The notes beneath the pieces were generated by a model, which made no database searches, was not told the origin of the DNA, and was given only the letters and a program-made list of their open reading frames with translations. DNA of 63,937 nt, the filler included, from Craspedostauros australis (taxonomy: Eukaryota): the NCBI GenBank assembly GCA_030167865.1. It is 5 parts of 5 records of this genome, joined end to end, with 100 filler letters (N's around TTAATTAATTAA, not from the genome) between each part and the next. Parts side by side here need not be neighbours in the genome. Positions count along the whole stretch, not along the records: positions 45,795 to 60,557 come from JALAGF010005646.1; positions 60,658 to 62,292 come from JALAGF010005652.1; positions 62,393 to 63,937 come from JALAGF010005661.1; 2 more parts are not named here. One strand, 5' to 3'. The translations under genes were made by a program, and so were the position numbers. Below, piece after piece: positions 1 through 63,937 of the stretch; positions within the stretch are counted from its first letter, which is position 1, and each line of letters opens with the position of its first letter.

Positions 1-681
1 ATGAACAGGGGGCGGAGAAAGGGGGGGGACGAGAAACGAAGAAGGAACCCAATAATTGCGGCGGTGTTCTCGTCCGCTCCCGTGGTTTGGACCACACAAA
101 TGGATCACAATACGTGGAGAATGGGGCCATGTGTGTTGAGGCACGATCCTCCTGGGCAATGGGTTGCAGGGTGCGAAAAATCTCGGTGAGGATGTGGCCT
201 ATTCCCTGTATGTCAACAACCAGCTGCTCTCTGTCTGGTCTGCCTCTCCAATTCGCTTGCGTACCCAAGGGGACACCGCGCCATTGTGAGAAAACATACT
301 ACCTGAAGCCAAAAGGCAAGCCAAGTGGCTCTCAGCATCATGACAAAGCACAACAAGGGGGAGAGCGGCTGTCCCTGTTGTGTGTTGTGCCAACCGTGAT
401 TTCGATCAGAACAAGTTTGAAGCCTGAGCTGTGGCACCACATGGGCCACTCCGGTGTCCACCTGCATCCACACAACGAATTCTCAACAGCAACGGCAGTT
501 CCGACATCAGACAAAGATGCCGTGAGACGCTGTGAACTCAATTTCCTCCAGCCCCTCTTCCTCCAGCCCACCCCAGATCAGCGCAGCGTGCTCACAGAAT
601 CACTTCAAGCCACGAGCACAGACATCAATCTTGCGCGAAACAACCATTACTACTGCAGATACCGTGACCGGCACTCCCACC

Positions 682-3368
682 ATGAGTATCTTCTCCGCCG
701 ACGAGTGGCAGCAACTGGATGAGTATTCAACACTCTGCGCGGATGACGATGAGTTCCTCGCGGCGAGCTGTTCTTTGTTAGAATCCTGCTTTCCATGTCA
801 TGGCGAGCAAAATATTCGCACGCTTGACAATGAGATTGTTGAAGCCAGATCAGACCTCGGCTCAGACACTGGCAACGGCTGCAACTGTGACTTCAGCGGC
901 AGCACTCTCCGTGACGACGATGGCAAGGTGAGTACTTGCGCAATGGCGATGATTCTCCGTAGCCCATGATGACGACTACGACCGCGGAGATACCATACCT
1001 ACTATAATAGTTCGAATGAAGTTGCATCCGGAACGCCAACAGTGAACCAAACCGCATGTTGATATAGCTCACAATCCATCGTCGTCTCTCTCGTCATGCT
1101 CAGATCGGGAAACCGAACGAGGATACTGACCACTGCAATCCTGCTTGCGCGGCCGCATTTGCGAACGCCGTGATAGGAACAGATGCGCAGCAAACCACAC
1201 CGTTGACCAACGACGACATCTTGAACACATTTAAGGTCCCCGATATCATCGCGCAAGAGCTGCACGCGATGTCACCCGAAGAACGCAAGCACATATATGA
1301 GGACATCACCGGGAGCTCCGTTCCCTGCGAGGAGATCCCCGCGTTCGTGAGCGCCAAGCTCGACGACATGGAGATGGAGCTGGTCATGACGACCAGCAAC
1401 AGGACNNNNNNNNNNATCGCCAAGCAGACGAATCAAGCCTACATCGAAGACAAGGACCTGCGCCTCAAGTTCCTGCGCTGCACCTCCTTCGACTCGTACA
1501 AAGCCGCGATGCGATTGATCGCCTGGTGCGATGCCAAGCTGCACTTGTTCGGTCCGCATGTGCTCGGTAGAGACGTGCTGCTGTCCGATCTGTGCCCAGG
1601 AGCGGTCGCTCTGCTGGAAGCTGGGAATGTACAACCGCTTCCTTGCGAGGATGCGCATGGAAGTCGCATAATCGTAGCGACANNNNNNNNNNNNNNNNNN
1701 NNNNNNNNNNNNNNNNNNNNNNNNNNNNNNNNTGAGCGCCAAGCTCGACGACATGGAGATGGAGCTGGTCATGACGACCAGCAACAGGACTGCATACGAC
1801 ATCGCCAAGCAGACGAATCAAGCCTACATCGAAGACAAGGACCTGCGCCTCAAGTTCCTGCGCTGCACCTCCTTCGACTCGTACAAAGCCGCGATGCGAT
1901 TGATCGCCTGGTGCGATGCCAAGCTGCACTTGTTCGGTCCGCATGTGCTCGGTAGAGACGTGCTGCTGTCCGATCTGTGCCCAGGAGCGGTCGCTCTGCT
2001 GGAAGCTGGGAATGTACAACCGCTTCCTTGCGAGGATGCGCATGGAAGTCGCATAATCGTAGCGACAGAGTTCGTCCCGAGCATGTTCGACACCTTGGCG
2101 AATGCCCGGGCCCTGTTTTACGCAGCCATGACGGTTGTGGAAGACGTCGAGGCACAGAAGAACGGAGTAGTTATGGTGCATGCCCTGGACAAGATGATGC
2201 CGAATGTAACACCGAAACAGCGGCTGAACATGTACATTTGCGAGCAGACCACCGCGATCACGCCGGTGAACGTGAAGAGGATGTACTTCCTATCAGACNN
2301 NNNNNNNNNNNNNNNNNNNNNNNNNNNNNNNNNNNNNNNNNNNNNNNNATGTACATTTGCGAGCAGACCACCGCGATCACGCCGGTGAACGTGAAGAGGA
2401 TGTACTTCCTATCAGACGATACGAAGGACATGCGGGCCATGGTAAACATTTTTCAGCTCTCGCTGGCCCATCATACTCGCCACCGATTCAAGCCATTCTT
2501 CGGTACGCTGGCTGATAACATCAAGAGCCTCTCTTCGCACGGCGTGTCACCTCAGGTCCTGCCATTCGATGACAGGGGGATGGTCAAAATAGCGGGGGCC
2601 AGCGCTTGGATCATGCATCGCAGAGCGCTGGAAGTTTACCGAACCGCAATGACCACGCAGATGAGAAACGGGAATGGCACCTCTGGCGCTCACGATCATC
2701 CTGAGCGCAACGATGCCAGCCATGTGTCATCGATGCGAGTCGTCCAAGACGCTGAAGAAGAGGAAGACAAGAATGCCGATGTGGATCTCCAACTGGCAGA
2801 CCGATGCGCAGACACCCCAGCAGCTGCAGTCGTGCGAAATGGCAGGTCGCCAACTCTGCCACTCCCACCAAAACAGAGGTCAATGCCACCATCATCACAA
2901 CAGCTTTCTTCATCACTGCCACTCGCGGCGGCTGATCCCATTGAAAGCAACAGCATTCGTCCAGGTTGCAGTCCAACTGAAGTTGACGTTCTGATGGGAC
3001 GTGGAAGGCCATTTCAAGAGCACCCCGGCAATCAGTACATGAAGGCAGTCATTGCTGATATGTTCGACGAGTACGACAAAGCGCCAAGGTGGGCCAAGCT
3101 GAACGTCGCTGAGAAGNNNNNNNNNNNNNNNNNNNNNNNNNNNNNNNNNNNNNNNNNNNNNNGCAAGGAGACAGGCTGTTGGATCGAGGTCACCTTCGCG
3201 GAAGCACGGGACAAGGCCGCGCATGGCTTCCGCAAGAAGCGCGAGATGGATCTCGTCCAGGCAAGAAGAGATGAGAAACTGCCACCCACAACCAAGAAAC
3301 GGAGGAGGCGAGCACCATCGAAATCAAGCAAACCAACCAAGCCCATCTCTCAAAAGAGGCATTTTTGA
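682..3368 (+). CDS. CRAL-TRIO-like N-terminal domain plus C-terminal DUF6824-type domain protein; exon 1 682-927, intron 928-1103, exon 2 from 1104, interrupted by N gaps and assembly duplications
   Basis: GTGAGT donor at 928 and CAG acceptor ending 1103 join the frames in phase 0. 'LRLKFLRC...AAMRLIAWCDAKLHLFG' is CRAL-TRIO-N-like. 'DVLMGRGRPFQEHPGN...WIEV...ARDKAAHGFR' is the DUF6824-type motif. Stop TGA ends at 3368. Confidence 0.8.
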
Positions 3369-4231
3369 TGCAGGTGCATGAGTTAGTACGTATAATATCT
3401 ATTGCATGTGGAATAGAGGACCAGAGACTTGGCCCGTTGGTCAGATGGAAACGGAATCACTAATGTTAGTCATCGCGTTGCATATCCACATACCGCAATA
3501 GAGAAGTCAAGCGCAATCGTCACTCATCAACCATTCATCTGCACGCATGAGCAGAAGAGATAGACGGAAAACAGATCCCACGTTTTCATCTTTGGGTGAT
3601 GCTCGCGCTTTTGTATGGTTGGACGCCAGATCCATGGTCTCGTATCATCAACTTCGCGATATCTATCTGTAGCGGAACGTGTGTACGTACCGAAATAGCA
3701 GGAGTACAAGCGCGTCTTCGACTGCTTTGGGGCGTGCGCCAAAAGATATCGATATCTCGACGGTATCGTACCATGTGGTATGTACACGTGACGCTTCCCC
3801 AGTGCGAGGCGATCTTGCTTGTTGTGGAGATGATCAAGCCATCGCCACTGAAATTGCCGTTCTTGTCCCAAGTTGCGGAGGTTGTTCTGCTGTTCATGCA
3901 CCACAGGCAACGCTTTCCATGTTCCTCATGTCTCTGACCGTGCCCCAACTGCGAAAGATCCGTTGGCATTCCGACAAAAGTGAGTCATCGATGAAACGCG
4001 TGTTCTCACCTTGATTCAGCAGGAGGATGGGATAGTGCACGCTCAAGTGGGCCAGAGTAGAGTTTGCACGCGGCAGAGCATGGTCGGGTGGGCGACTCAT
4101 GGTGCGAGCACGAAGCTTGATGTTCTCCGATGGAGAATTTCGAACCATGCATCTCCCGTCGCTGCCCACAGCGAAGTCTTCCCAACGATCCATCCTGTTC
4201 CAGTTGGAGCGAAGCATCGCTGGTTCTTTCT

Positions 4232-5665
4232 TCAAGACCTTGCCGTCGGCGTTCCCACATACATCAGCAGGATTACAGAGGCGGATTGGGATACGAAGAT
4301 GGTGCTGATGCTATTCATCGCACACGTGAAGAACCAGCGCTTCAGAACGTAGTGGTATGGCTTTAGCTCTCTTCCAATACAGACGTGCGCTGCGCTGACT
4401 TGCCCATCGTCATTGTAGAGAGCGTCATCATGCAACGGTGTCCATTCTATCGACGCTTCTGGAGAGCTCGCGCGCTGTGTTCGCCGCCGCCTTTTAGTTC
4501 TGCTCACTAACCGAACAGTGATGGACCGTAACGGATGCTGATTTCGTTCCATGACGTAATGATACGACGGGATCACGATGGTGCGAGTTTCTGGGATAGC
4601 ACCGACGAGAAACGGCACCAGCAGTGTCCATTTTCGAATCAGCGATATCCAGTCACTTTCGTGCGGGTGTTGCGTGGATCGTACAGATGTTGCCAGGGCC
4701 GTTCCATTTGCGGATTGCAATGTCACGTGCACGCCGAGGATGCCCAACTCTTGGTTGGTCAGCGATTCTGGAAGTTCCAGCGCGATTTCGAAGGCGTATG
4801 GTTGGTTTGCCTTCAACACGGAGCGAGATCGTGGTTTGGAGTGATGGCCGGCAAGGTATGGTTCCCATTGCGTGTGCTTGGTGAAAAGATCGGCAGTTGC
4901 TCAAGGCGATCGTTGCAAGGCACGCCGCTGATCGACTGAGAGATTGGGTATTTGGTTCTGCGGTGGCATCTGAGGTTGTGCTTGGGCTTGAGCTTGAGCT
5001 TGCCCATGCGATGGTGGTGGTGATGAGTGGGAGACTGTCTCCTATTGCGACTCGGCGCCAGCTTCATGACTGCTCTCGCTGCTGCTGCTGCTGCTGTCAT
5101 TATTGATGGCTATATTCGTCTCATATTGTTTGCATTCTTGTAACCCCTCTTTCTCCGTTTGATGCTTCCCATCCTCCTGTATCTGAATCTGCATCTGTTT
5201 CTGCTACTGCTCCAGCCACCATTGTTGCACGAGATGATGTTCAGTTGGATGGATGGACATCTCAGTGTAATCGAAGTTGAGCGACATCGTGATGTCGTGG
5301 GATGGCATCACAACGATATAGAACAGTCCGTAGGACAACACGGATGTGGAGAGGATCACCATGACTATGCTCCAGCAGATGACGAGCTTTTCCAACAAGG
5401 GAATGAAGCCCATGACTCCATCTGCGCTGGTTCTGCTGTCATTATTGTTGCCATTGTCGTTTGCACCGTGGTTGCCATCTTCGTCTGTTGCATTGTGCAC
5501 GGAAGATGAGCGATGCAAGATGCTGGAGTTTCCATTGCTCATCGCGATGGCTGTCGTTGTCCATGATGGCACGGGCAACCCGTACGCAGACGAGAGCAAC
5601 AGTACATCAGACGCAGTCGAAGCAAGGCGGTGGACAATGTGTTGGTTTTGGGAGGTGTCGGCCAT
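4232..5665 (-). pseudogene. Seipin (BSCL2-family lipid-droplet protein) with three in-frame stops
   Basis: ORFs 5204-5665 and 4232-4819 share one frame. TM1 plus 'MPSHDITMSLNFDY', 'LKANQPYAFEIALELPESLTNQELG' and TM2 'KRWFFTCAM' match seipin architecture. In-frame TAG at 5204-5206, TAG at 5042-5044 and TGA at 4901-4903. Confidence 0.8.
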
Positions 5666-6755
5666 GATGGGATGATGAGCCTCGTGATCTTGGTGGCGCC
5701 GATATCGCTTCTGATACGATTAGAGTCGAGTGTCTCCTTACGCTTACACCTACGCTTACACCTGCGCTTCCACTTCCAAGGATACTTGCGCCTGCTCGTC
5801 GCAATCAGTATCACCCACCACAACAGTCCTTCTGTGCTCTTCTTTGCTGCGTCCAACCCTCCTCTTGCTGGTCCGAAACAATCATTGCCGCAAGGTGCTT
5901 CCTCTTGTTGTGTCGTCTTCTTCCCTTCATGTTTGGTAGCGACGCGGTGTTGGCACTGTTGAGATTGTTGGCATACATGCGTTGGCCATCGGTTGGTTCT
6001 TTCTCTTCATTCTTGGTGGGATGGAGGGAAATGATCTTGCCTATCTCTTCTGTAATTTCACGCCTGCATCGAGCACCTCCGAATCTGGGAGAAGTACGGC
6101 TACGGATTGCCTTGTGTCTCCAAAGACGTACACTTTGTGAGTGTTGGTAGTCGCAAGGTACATAATTTCGCAACTGACGAGCCTCGCTCATCCTGATCCC
6201 AAGTGGCGATTACGAATCCTGTGGACTCAGCGGAAATGAGTCCCGTGGAGCTACTGACTAAATGCAGGTTGCACAGAACTCGTTATGAAATTATGACCGG
6301 TCTCCCACAAGCGTTCAAAACTGGAACAACAATTCCATACTACTCCGATCGGTCGAGATTTGTGTGCGACATGGGTTGGGACGGTATTTAACGGAGAAGG
6401 GTTATATTGAGAGCTGCGGTAAAATACTTGCTTGTTACTCCCAATCCTTCTTCGCAAGTGTTGCAGGCTCGCAAGCACGTCATCCAGAACCGCATTCTTG
6501 TCTGAATGGTGTCGCATTGGTACGTCATCTAGTGACGTCATCTGTTCGAATTGGACATTGAGATACCTTTATCTTGGTATCATATCTTCGTTCGATTGGT
6601 CTCCTTTCTGTTCGTGGTGATCATGTGTGTTGATGCGAGCTTCGTGGGTAGGACCCACTTGAGTGACAGGACCTGCAGTCGGTCCTGGAGTTGTGGCAAC
6701 ATACAAGGACTTCAACCAAATCACTCACATACTCATTAACTAGATAGATCTAAAA

Positions 6756-9029
6756 GAGGAAATTCACTAACCAGCCTTTTTGAAGTGCCGATTTGCACTA
6801 ACCAGCCTGTTTTGTGTTTCTTAGCGACTCAAAACGTCGAAATGTCCATGCGACGTCCCATGGACATGGAGATTTCGCATCGACCTCCAAGGTTAGTGTA
6901 TCAATGTAGACCACCTGTATCACACAGGAAAAGTACAAACCACATCATACATGTTTGTCATACTCGTATCATTCTGCCATTAATCAGTCCATCCGAACAT
7001 ACATCATCTAATGAATGGAATGAATGCCCACTTTAGTTGTAGATATGTGCATCATCCATCTATTTGCTCCAATTCTGTACGTTGTAGATCGTATTCTGAC
7101 CAAACCTTCATAGGAAAGGATAAACATATTCCATCTAAACCATATCAGCGCATTCCAAGCATTTCAATGGGGATACTACCAGCTAGCGAGTGTCTGTATC
7201 TGTCTGGAAGAGATGCTGATATCCAAATCTATGAAACTCGTGATACTGTGTGGTACGTTTGACGCTGCACAATCTTCTGTACATCTATCCGTTTGCCTGG
7301 CGGCCTTGAGAGATGCAATCAACCGCATCACTCCAGGCATACTCCAAAGGTTGAGGCCATGGAGTTTGAAGTCCTTGATCTGTTTGGAAGGAATCTAATT
7401 GTACGGATGCTGATATCACACGCTACTGAAGGGTGCGCATCATCCTGCACATCGTTCTGAGCATACGTGCACAGAAAATGTCGATCATATTCCAATCTGA
7501 CATTTCATCGACTCCGAACGCACCCCATAGGAGGCGTGCATGAAGTTTGAAGCCGTCTATCCGTCAGCAAGGTGTATTGACATGTGCCCTGGTGATCCTC
7601 ACGTCATGACGTCCCTAACTGCCACTTGGCATCATCATCTGTACAATCAAATCCCTTCCAAATGGATCAAGGACTTAAAACTCCATGGCCGTAGCCTTTG
7701 GAGCATGCCTTGAGTGATGTGGTTGATCGCATCTCTCAAGATGGACGGCCGAAGGCATACATGTGCGAAATACTGATCAGAGCGATGCCTACCTTACAGA
7801 CGCTTCCCACGCAGTACTGCATGACATCAGCATCTGTACTACTAAGACTGGATCCCTTCCAGACAGATCTTGCATTTCAACCGCCAGTTGCGCACTCCTT
7901 GGAGTGCATTCAGAGTGGCCGAATTGTTCAGTTGGAATATGATCGACGTTTTCTATGCACATATGCGCAGAACGTTGTACAACGCGAGGCGTATCGTTCA
8001 ATACCACGGGATATCAGCATCCATGAAATTGGATCCCTTTCAGATGGATCTTGCACTTCAAACTTCATAGCCGTACTCTGTGACGTGTGATTGGAGTGGT
8101 CGTAGCGTTGGATTGGAATACGATTGACAATTCCTACGCGCACGTATCCAAATCACTCTCCAATGCGATGCGTACCGTTTAGTACTGCGTGATATCAGCA
8201 TCCGTTGAATTAGATCCCTTCCAAAGGGATCGAAGACTTCAAACTCCATGGCTGTACTCTTTGGAGCGTGTTTGGAGCTACGCAGTTGGTCAGATATTTC
8301 AAAACGGCCTGCCAAATGCATAGATATGCGGAATACAGTACAGCGTCGAGCGTACCGCAGAGTATGACGAGGTTCATCGATTTGGATACCGGCACTTCTT
8401 CCAGAAGGATCCAGATCTTCGCAAGCCACCCCCATACCCATTGGAGCTCTGTCACTATGATGACATTGGTAGAATTGCAGTTGTTGGATCTTTCATATGA
8501 AGGTTTGGTCAAAACCTGCACACCGCACACAGCCACCGTGCGGTATCACGTGATTTGATCGAAAAATCTGCAACACCTTCTAGGTGGATCCAGTCACTCG
8601 CCAGCTGGTATATGCCCATTTTAATGCCCTCTATGCGCCGATCTTGTTAAAAAATGTAGTATGTTTATCCTTTCCAGTGACGGTTTCATCAGAATACGAT
8701 CCACAACGCAAAGAGTTGGAGCAAACAAATGGATGATGGACATATCTACAACTAATGTAGTCATTATCCCTTCATTGGAAGCTATATATTCGTATGGACT
8801 ATTTACATGCAATCTATGGCTATTATGACAAACATGTATGATGTGGCTTGTACTTTCCTGTGTGATACAGGTGGTCTACATTGAAATACTTACCTTGGAG
8901 GTCGATGCGAAATCTCCGTGTCCATGAGATGTCGCACAGACATTTGGACGTTTTGTGCCACTAAGTGTGGGAAAACAGGCTGGTTAGTGCAAATCGGCAC
9001 TTCAAAAAGGCTGGTTAGTGAATTTCCTC
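6756..9029. mobile_element. Non-autonomous foldback / Mutator-like DNA transposon (2274 bp) with long inverted arms
   Basis: The terminus GAGGAAATTCACTAACCAGCCTTTTTGAAGTGCCGATTTGCACTAACCAGCCTGTTTT starts at 6756 and its exact reverse complement ends at 9029. Arm similarity extends for hundreds of bp. 9-bp direct repeat GATCTAAAA at 6747-6755 and 9030-9038. No credible ORF inside. Confidence 0.93.
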
Positions 9030-10338
9030 GATCTAAAAGATCCATTGTAGACGCCGATTTTATTTACGGTCTTATTCTATTTTATTTTCGACCCCTCGAT
9101 GTTGAAACTCATCTAGATACAGCTAGCGTGCAAAGGCCAGATTCGGTGTCTTGGTGCCTTCGCTGGTATCGCCAAAAGCAGGATTGTCGATGTCAACTTC
9201 TATGCTATTTTATGTTTTAGTCCCTCCATTGCGGCTCTGGCTCTTTGCTGCAATTGTGTCCTCACATTTTGTCCCACCATCTCAGGAGATTCCGAATGTC
9301 CTTCATCGTTTGCGTCTCACATGCAATTCGCTCCAATGGTTTGTTTCTTCTTGTTGCAGCACGAGTTCCTCCTCCTCTGTTGTCTGTTGCGGAAGCACGA
9401 TTCCTGCATCAGTGATGTCTGTGTTTGTTAGTGATTGGGTAATTGTTGTGTTCATTGTGTTGGTTGCATTCTTGCTGGAGTGTGCAATTCTGTTCATTGT
9501 TAGTTGGGATTTCAACGTCACACTTGTTGTCGAAGGTCGTGCCTTTGAGCACAGGAGGCAAGAGCTTGTCTGTTGCAGGTGGTGGAACGTGCTGTTTTCC
9601 ATCCATGTCCAATGGAGGAAACAGCTTCTCAGCAGATGATGGCACAAAGAGTTCCTTGCAATCAATTGGATCCGATGGAAAGGGGTGCACGGATGGAGAG
9701 GATGACAAACCTTGCTTCTGGAGAGGGAATGATTGGCAGTGTTGGAGGCAGCTTTCGTGGTTGAGACGAGCATGATGCTGCTTGATACTGAAGGGTGGAT
9801 GGAGAAGACTAGTATTGATCGAAGTGAACTGAACAGGAGGAGGGCAAGCAGGTGATGATACAAACACTGCATGAACATGCAACAAGCACAGAACACCACC
9901 GAAGAGAAGCAAAGGTTGATTTGGTGCCGAAATGTGGAGAGTCGCCACACGTGACCAGAGTGAAGATTTGAACGTGTATTATAACGTGTAATAACAGTTA
10001 TTCGCTAAGAAAATGTGTTCGAATAGATCAAACAATGACATCGTTGAATTACCAATTCCCCCTCACCGTCAAGTGTAGGATCGATCACTCCTGGGCATGA
10101 CAGGAGCACGTTGCTTTTGGGGCTACGGGGAATTTCGGCAGTCGTTCCACTATGTATAGTATCGTCATCGATTTGAGTACGGGCACACAATCATTACTCA
10201 ATCTGCTCTATTTTCTTGTCCAGACAGGGTCGGTTACTCGCTTGATTGCTCCCTTGGTTGTCTTGTCATCTGTTGACACGCAGATTAACTCGTGCGCATA
10301 CATACCACATGGGTGCAGTTTTGTCACTACCACCTCCC

Positions 10339-13178
10339 TCATCGCACCTCACGTTGGAATGACATGGTCACGATGGTCGTGACTGCGCAGAGGGCAAACA
10401 TGAAGATGAGGACAAGGATGTTATGGGTGATGTCCGATGGTACATCCAGATCCAGAGCCTGCACGATCGTCGTGTCCGTGCCATCGAAGAGAGCCATGAT
10501 GAAGATCTGGAGGGAGTACTTGACGGGGGAGATCCACTGCAACCAGCGGATCGATTCGGGGATGATGGCGAATGGGACGAACCCGCCGGATGCGGCCAGC
10601 GAGATGGTGACGACTGTGCATCCCAGCAGGAATCCCAGATCCTGAGAAAATGCCACCATGCACGTGAGGAGAATGAGGGCGTTGCCCGTCAATCCGCTAA
10701 TGATGAAGAATGCGAGAAGCGTGAAGAAGGATTCGCTTTCGCTCCAGGCTGGGTTCGAGAGCGACATCATGGGCTTGGCGATGGTTGTCTGCACCAACGA
10801 GGCCAGAGCCAACACCCAGGCTTCCAGCAAGAACTGCGAGACCGAGTACATCCAGGATGGGTACAGGGCCAGAGCAGATTCGGATGCGAAGACACTCTTG
10901 TCGAAAAAGAACGTGGAGATCTGAGAGAATGGGAGCAGGAAGCTGCATTGCGACAGGAACAAACCAGCTCCCACCACATACCTCGCCTGCTCGTTCATCG
11001 TGGACGGATCGTCATCTATATTGCCGATGTCCCAGAAGATCAAGCTCACCGACAGGGATGTTGAGCCGTAGATCACCAACCGCGCCGCGAGATTGGTCAG
11101 GTTCCGAACGTAGTGATTTTGGAGATTGCGCGAGAAGACGGTTCTGAATTTCCAGAACATGGATACCTGCGGAGCTGTGAAGGCCTGCAATTCACGTGAT
11201 GATGTGAATAGCTCTGGAGATGTTTCTGGTAGATCGCTGGTGCCATGCTGTGACGGGGGCTGCGACTTTGATCCATTTGTGCTCATGGTTTCTTCGCCGA
11301 CGCCAGCGCTGCTGTCCTGCTTCGCATCCCGGCCTGCATGTCTGTCGTTGACGATTGGAACGGAATCAGACGGAGCGCTGTTGCTCAGTTGACACTCCCA
11401 GTTGGAGGCATGTCTCAGCAGATCAGTTGGAATGTGATGCGTCTCCGGCATCTTGTGTTGTAGCACATCATCGTAAAAAGTGGGAAGGCCGGACAGCTTG
11501 TCGGAGTAGATGCTGCGACCTCTGGAAAGGAGCACGAGGCGGTCGAACCGCTCGAAGACCTCCATGGATGGCTGATGGATGACGACGGCGGCTGCGACTC
11601 GCAGGGACACGCACATCTTCTTGAGCAGCTTCATGACGATGAGCGCATTCTCCGAATCCAATCCACTGTGGCATAAAAAGACAGGAGGAGGTGATTGCAG
11701 GTCGGTTTGGAGAGCATCGTGCGAGCATGTGTATGATCGATGTGAGCGGCGGCGTGAGTGGACGGACGATCAGGTTAGTTGCGATGCTTCGTCGGGAGTC
11801 ATACTCGTACTTGCTACAGAAAAAGGAATAGAGCAGAATAGTGGAATCGTTTCCCTGCACCTCGGCAAAGTAAATAGTCATGACGCCGTAGAGTATCTCA
11901 AGACCGTATCGGAACGAAGCAACAACCAGCAATAGGATAGCCTGATGCAATAGCACTCAACTCGACTCACCTCGTGATTTCATCCAAAAACAGGACCTTG
12001 GGTTTCATGGCCACACCGCAAGCCAACGCCAGACGTTTGCGTTCCCCACCGGACAGACCGCGGATGGTAATCCCACCCGCCAACGCACCCCCGATGGGTC
12101 GACGACGCACCTCCTCGGATAGACCCACGAGATCCAACAATCCAGCAATGCGCTGATCTCGGACGTGCTTGCCTCTCGGGTCGGGTCCCAGCTTGAGGTT
12201 GGCAAAGAACGCGACGGCTTCTTCGGGTGTTTGGTTGGGGAAGAACTTCTCCTGCTGCGGCACGTAGGCGGAGACGGCCTTGAGGATGTTGTCGTTCTTC
12301 ATCATGTCGGAAGCATCGACGCGGTTGCCCATGATGCTGACGTGTCCCGTGACTGTACCCAGCGACTTGCGGCCGCTGAGGATGTCGAGCAATGTGCTCT
12401 TGCCTCCGCCGGATGGGCCCATGATGGCAAGCAGCTCGGTGGAACGCAGCTCGCCGTGTCCGTTGTGCAGCGTCTGGACCACCTCTGACGTTGGTCCGGA
12501 AGATGACTTGTGTGGGACTTCGTAACAGCAGGAAACGCCGGACCAGGCGAGAAGCGTTGGCGGTGCAGGCGTCTCTTCATTGTCGTTGTCGTTGTCATTT
12601 GGATCAGCATTGCCATCATTATCATTGTTGCCATCATCATTGCCCTCGGTGAAGTCTTCCGAAATGAGCGGAGCAGGCCGGCCCTCCGCTGGCATCTCCG
12701 AGATCCATGAATTGCGAGGCTGCGGCGTCTGGTCATCTTCGTTGGAATCTGCCGCAGCTTGATCCTCCGATGCTTTTGTCGGTGGTGGCGACGACGACTT
12801 GCGGCAGGTGTCCGCAATCACAAAGATGGAGAAGAGCAACGACGCACACAGCACGGAGATGGAAAAGATGATCGGGAATGCTTCGGCATCGCGATCCGAT
12901 CGACCGCTTCCTTGCAAGTGTCGGCGTTGCTGCATGTTGTGCGTGGTCGGGAAGTTGCAAATCCAGCCAGCATGATCCTCGGATGGTACGGACTCCAGTC
13001 CATTCACGTCATCGGGTTGGGGAACGCAGTACTGCAGCATGAACTGCTCGTACAGGTCCTCGTCGCGTTCCTCCATGTTGATGCTGTTTGGTGTGGCAGC
13101 ATCAGTGGTGGAAGCAGTGCTTGGATCTGCCCTTGCCTTTGTACCTGCGGTCGCGGCTTGATTCGGACTCTTCGCCAT
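10339..13178 (-). CDS. ABCG (white-like) half transporter; exons 13178-11971 and 11665-10339
   Basis: Walker A GPSGGGKS, signature LSGGERKR, and Walker B/D-loop 'FLDEIT|SGLDS' restored by the GT-AG intron 11970-11666. H-loop 'IHQPS' and a C-terminal ABC2-type membrane domain are present. Confidence 0.95.
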
Positions 13179-14075
13179 GGTGATGTTGTTGAAGCTGCTG
13201 TTATTGCCGCCGCCGCTGCTGATGCCTTTGCTGTTGTGATGGGGGAGGGTGCGGATACGGAGTTGATGCAGCTGATGTGGTCGATGTATTATGGCATGAA
13301 TCGATTCTTTCTCTCTGTCTTCGGCCGCTATTTGGAACTACTGGTTAGCACAGAACTATTGTGCGAGTAGCTCGCATGAGTATGACCCGAGCTTGAGCAT
13401 GAGCAGCAGGAGTGCGATTGTGCCTGTTGCGTTGCTTTCGGGACCAGCGCCAGGTCAGGTTGGAATCAGTGGAAATGCTCTGTCCTGGGACATCCTCGCA
13501 GTAATTTGCAGACCGGGCAGATTCGCTCTGTGACCACGATGACGGAAGCAGTTTTTGGGCAGAGAATGTGGGTTTGACGAAGTTCTGTTTCCAGCGTGCG
13601 AACAGGCAAAAAAGGCGAAAAAGCCGCATGCACGATGATGACGATGGAGGGAAAAGCGCGTGTCCAGGAGTTAACGTGTCGCACATTTGACTCGCATGAT
13701 TAAACATGGGTATCTTCGATTCGTGTGAACACCAACTCCATGTTCACACATACGTCTGGCATGCAACCGGGTACATCCACAACCAACAAGAGAAAAGTTG
13801 ATTCGGCGCAAATTGCGATGTTCGTCATCATTCTTCTTCGTGCGCAGTACGACTTACCTTCATTCAGGCGACAGCATCCCTCAGACACATGCTGCATCTC
13901 CATCTGTGTCTCTTCCATCTTGATCCCTGTGCGTGCAATCAACAAGGAAGCGCACCGTAACTACGTCCGATTCGTCTCCAGGGTCGTCGCAATCCTCGAC
14001 TCCGTCTTCATCTCCATCTCCATCACCGTTTCTCTCATTCCGCTGCTTTGGGACAAACATCCAAGACAATTCGCC

Positions 14076-15038
14076 ATGGTGGACTTCAATGCAACTGGAT
14101 TTGATGCCGTCGGCAGCTTCTTCGGCACATCGGAAGGCGACGCAACTGCCGCGGAGATCCACAGCGTCCCATCCAAGCAGCCAGCTACCGGAACGAAGGG
14201 CCGTTCCAGAAGCGGCGTGGGTTATTCCGCTGCTGCGGCAACGACGTCGACCACGCAAAATGAAATGAAGAAGCTTCTGAAGGTCGGATCCAAGCGGCAT
14301 GAGAACGATGACGATGATGCCGTGCCACGCCGCAACAAACAGCACAATGATGACGAAGACGAAGGACGCACGGGAATCGCTGCGACTTCGTCACGGTCCA
14401 AAAAGAAAGCAGATCTGCGCAGCCATCAGACGAAAAGTCACGAGAGGCGAACGAAAGCGAAAGCCAATGCTGCGGAATCTGCGACGGCCAATACAAATGC
14501 GAATGCAAAGAACGGGCAATCAGACACGGCACAGCATCAGCCTGGTAATGACGCTGCTGCTGATGAGTATGACGGGTATGCGGAGGACGCACAAAAGTAC
14601 AAACGAAGGCGTCGCAAGGTTCGCAGCAGACAAAAGAACATCTACAAGGACAATCGATCGCTGGAGGAAAAGCCGAGGCATCTGATTCCAGGCAAACGAG
14701 GTTATCAGGGACGTCCGCTGACGTTGGCAACCCGGCAAAAGTTGGACCTTCCCGAATCCAACGCCTCCAAGAATTCGCACAAATACATCCAGCAACAGCA
14801 AAATTCCGGATCGAACGAACATAGCAACGATAAGAGCGGCAACAATGATGGCAACGACGACGGTGACGGGGAAGATTTTGGCTTCGAGGTACCGGAGTTG
14901 GGAATTGACGATTTGCTGGGCGAGCCTGTGGGAAGCAAGGAACCAGCCAAGCCAACTACGAAAGCGGCGGGCAAACGGAAATCCAAAAAGAAATCATCTT
15001 CCAAGGCAAAGCGATCCAAGTACAAGAACTTGGCCTGA
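14076..15038 (+). CDS. Hypothetical Lys/Arg-rich, probably nuclear/nucleolar protein
   Basis: Open frame of 320 codons from ATG 14076 ([10 protein letters not shown]). Basic block '[19 protein letters not shown]' and a Lys-rich tail. Confidence 0.7.
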
Positions 15039-15529
15039 TTACTATACGCCGATGCTATAGCGCTACCACTATGGTGATGGAACGGGGCAACGTGCGGTGA
15101 AGCGACCACACAATCGTTGCGTTTCGTCTCTGTCGATCCATGATCTTCCAACGGGCACAACAGCATAACGCCCTGAAGTTTAATTGCGACGAATCCTGTA
15201 CTATCCGTAACACAAAGCATAGCGCGCTCCATGGGCACGTACTCGTATTACGAGTAGTACACAGCTGCTGTCGCATCCGATGAGTGCGAAGAAAGCCTCA
15301 CCATGCATTGCACTCGTGGAGTGGTGTAGTCAATGGTGTTATATTACTTTAGTTTACGTTGTTTAGAGTGCTCTACAGATTTATTCTATGTTCATTGATC
15401 TACTGGTGGCGCACGATCGCCAACCGGTCACGGGGGAAGCCTCGAATCCTGCGCAGGAAGCATCCATACAGATGGTGTGGATCTACAAAAAGCGCCGCGG
15501 CGCATGTCCAACATGTGACACCACCCTCG

Positions 15530-16531
15530 CTAAATGCAATCTTCTCCAGCAGCACGGATGCGAGCCATGAAGAGGTCGGTCAGGCGGTTGCTGCCTTGCA
15601 GCTTGGCCGATTTGACGATGTCGGAGACGCCCTTGTCCCAGATCTCTTCGTAGGACTTGATCAGCCCGGTCTTGGGACATCGCTTCATGATGACGGTTCC
15701 ACTGAGGAAGCACTTCGGCGAGAAGGGGCCGCGGAAGGTCAGATCTTCTTCGTACCGGAAGGTCACGTCGTGCCGTGTCACCTGCAAAGTGCCCGGGATG
15801 AGGCGCGCTTGGCATTCGGACGCACGGAAGAGCATGCGGCAGCCGCGCACCCATTGATCGCGGAAGTACCGTCCATCCAGATCGGAGCCATCCTTGAAGG
15901 TGGCGTACTCGTCGTAGATCGATCTGGTGATGTCCGCCGTGACAAGGGCCTTCTTCTCGATGATGTCGTTGACGATGATCTTGGCGAGCTGCTCGTCGGG
16001 GAGGTTGTACTGTTTCTTCTCCCCGTTGTTGGTCGCAACAGCCACCACGATCATGGAATGCAACCACGCGCGACGCGACGTGGACGTTGACGGGAGGCTC
16101 TTCTCGACGTCCACCATCTTGCGGAAGGCAGCGTCTTGGGTGTGCTTCCGTTGCTGCTGCTGGTATTGTCCGAGCTGCTTGGTCCGCGAGCACCAGAGGG
16201 GGTCCAGGGATGCCGCGCCTGCTTCTGCTCGCTCCTGAGCTGTGCTCGGCGAGATGGAGCGCTGTTCGCTGACAGCTTGGATGGCGGTCCTGGCCTCGCG
16301 GAACATCGCCAGTCGAGACGTTGACGGAGCGTCGGACTCCAATGTGCTCACGAATAGCTTCCCGTTCCTGCCATCCGCCGCTCTGGTGGTTGAGGGCATC
16401 ATTGTCGGCAGCTTTGCAACAAGTGCGTCTGCTCGGCTGTCGTACCATGCTGTTGCAAGGACGACAAATCCGAGAGTGCAGAGGAGCTTCATGGTCGGTG
16501 AAGACGGCTTGCTGTTTCCTATTCGTACCAT
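15530..16531 (-). CDS. DUF2358 / NTF2-like protein, probably plastid-targeted (start 16531 or 16492)
   Basis: Signal-peptide-like 'MKLLCTLGFVVLATA'. Core 'LVTADITRSIYDEYATFKDGSD...GLIKSYEEIWD' resembles DUF2358/SnoaL-like proteins. Confidence 0.7.
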   Translation of the reverse strand: MVRIGNSKPSSPTMKLLCTLGFVVLATAWYDSRADALVAKLPTMMPSTTRAADGRNGKLFVSTLESDAPSTSRLAMFREARTAIQAVSEQRSISPSTAQERAEAGAASLDPLWCSRTKQLGQYQQQQRKHTQDAAFRKMVDVEKSLPSTSTSRRAWLHSMIVVAVATNNGEKKQYNLPDEQLAKIIVNDIIEKKALVTADITRSIYDEYATFKDGSDLDGRYFRDQWVRGCRMLFRASECQARLIPGTLQVTRHDVTFRYEEDLTFRGPFSPKCFLSGTVIMKRCPKTGLIKSYEEIWDKGVSDIVKSAKLQGSNRLTDLFMARIRAAGEDCI

Positions 16532-19500
16532 TGCAGAATCGCTTGTGAGGTTCAGAACTTCTGAAGTTGTGATCGAAGTGCAATACAAGTGTAATGTGTA
16601 TTCCTCGTTGGACAGTATGGTGTGGAATGGTATGGTATGATGTGTATGCGTCGTCTGCGGCGTGATGCAATGTAAGATGACAAGATGTGATGTCTCGCGA
16701 GTACTGATCAGCAGGCAGGCAGCTGGACAGGCAATGCGTGTACTGCTTTTGAAATCGATTCGGTTGGAAAGTGGAAGTTTGACCGAGACATGCAAATACG
16801 AGCGGATGCGCAATGATCGTAAGGGGATATGTGCAGCGGAATGGTTGGGTGAAGAGGTGTGGGCACTGGTGAGAGCTTGGTCGGGTGTTGTTTGATGTTA
16901 TGTCATGGACTCGTTTGCCATGCTCTGCCGTCTTGCGCGCAAACAACAGCAAGAATCTGCGAGAAGTGGATTGGCACCGTCACATCAGAATTTTCGGTTG
17001 GTGTTGGCGGAAGAATGTGACAACAGGTACTGCGAAAAGTACGAGTACAGTCAAGTCATTAAGCAGAAAGGCTCCACCAGTCACGGGAAGAAAAACAACG
17101 GGCGAACATCGCTCTTTGCGACAATGACCATGGCGAACTGTTCTTCCGTTCAACTTGGGCGACCTTGGACACTCACCCAAACATGCCGCACGAACATCAC
17201 CTTCCCGTGAAGGTCTGCAGAGCACGAGTTTGGCAAGACACCCCACCCCACCACGTCGCCGTCTCACAACACCCCTCCCCTGCCTCTTGAACTCGACCAG
17301 TGCGCTACTGGCATTGCACCAGCGCGAACTGAGGCGGGGCTGCGTTCGGAAAGTGCACCGTTGTGTGTGGCTTGCACCTGAAAACGCGAGGTTGCGAAGG
17401 AACCGATCGTGGCGGGTCACCATTTATGCAGCAGCTTTCATGGCCCAAATCTGTCATTGCTTCGAATCCAACTCACTTACTGGTTTGTCTGTCTGCGTCG
17501 AGGTTAGATCTGCAACTCTTATCCTACGCTGGTGGATAGGCTTGTATGTTCCTTGCCTTTGTCTTGGCTTTGCGTTTGTGCGATTTGGTTTGTTTTGTCC
17601 TGATTCTTGGCTGAAGCGGCTCTCGTGACAATGACGATGATGGCAGGGCAGCGCGGCACCGGCGATTTTTGTGGAATCACGGCGATGGTCGGTGACGAGG
17701 AGAGCAGAGAGGCAGGAGATCTGCTGCTTTGTTGCCCTTTGATTGCTGCTGCGAGATTATGACTGATGGATGCTGACAACTTGCTGACAACTTGCCGACT
17801 TCTTGCTGACTACAGGTTGATGCGGCGCCGATTGGTTCTGATGGCAATCGTATCCGTATCAGATCTCGTTCCGATTTCAATTTTTGAAAATCAATCCGTG
17901 TTGTGCATTGGTGCAGAATCGCGTTTTGTGTGAGGAGTCGGAATTTGTTGGTTGTCAAATGGCGATGATGATGGATCCAGAATCATTTTGTGAGCCTTCT
18001 GCTCTTTCCCCAGAACATCGACTCCTTTGGTTCGGCGTCCTTCGTGGTCGTGATGTCGTCTCTGAGGGCGCATGATTGTCGCGCGAAACAATTTGTTCTG
18101 CGACCATGCGACGTCAACAAGAACAAACATTGAAAGTTCTGCCGCATCACCGCAGCCCTTGGAGAGTTCCGAGTCAACAAGAGACTATTAATAACGACGT
18201 CAATCAGAGTACTGCGTACGAGTATCCTTCGCACCAGTATTCTGACACCCTCTACACCAAAAGCGACAAATCGTTCGTAAGACTGCCACATCTTCGAGCG
18301 GAGTGCTCGCTGTTCTTTTCTTCCACGAATAGATTGGCGATGGCGCGATTGATGGTCATGCATGATCCCGTCTCCTTGTGATGTTTGGCTCTGCGGAGGA
18401 ACTCCCACGTACTTCAGGTCGCACCTCCCTCTCCTCCATCACCTGAATGCGTGCTCTCTCTCTCTCTCTCTCTTCGTCATCGATTGAATACCTACAAACA
18501 CGAGCTACAAACACAAGCACAACACGAGCATGCGCGTGCCAAACTCGTGCATTGCATTGCCATGGATCCGGCAGAGACTCGGCACTTCGAAACAAAGCAA
18601 CCGCAGTGCCATGTGCAGAGTGCATTGGCTAGTGAGAGTTGCAAAGACGAGAGATCTGCAAACTTCTCTCTGCTCATCAACCCGAATACTATGCTACATG
18701 TATGGTCGCTGTTCTCTTCCGTTTTTCATCGCAGACCTGCATCGCCAAGGATACGCGCCAACCACTTTTTGTCTTCGTCTTGGATCGATGCACATTGAGA
18801 CTTTAACTGACAATAGTCCGGTATGATTTAGCATGGATCGATTGGCCTGAGTTTCGTTCAGGATTTGCTATGGTCTTACCAGGGTGGCTTGGTTATTGTC
18901 TTCCACACAGCTGTGGGACGCAACGGCGCTCATTGGCAGCTGTCAGGCATGTACACTGTCGTCCAGGGTGGTGGTTGGAGACGCTCATGAGAAGGAAGGG
19001 GCGATGAAGAAGGAAGGGGTGGAAATGGAGATGATTTGAAATTGAAATGGAGAAGTGGCGGTGTCTTTGCGAAGTTGCAACAAGTTTGCATAGTACAATG
19101 GCGGTGATGACACCATCACTCTGCGAGCGAATGGCAAGACACTGGGCTGGCATTGCACTGGTCGACACTCGACGACATTAGTTGTTTCAGCAGTCATGAC
19201 CATAACGACCTCTAAAATGTGGCCAACTGCGGCTCGATTGTTGTTTGGTGAATGACCCATGGACGAACTGTTCCATAGAATCGTGCGTGGCACGCTACCG
19301 TTGCCGAAATGTCACGTTTGGACAAAATAACGACCGCTCCCAACAGTCTATTTGTTCCATGATCGCCACGACTGGCACCGTCTATGTCTTGTGGAAGCTG
19401 CAGAGTCAACAAAGTGTAAGAGAACTGTCGGGGGCCGATCGCCGGTGCTTAAGTGTGGGACGTGCATTTCGGGCCCCCGCGAAAAGAAGTTGTGACTGCG

Positions 19501-20457
19501 AAGTACACGGTTTTGAGCATGTGGGGCATTTGTTGAGCAATGCCAAACTTCACCTCGTTTGCGCAGAGCCGGCTCCCTTCATTCAGAATAGAAACGCAAA
19601 CTGGGGACGTGTCGTTGTCTATCTACGCTCTCCTTTGTTCTGATCAACAGAACATACTACTACACATACGATACCAAGGAGTCTCGCAACACGTCGACAA
19701 CTGAAGCACGATCAAGACCAAGACCGAAAGAGGGCAGAGAAGAAACAGAAGAAACAGAACAAGCCAGGAGGAGTAGCATCATCACAAGGCATCGCAGAGG
19801 AGCGACTCGGTAAGTACATGGTGCCGATGCAAAGCAAAGCAATGCGAAGAGAACACAACATCGCGAGGAGAGGGAGCAGAGAGAGCGGAAGGAAAGGCGC
19901 CCCAAGACCAACCTCACCTTCATCTCACAAATTAACACCCGCGCCATAGAATCATTTTATTCGCACCAAGGGCAAAGGTGAGGGACAAATTGACAGACGT
20001 CGACGTTCTTGTGAACAACCAAACCTGCGGGCTGTCGCTCTTCACGGTTCGGGACAACCTTGCCACACTGTCACTTGCGGAACATCTATGGTCCAAACCC
20101 ATCACCACGCAAAGTTCGGCCGAAACTGTTCGGGTGGATGATAGCGTCGCGTGTCAGCCATCATCACAGCACAATCAACACCGCTGTCGCACCGCATTGC
20201 CACACTCTGGTCAACAGGGGGTGACAACAGCGCGATAGAACGTCTGCGTATTTTCATCCACACGAACACCAACAATTCTCACTCACCACCGGTCCTCTTG
20301 TCCTCTCTTTTTGTCACAAAAAACAAATTCCGACACAAGTTCTTTCCCAAAAACCAACAGCATCATCTCCATCGTTGCGAGCCCCTTGCGAACACCAAAG
20401 GCAGCAGCAACAGGATTCGTATCATCATCACACAACATCACAACAACACACACAACA

Positions 20458-21849
20458 ATGACAACATCAACACCAACGACCACGGCAATGATGCCTACGA
20501 TGGCATTGGCTCGCAAGAGACAGCGGCAGAACCGGTGTCGACTGGCATCGCGCAGCAAGGTGATGTCGATTGCGCTCATGCTCATGACCGTTTCCATTCT
20601 CATCACAACATCTCAAGCATGGACGACAGCGAGCATGTCAACAGCCCACATGCGCCAGGGCCCTCCTCCAGCCACCACGGCGGCTCGCATCAGTCCAGAA
20701 CAGACACACGTCCTCGTCCTCCCAGGCTTTGCCACAGCAGCCAGCGACTACGTCGATGACCTCGTTCCCAATATTGCCCAGCAAGCTGTCGAAGCTGGGT
20801 GGTGGAGCAACGGCATCGACATGGCAGAAGCCATGGATCACATTCACGTTTTGCCACTTCAGCGACACGATTGGGCAAAAACGATTGCCTTCGGCATGTT
20901 CGATCTGGACTTCATGGCCTTCAAGGCCCCGCCGACCAAGTGGCCGTACCGATGGTACCTCCAGAAGGTCGCAAAGGAAGTCAAGAGAATCCAGGACCTC
21001 GCCAAGGAGCAAGGCACCACGGCAAAGATCATCCTGGTGGGGCATTCTGCTGGTGGCTGGCTTGCAAGGTGAGTATTCGTACGACTGCGGTCACTGTCTT
21101 CGCTTTGCTCTACTTCTGCGCTCGTCCCTTGTTGTGCTTTGTCTTCTCTCCCATCCACATGGTCGCCGCAAGCACTGCAGAAAACAGGCAGGCAATACGA
21201 CTGATATCGCACACAACGTACTCACACCTTCAACTCCAATCATTGTCCGACCCTACTCTATTCTCCCTCTTCCATCGCTTCATCATGATACAGAGCTGCC
21301 GTCGGCTATGGCATGGACAAGTCACGCGGCAACGATCTGCAGATCGACATCGACAGCATCCTGGGTATCGTGACCCTCGGATCTCCTCATGTCCCATGCC
21401 CCGAGGGCTGCGTGGACATCACCGGCGGCGCACTCCGCATCGTCCACGACGAGTTCCCAGGCGCCTTCCTCAACGATCGCCTCTTCTACGTCTCTGCTGC
21501 TGGATCTGCATTGAACGTCGAAGATGAGCAAATTGCCATGCCTTCCTCCGCCGACTCCTCGATGCAATCAGAGGCCGATCGCATGCTGGCATACCAGTCC
21601 TACAAGCTGCTTTCCGGTCAAGGCCATCAGGACGGCGATGGCATCGTCCCTCTCCCTCTCGCGCACCTGGAAGGCTCCAACCTCCAAATCACACTGCAAA
21701 ACGTGTTCCACACATCCATGTTGCATCAGCAACACCAACAGCATGGCTCGGCGGCATCGGCATCATGCTGGTACGGTTCGAAGGAGATCGTGCATCAGTG
21801 GTTCAACCCTGTGTTGCACAAGGTCTTGCCCGCCATGATGATGCAGTAG
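20458..21849 (+). CDS. Alpha/beta-hydrolase (PGAP1/lipase-like); intron 21069-21293; start codon uncertain
   Basis: Oxyanion 'VLVLPGF', nucleophile elbow GHSAGG, 'IVTLGSPH', 'GDGIVP' and His in 'VFH'. GTGAGT...CAG intron preserves the frame. Confidence 0.88.
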
Positions 21850-22399
21850 ACTTCTTGCATTCAGAGGTGACTGTCACCGCTGCGACTGCGCGCATTCATA
21901 CAATTTTGATAGAGAAATTATACTAGAGACAGAGCAACAATTAATCGGTCTTCCTGCGCAACCAGCACATCGACAGGGAGCGCCGCGAAGTAGAATGGTG
22001 GATCCAAAGCACACCCGAGGACAAGGCCCTTGTTGTCGTTGTGTGACTCTCATGGTTTGACTGTTCGACCGACCGAAAACGTCCGAAGGAGATGAAGTCT
22101 CGGGTCACGCACGCACAGTTTTTTGCCGTCTAATTTCCATCACAAAGGGAGACCTGCGGTTATGTCTTCCACCAGTACCGCACAAAACAGGCATGGGACC
22201 CTCGCCTCCGACAAACAAGGCACAGAAGCAAAGCGTTCCAACCAGGATGACCGCGGACGGAAGTGATGTTCTCTGGGATCGTGACCGCAGACTTCGTGGG
22301 TTGCCAAAACAAAAATATCTTTCGTTTGTATCAACGTGCAAGGACATCTGGAGAGCTATCTATCAATACGATCTACCATGCTCTACTCTGCTCTGTGAA

Positions 22400-24142
22400 T
22401 CAATGCTCCACCTTCGCTGCGTGCATTCTTCGACCGGAACATTGGGATCGACAGCGCGTGCGCCTTTCACCATGCTTGAGCCTCAGGTACGCCTCCAACG
22501 CATGATCTGGTGGTGCCAAATCCATACGCCCAAGGATGAAGATCTCGTACGCATCAGCCGCGTACTCACCGCAGTAGTACAGATTCCGAATCTCATCGCG
22601 GGTGAATGTTGGGACGAGGGAGTTGTCATCTGCCCTCTTCTCCTCCATCGGTTGCCTTTGTTTCGATTGCAGCAGAGCGACGAATTCATGACAAAAACGA
22701 ACAATACCTCGCGCTCGTCGCTGGTGCATTCCGAGAGGCTGGATGAGTTGCTCCAGCTTGCTCATATCGCCGGAAGCATTATGGTCATGGATCACGGAGG
22801 AAGACGTTGGCCACAGCTGAAAGAATTGATGGAGGATGTGATCGACTTGCGTACGTCGTGTTCGATTGAGAAAAATGGTGGATATCAGCAGCCTCCACGG
22901 GTCATCCGCGAACAGTTCCTCCAGCAACCCAAGCCGCGATTCGATCTGGAACATGGAGGATGGCGCAATGCAAGAATGGCTGTCAGCATCATGGAGCGTT
23001 TGCGTTGGAAAGAATTGGCTTTGGATCGCTTTGATGGATGGAAGGTCGTTGGATTGGCTCGTCGAGGAGTCCAACCGTCCATGAATGGATGCGGCTGGGT
23101 TTTGTTTCTGTTGCTGGCGCAAATGGAGAAAAATCTGATTCATGGTACCGAACCGAAGTCCTTGGTCTTTGTGAACGAATTCAGTCGGGCACCTTCGGGT
23201 AGAAGGATTGGAATGATCATTCCTTGTTCTTCTCTTTGATTGTGGTTGTGATTGTGATTGGGGCTGTTGCTGTTGCTTTGGTATTCCTGTATGATCCGTC
23301 GAAGACTCCACCGAAACTTGTGGGTCGTCATGACTCGAGCTGGAACCGTCGCCGCCTTCATCGCCGTCGCCACCTTCGTCTTGAGTTGCTGTCTCAACAG
23401 GAGTATCTTCGCACGCTCTGCTATCACTATCGCTGCGGTCTCGCGTTTGGGAATTCATAGCTCCATCTTCTCGTGTTCCCATGTCCACAAGCTTGCAGGT
23501 CCATCCCTGCAGCATCGTGTCCACCGAAGAGAGCTGATGCGTTCCTGGCATGCCGCATTCATCATCTTGGAATGCCATCATCCTTCGGAGGAAGATCCAT
23601 TCCCGCGATGGTGCGTATGCCTTCAGAAAGCACCGATGCATGCACAGGTGACGCACAGCCGGAGTCTTCCAAAAGGCTCGTTCCGCAACGTCGCGGCATG
23701 TCGTTGCGGGGACTTCGCTCTTCTCCTCCTCTTTCTTCGTGCCGCAATTCGATTCGATCGCAGCCGCAGCGAAACCTGTCGCGAATTCCTTTTGAAAGAT
23801 GGGACACATACGGAATGCTCGCGTCGCTGTATCGATGTATTCCTGACATGGTTGGCATGGCCGAATCCCGCTGCTTCCAACCGAACCATCCTGCGATCGT
23901 TGGCATCGCTCCGTCACTGCCGCGGCAGTTCCATCTTGTGCTTCAACCCAGGTCTCGGAGAGGTATGGTCCCAACCTTTGAAGAGAGCCATGTGGCGAGG
24001 TTGGCGATGTGCTGAAATGCTTGCTCGTCTTGAACACCTTCGATGATCGACAGCTCGATGGTCCGAATTTGGGAAAGTACGGGCTGCGCTTCAAACAGCC
24101 GACAGTGCCACCGCTGCGGCTCCCTCTCTTGCGGCCTGTCAT
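22400..24142 (-). CDS. MBD4: MBD4-like HhH-GPD DNA glycosylase (G:T mismatch); start codon uncertain
   Basis: C-terminal 'GLLEELFADDPWRLLISTIFLNRT...LIQPLGMHQRRA...GEYAADAYEIF...DHALEAY' matches the MBD4 glycosylase domain. Confidence 0.88.
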   Translation of the reverse strand: MTGRKRGSRSGGTVGCLKRSPYFPKFGPSSCRSSKVFKTSKHFSTSPTSPHGSLQRLGPYLSETWVEAQDGTAAAVTERCQRSQDGSVGSSGIRPCQPCQEYIDTATRAFRMCPIFQKEFATGFAAAAIESNCGTKKEEEKSEVPATTCRDVAERAFWKTPAVRHLCMHRCFLKAYAPSREWIFLRRMMAFQDDECGMPGTHQLSSVDTMLQGWTCKLVDMGTREDGAMNSQTRDRSDSDSRACEDTPVETATQDEGGDGDEGGDGSSSSHDDPQVSVESSTDHTGIPKQQQQPQSQSQPQSKRRTRNDHSNPSTRRCPTEFVHKDQGLRFGTMNQIFLHLRQQQKQNPAASIHGRLDSSTSQSNDLPSIKAIQSQFFPTQTLHDADSHSCIAPSSMFQIESRLGLLEELFADDPWRLLISTIFLNRTRRTQVDHILHQFFQLWPTSSSVIHDHNASGDMSKLEQLIQPLGMHQRRARGIVRFCHEFVALLQSKQRQPMEEKRADDNSLVPTFTRDEIRNLYYCGEYAADAYEIFILGRMDLAPPDHALEAYLRLKHGERRTRCRSQCSGRRMHAAKVEH

Positions 24143-24691
24143 GCTCCCCTCTCTCTTTCCTCTTTGTCTCTCTCTCTTCTTGGAAAATGATGCAAGCACG
24201 TCACTCCAAAGTCCTCCTCTCGCGAGGTGCCATTCATGACCTTGCGATGCGCCATGGTGGGCATTCCCTGCGTTGTGCCCTTGTGGGATGGATCCATCCA
24301 CACACCAAAAACAAGACACAAGACGCACCTTGCGTTGATGGATGCGTTGTTTTTGTTGATTCGTGATTCTTGTTGTTTGTTTCGGTGTCTTCGTTTCCAG
24401 TCATTGATAATGAAGCTAAATAAGTCTGAAAAGGTGTCTTCGCCCACGATTCAGAAGTCATCAGCAGTCGCGGAAAGGAAGAAACGACAATCTTGTGACC
24501 GCAACAACACCAACACCAACGATGCTGGCGACGACAACAACCACAGAGTACGAGGATGAGTATGAGGATGACATCATACCTACTATACTCCGCCAAGCAT
24601 CCATCTCTACTCTGCGAGGACAACGCAACAGAAGGAGGACGGATGTACCGCATTGGATGACCTACTAATACATCTCCAACGACACCATCCC

Positions 24692-26056
24692 ATGCAGAAT
24701 TCGAAAGCGCGGCGCCAGATGGCTGTCCTGCTGGTCGTTGCGCTGGGGGCATGCTTGGCGCCATTCCTGCTAACGCGTTCGCAGCTGTTGGTTGTGCCAT
24801 CAACGGCGGTCAGCGTGTACGTCGCCAGAGATGGAGAGTCCGGCAACGGGACATATCCAACTGATTCCGAGCTGAAGGTTTACATGGATCGACGAGGTGA
24901 TCCAGCACCAGAACATGCCTATTCTATCTTCACAACGGGCGCGATGCAACGGTACGGAGGCGGGTCGCTGCGCTACGGTCTGCGCAAATCCAACCTGTCA
25001 AGGAAAAAATTCCAAACGGAGATCGGTCCCAAGGCGGAACCGCCGTGTCTCCTGATCAGCAGGGAGCTCGCTGCCGTCGAAATTCGGGATCAGTTCGCGC
25101 CGCATTGCAGAGTCATGATCGCGTACGATGAATTCTGCAAGACGTTCCATCAACCCGGCGTGGACTTTCGAGGGTTCTACAGTCATGTTGGTGGAAATGG
25201 TACGGCTGCTGCTAATGCCACCGGTGCGGGCGCGGTGCGCTCCAAGCCGTTGTACATTCCACTGGGGCCGCGCTTAGACTTCTGGAACGCATTCCAACAC
25301 CACTTATCCAACAGGACAGTTATCAATGCCAATAGCAATGTCAAAAACGGCAACAGTAACAGCAACGACGATGGCGATGATGACAGCGACGACGCTCACA
25401 CCCGCAACAACCACGACAATGACGATCGCAGCAACGACAACACCAATGTTGATGGTATGCATATCCGATCCGCCACAGGAATCGTGGTACCGAAATCATC
25501 GCATCGCAACACTATATTCAACGCGGTCTTCTCAACCACAACGTCACACACGAGGAAAGGACTCAAGGAACTGTTGATCAACGGGTCCATCCCATTGGAC
25601 ATAACGGAGAGATCGTTCATTCACATTGCGAAATACTGGACGAAAGAACTGCACAAAGGTCATATCCAGTCCAATGACTATGCCACAAAGCTCTTGGATT
25701 CCGTCTTCACGTTGTCCCCGCTGGGTCACAACCCGGAGTCGTTTCGTATGTTCGAGGCGATGGAGGCCGGCAGCATCCCGATCATCGCCTTGAACGGATC
25801 TTACCACAGACATCGGTGCATCCTCGCGCTGCATCCGATGTTGGATGAAAGCTTGCCGTACGGGCCGGCACCGATGATTGTGCTGTCCGATTGGAATGAG
25901 CTACCAGATACGATACAGCAACTGTCACAATCATTGAGGGACAATCCGCAAGACTTGGATGATCGACAGGCGAAGCTGATGACCTGGTACGATGCCTTCA
26001 TGAGGGATCGTGCTGCCCGGTTCGAGGACTTGATGCGCATTCCAGTGCGGGCCTGA
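24692..26056 (+). CDS. Type II membrane glycosyltransferase, exostosin/GT47 or RXYLT1-like
   Basis: N-terminal TM anchor 'MAVLLVVALGACLAPFLL'. C-terminal 'SVFTLSPLGHNPESFRMFEAMEAGSIPII' is the GT47-like motif. Confidence 0.82.
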   Translation: MQNSKARRQMAVLLVVALGACLAPFLLTRSQLLVVPSTAVSVYVARDGESGNGTYPTDSELKVYMDRRGDPAPEHAYSIFTTGAMQRYGGGSLRYGLRKSNLSRKKFQTEIGPKAEPPCLLISRELAAVEIRDQFAPHCRVMIAYDEFCKTFHQPGVDFRGFYSHVGGNGTAAANATGAGAVRSKPLYIPLGPRLDFWNAFQHHLSNRTVINANSNVKNGNSNSNDDGDDDSDDAHTRNNHDNDDRSNDNTNVDGMHIRSATGIVVPKSSHRNTIFNAVFSTTTSHTRKGLKELLINGSIPLDITERSFIHIAKYWTKELHKGHIQSNDYATKLLDSVFTLSPLGHNPESFRMFEAMEAGSIPIIALNGSYHRHRCILALHPMLDESLPYGPAPMIVLSDWNELPDTIQQLSQSLRDNPQDLDDRQAKLMTWYDAFMRDRAARFEDLMRIPVRA

Positions 26057-26568
26057 TGAACGATCGTGTTGGCTCGTAGTTGTTCGGGGAAGCAATAGCA
26101 GAGTATTCTAGAGAGAATGCAACTGCTGATACTGCTGCTGCTGCTGCTGCTGCTGTATTGCGTTTGGATTGCTTGTGAAGTACAATGTGCTAGTGCTTGT
26201 ATAAGTTAGCTTCGCCTCCGAAGCGACAGCCTGACGTGGAAGTGGAAGTGATTGCGATCTGTACTTGATGATAGACTATCCATACGGCTATGTACCATGT
26301 TGTAAAAATGTACTTGTGGAATGAACGGCAACCTTATCGCACACTCATGTTTTGGTGAGGAGCTTGAAGCCTGAGTGAGGATTGATGGCCGCGACTCACA
26401 CCATCACCCCAGACCGCATCAAACGAACAAGAATCCTCACATTCGGCAGCCATCAGCGGTTGGAATCGATGCGATAAGTGCATCGAATTGCAAAGTACGA
26501 GCACTACTCTGCATCGTACTCCCACCAACACAGGAACACATACTCGTACTCGTGCGCATCTGCCCTTG

Positions 26569-27393
26569 ATGCCAATGAAGCAATTCCACAGAATGCTCGT
26601 ACTGATGAGGACGACAAGGCGGGCGCCTCTTGCTTCCAGTTTACATTCTCACACACACGCTTCGCTGAGATCGATTTATGAGCACCAGCACGTGGCGACC
26701 ACCAGCATCTCGAAGATTCGGGCGCACATCGCATGCCAGCGATGGTGCTCCTCATCCAGAGGCAGTAGCAGCAGCAATTCGCATCGATCGCTGCCTGGCG
26801 TGCACGCAACGAACCCATTCCAAGTTCTGGGCGTGCCCGCGACGTCATCGTACGCGGCCGTCAAGAGACGCTTCATCGAGCTCGCCTTGAAGCACCATCC
26901 CGATGCGCAACGCGGCAACGCCGCAGACACAAAAAGCAGCTCTCCATCCAACGCGGATACGTTCATCGAGCTGCGCCAAGCATTCGAGGTGATCCAAGAA
27001 ACGCAGGATGGAGGCAGCCGCGTGATGCAACCAGGCGACGACGCGCACAGCATGTCCGACGATGAATTCCAGGCGTGGTTCTACGAAGAGACGGGGCACG
27101 CGGATGTCCTGTTTCGCATGAATCTGACAACGCGCAAGGAGATGGCGCAGGTTGCCGCGGAGCAGTCTCAGGGCGGCCTCGACAAAGGCGGGATGTGGGA
27201 ATTGGCACGTCAGATGCAGAGGGAACAGGAGCATTTGCAACAGCACAAGGGATCCATCCTACGCAAGCATGGGAAGTACGAGGGTGGCGATGGCAAATCT
27301 AACTCGTCGAATTCTTTGAATGTTGGTGTTGGAGATGGTGCGAATGGAAGTGGAGATGATGGACACCGAAGGCGTCGACGGCGGCGGAGGTGA
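26569..27393 (+). CDS. DnaJ-domain protein, possibly mitochondrial
   Basis: J-domain 'NPFQVLGV...VKRRFIELALKHHPD...FIELRQAFE' after an Arg/Ser-rich N-terminal extension. Confidence 0.88.
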   Translation: MPMKQFHRMLVLMRTTRRAPLASSLHSHTHASLRSIYEHQHVATTSISKIRAHIACQRWCSSSRGSSSSNSHRSLPGVHATNPFQVLGVPATSSYAAVKRRFIELALKHHPDAQRGNAADTKSSSPSNADTFIELRQAFEVIQETQDGGSRVMQPGDDAHSMSDDEFQAWFYEETGHADVLFRMNLTTRKEMAQVAAEQSQGGLDKGGMWELARQMQREQEHLQQHKGSILRKHGKYEGGDGKSNSSNSLNVGVGDGANGSGDDGHRRRRRRRR

Positions 27394-27597
27394 ACGCACA
27401 GAAAGTATCTAGTATGGTTAAAATAGGGCTTTGCAGCTTGATGCGAGGGATGTTGCAATGGCTAGGACAGGAATCGCCATGAATTGTATTACTCTCTCTC
27501 TCTCTAGACAAGTGAAGACGTCTAACGTTTCAGAACTATTTTTCAACGACGTGACTCAATTTGAACTGATCGGACGAATTTCGATAGACTTTTCAAG

Positions 27598-27754
27598 GAG
27601 GAAATTCATTAACCAGCCCTTTTGAAGTGCCGATTTGCATCAACCAGCCTGTTTTTTCAATACTTAGTGGCCAAAACGTCCAAATGTCGATGCGACGTCC
27701 TATCGACAAAGAGGTTTCGCATCGACTTCCAAGGTTAGCGCATAAATGTAGACT
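27598..27754. mobile_element. Terminus of another copy of the foldback element, running into a gap
   Basis: GAGGAAATTCATTAACCAGCCCTTTTGAAGTGCCGATTTGCATCAACCAGCCTG at 27598, followed by arm sequence homologous to 41950 onward. Confidence 0.9.
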
Positions 27755-27798
27755 NNNNNNNNNNNNNNNNNNNNNNNNNNNNNNNNNNNNNNNNNNNN

Positions 27799-27810
27799 TT
27801 AATTAATTAA
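27799..27810. other. Artificial scaffold linker TTAATTAATTAA between N runs (also 45739-45750, 60602-60613, 62337-62348)
   Basis: An identical 12-mer with stops in all six frames, flanked by N blocks four times. Confidence 0.95.
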
Positions 27811-27854
27811 NNNNNNNNNNNNNNNNNNNNNNNNNNNNNNNNNNNNNNNNNNNN

Positions 27855-28687
27855 TTGGTAAGGTAGTTGCGGATCTCATCGCTGTTGGTCAACATGTTGG
27901 CTGTCGTATGGTTGTTGAATGCAAAAAGGAGAGGAAAAGCGGCAAGTTGTTGGATTGTGACAGAAATCGTCGCTGGGACAGAGCGTGTTTCGTCGTGTGA
28001 GTCTTCGGAGTGTGTGTGTCGATGTTTTCGACCCACGTTGAGAAGCACGGATGTGGCAACAAGGCACACAATCTTTCACTCATTAGGAGCGCGTGTCTCA
28101 GTAGGGGTTCCGCGTGGCCTGCGGTTGGTGCGTCCACCTGTCTTGCCATCCGCACCACGCCAAAGCGAACGGTGGGAGTACATCCCTCTGGCACCGGCCA
28201 AATGCACCAGAACATCATTGTCAAAGGGGATGCAACACGATTCCAAGCTGTGCCGGCTCACGGCGGTCCACCCTCGGAGCGGGGTCCCAGTATTATCATC
28301 GCCTCTTCAGGCGGTCCCCGCGTGCTTGCGCATGGCCCGCGTGAGCGGATGCGTAATGATAAACCAAGTTAACACACACATGCATTGTCATTGAGGGTTG
28401 GAAACCCAAAGGATTCAGATTATAAGGATTATAGGGTCGTGTAGGATTGTCAGAGAGTACACTGTTCTCCTGTTGTTGGGCGATGCCCGTGTTCGCACGT
28501 TAACCCCGTTTTAACCGTTTCACACGTATCCCTGTTTGCTCCCTCTCGTTTCTTCCTTTCTCCACGCCCACCCGTCTGTACGTCTCCGCGCAATCGAATC
28601 GGTCCGTTCTATCACTGAATCATGTTCGGGATTCGTTGGTTATGAATCTGTGTATCCCGATTGACCACTTCGAGCAACGTGTCAACA
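27855..28687 (-). mobile_element. Candidate 5' end of an LTR retrotransposon (LTR about 28687-28392, leader, ORF start at 27895)
   Basis: Minus strand reads TGTTGAC...CCCTCA (TG...CA, about 296 bp), then a ~500-bp leader and 'MLTNSDEIRNYLT' running into the contig gap. No second LTR or pol is visible. Confidence 0.3.
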
Positions 28688-29054
28688 TTTATTGTCATCG
28701 CATGTCGGCGTGACATTCAAAACGACATTGAGCGTAAGTTGGCGAATGCTTGCACATGAAAACCAAATCGCCAATTCCGCAAGTCGCCACATTTTCCGGT
28801 TTCGTCACATGCCCTGTCGAAGCCATCGGCACCAACATCGTTCGCCTTTGTTCGTTGTTCATTTGTTCCTGTCACTGCGGTTCCACTGTCTTCACTAGTA
28901 CGCATCATAGTCTTGCGAAAACAAAGCTTCCAAGACACCATTCCCCATCGACATCTCCGTCAACAAGGCCCAGGCAACAAACAGGGATCGGCACATTGCG
29001 CTGCACCTCACACCAAGACAATACGAGGACAGCACCCGTTTGCGATCACTCACC

Positions 29055-30437
29055 ATGGTGGACTCTATCGACACCTCCACCGTATACCCGTCGGATCAGG
29101 CCTTCGTCGACCTATACCTGGAACCCTCGCAGCTTGATTTCAACAAGTTCGTCATCCACAACAGCCGGGAGGAATTCTCCAGCTCGACGTCCAACATCCG
29201 CAGGAACCTCTTCCACCACGAAGCCACGTACGATGAGCAGCTCATCTGGAAGATGGAGTTCTACAGCGAGGGCGTGGCGGGTAACGCCGCCACATCCACC
29301 TGCAGGGTGGTGGATGATCAGGTCCAATTCACGATCGAGACCAAGGGTCCCCGCCGTTGGTTCGGACGCAGGAAGAAGTCTCACAAGACTTACGTCTACG
29401 CCATCGAGGAGATCTTGCGCAACTCTGCCACGCTCTACCAGCAGGAAGGGAAGTTGGATGAGGCCTCGTTCTCCACTGCTACCCAATCCAACAAACGAAA
29501 GCCAACGGAGGATTCCGATGATACCAGCGACACTGACACGGCAGAAGAACACGATGACATTCAATCCACTAGCCAACAATCGCGGGGATCGAGGATCTCA
29601 GCCAGAAGCGCCGCGCTTGTTCGCAACGTCGGCAGCAGCATCAGCAGCAGATGCGAGAGCGGCCTTGTCAACGACCACAGCAGCACGACGAGCATGAGAA
29701 GCATGAAGAGCTTCACAAGTACAAATAGCATCAAAGGCGGTCAAAGCGTCAGAAGCAATCAAAGCGTCAGAAGCAACCGAAGCGCGGGAAGCAACCGAAG
29801 CGTCAAGAGCAGCGCACGCAGCATCAACAGCAGTCAGAGCATCAAAAGCAAAAGCCCCACGACGAGCAACGCAGACATCCAGACAATTGATACCCCGGAC
29901 AAGTTCGAGGCCATCGAAGATTCTCAGAGCGTCGAGATATCGATCACGTCTCATCATGGCACTATCGTTCTCAATCCATCCGCGCAGAGCGCCGCTAGCC
30001 TTGCGTCCAAAACATCCAGACACTCCGGAACCTCCGTCTCGTCCAGAATCTCGACATCATCAAACAAGTCAAAACGATCTGCATCATCGTCACCGCCACA
30101 GGACGATACAGTGCAGTTGAAACTGACAGGATCCTCCACGGCCTCGCGACCACAGGAAGCAACCATTCACGAGGCAACCTCTCTCACGTCCCAGCTGTCC
30201 GACAACAGCGACAAGGCATCGCAAAAGAGCGCTGAACGCATCAAAACAAATACTTCCGCGACTGCCACGCCCGTGGCAGAGAATGCGAGCGAGGAGTCCG
30301 ACCTCCCCGGCCTCAACTCCATCATCTCGCAGCCACATGAACAGCGGACCTTTTCGAGCGGCCTGGACAAGATCCCAGCCAAGGAACACATGAACTGTTT
30401 GGCGGATGACCTCACCATCATAGAGTCCAAGCATTAG
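29055..30437 (+). CDS. Hypothetical protein with a globular N-terminus and a Ser-rich disordered C-terminus
   Basis: Open frame of 460 codons with gene-like C/G-ending codons. Short repeats 'SVRSN(Q/R)'. Confidence 0.75.
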   Translation: MVDSIDTSTVYPSDQAFVDLYLEPSQLDFNKFVIHNSREEFSSSTSNIRRNLFHHEATYDEQLIWKMEFYSEGVAGNAATSTCRVVDDQVQFTIETKGPRRWFGRRKKSHKTYVYAIEEILRNSATLYQQEGKLDEASFSTATQSNKRKPTEDSDDTSDTDTAEEHDDIQSTSQQSRGSRISARSAALVRNVGSSISSRCESGLVNDHSSTTSMRSMKSFTSTNSIKGGQSVRSNQSVRSNRSAGSNRSVKSSARSINSSQSIKSKSPTTSNADIQTIDTPDKFEAIEDSQSVEISITSHHGTIVLNPSAQSAASLASKTSRHSGTSVSSRISTSSNKSKRSASSSPPQDDTVQLKLTGSSTASRPQEATIHEATSLTSQLSDNSDKASQKSAERIKTNTSATATPVAENASEESDLPGLNSIISQPHEQRTFSSGLDKIPAKEHMNCLADDLTIIESKH

Positions 30438-30757
30438 GCAACTTCCCAGATCCCGACGCAAGCCCCGCTCCTGATCTGCTCCTCTGTTGATTGCCACTGA
30501 TTGCGAGCCACTTGCTATATGTTCTTCAAGATGTTCTCTGCAGCGATGTACCATTCACTTCGATATTTCATGAACAAGCTGCAAACCACAATAATAACTG
30601 GTGTGCATATAATACTGTATAGTACACCGTGTGATGCTATGAAACTGTGCCATGCGCACCGTGTTTATATTCTACCGCAGCGTACCTACATACTATAATG
30701 GCACTCTGACATCGAATGCTCTACATACATCTCCGACATTCACTTGACATTCACACA

Positions 30758-33700
30758 TCACATGCCATCGCTCATGTTTGCGCTTGGTTGCAAACCTCGT
30801 CCGCGATTGTAATCCTGTTGTACTTGGACCAAATCACCCAAATCCCAATTGTCGACGAGGAGCAGATTCACCGTGGTGTCGTTCTGGGTGAAGGAGCACT
30901 GTTCGAGCCGCAGGTTTGCTTTGTCGGCAGCGTTCAGCACCGCCGAATCATTCCTCCTTGGGTTCCTGACGTAGTGCGAAACTGCATAGAATGGCACTGC
31001 GTTCGACCCCGTGACAGTCCCACCGATCGACACTGCACAGGAGGTGCCCGAGTTGTCAAATGCAGTTTCCGCAGACTCAAACGCTGAATCTGCGAATCCA
31101 GCGAATTCGGGCCAGTGATGCAGTCCCAATGGACATCCGTTGTCGCACGATTCTCCACCGTAGTGAAACATCATGACACGTTTGTTGTCATCAATCGCCT
31201 CCCTCATTGTTGGCCATCCTGTTTCGCCATCATGGACGTACAGACGGCTTCCGAAGTCGCTGCCACTGCCACTGTCACCGTCTATCGCGGCGACCATATC
31301 CTCCAACCTGATGTCTTCGCCAGCATTCGGATGCAACTCCAGCAGGACGATCATCACTTCTCGCGAGTTGCCATCCAGGAATGTACCGATATTCTCGAAC
31401 ACTTCCTCCACATCTCGCGTTCCCAGGCGACAGTTGCCATCGCACAGGACGTAGTTGCCATCGCAGTTGCACATGCCGAGATGCAATCCTCGAAAGCCGG
31501 AATTGAGTGCTTCTTCGAGTCTGATCTCATGTTCAGGGAATATCAGGAAGTCTTCATCCTTGGATGCCATGGCATTGTGGAGCGTGACGTAGAGTACATC
31601 GTTGACCGCGAGATCGCAGATGTTGGGAAGGCCGTTGGCGCAGCATTCTGTTTCTGGTGTGCATTGGTTGAATTGGTATGGCGCGATGGAAGGCTGTGCG
31701 GATGGGCGCGGTGTCGGTTGGGCGGACGGAACCGAAGATGGTGGCATCGATGGGACAACCGGCACTGTTGGATTTGATGTTGGCCCGGGTGTTGGTTCCG
31801 CTGTCATGCCGGATGACGATCCCAGCTTGAGATTGTGCTCCTGTTGAAACTCAATCAGATCGCCGACGTGCCAAAAGTCAATCAACATGAGGTTGACATC
31901 CAGCCCGTTCTCTGTTTCGGAGCATTGATCCGCGTGCACATTCAGGACTTCCAACGAATTCAAACCTTGCGCACTGTTAATGTTGGGTTGCGTGAGATGA
32001 TGTGTGACGCCAAAGAAGGAACGGCTCTGTGGATACGTGGAGATGTCGCCCCCCAATTGGATTTCGCACGAGAAGTTTGGATTGGCGAGGATCTGTCCCG
32101 TGCTTGAGAATCGATCCCTCGTATTGGCGGAGAATTCTGGCCAGAAGTGCAACCCCGATGGACATCCATCGTCACATGAGTCTCCACCGTAGTGAAACAT
32201 CATGACACGCTTGTTGTCATCAATCGCCTCCCTCATTGTTGGCCATCCTGTTTCGCCACCAGCGACGTCACGGGCATATAGGCGACTTCCAAAGCCACTG
32301 TCACCGTCTATCGCGGCGAGCATATCCTCCAACCTGATGTCTTCGCCAGCATTCGGATGCAACTCCAGCAGGACGATCATCACTTCTCGCGAGTTGCCAT
32401 CCAGGAATGTACCGATATTCTCGAACACTTCCTCCACATCTCGCGTGCCCTGACGACAATCTCCATTGCACAAGACATACGTTCCATCGCAGTTGCACAT
32501 GCCGAGATGCAATCCTCGAAAACCGGAATCGAGTGCTTCTTCGAGTCTGATCTCATGTTCAGGGAATATCAAGAAGTCTTCATCCTTGGATGCCATTGCA
32601 TTGTGGAGTGTGACGTAGAGTACATCGTTGACGGCGCGATCGCAGATGTTGGGCACACCGTTGGCGCAGCATTCGGTGTCTGGTGTGCATTGGTTGAATT
32701 GATACGGTCCAGCGGAAGGCTGTGCGGATGGCAGCGACGATGGTTGCGCGGACGGCAGGAGGGATACTGTCGGTTGCACGGATGGCATCGCTGTTTCATT
32801 CTGCATGGTCGGCCGCATCGACGGACAGCAGTCCAGCTTGGAAGAGTTGGCGCTGTTGTCGGTGGGATCGCCGCCGCCGCCGCAACTGCATGCTTCCGTG
32901 GGAGCCTGGGTTGTGACGTTGACTGCAACGGAGAAGACACTTAACGGTGAATCCTCATTGACCTGCGGCGATTTGAGGATGCTGGTGAAGGTTCCGTCGT
33001 CCACGCTGATGTGAAGGTCGTCTGTGAAGGATTGGATGATGGCCTGGCTGCTGGCAATATCCTGGCTGGTTGCAAATTTAAGCTGGATGGTCGATCGCAC
33101 AAGATCGCACGTGACATCTCTGAGGAAGATGTTTTGAGGACACTCCGTTGAATCGAGGATGGTCAACTGCGTTGGTAGCTGCACTGCAGATCTGTCATCC
33201 AATCGTCTTTCAGTCTCGCGCGCATGGTGGCTCTTCATTCCATCGGCATGAGCTGCACTGTCGATACCAGCACCATCACTGTTGCGGATCTTGAATCTGC
33301 GACCTTTGATAACGCTGTTCCGCGCAGGATGTCGCAGAGATCTCGATGAGGTGGCCACAGCTGTGCGAATGCTGCGAGTATTGGCAGAAACGTTGGTTTC
33401 CTCCTCTGATGTTGCGCTCGGCGCAGTCGGAACGCCCCTGTCTTCGTTCGTATCGGAGTCAGAACCGCGCCGGACACTGTTGGAGGGACGGGAGTCATCA
33501 CCTTGCCTTACGAGTACACCCGCCATCTCCTGATATCCCATGACGCGATCTTCCAGAGTGCGTGAATGCGGTTCAATGAGCTTTTGCCGTCGCTTCCATC
33601 GGCGGTGCGTGGAAGCATCGTGATTCGGAAGCCTGACATGCTGCAGCAGCCGCGATGTTACCGCGTCCACGTTGTTCCAGACTTGGGTTGCGAGAATGTC

Positions 33701-34549
33701 CATGGTGGCGATGAGATCTTCGCGAAGGGTGCTGTTGTCCTGCTGCGCACCGGTATTTATCGGTTGGATGATGCCAAACTCAACATCGATCAGGACCGAT
33801 GTTGGGTTGGATTGATCCGCGGAGGGGGTGGATGATGGCGGTTCTGTCGTTTGCTGTTGGCCCTGCGGGGCAATAGTCGAATTTGGTTGCGATGAAGGCT
33901 CCATCGTCACATTGGATGCCGGCGATGGCATTTGGGCGATCGGCACAGGCGCAGGTCGCGGTGGGCTACCCCGGGAGGAGGATTCAGAACCTTCGGCAGT
34001 CAAGAGCACGCTGAGGATGATTCCAACGATGAAGAGACACAGGCATGCCCCTGCGAGGAGGAAGAACCTTTGACCTGAATTCATGTTCTGCAGAAACGCA
34101 GGCTTCCGAGACTCATTCCCACTCTGAGTGCCAACATCATCGGCGTTGCTGTCGCCACCTTCGTCATCACCCTTATCATCACCCTTGTCCTTGCCGAACC
34201 ACTTCTTTTGCAGCTTGGAGAACATTGATGGTTTTGCTTCGGTGTCAGCCGCCGCTGCGTTGGACGCAACAAGCGCCTCACCCTCGGCCTGCTCCGCTCG
34301 CTCCGTATCTTCGGCCAGCTCTATGTTGCTGTTGGCCGGATCGAAGCCATCGGCATTCTCGGAACCATCCACCAGGGCATCGTCTTCGTCGGGTTCGTCA
34401 TCGAAGCTCTCCTCTTTGATCGCATCGATCGCATCGATCGCTCCACTTGCATCGCTTGCGCCACCCTCGTCTTCCTCCGACAGCTTCTCTTCGTTGTTGG
34501 CTGCCGCGCCGATGCTGGGGCTTGCACCGTAACCTCGATACTCGTACAT
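30758..34549 (-). CDS. Single-pass membrane protein with two tandem PI-PLC-like (PLC X-domain) phosphodiesterase domains
   Basis: Acidic N-terminus and TM 'FFLLAGACLCLFIVGIILSVLL' with PS/PT linkers. Two copies of 'CANG.PNICD.AVNDVLYVTLHNAM...GFRGLHL...FLDGNSREVMIV...WPTMREAIDDNKRVMMF...VNL.L.D.W..GDL'. Confidence 0.88.
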   Translation of the reverse strand: MYEYRGYGASPSIGAAANNEEKLSEEDEGGASDASGAIDAIDAIKEESFDDEPDEDDALVDGSENADGFDPANSNIELAEDTERAEQAEGEALVASNAAAADTEAKPSMFSKLQKKWFGKDKGDDKGDDEGGDSNADDVGTQSGNESRKPAFLQNMNSGQRFFLLAGACLCLFIVGIILSVLLTAEGSESSSRGSPPRPAPVPIAQMPSPASNVTMEPSSQPNSTIAPQGQQQTTEPPSSTPSADQSNPTSVLIDVEFGIIQPINTGAQQDNSTLREDLIATMDILATQVWNNVDAVTSRLLQHVRLPNHDASTHRRWKRRQKLIEPHSRTLEDRVMGYQEMAGVLVRQGDDSRPSNSVRRGSDSDTNEDRGVPTAPSATSEEETNVSANTRSIRTAVATSSRSLRHPARNSVIKGRRFKIRNSDGAGIDSAAHADGMKSHHARETERRLDDRSAVQLPTQLTILDSTECPQNIFLRDVTCDLVRSTIQLKFATSQDIASSQAIIQSFTDDLHISVDDGTFTSILKSPQVNEDSPLSVFSVAVNVTTQAPTEACSCGGGGDPTDNSANSSKLDCCPSMRPTMQNETAMPSVQPTVSLLPSAQPSSLPSAQPSAGPYQFNQCTPDTECCANGVPNICDRAVNDVLYVTLHNAMASKDEDFLIFPEHEIRLEEALDSGFRGLHLGMCNCDGTYVLCNGDCRQGTRDVEEVFENIGTFLDGNSREVMIVLLELHPNAGEDIRLEDMLAAIDGDSGFGSRLYARDVAGGETGWPTMREAIDDNKRVMMFHYGGDSCDDGCPSGLHFWPEFSANTRDRFSSTGQILANPNFSCEIQLGGDISTYPQSRSFFGVTHHLTQPNINSAQGLNSLEVLNVHADQCSETENGLDVNLMLIDFWHVGDLIEFQQEHNLKLGSSSGMTAEPTPGPTSNPTVPVVPSMPPSSVPSAQPTPRPSAQPSIAPYQFNQCTPETECCANGLPNICDLAVNDVLYVTLHNAMASKDEDFLIFPEHEIRLEEALNSGFRGLHLGMCNCDGNYVLCDGNCRLGTRDVEEVFENIGTFLDGNSREVMIVLLELHPNAGEDIRLEDMVAAIDGDSGSGSDFGSRLYVHDGETGWPTMREAIDDNKRVMMFHYGGESCDNGCPLGLHHWPEFAGFADSAFESAETAFDNSGTSCAVSIGGTVTGSNAVPFYAVSHYVRNPRRNDSAVLNAADKANLRLEQCSFTQNDTTVNLLLVDNWDLGDLVQVQQDYNRGRGLQPSANMSDGM
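31152..32731. repeat. Intragenic direct duplication: 31152-31705 vs 32181-32731
   Basis: Long near-identical DNA stretches offset by about 1.03 kb, encoding the N-terminal two-thirds of each PLC-like domain. Confidence 0.92.
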
Positions 34550-35453
34550 CTTGGCTGTCCCCTTGTGCAGACGATTAGTGTCGACGCTTTCAAGTGTGTT
34601 GCGATAGCGGAAGTGGAGCCCAAGTACGAGCTGTGGCGGATGGTGGAGTACGACTACCGCCGATGTGCACAATGGCAGCACCAGCAAAGTATTGCCAATG
34701 GCAACAACGTCGCTTCGTGGCTCTGTTCACGCGAGACCGCGACCTGCACACAAGAAAGGAGGATCACTCGACAGCCAACGGTCTTTTCACAAACGCCAAA
34801 AACTCAAGGACGAGGGCGAATCAACAACGCAAAAAACTTTTTGTTGATCGTGTTGTGCTTCACACGACACGAAAACATGACGAAAAGGTACAATGTCAAA
34901 GTGGGAAGCTGTCCGAATATCATGACGAATTGTCACGAAAGAATGACTTCATGTGGTAGTTGCGGTGAATTAAAAAAAAACATGTACTCACCTGTGACGT
35001 CTTGGCCGCATCGTGACTGGCGGAACACGAAACAAGCTAACACATTCAGAATATATCACTACTATACAGGCGCACACCTTCCTGCACTTCGACACCAGTC
35101 CTTGTTGGGGCGCTCCTCTCTCTACAATCAATGTGGAAAGAGAGAGAGAGAGAGAGCTCCATTCACACGATGTTTGGATGGAGGAGGATGGTGAATGTCA
35201 GGGTTGCGGAGTGCCGTTTCTTGGCCCTGTAGTCGTACACATTCATTTCGGCGCAATCGCCACTCTCGAGAACGAACAGAAACCTATTTCCGCGTCGGTG
35301 CACCGGTATGGCAGGGTAACATGCCACAATGCTGAGCTTGTATGATACGCTTACAACCACGAGCATGTTTCATACTGCTGTTACATGTTGCACAGCACGT
35401 AATCGTACCTACGCACGACTGCGGTGAGGAACACTGAATAAAACCCCGATAAA

Positions 35454-38054
35454 CTACAACAGCTTTTTCTTTTTCTTCTTCTTCTTTTTGGGCATCTCGA
35501 TGATGGGGACGGAATCGAAGGCCATCTCCACCTTCTCCTCCTTCATATCATCGATATCGACAAAGGTTGGAGCAGGGCGCGGCACGGGAGCGGCAGATTC
35601 TTCGTACCGATTCTTCTCAAAGCTGTCGAACTGCGAGCGGCGGGCAGCGGCTTGCTCCTCCTCCTCCCGCTTGCGTCTGTCCTCCTCGCGTTTCCACAGA
35701 TCCGGTTCCGGATCTGCGGCGAGGGGTTCGGCTGCACCAATGACGGGAGATTCCACCGACTGGAAGGTCTTGCCGCAATCCACGAGGATGGGTGGGACGG
35801 GACGGCGTTCCTGCGAATCCCAGCTCTTCATCATGTATTCGTCGTGACATTTGCCCATCTCCGCCCTGAGGTATTCGGAATGCTTCTTGATGAGATGCTT
35901 GCGCAGGAAGACGGAATCCTTGAAGAGCTTGCGGCAGAAGTGGAAGCCACAACGCGCGCGCCCGTTCTCGTCGATGATGGTGTGATTTTCGATCCACACC
36001 GGCTCCACCTCCGACTCCTTGGCTTCGATCTCATCGGCGGCGGCATCCGTCTCCGCATCCACCATGGGTTGCTTGACGTCATCGGCAGCCGCGTTGCGTT
36101 CCAACCAACCACGGACCTCTTCGAGCGCGGTCTGGATGGATGCGTTCAACCTTTGCACCAGCAGATCCGTTTCCACCTCGTCTTCCATGGCCGCTGCCGC
36201 GTCATCCTTCGGTTCCGGTGGCGGTCCTCGCTTCGCCTCTGCTTCTTTCAGAATGTCATCAGCCTTTCGCAGTCGCAGATGGACGGTCGTGAGGCTGCTG
36301 GATTTGTGGAGCGCGTCAGCGATGTTGCTGGATCGCTGGCAACCACCGTAGAAGGAGATGAGATGGACCCGTCTCAAGTACGCGATGGTGAGGTCCAACG
36401 AATCCGACATTTCAGCCGGGTCCGTTGGATTTCTCAGCGATGCCAACTCGAGCAGCCGTTCAATAGAGGCATCCGAAGCGATTCCCACGCGTTTGTCGTA
36501 CAGTGTGGCCATCTCCAAGGCGTTGCGACGGTCCTTCGCGATGCGTTTGGTGGACGACAAGGCGACGCTGAGGACCTTGACATTGGGTTCGGTGGGTCGG
36601 GTGGAGACGGGGAGAGTTATTTGGCGTTGCGTGGGCTTTGGGATATCTTCCGGGTTGTTGCCCTTGCCATCGGCGTCCACGTCGGACCTGCCGTAGACGT
36701 CGTTGCAGTCCACCAGGAGGTTGAGGAATTTGGGCAGGTGCGTGTCCTCCTTGCGCGGGATGTGGCTGGGTTGCGAGTCGTGTGTTGCGCTGTGCCGGTT
36801 GGACTGGTGCAGCTGCATGAGGATGTCCTTCGTGACTTCGTCCGTGGAGGAGAAGTAGGCGACGCGCTTCAGATCCTTGGGAGAGACGGCTGAGGAGTAG
36901 ACATGGAGCTGTTCTTTCGCAGACTTCGACAGGTGGCATGACTGCTTGAGTGCTTGCAGCAGCTGGGCATCCGTGACGTATGGTGGGACGTTGGAGATCT
37001 CGTAGAGCCTCCTCTTGGGCGAGAAGGCGTGCGTTTTCGGCAGGAAGTTGGTTTGGTAGGAGGCGGAGTTTGTGGGAGGTGCGCCCTTGTTGGGCGTTCG
37101 GAGCGGCTGATCCAGCTTCGCCTCGATGGAGTCGTAACCGTGGCCAGATGTGGCGCCACGCGGTTTGTTCACGCCGTTTCCCAACCGCGCGTTGAGCACG
37201 AAGTTGCAGGCTTTGTTTTCGTCGGCAGCTGCGTTGGGATCGGGCCTGCTATCCATCTTCTCCAAGGATTCCTTGAGCTCTTCGACCATCAAGGATGCCT
37301 CGGATGCCGCACGCTGCTGATTCTTGATGGCGGACAATCGCTTTTCCAACGGGCTGTACTCCTGACGGAACCAGGAATCATCCATGTGCTGATTGAAGAA
37401 GGTGCGGACATAATCCAGGCAGTACGTCTTGCGGTAGCCCTCGTAGGTGTCGGGCTCATCGGCATCCTGTTCGTCCTTGGGCTCCTGCTGCCTTTTCTCG
37501 TTCCAGAGGAACTGGCACAGCATGGGCTCATCGGCGTAGAGCGTGGACATGTGGGATGGCGTCGGACGCACCGGACTTTCCTGCCGTTCGTCGTGACGGC
37601 CACCGTAGCCGGGATCCGGCGATTCGGATTTGCCTTTTCGTTTTCTGGAATTGTCGAAGGAGTGCGATCTGGCTCTGTCGTAGGTGCGGTCGGCGCTGTG
37701 CCTTGGCAGCATGGAGGACGACCAGCCGTTGCGCGGTCTGGGATCGTAATCGTCATGGTGCTGGTGATGCTGGCCGCCCCCGCGATCTCCGTAGCCGCCG
37801 CCGCTGCCACCTCCGTAACCAGAGGATGAGTAGCCCCCGTTTCGATCGCGATGCCGATCCTGCGGTGGGAAACGGCTGTGGTCATCCGATCCGTACGGCC
37901 CTCCTCTTCCATCCCTCCCGTCCGATCGCGGAGTTGGAAGCTCCTCGTTCAGCAACGATCGATGCGGTGAGCGGGACCTGTCCCGATCTCGGCTGCCTCC
38001 AGCACCGCCGCCTCGGCCGATGGGGATTTCTCTGCCGAATTCATCGAGCGGCAT
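35454..38054 (-). CDS. SRRT: SERRATE / Ars2 RNA effector protein
   Basis: R/D/G-rich N-terminus, 'YRKTYCLDYVRTFFNQHMDDSWFRQEYSP', 'LDLTIAYLRRVHLISFY' and C2H2 finger 'CGFHFCRKLFKDSVFLRKHLIKKH'. 866-aa intact ORF. Confidence 0.92.
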   Translation of the reverse strand: MPLDEFGREIPIGRGGGAGGSRDRDRSRSPHRSLLNEELPTPRSDGRDGRGGPYGSDDHSRFPPQDRHRDRNGGYSSSGYGGGSGGGYGDRGGGQHHQHHDDYDPRPRNGWSSSMLPRHSADRTYDRARSHSFDNSRKRKGKSESPDPGYGGRHDERQESPVRPTPSHMSTLYADEPMLCQFLWNEKRQQEPKDEQDADEPDTYEGYRKTYCLDYVRTFFNQHMDDSWFRQEYSPLEKRLSAIKNQQRAASEASLMVEELKESLEKMDSRPDPNAAADENKACNFVLNARLGNGVNKPRGATSGHGYDSIEAKLDQPLRTPNKGAPPTNSASYQTNFLPKTHAFSPKRRLYEISNVPPYVTDAQLLQALKQSCHLSKSAKEQLHVYSSAVSPKDLKRVAYFSSTDEVTKDILMQLHQSNRHSATHDSQPSHIPRKEDTHLPKFLNLLVDCNDVYGRSDVDADGKGNNPEDIPKPTQRQITLPVSTRPTEPNVKVLSVALSSTKRIAKDRRNALEMATLYDKRVGIASDASIERLLELASLRNPTDPAEMSDSLDLTIAYLRRVHLISFYGGCQRSSNIADALHKSSSLTTVHLRLRKADDILKEAEAKRGPPPEPKDDAAAAMEDEVETDLLVQRLNASIQTALEEVRGWLERNAAADDVKQPMVDAETDAAADEIEAKESEVEPVWIENHTIIDENGRARCGFHFCRKLFKDSVFLRKHLIKKHSEYLRAEMGKCHDEYMMKSWDSQERRPVPPILVDCGKTFQSVESPVIGAAEPLAADPEPDLWKREEDRRKREEEEQAAARRSQFDSFEKNRYEESAAPVPRPAPTFVDIDDMKEEKVEMAFDSVPIIEMPKKKKKKKKKLL

Positions 38055-39805
38055 GGTGTGCTGTTGTATATACTAGAATAGGTCCTTGCGCTTGCACTGA
38101 GCTTGCTCCTGTGCCTCGGTTTGCCTTGTTGCTTCACTGACCGATTGAGTGGTTGATGGAGGTCTCGATAATCCTCAGTCCACTCCACCTCGCTTCACTT
38201 CACGCGTTCTTCCCTCCTTTTGTCGCAACAGCGCTGTCGTGCAACTGCCTGCACAAACTGCACAAACTGTCAAACCGCACAAACTGAACAAATGGCGAAG
38301 CTCCAGTCCGTTGTGTCGCTGCCGATGGCACAGGGGAGTCGCCCTTGCGCGCTTGTTCCTCTGCCTGTGTGGATCACAGCAGGTAACAGCGCTGCCTTGC
38401 TATCCTCTGCTGGAGATGAAGGATGTTGCGCTCTTGCGAGTACAGTGAGTGTAGGCGCAGAGTTGGAGCAGTGCTGTCGACCATCTACGACCTACTCGTC
38501 CGCGGTCGTTGGCGTCATCGCAAATGGTCACTGCTCCTCTCGTTTGTTGGTCTTGTTGATCTCGCTCCTCGCGCTCTCTCTGGTCTCCACCGCAGCCTCC
38601 CAATTCGACAAAACCTTGGACGGCGCCGCATGTGTCATCCGTTTTGATTGTTGGGCGACGCCTTCGGTCTTCTTGCATTTGTGGATGGACGGACAGACAT
38701 ACTTTCTGACTCGAACAGTCGGACTCAGATGACACAAGCGATCAAACTGACACATTAGATCAAGATAACTTCATCAACAGGGGGTGACGTCACTGTCTCC
38801 GCGTACGTCTTCGCGCCAATTATGGACGTGAGGTTGATTGGCGTTGTCAACCACGAAGTACGTGTGCACGCGTGGTGATTGGTCCGTTCGTGCGCATTGC
38901 TTTGCGTGTGAGATGCTTCTCGGTTTGGTCGAAAACGCCGGGTGTGTCACGAAACTCAAACGCGCCGCGTCTTTTCGTGTTGTGCCTTCACACACGCACA
39001 ACAACGGTCCGTCGGTCGGTCGTTGCGGTACTGGGTGCGGTGCGAGCTACGGTAGTGGTGTATTGAACACGTCTCGTGTTGTTGCGCGCAATGTTGCGCC
39101 TTTGTGTTTGTTTGCGCGCGTGTGCGTGTGTTCGTGTGTCATCATCGTCATCGCCGTCATCGAGCGTCATCCCTGTCATCCCTGTCACCAATCTTCCTCA
39201 TCCTTGGCCTCCTCATTCTTGCTCTGCCTCGCATCCAAAACAGCGGGCGCAGTTGATGTTTGACCTTTGACGCTTGACAGATAGTTGACACTGAACGTCT
39301 GCCTTTGGACTGTTCCAGATTCGATTGTCTGCGCTCTGGGCACTCGGACTGGCGCTTCGATTGGGGCTTGTGCACAAGTGCGTGAGTGCGCAAAGGGACT
39401 CCGCTTTGAATCGCACTGGCGGGCACGAACAGATTCGCGTGGTGATACTCTCAGAACTCTATTTCTCTGGAGCACCGATACTTGGACGCATCGTAGCTTC
39501 AGGGTCGAGGAGCCGTCAGTGGCTAGCTCGTCACATCACGGCAATCATCGACCATAAACGGGCACATACCAACAGGCACATACCCACAGGCAGGTCTTCG
39601 GCTGAGAGGAGGACCGAGACAAAGGAACGAGACTGGTGCAACTACTCCGCCCGATGAAACATCGCTGACGAACGCAATCAACCTGTGGCATCACGCATAT
39701 CGCATCATCCATTGCCCGTTACACATCACCCATCACCCACCGCGGTCCATCACCTGACGCTGAGACGCTTGGTCGAGTGGACCGAAGGCCTTTGGCAGTG
39801 ATCAA

Positions 39806-41307
39806 ATGATGATGGCGACGGCAACATCGGTCCCCACCACCCAGCAAGGGCTTGTCACAACGCAGAAGCCGCAGGGCATGCCTGCACAGCAGGTCGCCAA
39901 CCATGCTCATCACCAGGTTGCCGCACCGCACCCAGCCCCCGCCACCATCATTGCGGCCACGGCTGCGACTATAGCAGCACCTGCGACCGTAACTGCAACT
40001 GTAACTGCACCTGCACCTGGAGTTGGAGTTGGAGTTGGGAATACAACCACGGCTACGGCCACCGCCGGTTCTGCGATGCAGACTGGGATGGGCGCAACCA
40101 GGGATCAACAACAGCATCATCAGCTTCAGACCCATCAGCAGCACCAACACCTGCATCAACAGCAGCAGCATCAACAGCATCAACATCAACTCCATCAGGC
40201 TCAGACCCAACAACAGCAGCAGCAACAACAACATCAGCCACAGCAGCAGCACCACCATGCAGGCCAGCAACACGCAGTTGCTCACAACAACCCCACTGTG
40301 CATGTTGCCCAGGCGGCCGCTGTGCCGGCGGAACACCAGAACCAGCAGCACCAACAGCAGCAACTCCCTTCGACCATGCCGCTCAACACCCAGCTTTCTC
40401 ACGTCCACGCCGCCCCGGGACCCACGACCACTACAGCAGCCGCTGCTGCCGCCGCCGCAGCTGCGGTCGCCAACTCCACCCCCGCCGCGTCTCTCTGGAC
40501 CAGCGCCGCCATGAACGCCGCACATCCGCCAACCACTTCACAAATGTACGCCGCATTCGCTGCCATGGGGGCGGTCGCGGACGTCACGACGCAGCAGGCG
40601 GCGGCTGCGGCTGCCGCACAACAGGCCGCGGCAGTCGCTGCAGCAGCTGCACCCAGACCGACCTTCGTCAACGCCAAGCAGTACCGTCGGATTCTCAAGC
40701 GCCGCGAGGCGCGTTCGAAGCTGGAAGATTTCTACCGCGCCAAGAGGGCCCAGCAGAAGGAGAACAAGTCCAAAAAGCCCTACATGCACGAATCCAGGCA
40801 TCGCCATGCCATGAAGCGTCCCCGGGGGCCAGGGGGCCGTTTCTTGACGAAGGTACGTTCGTCTTATGTCGTCGCGTCTCTCGTATCGTCCACCATGCCC
40901 GCGGCACTTTGCATCATTGGCATCAGACAGGCGGCGCGTCAAGTGACTGCAGGACCTCCCACGATTATTAACACCCTTCACGCTTCTCACGCATACGTAC
41001 GCTCTACTTCGTTGCCTTTTTCTCCCGTCACGACGTTACCTCGTCACTATGTCCCGCACAAACATGCATGCATACAAACGCACGCACAAACACATCCACG
41101 CGCACATTCACAAACATATGCTACTCCTCTATCCAGGCCGAGCTCGCAGACTACTATAAACAACACCCGGAGCAAGACCCTAGCCGACAGATGCTAGACA
41201 ATGGACCCTCCAACGCTACGTTGTCCGCCACAGAGGCAGCCGCAAATGGTGTCAACCCATCGCAGTCTCCGGCCCACCCCTCCAAGCGGATAAGATCAGA
41301 CCAATAG
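39806..41307 (+). CDS. NFYA: CCAAT-binding transcription factor subunit NF-YA (HAP2/CBF-B); intron 40853-41136
   Basis: '[21 protein letters not shown]...[26 protein letters not shown]' with Q/H/A-rich N-terminus. GTACGT...CAG intron joins to '[11 protein letters not shown]', stop at 41307. Confidence 0.95.
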
Positions 41308-41949
41308 CTCGGTCGCACATACAAGGCGCAAGCACCAACATCGCACAAAATTCGTGCTGTACAGACATGACGTGACAACTTACCAGGCAGGAATATGCTA
41401 CTACCACTCTATACGGGTGTTGCCATGATGCAACACCGAATCCTGCCCAATGCAAACTAACAATCTAAAATCAAACGTATGGGTGACGTCGCATTCTGTG
41501 GTGCTCGTGTTGTGGTGCTGTGCTGTGCTGTGTTTCTACATTCTCTATGCAAGTCATGTGAGGGTGAGTCTCTTGGCTTGAGCAGTATCCGGTGGTCGGA
41601 GTTGAGAATTCAGCTTCGCTTCCATTGCCAGCATGCGTATGTTGAATGATGCAACTTTACCAACTATTCTATTCTATTATGTAATATTCTATTATTATAA
41701 TATAATACTATGATGCAATAGGCTGTATGAGCGCTGCGAGGCGCGACGGGTGCTCTCTATGCACATAGAATAGAATACGTACGATTACGTTCACGGAGTA
41801 GTCGTACGAGCTCCGGAGGCAGATCTATTCTCCCCCACAACATACCTCGAGCAACGATGCCGAGAACTCGTGATTCACTCCTTGCTTTCATTCACGACTA
41901 TTGTCTCAACAATGTCAAAATCAACCAAACCAAAAACAAGAAAAACAAG

Positions 41950-44275
41950 GAGGAAATTCATTAACCAGCCCTTTTGAAGTGCCGATTTGCATCAACCAGC
42001 CTGTTTTTACAACACTTAGTGGCACAAAACGTCCAATTGTCCATGCGACATCCCATGGACACAGGGATTTCGCATCGACTGCCATGGTTAGCGCATAAAT
42101 ATAGACTACCTGTACCACACAGGAAAACTTCAAGCCACATCATATTATACATGTTTATCATCATCTTCATATTGCCAGTATAGTCCAAATGAATGTACAT
42201 CATCCAATGAGGGGAATACGTGACTACTTTAGTTGTAGATATGTACATCATCCATCTGTTTGATCCAATTTCTTGCGTTGTGGATCGTATTCTGACGACA
42301 TCTTCATTGCAAAGGACAAAAATAGTACAGTTTAACAAATTCAGCGCATCGAAGGCATTCCAGTGAATATTCATTTAGCTTGTGAGTGGCTGGATCCATC
42401 TAGAAGGTGTTGCGGATTGTACGCGGCCAAATCACGGGATACCGCACGGTGGCTGTGTGCGGTGCGCAGGGTGTTGACCAAACCTTCATATGAAAGATTC
42501 AACAAATACCATTCCACCAATGTCATCGTAGCAACGGCGCTTCTATGGGTATGGGGGTGGCTTGGGAGGATCTGGGTCCTTCTGGAAGGAGTGCTGGCAC
42601 CCAAATATATGAATCTCGTGATACTGCGCGGTACGCATGGCGCTGTGCTGTACTCCGCATGTCTATGCATTCGGCAGGCTGTTTTGAGAGGTCCAACCAA
42701 CCTCACTACTCCAATCATACTCCAGAGAGTACAGACATGAATTTTGAAGTCTTTGATTCATCAGGAACGGATCCAATTCTATGGATGCAGATATCACACA
42801 GTAGTGATTGGTACGCATCGCACTGTACATTAATTTGGATGTTTGTACACAGGAACTGGCAATTGTATTCCAATCCAACGCTCCGACCACACCAATCATA
42901 CGCCAAAGAGTATGAAAATGAAGTTTGAAGTTCTTTATCCATTTGGAAGGGATCGCAATCTATAGATGCTGATATCACACTGTACTGAACCGTCCGCGTC
43001 ACGCTGTATAGCGTTCTGAGAATACGTGCATATAAAATTTTGGCCATATTGCAATCGAATGCTTGGATGGCTCCGACCACACTCCAATGGGTGCGGCCAT
43101 GAAGTTTGAAGTATTGGATCCATCTGGAAGCGATCCAAAGCTGGGGATAAGGATATCTGGTGATGCTGTTTGGGAGGGGGCTTTATGATGCGCATTGCGC
43201 TGTGCAGCCTTCTGCGGATATGTTCATCCAGCCGGCTGGCTTGAGAGATCCGACCAACTGCGCTGCGTCAAGTAGACTCCGAAGGCTGTGGCCATGGAGG
43301 TTGAAGTCCCATATTCATTTGGAAGGGGTCCATTTCTACGGATGCTGAAGTGGAGTGTCACTGAGCGGCGTCATGACATGTGGATCACCTGGGCGCATAC
43401 CGATANGTCTTCCTGGANGATTCACGGCTTCAAACNCCATGTCNGTGCTCTGTGGAATGCGTTCGGATTCACCAAAGTGTTGGATTTGAATATGACCNCC
43501 AATGTCNATGCACATATTCTCAGAACGCTGTACAGCGTGACGCGTACTGTTCAGAACCGCGTGATATCAGCATCAGTAGAATTGGATCCCTTCCTAACGG
43601 ATCAAAGACTTCAAACTTCATGTCCTTACTCTTTGGAGTGTTCTTGGAGTGATGTGGCTGATCGGATCTCTCAAAATGGCNNNNNNNNNNNNNNNNNNNN
43701 NNNNNNNNNNNNNNNNNNNNNNNNNNNNNNNNNNNNNNNNNNNNNNNNNNNNNNNNNNNNNNNNNNNNNNNNNNNNNNNNNNNNNNNNNNNNNNNNNNNN
43801 NNNNNNNNNNNNNNNNNCATCTCTTCCAGATGGATTTAGATACCCACAAGCTAATAATATACCCATTGGAATGCTCTCCATGCTCTTATCTTGTTAGAAT
43901 GAAATATGTTTGTCCTTTCCATTGAACGTGTCGTCAGAATACGCTCCACATCACAAGGAATTGGAGCAAACAGATGGATGATGTACACATCTACAACTAA
44001 GGTAGCCATTTATTCCTTTTACTAGATGCATTAAATTTTAGTGGACTATTTGATTGCATTCTATGGCAATTATGCTAAACATGTATGATGTGGCTTATAC
44101 TTTTCGTGTGTAGTGCAGGTAGTCTACATTTATACCTAAACTTGCGGGTCGATGTGAGATTTTGTGTCCACTGGACGTCGTATGGACATTTGGACGTTTT
44201 GAGTCGCTAAGAAACACAAAACAGGCTGGTTGATGCAAATCGGCACTTCAAAAGGGCTGGTTAATGAATTTCCTC
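41950..44275. mobile_element. Second full-length-like foldback element copy, inverted relative to 6756-9029, with an internal N gap
   Basis: TIR GAGGAAATTCATTAACCAGCCC at 41950 and its reverse complement ending 44275. The left arm resembles the right arm of copy 1 and vice versa. Flanks do not form a TSD. Confidence 0.92.
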
Positions 44276-44599
44276 ATTTGTCGTGCAGCTGAGGCAAAAA
44301 TAAGTCGCATCGTGCAAAAAAAAAGTCGCAACACTCGTTTCACACGACCCATCGTGACTGACACGGCGTGCAAACAGCGAAGGTCATTTTCGGAGAATTT
44401 GGACGGATCGGCGTTAAGTAGGAGAGCGAAATACGACTAGAAGGCATTGATAGAACGTGATAGAAGAGTTTGGAACGTCGCTTTCATCACGTTCCGTGAA
44501 GTGAGACAGAATTTGAGTTCGTGCAATATTTAGTCCGATTAGTCGAATAATCCGCTCTGGTCATGTTTTGCCGGGTGTCCCAGTTTATTTTGTGCTCCA

Positions 44600-45169
44600 T
44601 CGCGACTCAAAACGTCGAAGTGTCCACGCGACATTCCATGGACACGGAGATTTCGCATCGACCTCCAAGGCTAGTGTATCAATGTAGACTACTTGTATCA
44701 CACAGGAAAGGTAAAAGCAACATCATACATGTTTATCATACTTTTAGCATTGTGACATTAATAAGTTCCTATCAACACACATGATCTAATGAAGGGATAA
44801 ATGCCTACCTCAGTTGTAGATATGTGCATCATCCATCTGTTTGCTCCAATTATGTACATCGTGGATCGTATGCTGACTAAACCTTCATAGGAAAGGATAA
44901 AATATTACACTTTAACAAGAATAGTGCATCCCAAGCATTCCAATGGGTATACTGCCAGCTAGCAAGTGTATTTATCCATCTGGAAGATATGCTGATATCC
45001 AAATCTATGAACCTCGTCATACTCAGTGCTACGCTCGACGCTGCGCAATCTTCTGCATGTCTACGCATTCCTCAGGCCATTTTGTGAAATCCGACCGGCG
45101 GCACCACTCCAATCACACTCTAAAGAGTACGGCCATGGAGTTTGAAGTCCTTGATTTGCCTGGAAGGGA
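44600..45169. mobile_element. Truncated arm of the foldback element (lacks the terminal ~60 bp)
   Basis: 'gcgactcaaaacgtcgaa...ggagatttcgcatcgacctccaagg...ggccatggagtttgaagtccttgat' is collinear with about 6824-7392. Confidence 0.88.
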
Positions 45170-45690
45170 TGTTGGCAAGTTCCGCACACGGATGGCCTTG
45201 GCATTGCTGACGATGGTGTTGGTTGTTACAATACTCTCATTAGTTCGTTCCGTTGCTACTCCAATACTCTCGGTGTCTCTTCGATGCTCTTGAAATCTCT
45301 TGTCTACCCAATCCTCTCAGTGGTTTGTCCGTCTGACTATGAGTTGGCACGTGAGTTGCTCTCTTGCTGTTACTCATATTCTCTCTCTATGCTGATATTG
45401 CATATTAATACCATGCATGATAGCATGTATTCAACGCAATCTTGATCTTCCTCCTTCTACTAGTCCGCTACTTTGCATGTAGTAGTCAGTGCCATGCATT
45501 CTCTGCACCTTGCACCTTTGACGATTGTTATCTCGTTATCGTACACAGCGAAATCACACGAGTCCTTCAAGAGAGATCAAGTCTTTCAGGACGAGGGTGA
45601 CAAGCTGGTAAGTGAAGACACTGTTTGGGTTGAGTGACTTCTGTTTCTTATGTTATCTTCATTGAGTTGTATCTCATGTTGTTGTCTTCA
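45170..45690 (+). mobile_element. Candidate LTR (about 520 bp) inserted into the foldback arm
   Basis: Foldback homology stops abruptly at TGTTGG (45170). The non-coding segment ends ...CTTCA four bases before the contig gap. Confidence 0.35.
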
Positions 45691-45794
45691 AGGTNNNNNN
45701 NNNNNNNNNNNNNNNNNNNNNNNNNNNNNNNNNNNNNNTTAATTAATTAANNNNNNNNNNNNNNNNNNNNNNNNNNNNNNNNNNNNNNNNNNNN

Positions 45795-46321
45795 CAGTTG
45801 ATGTCCGCCTCACATGATTCGATGAGGTACTTGACACACTCCAGGTGGCCGTTCCAGCATGCCTGATGAAGGGGAGTGTCACCATTGTTGTTTTTGCAGT
45901 TGATGTCCGCCTCACATGATTCGATGAGGTACTTGACACACTCCAGGTGGCCGTTNNNNNNNNNNNNNNNNNNNNNNNNNNNNNNNNNNNNNNNNNNNNN
46001 NNNNNNNNNNNNNNNNNNNNNNNNNNNNNNNNNNNNNNNNNNNNNNNNNNNNNNNNNNNNNNNNNNNNNNNNNNNNNNNNNNNNNNNNNNNNNNNNTTTG
46101 CAGTTGATGTCCGCCTCACATGATTCGATGAGGTACTTGACACACTCCAGGTGGCCGTTGTAGCATGCCCAATGAAGGGGAGTGCAACCAAAGCTGTCTG
46201 TAACCTTGTTCACATTAACTCTTTCATTCTGCGTCTTGTTCTGCTTCTTCCACTCCTTCAACACTGACAAGTGACCTGCTATGGCAGCATCAATGAGTTG
46301 TTGGTCTGTGACATTCGGCAT
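45795..46321 (-). CDS. Ankyrin-repeat protein, 5' part only (paralog of 52719-55004)
   Basis: 'MPNVTDQQLIDAAIAGHL...GCTPLHWACYNGHLECVKYLIESCEADINCK'. Near-identical 102-bp repeats broken by gaps, truncated at the contig end. Confidence 0.88.
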
Positions 46322-46707
46322 TTTGAGAGGATGGTGGATGGTCGATGGTTGCTGGACGATAGACGTTGGACGTTGGACGATTTACGTTGGATTGGCTGTC
46401 GAGGATGTCTGTGGTCGGAGCTGCCTATGGAAGAGATATCGATGGTGGTGTATGCAACAGCTTGTATTAGTATGAGTATGAGTACCATACGCTGTGTGAT
46501 GAATAGTAGTATGAGTGGCAATTCGATGGCTGTTGTTCATGCGGTTGAGTATGGGGTCGAGTGATGTGTGTGCTGTTGTCTTGTTCGCATGGTCTCCTCC
46601 TTCTGTTTGCCTGTGTTTGTCTCCTTCTCTTGATCAAACGCGTCTGGTTCGCGCGGATTGGATCTTTCTGTTCCCATCCATCACGAAAATGCGTGCGACC
46701 AACAACA

Positions 46708-46709
<2 letters not shown>

Positions 46710-46739
<30 letters not shown>

Positions 46740-46740
46740 A
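46710..46740. repeat. (GAAA)n microsatellite
   Basis: About 7-8 tandem GAAA units. Confidence 0.9.
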
Positions 46741-48706
46741 GCACCACAACAGAGTTCTCGTTTGGCCGCAATCAACGCAACACCAATCCGAAGCAAACAA
46801 CGTCAAAGTCTTCGGAAACAGAGAGAGCTGTCATCGTCGCCACCACCGCCGCCACCACCATGTGCACCATGGCCCACGCTTGCTTGCGTCATCGTGGCAT
46901 CTGCAAGACCNNTGACCCTCGTCCGCCTGCCATCGCAAGCACCAACTTGAGGTGTGAGCCAATGCCTCGAACAACCATGAAGCCACCGATGAAGCCACCA
47001 ATGTGACTGCCTTTGTTGATTGCCTTTGTTCGTTGCGACCCATCTCATTGGGATTTGGCTGGTTGCCATCCCACCGCATTGCAACCATCACCATCCGCGC
47101 GAACAACAAGAGTCCNNNNNNNNNNNNNNNNNNNNNNNNNNNNNNNNNNNNNNNNNNNNNNNNNNCGTCGCCACCACCGCCGCCACCACCATGTGCACCA
47201 TGGCCCACGCTTGCTTGCGTCATCGTGGCATCTGCAAGACCGCTGACCCTCGTCCGCCTGCCATCGCAAGCACCAACTTGAGGTGTGAGCCAATGCCTCG
47301 AACAACCATGAAGCCACCGATGAAGCCACCAATGTGACTGCCTTTGTTGATTGCCTTTGTTCGTTGCGACCCATCTCATTGGGATTTGGCTGGTTGCCAT
47401 CCCACCGCATTGCAACCATCACCATCCGCGCGAACAACAAGAGTCCTCCACATCAAACCAACACCACATTGCATATTGGGATGAGTTGGCACCTTCAGCA
47501 ATCAACATGCGGAGCGATACCGTGACGCCTCCGCTGTTCCTGCCGCACGGACCACCAGCATACAATACCATGCGTGTTCTATCCACAGGCAGAAGCACCG
47601 CCATCTTGGCTCGTGACTTCCAGAGCATCGATGCTCAACCGAGGCGATGGACAGGAACATCCGCCTCACGAACGAAGTTGGGAGCACCACGAAGGAGGAC
47701 ATATGGGTATACGGTGCGCATGGGCCATGGATCGCTGACCGTGTGCTTCTTGTACCATATGAAACTCTGTGTCAACCATGATCCGCAATACGGCACTCGC
47801 ACTCTGCATGGGGTTGCTCGTTGGTTGGTTGGTTCGTTGGTTTCTTCTTTTGCTCGTCAAGCTCTCTGGATGTTTGGACTGCGCTGTCTCGTCGGTTCTT
47901 GTCTTTCCGCCACACTGGCACTGGTCGCTTCGAAGATCGGCATGGATGGTGACCCTGGCATTTGTTGCTGTAACCGCGAGTGATTGCTCCTCCTGGGACT
48001 TGGTGAGGGCCTCGACTGCAGTTCTGGCATAATGGCAGGAGTGCAACTCATGGTGAGATGAGGACAATAGCGTGATACCGGACAGTCGATGGAATCGCGC
48101 AGCAATCATGCTCCTCGCGGCTTCCCATCATTTCTCTCTGCCTTGTTTGCCATGTGCGCTTCGTAGATCGTCTCTTCCACAAACTTGGATTGGCTGGCAT
48201 TGGCACTGTCGCTTTGAATCTGCTTGGCAGTGTGACTTCGAGTAGAGTGCTCTGTGTGCGAATCTGGCGGCACGGCGACGACCGCACGGCTTGTGAAAAT
48301 GCTGCTGCCATTCGTCCTTTGTCTGTGCAACGAACCAACAACGATGCTCATGGCGGAGTGTGGATGGAACCACGGACGTCCAATCTGGGAATGAATGACA
48401 TCAGCAACATCCCTGTGTGCGTTTGTGCCGCAGAGAGCGGACCAGACAAGTTGCAGACAAGGCAGAGGCAGCGTGGGAGCAGTATCCAGCCCTTCAATCT
48501 CTTGAAACATCTGGTGACTTCATCACAGCATTCTATTGCACGAGCAGATATAGTGCATGCGGTACTGTTCCAAACATACGTAGAGAAGTACAGTCTATTC
48601 GTAGGTGTATTACATACAGGGATGTGGATCTACCATACCTCTATGAGTATGATACGAATACGGAGCGGCCCCTCCATCTCATCCCATCCCATCATGTCGT
48701 GATGCA

Positions 48707-51036
48707 TCACAGGGTGGGAGTTTTGGTACCATTCGTCAAGCGATTGCGGTACTGAGACGCGCACTTGCTCCTGACCACTTTCTTTGGTGTGAGTTGCAGT
48801 GGTTTTGTGCCAGACAGCTTCTCATGGTAGACAGCATCGCGAGTTGACGATCTGCTTCGTCCACGGCGATTTGATTGAAGGGCCACGCGTGATGACGAAC
48901 GTTTGTTGCCATGTTGTTCTTTGCCATGGCGTTCCTTGCCATGCCGTCCATTTTCATCTCGCTCATTGCTGTGCCGTTCGACACTGCAATTTCGATATCC
49001 TCTTGATCTGCTTCGTGGTCGCGCCAATGGTGATCGTTCATCGGAGGACTTCCTTCGCTGATCTTCGCCACATGGTGTCGATTGGCTATGGCCACGTTGA
49101 TTTGGTCTTCGCGAACTTCCTCGGACATGCTTTCGAGAAGGTGAGCCCTTGCGCCGTTGCAAACCAGTACCAGTGGAGTGCACATTTGAGTTGGTTTCGC
49201 GTGAACTCGAGGCTGCGTTCATATCATCCGAACTGCCAGATGTTCGTTGTCGCCGTGATGATGGCGATGAGTCCATCGATACTTGCGCAGTTCTTCTACA
49301 ACAGCGATCGGATGGGCTTCGACGACTCCACGCTGCTGGCGAGCAGCGGCTTCTTCCAGAGGACGAAGTATGAATTGCTCCGTCGCGACGATGACGCAAT
49401 GATGGCGAATGCTCCACACTCTTTGATCTTGACGATGTTGAATGCAGCTTGCCGCTGGTGTGTTGTGCGCTTCTCCGCCGATGCCGTGGCGACGGTGATA
49501 TCCATGGTGATATCGATGGTGATGACACGTCTCTTGTTTTGCTGGAGTGGTGATGTCGGGGCCCATTGCCAAGCACCTTGGAGATCCTTTCCTTGATCGC
49601 CTCGCGCAGAGCACCCGTGCTTCGTCCGCGTGAACGTCATTGCATTGAGTCTTCACTTGGGCGCAACGAACTGCATGCGGATCTGTTGTGAGAAGGATCC
49701 CCTCGTTCCTTCTTGCTCGATTGCAATTCGATTCCCGAACTCAAGGCTCCAGGACTGGATGGGGCTTGGGGTGCGGCCGAGACACCTCCATGTTGGTGTT
49801 CGCGTTCGAACTGTTGAATATTGAGTTTGGATTTGGACTGTGATGATGACGCCTTTGCGGATACTTCAGTCAAGGCAAGATCGGCCAATTGCGATGGTCG
49901 GGATTCGAGAGATGGTCGTTGCTTCGATTTGGCAGGATTGGTCAACGACACTTCATGTAATGATGATGATTTGATCTTGAGGATGCTTGCCAACGTCGAC
50001 CTGCGCTTGTTCAACGACGAAGACTGTTGTCTCTCTTCATGTGTGCGGCTGAAGGGGGCTGGTGTAGATGCCGCACTCCGACCTCTAGGCCTGACAGGGG
50101 CCGCGAAGCTTCTCCCAACGTTCGTTGCAGCAGCACTTGTCGCAACGCCGATGCTGTCGTGGGGACTTGGCAGATTGGACAGTGGCTCCAGGCTCTTGCT
50201 GCGTGACGTCTCCGTTGTCGCAATTCGAGATAGAGCCGGGGTGCTGGCTGCACTCATCGCGCATGGTATGTCTGGTGTGTCTGATATGCCTGATGTGTCT
50301 GGCATGTTGTGTCTATCCTTCGAGAATTTCAAGAATTCCAAACTCTTGCTCTCCGATTTGTCGCTGCTGGTCGTTCCGTTGGAATTCGTTCTTGGCCTTG
50401 GCCTGCGTCTCCGACTCTGGGCAAGCCTCGTCTTGTCTTGGCTGCTTCGTTCGCTGGTTGCGCCGAGTGCTGGGGCTGTGGCGAAGCTGAGTCCATCTGG
50501 GGCGTTTGGCACCGGTATCGATTTGTTGTCGTTGAACTTGCTGGAATCAAGGGAGCCGAATGACATCTCGTGAGCTTGCATGTCGAGCATGTCCAGGCTC
50601 TTCGCACGTGATCGTTTCACAGCCGAAGCTTTCGCATCTTGTGCTGTACTTCTATTGGCCCTGCTTGGTGTATCTGTGCTGACACTTGCACGACAACCTG
50701 ATTTTGTAGTTGTGTCGGCCTCATTGGCGACGCTGGTGGGCCTGTTCGCCTTCAATTTCGTGTCAGTCTGTTGCGGTTGCTTGGTCTCCGTTTGTTTCTC
50801 TGCTATCAGTCTGACATCGTCCTCTTCCAGCAACTTCGATGGTCATGACCGCACGGGCTGTACGAAGGTTTGAATAGAGTATCAGGCTGGACGCTTGGCT
50901 GTGGCAACTCCCAAAGTAGATCGTACTCATGGAAGGTTCCATAGTAATACTCATAGTCGTAGGACGGGTAGGTCAAGGGTACGGAGCAACTGGCGAGCCT
51001 TCCCACAGTTCCTCTTGGATGTCGATGCTTTGTCAT
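48707..51036 (-). pseudogene. Disrupted gene for a Ser/Arg-rich low-complexity protein
   Basis: ORFs 49637-50833 and 48707-49576 share one frame, separated by a single TGA (49637-49639, 'MQ*RSRGRS'). Another in-frame TGA at 50843-50845 ('VQPVRS*PSK') and a probable frameshift upstream. The 5' limit is approximate. Confidence 0.6.
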
Positions 51037-52718
51037 CTTGTCTGACTGTTTGTGTTGGTGTTTTGTGTTGTTGTTAGTGGTACCAATTGTGAAGGGATAC
51101 GGCACTGTTGGAGGAGTCACCATCGCCATCGCCATCGCCAAACAGAGTTGCGTTGCACGAAGACAACGCATTGGTGATGTTGGTTGTGCGTGTTTGTGTG
51201 TGTCATTGGTTGAATGAACAACGGATGGCAGACAGACGAGTACTCAACAAACGCGCCAACAATTCTTGACACCACCCAAAACAACAAATCTTCGATTTTC
51301 CGACACGATCCATCGAACAACACCAACACAACAAGAGAGAGAGCAAGAGAGATGAAATGGCATGACTATGTTTGCATTGATGGAGGTATCAGCCAACAAT
51401 GAGGCGTTTTCCGTCAAGCAACAAAGAAATGAAGCAATGAAGTAATCAAGCAAGCAGCGGCTGCGCAAATATGGCACGCCAACCAGAATCAACGAAGGCG
51501 GCCATGGCAAGAGACGATGATGATGCCAATGATCATGCCGATGATGATGAATGGCGAGCGGCGACGAACAGCGATCTCAAACTTGTCGCATCGCTCAACA
51601 ACATCAGAAAGGAAGATGTCACACAAACTGCTCCGGATTAGAGAAGATCTTGGGGCATGGGAAATGGCAGCGCCAACAACAGTGCGAACGACAGTGCGAA
51701 CGACAACGGCAAGACATGTCATGGCCCATGGTGCGGTCTGGATTCAAGTCATCAGCAGCCGCGCGCACGCACATAAACGTACGATGCGTTGTCGGAAACG
51801 GAGATTCAGCTCATGTTGGACGGATGCATCTGTGAGATTGGACGCAGCGACTTTTCCCACACCTGCAGAACCAGATGTTCGGAGATGTTCCTCAGTCCCC
51901 ACTACACGCACCACAACCAGCCACGCCTGTTCATACCGATGCTCAAAGAGATACATCTCCACCACAAACCGCAAACGATGAGACAGAGGCACTGTCTTTT
52001 CAGATCGAAAATGAAAGAAATTGTGTGCCACTGCATCGGCAACTTCTCCCATTGCTCGTCATCTTTGTCGGCCATATCGAAAACCATGCAGCTGTTGGCA
52101 TGCGCTTGTGCCCTGCGCAATATCATGCACGAACTGCACCACCACCACCAACAACAACAACAAGGTACTGTCGCAATACGCTTCACTTCATCAAGTTGGA
52201 TTCGAGTCCAACAAGCCATGCATGACGCCCGCGGGGTCCGCCGTCGTTTCCCACACAACTCCTTCCACACCCACGAAACCAACAAACGCGGAAACTGTAT
52301 GATCAGCATCGACGATCACGACGATGACAGCGGTGGCTGAACCATCGTCTTCATGTCGCATTGGCCAATGATGCTGCACACCAACGTGCCCTACGCCAAC
52401 CGGGATCATCTGCAATTCATGCACAGAAGATCATGCGTATCTCACGGTTCAGCCGGACCATGCTGCAAACGACACGGGAGTGCATGTAGCAGCATGCTGC
52501 GCGCATCACCAAAAGCGACAGTCAAGGCATGCCGGACGTACCATTGAATGAATCGATCATCAATTGCTCTGGCTCCTTTCACACAGTTGCTATCCTAATG
52601 ACTATTCTGATGACTAGTTTTATCCATCAACTCAATTTCGCCATGCGTTCATTTCTCGAAGACTGCTGTTATGGTGCTGTATAGTATGGTATGGCATGAT
52701 ATAGAATGGTCTGGCGCT

Positions 52719-55004
52719 TCATTCCTCTTGTTCAACAGCGCCGTCCGTCTCGATTGCTTTGGACGATTTGGTACTCATAGAGCGCACGAAGTGCACCAAT
52801 GTCGCCCGATTCATGTATGAGTCCACTTGTGTTGTACTCTCGTCCTCATCGACAGCCTTGTACAGCTCTATCATGGACATGTGGCTGTACTTGTCATCAA
52901 TGCCATCACTCTCCATTCTTCCACTGCAAAACACCTGGGTCTCCGTCATCAGTTGCTGGTGTAGAATCAGCTTGCTGAAATCTGGATGAGTGAACATATC
53001 TTTCTCACTTTCAGCTGCCACTCTCATTGCTGCATCCTTCAATATTGTGCAGTTTTGTTGATCGGCAAATATCAACGCATCTATCACGCTGTCCTCTGTG
53101 AGATACTTGTGGGCCAACTCTTCTTCAAGAACAAGCTTGAGTTGCCAGAGGCCGAACTTGTTGGCCACAAGGATCAACTGTTGCAGATCGTCCTGTCCAG
53201 TGAGGGCTGGAGTTGGCTGGTTTGCGTCATCATCGTCACTGTCGTCATGAGTGTTGTTGTTGAAGGACATCTCACCTGTGTAGATGCATTGGAGGACGTG
53301 TCGGACGTATTTTGGCTGAAGGTTGGGAAGAGGGATGGTTGTTTGGATGGGTTCAGCTCCATCGTGAGCGCCATCGTGAGCGCATTGATTTTGGATTCCA
53401 GAGTTGATCAGTGTCTCAATGGTTGGGACGGTCATCATGAGGACTTCGGAGTTTGCCTTGATTGCTTGTTGTTGGTCGCCCTGTCCACACAAGAAGATGG
53501 TGTCTGCCCTGTTCTCGGTTTGGAAGGATCTGAGCCGGTCTTCTCCAATGCTGATGTTGGTCCTCTTGTAGGTACTGTGTTTGTGTTTATTCTCTTGCTT
53601 CTTCCACTTCGACTGCTGTCCCAACTGTCGCTGGAATTCTTCATTATCTTGTTCCTTCTGCTTCTTCTCGTCCTCCTCTCGTTCCAACTGTTGTCGCAAT
53701 TGTTCATTCTCTTGCTCGTTCCACTTCAACTGCTGTCCCAACTGTTCTTGTGGCTGTTCATTCTCTTGTTCCTTCTGTTTCTTCTCTTCCTCCTCCCGTT
53801 CCAGCTGTTGGTGCAATTGTTCAATCTCTTGCTCCTTCCGCTTCAACTGCTGTCCCAACTGTTGCTGCAGTTGTTCATTCTCTTGCTCCTTCTGTTTCTT
53901 CTCGGCCTCCTCCCGTTCCAGCTGTTGTTGCAATTGTTCAATCTCTTGCTCTTTCCGCTTCACCTGCTGTTGCAATTGTTCATTCTCTTGCTCCTTCCGC
54001 TTCAACTGCTGCCCCAACTGTTGTTGCAGCTGTTCATTCTCTGGCTCGTTCTGTTGTAAGCGTTGGTGCAGTTGTGGGTTGAGGTGCCCGGGACGCTTCA
54101 TGATCAATCTCTTGATTTCGGTCTGATGTTCTGCATCGATCAAATCGAGCGGTGTTTGGTTGTAGTTGTTTTGGATGTCGATATCGGCATTGGCTGATAC
54201 AATGAGGTACTTCATGCATTCAGAACGGCTGTTGGAGCATGCCCAATGAAGGGGAGTGGCACCACCTTCTTCTTTGCAGTTGGCATCAGCCTCGCATGAT
54301 TCGATGAGGTACTTCACACACTGCAGGTGGCCGTTGGAGCATGCCACATGAATTGGAGTGACACCATTGTTGTTTGTGCAGTTGGCGTTGGCCCCACATG
54401 AGTCGATGAGGTGCTTGACACAGTTCAGGTGGCCGTTAATGCATGCCCAATGAAGGGGAGCCCAGCCATCTTCTTCTTTGCAGTTGGCGTCGGTCCCACA
54501 TGAGTTGATGAGGTACTTGACACATTCCAGCTTGCCGTTCATGCACGCCTGATGAAGGGGAGTGGCACCACCATCTTCTTTGCAGTTGGCGTCGGCCCCA
54601 CATGATTTGATGAGGTACTTGACACACTTCAGGTGGCCGTTAATACATGCCCAATGAAGGGGAGCCCAACCATTGGCAGCTTTGCAGTTGGCATCGACCC
54701 CACATGATTTGATGAGGTACTTGACACACTTCAGGCGGCCATTGTAACATGCCTTATGGAGGGGAGTGGAACCATTGTTGTCTCTGCAGTTTACGTCGGC
54801 CCTGCATGATCCAATGAGGTACTTGACACACTCCAGGTGACCATGTTTGCATGCCCAATGAAGGGGAGTGACACCATTCTCGTGCTGAACATTAATATCA
54901 ACTTCTTTCTTGTTCTTCTTGTTCTGCTTCTTCCATTTCTTCAACACCAACAAAGCGCCTGCCTTGGCAGCATCAAGGAGTTGTTCGTTCGTAACATTCG
55001 TCAT
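52719..55004 (-). CDS. Ankyrin-repeat, Q/E coiled-coil, BTB/POZ (SPOP-like) protein
   Basis: Seven 34-aa repeats 'G.(T/A)PLH.AC.NG.L.CVKYLI.SC..D.NC' plus caps, then a repeated Q/E/K linker. BTB 'ADTIFLC...IKANSEVL...VLQCIYTGE...LILVANKFGLWQLKL..E' and BACK-like 'LIFADQQNCTILKDAAM'. Confidence 0.92.
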   Translation of the reverse strand: MTNVTNEQLLDAAKAGALLVLKKWKKQNKKNKKEVDINVQHENGVTPLHWACKHGHLECVKYLIGSCRADVNCRDNNGSTPLHKACYNGRLKCVKYLIKSCGVDANCKAANGWAPLHWACINGHLKCVKYLIKSCGADANCKEDGGATPLHQACMNGKLECVKYLINSCGTDANCKEEDGWAPLHWACINGHLNCVKHLIDSCGANANCTNNNGVTPIHVACSNGHLQCVKYLIESCEADANCKEEGGATPLHWACSNSRSECMKYLIVSANADIDIQNNYNQTPLDLIDAEHQTEIKRLIMKRPGHLNPQLHQRLQQNEPENEQLQQQLGQQLKRKEQENEQLQQQVKRKEQEIEQLQQQLEREEAEKKQKEQENEQLQQQLGQQLKRKEQEIEQLHQQLEREEEEKKQKEQENEQPQEQLGQQLKWNEQENEQLRQQLEREEDEKKQKEQDNEEFQRQLGQQSKWKKQENKHKHSTYKRTNISIGEDRLRSFQTENRADTIFLCGQGDQQQAIKANSEVLMMTVPTIETLINSGIQNQCAHDGAHDGAEPIQTTIPLPNLQPKYVRHVLQCIYTGEMSFNNNTHDDSDDDDANQPTPALTGQDDLQQLILVANKFGLWQLKLVLEEELAHKYLTEDSVIDALIFADQQNCTILKDAAMRVAAESEKDMFTHPDFSKLILHQQLMTETQVFCSGRMESDGIDDKYSHMSMIELYKAVDEDESTTQVDSYMNRATLVHFVRSMSTKSSKAIETDGAVEQEE
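53580..54060 (-). repeat. Coding tandem repeats forming the coiled-coil linker
   Basis: Alternating 'QENEQLQQQLGQQLKRKE' and 'QEIEQLQQQLEREEEEKKQKE' units, DNA period about 117 bp. Confidence 0.85.
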
Positions 55005-55310
55005 TTCGAGAGGATGGTCGATGGCTACTGGACGATTGACGTTGGACGATTGGTGTTGGATTGGTTGTCGAGGAAGTGTGTCATTCGAGCCTCCGATGGC
55101 CGAGATATCGATCGTGTGTCAGCACTAGCTTGTATTCGTGCGATCATCCTATCGTACGCTGTGTGATGAATATGAGTGGCGATTCGATGTCTGTTGTTGA
55201 TGTGCTCGAGTATGGGATCGAGTGGTGTGTGTTGTTGTCTTGGTGTCGTGTTTGCATGGCGTTCTCTACTTCTCTTTCTTTTTGTTTGTGTTTGCCTCCT
55301 CTTGTTCGCA
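55005..55310 (-). promoter_or_regulatory. Upstream region conserved between the two ankyrin paralogs (matches about 46322-46640)
   Basis: Collinear shared blocks such as 'gagaggatggt', 'gacgttggacg', 'gagatatcgat', 'tacgctgtgtgatgaata' and 'gagtatggg.tcgagtg'. Confidence 0.7.
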
Positions 55311-55575
55311 TCCCTCTCTGGGACACCCGGCAAGATGGGTCGAATTAGTCCATCATGGCAATAACTGACCCAGCCAATCAAAACTTGTTATCTTGGAAAT
55401 GACATTTTTTTCTGCGATAAGAAAGTTCTCGACTCCAACTTTCGTTCGTTGGAACTCTTCGTGGGTCATATCTCACAGTTTCATTTATGGGGGAATCATG
55501 GAGAAACTCCGAAAATGACTCTACAATAATGTGCCTTGATTTAATCCCGAGCAGTCGTGCGAAAACTTTATCTAT

Positions 55576-55755
55576 GATTTATTTATCCGTCATTCGATTT
55601 ATTTATCCGTCATTCGAAAATAATATCCGTCATTCGATTTATTTATCCGTAATTCGAAAATAATATCCGTCATTCGATTTATTTATCCGTCATTCAAAAA
55701 TAATATCCGTCACTCGATTTATTTATCCGTCATTAGATTTATTTAGCTATCATTC
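55576..55755. repeat. 20-bp minisatellite, 9 units of two alternating variants
   Basis: A = GATTTATTTATCCGTCATTC, B = GAAAATAATATCCGTCATTC, order A A B A B A B A A'. Confidence 0.95.
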
Positions 55756-56913
55756 CTTTGTCTTCACGGGACACGCCACTTGGCTCAACTGACTAGATCG
55801 ACTAAACAAGGTTCTCGCCACATCGGGATCGACAAAGCGGGAACAGACCAACAGGCCACCAATGCAAAGGCGGGCGCGATGAGAGCGACACATGGCGGTC
55901 GCGCGTTGGTTTGGGACGGCCAAACCATGCGAAACGACTTCACAACATCAAGTATCAACATAGTGTAGCGAACGCGATACAAACGCAATACAAACCGATG
56001 CACGCATGTGTTGCTTCCCATGTCGCTTTAGACCAGAGTGATGGCATGCTCGTTTCGTCTGTTCTGCACTTGGCTTTGCGGCATCAGTGAAGGTGTCTCC
56101 CTGTTCGAAGAGTAGTCGCATTGTGTTTCTCTGTGCATTGCTCACAAATCTTCCCGTCCACAAGAAGCCATCGCCATGAGATTCCCCCCGCCCCATCCTT
56201 CCTCCTTCCAACAAAGCAAGGCTGCTGGCACGAGTGGCAGCAATGCCATTCCAATGGCTCCATCTCCCTCTTCCTCTTCCATTCTGCCTTGCAACAACTT
56301 CCTCGGTCACACCCCAGCAACCGCAACTGTCAGCCATCGCGCATCGCTCACCCCCACCCAGCACAACAGCAACCTCAACTTTGGCAATCGTCCGGCTCCT
56401 ATCAACACGCATGCCAAGTTCAACAACGCGATGAAGGCGATTAGCCCTGCTTTCTTTGGTCTCCCTCATGGCCACTTTTTCGACCTGAAAAGGGGACACT
56501 TCAAGAGCGAAGAGGACAACAACGCCGAGCTCTCATTTCGTGCTGCTATTGCAGCAATTGACAAGCTCGTCAACATGAAATCGCTCGTTGCGTTCTATCT
56601 TGATGGCTGCCTCTCAGGCATCTGTTTCATGTGCAGCCACATCTCGTGGTTGTTGGCATACACTGCATTCCTGTTGTTCGTGCACCTCATCGTGGTCGCA
56701 AAAACTCTCGTGTTCGCAGTGTCCTCGGTGTGGGGGATGGCCAACACAGCGAAACTCACAACGACGAACAACCACAACGCGAGCAATTGACGCAACCACC
56801 ACAACAACGAGCGAAAATTCCATTCGTGGATACATCGAAGAATCACACAAGTCTAATAACACTAGGAAGAGTCTATTATTGAAGAACTACTATTGCCTAC
56901 TAGTCAGTGTTTA

Positions 56914-57443
56914 TCATTTGTTGGTCATTGATTGTGCTTGCTTGCGCTTGATTGCGAGATGATTCTTGAACTTCTGCAGCTTGACTTGCTGGTAGATGTG
57001 CTGCTTGAACTGTTTTGCACCGAAAGCAGCATACTCTGGTCGACTTGCCTGGAATTCAGATGGTGTCATGTGGAGGTGCTTGTTCATTTTGACGTCAAAG
57101 GAAAGCAGATCTTTCGCAGGGGACAAGTGCATCACTGGTCTGCCTTGGTTGTTGCGCCGTTCCTCGGGGTGAATGTTACGGTCGTGGTCCAATGCGCGCT
57201 CTTCGCGCGCAGAGCGTTCTCGCTGTTTTTTTTTAGTCGTGCGTGGAACGTCTTGAAGTATTTCTCGAAGACGGCCTGCGTCATCCCGTCCACTTTGAAT
57301 TGCGGAAACATGCTGTAGTACTCCCATGCTGTAGCAGGTGCCAAATCCTCGGCATGGAATACACCTCCAACGTCAAAGTCATCTTTCATCATTGCGCTGG
57401 CTGCGCTGTTGCGCCACTTGAACTTTGGTGCATTTGCCGCCAT
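56914..57443 (-). CDS. Small unknown protein with an internally duplicated helical domain, split by a -1 frameshift at an A9 run (57226-57234)
   Basis: ORF 57443-57132 ('KWRNSAASAMMKDDF...P...FPQF...FEKYF') and ORF 57327-56914 ('HLSPAKDLLSFDV...P...SRPEYAAF...FKQHI') overlap at the homopolymer and resemble each other. Confidence 0.65.
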
Positions 57444-58129
57444 TGTTTCAATTGTGTGCCAACGATGATGATGGCAGCTTCTCTACTACTCAGCGTACAC
57501 ATCAAGAACGGCACGAGAAATGAACACACTCATACACCCCGCCTTATATCTACTAGTACTGTCATTGCTTTCGCACGCTGGGCCGGATGCCGTTGTTGTT
57601 GTTCGTTGAAATATCACCTACAGACCTCTTCTGCTACACAAATCAGCATAGAACGGCCGGCTGGCGATGTTGTGACCGTTTTGTCGGAGTCGTGTTTGAA
57701 TTTCGTGCCGGACAGGCTACAAACTAGAGGCTCACATGGTGCAACGTAGCGTGCACAATGTTCAAAAATGCAAGAGCTCCTCGCAAGCATCGACACACAC
57801 AAACAACTGCAATATGTGCAACAAAGCAAGTCATTATCTACATACTATGCATCTGATTGTAGCACCATTGCTCTCTCTAGACTTTGTGGCTGCAGACGAT
57901 TTGTATGTTGGCGCGCATCCATTCTGGAGACCGCGCTGATCATTCGGACGCCGCCAAACATCTGAAAGAGAAACAGACCAACCTGCTCAATGGATGAAGA
58001 CAATGTTGTGTTGTGTGTACCAATATAGAGTAGTGCTGCTATGGCATCACATCAGGCAAACACAGCGCCATCGCAACACTTGTGTTCACGCGCTTCGAAC
58101 AACCACCATCGGCTCACAATCTACGAGCA

Positions 58130-59404
58130 ATGCAAATGTACACCGTCGACAATCTCCCAAGCACGAGTAAGTCTCTGTCTATGCAGATTGCGTCTGCTGT
58201 CGAGCGTTCAGGCAAGACGCGAAACCAGATCAGATTCGCAACAGACATCTGTGACAAGCAACCAGCTCTGTTCGGTGAACCTGGTGATCAGCTTCGTGCC
58301 TTCAGCAGGCGGGTGTTCGATAACCTGAAGAGGCGGAGTACCAAGAGCTACTTTTCATTTCTCCGAAACAACGACATCACACCAGGCTGAGGATCTCTTG
58401 CTGAATTGGCGCATCATTGGAACGCCCATCCTTGTGTTGGCGATTTCTGTGGTCGTGTGAGTGATCTCTCACTACAAACGCCCTTTGTCCGTTTTGCACC
58501 AACTCGTGTGTCGCCACCTCACAAGCCGAATGCCAACCCTGCCTATCCACAGCCAACAGCACCAACAACAAACATGAAGTTCAACTCTGACGGCCTCGCC
58601 AAGCCACTTGGTATCTTCGGGAGTCCACAAACCAAGCCTCCGAAGGCAGAGATCGAACTCCCAGATCGCGTTGGGTCTGCATCGAACGCATCAAACGCAT
58701 CCACCGAGTCGTCCATGAGCGACGAAGACAACAACTCTTCCACCAGTCGCCCAAGCGATGACGCCTTCCACGCCTTGTTCGCGCGGAAGGAAAATGGAAC
58801 AGCGACGAACCCGTACACTGTCGCGATCAACCACGAGTCTCCAGAACGCAATCGCGAATTCCTTGTTGACTTCATCAACGACATCGGCGTCACAAATGGC
58901 AATTTCGCAGGCTTTCATGTCCGTGTTCCTTGCGCCCTGCAGGATGTCAACTTGTGGAGTGCTGAGATCCCAACTCACATTCCTGGCATTGCGCATCGTT
59001 CTCTGATGATCCGCGGCCCAAGCGTGAATGCCTGGATGTGTCGCGACGAGGCATTTTACTGCCACGACGAAGCCGCAGGAACAGCACAGACCGCCCTCTC
59101 TGCCACTGTCGCGAAAGTCCAAGCCTCTCCGGTTCGCAAGTTCTCTTTCTGGTTGCTGATCTTTCCGTCTGACATCAGCCTTGATCTCGCTTTGACCACC
59201 AAACATGGTGACAACGCGATTGAGACCAACTGCTCTGTGCGTGACATGGTGGTCACCGAAGGTGATCAAGCGTTCACGATCCATGGTGCGGTTGCCTACT
59301 GGAAGCTCGTGTTGGCAGGTGGTCGTGTGACGCACCAACCAGAGAAGAAGAACGCTGGCTTCTACTTGAGCAGATTGACCGCGAAAGGTGACGAAACGGC
59401 TTAA
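58130..59404 (+). pseudogene. Unknown ~424-codon protein with one in-frame TGA at 58388-58390
   Basis: ORFs 58082-58390 and 58406-59404 share one frame with no other stop. N-terminal helical 'ICDKQPALFGEPGDQLR', an S/P linker, then a beta-rich domain 'GTATNPYTVAINHESPERNREF...GFHVRV...WSAEIP...LMIRGPS'. Confidence 0.65.
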
Positions 59405-59762
59405 GCTGGCGAACTCACGACACGGACAGAACAATCACGGCAACTAGCAGCATAACACAAACACTATTTAGGTACCTTGTACAACGCACACCAACACGTC
59501 TTGCGCCTTCTCGTTTCCCTCTTCGTTATTGTCGCAGGCGCGCAATGATAAAACCTGTCAACCTCCACGAAAACGAACAAACGGTATTGGGCTCTACTTA
59601 ACATGTACATGATTGAGACGTGTGGTGTTTTGCAGGATAAGTAACTTGACTAGAGCATGTGGCTTGTGATCGCCTTATGTTGGGCTACAGTCGTGTCTCA
59701 TTGCAGATACTGTGACACTAAATTGATGGGTCTGCATGTGTGTCTGTTGGTGCGATTGGAGA

Positions 59763-60185
59763 CTACTTCATCGCCCCGTCGTGCTTGATCGGCAAATCGC
59801 TCTTGTCGACAGTGCGATACTCCGCGTCATCACCAAGAGCATGGAGTTTTTTGCCTTCTGTCGTCAACTTATCGAAGAACACAGCATTGATGTGGGGAAT
59901 GTCATGATCAGAAAACACGTTGCACTCGCAAAGCGCACGCGCAAGTTTGTCCATCATTTTATCAATGTCTGGATGCTGTTGCAACACAGCTTCGGCGAGG
60001 TTCGCGGGTGCCTTGCGGCGCCTCACGTTGTCCTTGTTCAGCTTGGTTTCCTTCAGCGATCCATCATCCATCTTCACGATCACAGGACGCTGGCACTTTG
60101 TTGGCTTCTTGTCCACATTCACCCAGCCAATGTGACCCTTGTACTTTCCTCCAGTGATGGCGATGAGCTTTCCCTTCGTGCCCAT
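59763..60185 (-). CDS. Small unknown protein with a KOW/SH3-like N-terminus
   Basis: 140-aa ATG-started ORF. 'GKLIAITGGKYKGHIGWV' resembles the KOW motif and is followed by a helical C-terminal half. Confidence 0.7.
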   Translation of the reverse strand: MGTKGKLIAITGGKYKGHIGWVNVDKKPTKCQRPVIVKMDDGSLKETKLNKDNVRRRKAPANLAEAVLQQHPDIDKMMDKLARALCECNVFSDHDIPHINAVFFDKLTTEGKKLHALGDDAEYRTVDKSDLPIKHDGAMK

Positions 60186-63100
60186 GGTGATGCTGCAATT
60201 GATGCTGCTGTTGTTGTTGTGGTGTTGGTGTTGGTGTTGTGATCTGATGAGTGATGTTGTGGGCTTGTCGTTGGATGTGTTGGTTGATCAATCAGCGAAC
60301 ATCGGAAACGCCAGTACCAGCGCTCGCTGTGTTCTCCTTTCTGCCGTGGTGCTTCACGACAACGCAACACGAAACTGTTTCGTCATTTTCGCGTGTCTGG
60401 GTCCAGTCGCCAAATCACGACCATCATTCACATCGACAAACAAAGCACTCTCATTTTGCGTGAAAATACTTCTTGGTTCTGAGCACATGCCATCACTATT
60501 CGCTAACTGGGCCTCGATCCATGACTGTTGTGTCGCCAAGTCGTTGTGCCGTGTTTGNNNNNNNNNNNNNNNNNNNNNNNNNNNNNNNNNNNNNNNNNNN
60601 NTTAATTAATTAANNNNNNNNNNNNNNNNNNNNNNNNNNNNNNNNNNNNNNNNNNNNTGATGATACAGCCCACTTATGCATATGACCAGAATGAAGAACA
60701 CACGAACAACACCTGAGCCCATTGACATCGTGGTCATGGTTCCCAAGGAAAGAGATCCTACTTTCAGTGAAGTCTGATCTTGCTTCAGCAACTTACTAAC
60801 CTGTGCTCCTGCATTGCTTGCCAACATTCCAGCCCCACTCATGCAAACATTGCATAGAAGTGGTCATGGTCATTTTGTTGTCTGAGCAGCTCTGAGCTTG
60901 GTGAACAAGAGGAGACATTGAGTGCATTCTTGTGCGGTACATCGAGTAAAACCAGCAAAACTCGAATGTGATGAAGATGCAAACATTCTTCATCTCATAA
61001 AAACACAAAGCTTACAACTTAATACTAAAACTCAATCAACAACCACATCAGAGCACAAAACAAACAACCATAGCCACAACCTCCATCAGTACAGCTTGGA
61101 CATCAAACGGTGAAAACCGGTCACAAGCACTGAGGGGAGCGTATCAACCATTTCGTCTGTCTTCGTCACGTCAAAAACAACAACAAAACAAAAATCATAC
61201 AAGTGGCAAAGACATCGATTCCGCCCATCACTGACCACTGCGCCACGGAGCGAGCAGCACTGTCGGACCCAACAAGAATACTACGTTTCAAAACGGCTAA
61301 CTTCAACTATACGATACCATCCTGTGTGTCCCTACGACAGGTTTTTATCATCAATGCGTTCCGTCCCTCCCTTCTGTTCGTGGATGTCTTCCCGCAATTC
61401 TGTATCGTGACGTCACATCAGGCGTTNNNNNNNNNNNNNNNNNNNNNNNNNNNNNNNNNNNNNNNNNNNNNNNNNNNNNNNNNNNNNNNNNNNNNNNNNN
61501 NNNNNNNNNNNNNNNNNNNNNNNNNNNNNNNNNNNNNNNNNNNNNNNNNNNATTTGTTGTGTTCAACTTTTGCAAACTCGCTTGTTGGCAGGCGTACTTC
61601 CGTATGATGACAGACGCTGATGGAGGCACACCGGCTGCTACAGAGATCATCACATCTCCGATACTCTAAATCCGCCAATAGTACCAAATCATACACACCA
61701 CACTCACACAATATTGACAGGTGNNNNNNNNNNNNNNNNNNNNNNNNNNNNNNNNNNNNNNNNNNNNNNNNNNCGTTCCGTCCCTCCCTTCTGTTCGTGG
61801 ATGTCTTCCCGCAATTCTGTATCGTGACGTCACATCAGGCGTTCGAAAGCGTTCATATTCATGTATTTTTCTTGTTTTGGATGATGTAGGCGGCAGAGGT
61901 ATGCCAAAATGCAGATTCTGACAGTGCGAATTGGTCGAAGTTAGCGTATTTTGCGTATTTTTAGCTGAATTTGTTGTGTTCAACTTTTGCAAACTCGCTT
62001 GTTGGCAGGCGTACTTCCGTATGATGACAGACGCTGATGGAGGCACACCGGCTGCNACAGAGATCATCACATCTNCGATACTCTAAATCCGCCAATAGTA
62101 CCAAATCATACACACCACACTCACACAATATTGACAGGTGATGGCCTTTTCATGCTTCACACGAGTCTTTCCTTTCTTCCTCTCTTCCTACGTGCTCCGG
62201 GATGTCATATTCTGTTACATTCACAGTATCTTCCCTCAACCTCTTTGCCCCATACTCTCTGTTCTTGCTTCCTTCTTCCTTTCATCATGGCTNNNNNNNN
62301 NNNNNNNNNNNNNNNNNNNNNNNNNNNNNNNNNNNNTTAATTAATTAANNNNNNNNNNNNNNNNNNNNNNNNNNNNNNNNNNNNNNNNNNNNACTCCTCG
62401 TCCTCACAATCGATCGGCGGTCTGTCGTCAATGCGCATCGGGTGTGGTGACTTCGATCACCGTTTGCTCGGTGATGAAAGAGAATGGATCGGTCTGCTGA
62501 CGGTCGACGCATGTATCGATGCAGGATGATGGCTGGACTGCTCATCTGTGAGGTTGGTAAGGGTCGTCTGCAATGTTGCGACGGTGGCATCATCGATGAG
62601 AGATGAGTTGCGCATGGATCTGTTCGTCTGCTCTTCTTGTCTTGCGCGTAGGAATCGAAGCTGTGTGTGCGCGAGTATTGGAATGTGTACACTTCATTGT
62701 TGTCATTCNNNNNNNNNNNNNNNNNNNNNNNNNNNNNNNNNNNNNNNNNNNNNNNNNNNNNNNNNNNNNNNNNNNNNNNNNNACTCTCCAAGTATCGCAT
62801 GCGTTCTTTGGCTGCTGCCAGTCTGTCTGCAATGCGGCCGTCTTCTTGGGATCGATGGGCGGTTGCTGTGTGGTTGCAAGCTGATGGCCGTGGCGGAGGT
62901 TGATGACTCCTGCAGTTGATCTTGTCGTAGCTGCTCGTGTGGATGCTTGCGTGGTTGGCAGCTGGAGGTGTTACCAACGAGCCTGCATCCTCCATCGAAG
63001 CCGTAGGCGGAGTCCGCAGGTGAAGCCTTTCCCAGAGTGGACGTTGGGTGTCATGTGTGGCGATCCATGATAGCTTCGGCTGCTGCTGCTGCTGCTGCTG

Positions 63101-63937
63101 CTGCTGATCGTCGTGGAGGTGTCGTCGCCCTTGTTGGTTGGATGGGCCATGGCGGTGTGAGCATAGTGCAATGGGCGCGAGACGAAGTGTTTGATGGAGG
63201 AGGTGCCTTCATGGAGATCGACCATGGCCTCATCATCGGGTGCATCGATGTTCACGATGCTACTCGCATGCCGCTCGCACGTTGGTTGTGTTGGATGTGC
63301 AAGGAAATGGTTTTCTCGCTCGTGGTAATTTGTGGTTGTTGGTCGGCATCCGCCAAATTCCAACCAAGTTGCCAACGCAACAAGATCCACAACCAGAACA
63401 AACCACTGAATTTTGGTGGGGCTCGCCTTTGAACGAATCAATCGCCAAAGAAATCACTTTTTCTGTGGTGTGGCAACACAGACACGTTCGTCCCCGCAGT
63501 TGGTTTGTCGGACCGAACAAAAGCACAGTGGCACTGGAGGTGTTTGCGTGGCTCATAATTTCATAATATCGGCTTCTAAGCCAATCAGATCACTCCATTA
63601 TGAACACAAGATACCTTTCGAACAGGGGGTGACCANNNNNNNNNNNNNNNNNNNNNNNNNNNNNNNNNNNNNNNNNNNNNNNNNNNNNNNNNNNNNNNNN
63701 NNNNNNNNNNNNNNNNNNNNNNNNNNNNNNNNNNNNNNNNNNNNNTCTCATCTCGTGCCTTGCTCTCAAATCGCTCCTCCAACGGTAATTTCGAGTTGAT
63801 GTGATTTCTTCCCTCACAAGCGTTGGCATCAGTTTTTATCGACCTCTGTCGTGCAAGTATCGTCACGCGACCCTCCACTTCCTCCCTTGCATGCACCATC
63901 AATCTGTGTCGATTGTCCATCTCCTTTCATGCACGTC

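Follow-up and report, generated by a model that had tools for sequence, protein, structure and literature searches.

Most of one Harbinger-kind DNA transposon, with four helper genes rather than the usual one, in the diatom Craspedostauros australis

What kind of element does a 20-bp tandem array followed by a row of short genes belong to, and where does it begin and end? The question was raised by one region of the window, the whole stretch of 63,937 nucleotides analysed here, joined from five records of the C. australis assembly GCA_030167865.1. In the original prediction, an array and short genes in alternating orientation were read as one end of a large DNA transposon or endogenous-virus-like element whose transposase lay beyond a gap. 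The array and four ORFs (A to D) were recovered as predicted, and the window was found to hold most of one Harbinger-kind element, with four helper genes rather than the usual one. The copy is considered a defective member of the PHIS superfamily of cut-and-paste DNA transposons, belonging to a diatom lineage whose gene set is enlarged (probability roughly 85%). The element class itself is ordinary; what sets the lineage apart is a core with two unnamed protein families, and up to four helpers.

The genome searched comprised 65.9 Mb in 6,734 contigs. Copies were aligned for termini and target-site duplication (TSD), and similarity between them sets in at 55314-55321. The left end was placed at 55321, so that the array, which had been taken as the start of the element, lies 255 bp inward of the terminus. 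The left terminal inverted repeat (TIR; 13 bp, GGACACCCGGCAA, 55321..55333, + strand) was defined by exact-match count (145 matches genome-wide versus 0 for the reversed control), by the copy alignment and by identity to the right end of another locus, L077 (13/13). The trinucleotide CTG (55318..55320) forms the left junction, as a 3-bp TSD or, if its G belongs to the TIR, a 1-bp TSD. Outer flanks were collected from the 100 places listed out of the 145 TIR matches and from some earlier loci, with a one-base variant tolerated; the 105 distinct flanks read CAG (46), CTG (39), CCG (10), CGG (9) and CAA (1), with C at position -3 in all 105 and G at position -1 in 104. Scored against known targets, 85/105 were CWG, 19/105 CSG and 1/105 CAA, and none was TWA, AT or ANT. 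Both ends were found at nine loci (677 to 7,550 bp apart); the trinucleotide was identical at the two ends in seven, including one CGG/CGG pair, and differed in two. At an insertion inside a transposase gene, CTG is single in the empty site and present at both junctions. With CNG as the target, a TIR starting GG beside a 3-bp TSD and a TIR starting GGG beside a 1-bp TSD explain the junctions equally well. Short non-autonomous derivatives with identical ends are present in the genome. This anatomy indicates cut-and-paste transposition into CNG. The sole deviating flank, CAA, lies on a contig without a second end.

The subterminal array (55576..55745, + strand) consists of 8.5 copies with a period of 20 bp and a 40-bp higher order. 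At the right end a similar array sits 251 bp inward of the terminus, in direct orientation relative to the left one, and other families carry different arrays at comparable positions. The element is inserted about 0.3 kb upstream of the start of an ankyrin-repeat/coiled-coil/BTB gene (52719..55004, - strand), which belongs to the host-side flank.

The window contig (JALAGF010005646.1) stops at 60557, inside the element and within the spacer between D and the transposase (60186..60557), and the downstream contigs within the window, set off by N runs and a short linker, gave no matches to the element's five proteins. Two other contigs, C2535 and C2536, match 60103-60557 (455 bp, 100%) and continue the spacer; the transposase begins on them 181 bp past the end of the window contig. 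They share a 425-bp overlap, identical at 100%, with a third contig, C2534, on which lie the remainder of the transposase gene, another 20-bp array and the right TIR. Summed over pieces from several contigs, since no single contig holds the whole element, the length is about 7.0 kb, at odds with the large element first proposed; the proposal of a DNA-transposon end with its transposase past the gap is borne out by the TIR, the target duplication, the empty site and the DDE transposase found there. A further contig, C4949, is likely to be the right end of the window copy itself, on suggestive evidence: its transposase DNA is identical to that of C2534 at 389/394 positions, its array is 93% like the window array, CTG stands at its junction, and its outer flank resumes, at window 46644-46679, the alignment to an ankyrin-paralogue promoter that the left flank leaves at 46635. 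This flank match spans only 33 bp and ranks second of the 105 flanks tested.

The transposase has 302 aa, with a catalytic triad (D141, D218, E255) conserved in the alignment. That of a sister family matched Pfam DDE_Tnp_4 (PF13359) above the cut-off (E 2.8e-12). Likeness to IS5-family models was weak (NCBIfam E 0.00076, far below the cut-off), and identity to plasmid genes annotated as 'transposase family' was 26-32%. A YSHK motif is present, which appears ISL2-like. Two scans of viral contigs returned no transposase relatives, and prokaryote genome contigs held no locus with one. Among the 120 relatives listed, the only named ones were from the diatoms Fragilaria crotonensis, Mayamaea pseudoterrestris and Nitzschia inconspicua, consistent with the earlier impression of a likeness to uncharacterised diatom proteins. 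A DDE_Tnp_4/IS5-type transposase with a D-D-E triad, short TIRs starting with G and a short duplication at a preferred site are the features of PHIS elements, and all three are found here. The genes are compact, intronless and alternating in orientation, as they might be in a piece of a Polinton-like element or endogenous virus; such an origin is extremely improbable and the virus-like alternative gained no support. Against it stand a total length of about 7.0 kb between two defined ends, a 13-bp TIR and a CNG target, and Pfam scans in which none of the five ORFs fell into a capsid, polymerase, ATPase or integrase family.

The ORFs are ordered A(+), B(-), C(+), D(-), transposase(+). The full order is kept on three other contigs, and its B-to-transposase part on a fourth, in families whose proteins are 47-77% identical; the order B-C-D-transposase was found at about 30-48% identity on a fifth. 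Values of dN/dS were 0.07-0.27 in 9 of 12 pairs spanning all five ORFs, with the other three saturated and several dS above 1. The accessory ORFs show conserved linkage and purifying selection. In distant families, on contigs chosen from match lists rather than sampled at random, B and C accompany the transposase on eight contigs, one or the other alone stands beside it on two, and neither was found at others (four loci, for example); gene order and orientation vary between these families, and A and D are absent from them in this genome. Among 71 transposase loci in JGI/ENA metagenomes, B was present at 16, C at 13, either at 25 and both at 4, with A and D at none; where at least 1.5 kb was available on one side, B or C was present at 12 of 19. 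From the linkage of B and C across distant families and metagenomes, and the absence of A and D there, B and C are taken as core genes and A and D as additions. At two of the 25 positive metagenome loci, a C fragment adjoins a truncated transposase.

The profiles used on the metagenomes matched nothing in control DNA from the host (142,420 bases). These data also bear on a Pack-type reading, in which a one-gene transposon captured A to D from the host and carries them as passive cargo; this is very unlikely. That A and D are missing at every one of the 71 metagenome loci and in distant families would agree with it, as would the shifts in order and orientation and the transposases with no detected B or C. 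Against it stand the linkage of B and C even across transposases just ~38-44% identical, the dN/dS values, the empty host control and the absence of a Pfam family for A, B and C. For B and C, cargo is already largely refuted. Single-copy, unlinked host genes, the case set out in advance as counting against a mobile element, did not hold.

ORF A (56176..56790, + strand, 204 aa) had been listed only as possible and proved real, being conserved in diverged copies with a dN/dS of 0.18-0.26. Its N-terminus is variable and of low complexity, its C-terminal half is conserved and hydrophobic (19-residue hydropathy up to 2.26), and it matched no Pfam family. ORF D (59763..60185, - strand, 140 aa) combines a KOW-like N-terminus with a conserved C-terminal part. 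The predicted KOW likeness was recovered as a match to KOW5_SPT5, at E 0.0054 and so under the Pfam cut-off; PDB sequence searches (A1-A4, A9) gave nothing below E 0.2, the KOW, uL24 and SPT5 matches of D standing at E 0.29-0.85 only. D and the transposase are head to head on 10 of 14 D-bearing contigs, and the other four end less than 0.5 kb from the start of D. Both A and D are sub-lineage genes; they may be later gains of one sub-lineage, perhaps tuning expression or localisation.

ORF B (56914..57443, - strand) encodes about 175 aa in intact copies and is frameshifted in the window by a 2-base insertion in a T-run near 57225-57234. Its structural model consists of two three-helix bundles, matching homeodomain, FF and SANT bundles, and its halves compared profile against profile gave a probability of 92% (E 6.6e-7), supporting the internal duplication that had been proposed. 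B matched no Pfam family, Myb/SANT included, and had no usable match in the protein atlas. Harbinger transposition uses a transposase and a separately encoded DNA-binding protein, according to the available parts of PMC4482050, PMC5339849 and bioRxiv 10.64898/2026.05.26.728016. By analogy with that biology, the transposase here would be a catalytic subunit needing an element-encoded DNA-binding partner. On balance B would be that partner, its two bundles binding the 20-bp subterminal arrays.

ORF C (58130..59404, + strand, 424 codons) carries an in-frame TGA in the window (58388-58390), at a codon that is sense in the three close copies checked. With the frameshift in B, this accounts for the two single-lesion genes of the original prediction, and mobilisation of the window copy would require B and C supplied by other copies. 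The model of C has an N-terminal helical (HTH-like) domain, a disordered linker and a C-terminal beta-sandwich, with pLDDT of about 90-97 in the domains; among the 79 library relatives that reach 340 aa, 64 show this layout. The sandwich is predicted to adopt an HSP20/alpha-crystallin/CS-like fold, the top 30 structure-search matches all being HSP20-like. Foldseek searches of pdb and viral sets in this analysis returned nothing at E<=0.001. Compared with small heat-shock, alpha-crystallin and CS domains (3w1z, 1gme, 4rzk, 2xcm), that of C has roughly double the length, contains a helical insertion and is fused to the helical N-terminal domain; identity is 5-18%, without profile similarity. No Pfam match to HSP20 (PF00011) was obtained in the 81 C relatives scanned, and profile comparison of C with host HSP20 domains gave a probability of 0.16%, within the shuffled range. 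Relatives were found by profile search only (703 clusters at 50% identity); a single-sequence search with the C fragment of the window gave no match, and a metagenome scan with a C sub-alignment gave 106 pattern matches, none confirmed. In the protein atlas, C met unnamed clusters at 0.90-0.92, with few common features and low recognition. A predicted complex of transposase residues 1-192 with the C-terminal domain of C, run without alignments and with chains from different families, scored 0.00, which speaks neither for nor against contact between the two.

Going by these models, the helical domain would anchor C to element DNA and the alpha-crystallin-like domain would oligomerise. Tentatively, and at slightly less than even odds, C may be a scaffold or chaperone uniting ends and transposase. 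As the main rival reading, within the same transposon, C might instead be an anti-silencing factor: bound to the element that encodes it, it would use the alpha-crystallin-like domain to recruit chromatin machinery of the host or to block it, with the KOW motif of D helping transcription. We consider this improbable; the conserved layout of C fits it, and several analogies speak for it. The available text of PMC5339849 describes the Arabidopsis Harbinger-derived proteins HDP1 and HDP2 as co-purifying with the alpha-crystallin domain (ACD) proteins IDM2 and IDM3, that of PMC10651127 gives the plant proteins ACD15 and ACD21 a function in TE silencing within MBD5/6 complexes, and that of PMC12730594 reports transposon-borne anti-silencing genes in Vandal and HarbingerS. 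Against it, HDP1 and HDP2 appear in the same part of PMC5339849 without direct binding to IDM2 or IDM3, and C has no sequence link to the HSP20 domains of the host, the comparison being with host rather than plant ACD proteins. A role for C other than scaffold, chaperone or anti-silencing factor seems rather unlikely.

The element was compared with known PHIS groups, each described here as in the available parts of its source. NuwaI elements have two ORFs (transposase and Myb/SANT), average 4.5 kb and are given as restricted to animals (PMC4482050, Han et al. 2015). Shared with them are the CWG target duplication, a short TIR (12-61 bp in NuwaI, 13 here) and a DDE_Tnp_4 transposase without other domains. 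Unlike NuwaI, the present element has five ORFs, all evolving under purifying selection, of which distant families keep at least three; it also differs in a length of ~7 kb, CSG at 19/105 sites and diatom relatives. Pfam gave no Myb/SANT match, and the model of B matches SANT bundles among others. The NuwaI TIR usually starts GGG outside a CWG TSD; here it starts GGA if the TSD is CWG and GGG only on the 1-bp reading, which fits equally well. Canonical PIF/Harbinger elements likewise have a DDE_Tnp_4 catalytic subunit, TIRs that start with G, numerous short non-autonomous derivatives and a separate helical-bundle ORF, but their TSD is TWA rather than CNG and they have one accessory ORF rather than two core and two optional ones. 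ISL2EU and the bacterial ISL2 group of IS5 are alike in GG-starting TIRs and in the weak transposase likeness to IS5-family models; ISL2EU differs in an AT TSD and a YqaJ exonuclease, a family absent from the Pfam results for A to D and for intact copies. Pangu (Harbinger2) differs in its ANT TSD, seen in 0/105 flanks here. PHISTA and HarbingerS are three-gene Harbinger relatives whose extra genes encode TET/JBP or SET enzymes, PHISTA having a TA TSD (PMC12730594); they resemble this element as PHIS elements with extra proteins, PHISTA also in having no Myb/SANT domain, and differ in the enzyme domains, none of which is found here. Brown-algal Harbingers have two genes and ANT or TNA targets (PMC12477816), Harbinger-like elements of diatoms receive a mention but no detail in the part of PMC2806351 available, and Thalassiosira pseudonana Harbinger entries exist in Repbase (PMC12730594). 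Neither this lineage nor a transposon-encoded alpha-crystallin protein was found described in the literature searched; Repbase may already hold relatives.

On a wider and speculative reading, which seems doubtful, this would be a diatom-wide, undescribed PHIS lineage with an obligatory three-protein core: the DDE nuclease, a protein that reads the subterminal arrays with its tandem helix bundles, and an alpha-crystallin-fold protein tethered to DNA, which would either assemble the transpososome or protect the element against silencing. C would then be the first transposon-encoded chaperone of small-heat-shock type found so far in the literature, and a mobile counterpart to the Harbinger-plus-ACD pairing of plant chromatin complexes.

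PHIS transposons are described as having one or two genes, rarely three; this lineage has a stable core of two unnamed families and up to four helpers, and the large orphan family to which C belongs, now labelled hypothetical, is explained as transposon genes. A helper with a chaperone fold would be a component not known before in cut-and-paste transposition or in the counter-silencing of transposons. A native diatom transposon with a CNG target and intact-looking relatives could also become a mutagenesis tool.

In one distant element, a weak HSP20-like segment was picked up at E 0.007-0.009 among 326 frames and at E 0.2 among 9,762, together with a weaker B-like ORF (E 0.28), the two amounting to a hint.

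The main element, a defective PHIS-superfamily DNA transposon, was inserted in the promoter of an ankyrin-repeat gene with a coiled coil and a BTB domain (positions 52,719-55,004, minus strand), a paralogue of which lies on the same strand at 45,743-46,381. Another insertion (locus L142) was located in a look-alike promoter, at a CTG some 25 bp further along. The terminal inverted repeat (TIR) family of the main element has a second terminus in the window, at 44,275-44,580 (minus strand, flanked by CTG). It was 97% and 94% like sequences on contigs C913 and C4329 of this genome, respectively, over a matching stretch of about 0.3 kb, and is probably a short derivative or remnant of the family.

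At one locus (L050, contig C2023), which is perhaps a chimera of two families, the interval from B to D contained a tandem pair of diverged C genes. A 6.1-kb copy (L123:251-6365) had both ends, with CAG matching at both, had lost nearly all genes and contained retroelement-like sequence; at L055:1-4345, a LINE-like element adjoined another member of the transposon family. An apparently complete metagenomic element of 7.4 kb (L213:336-7728) encoded the transposase, C and B, together with two more unknown ORFs of 711 and 340 aa, for which no family was found in Pfam; its outer trinucleotides, CAG and CTG, were mismatched.

A family represented by L128:1-5899 and L129 (contigs C863 and C6630) encoded an intact-looking transposase of 322 aa together with B and a C gene of two exons. 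In place of short TIRs, its boundaries were formed by inverted repeats that were repeat-rich and 270-450 bp long. A distant PHIS element of 6 kb (L135:1422-7440, contig C6649) was complete, with its own TIR and flanks compatible with duplication of CTCG (or TC). Besides an intron-split transposase, it encoded an ORF of 535 aa in which one segment was weakly HSP20-like, and another ORF that weakly resembled B.

The same short AT-only linker, flanked by 44-base N runs, occurred at 60,602-60,613 and 62,337-62,348. The contigs are artificially concatenated, so sequences on either side of such a gap cannot be taken as neighbours from their order here. Positions 9,037-10,033 were 81% identical over 1 kb to the flank of C4949 (L282:1467-2462) and represent another dispersed repeat. 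A G/C-run motif at a contig end (63,600-63,635) may mark where a further repeat terminates.
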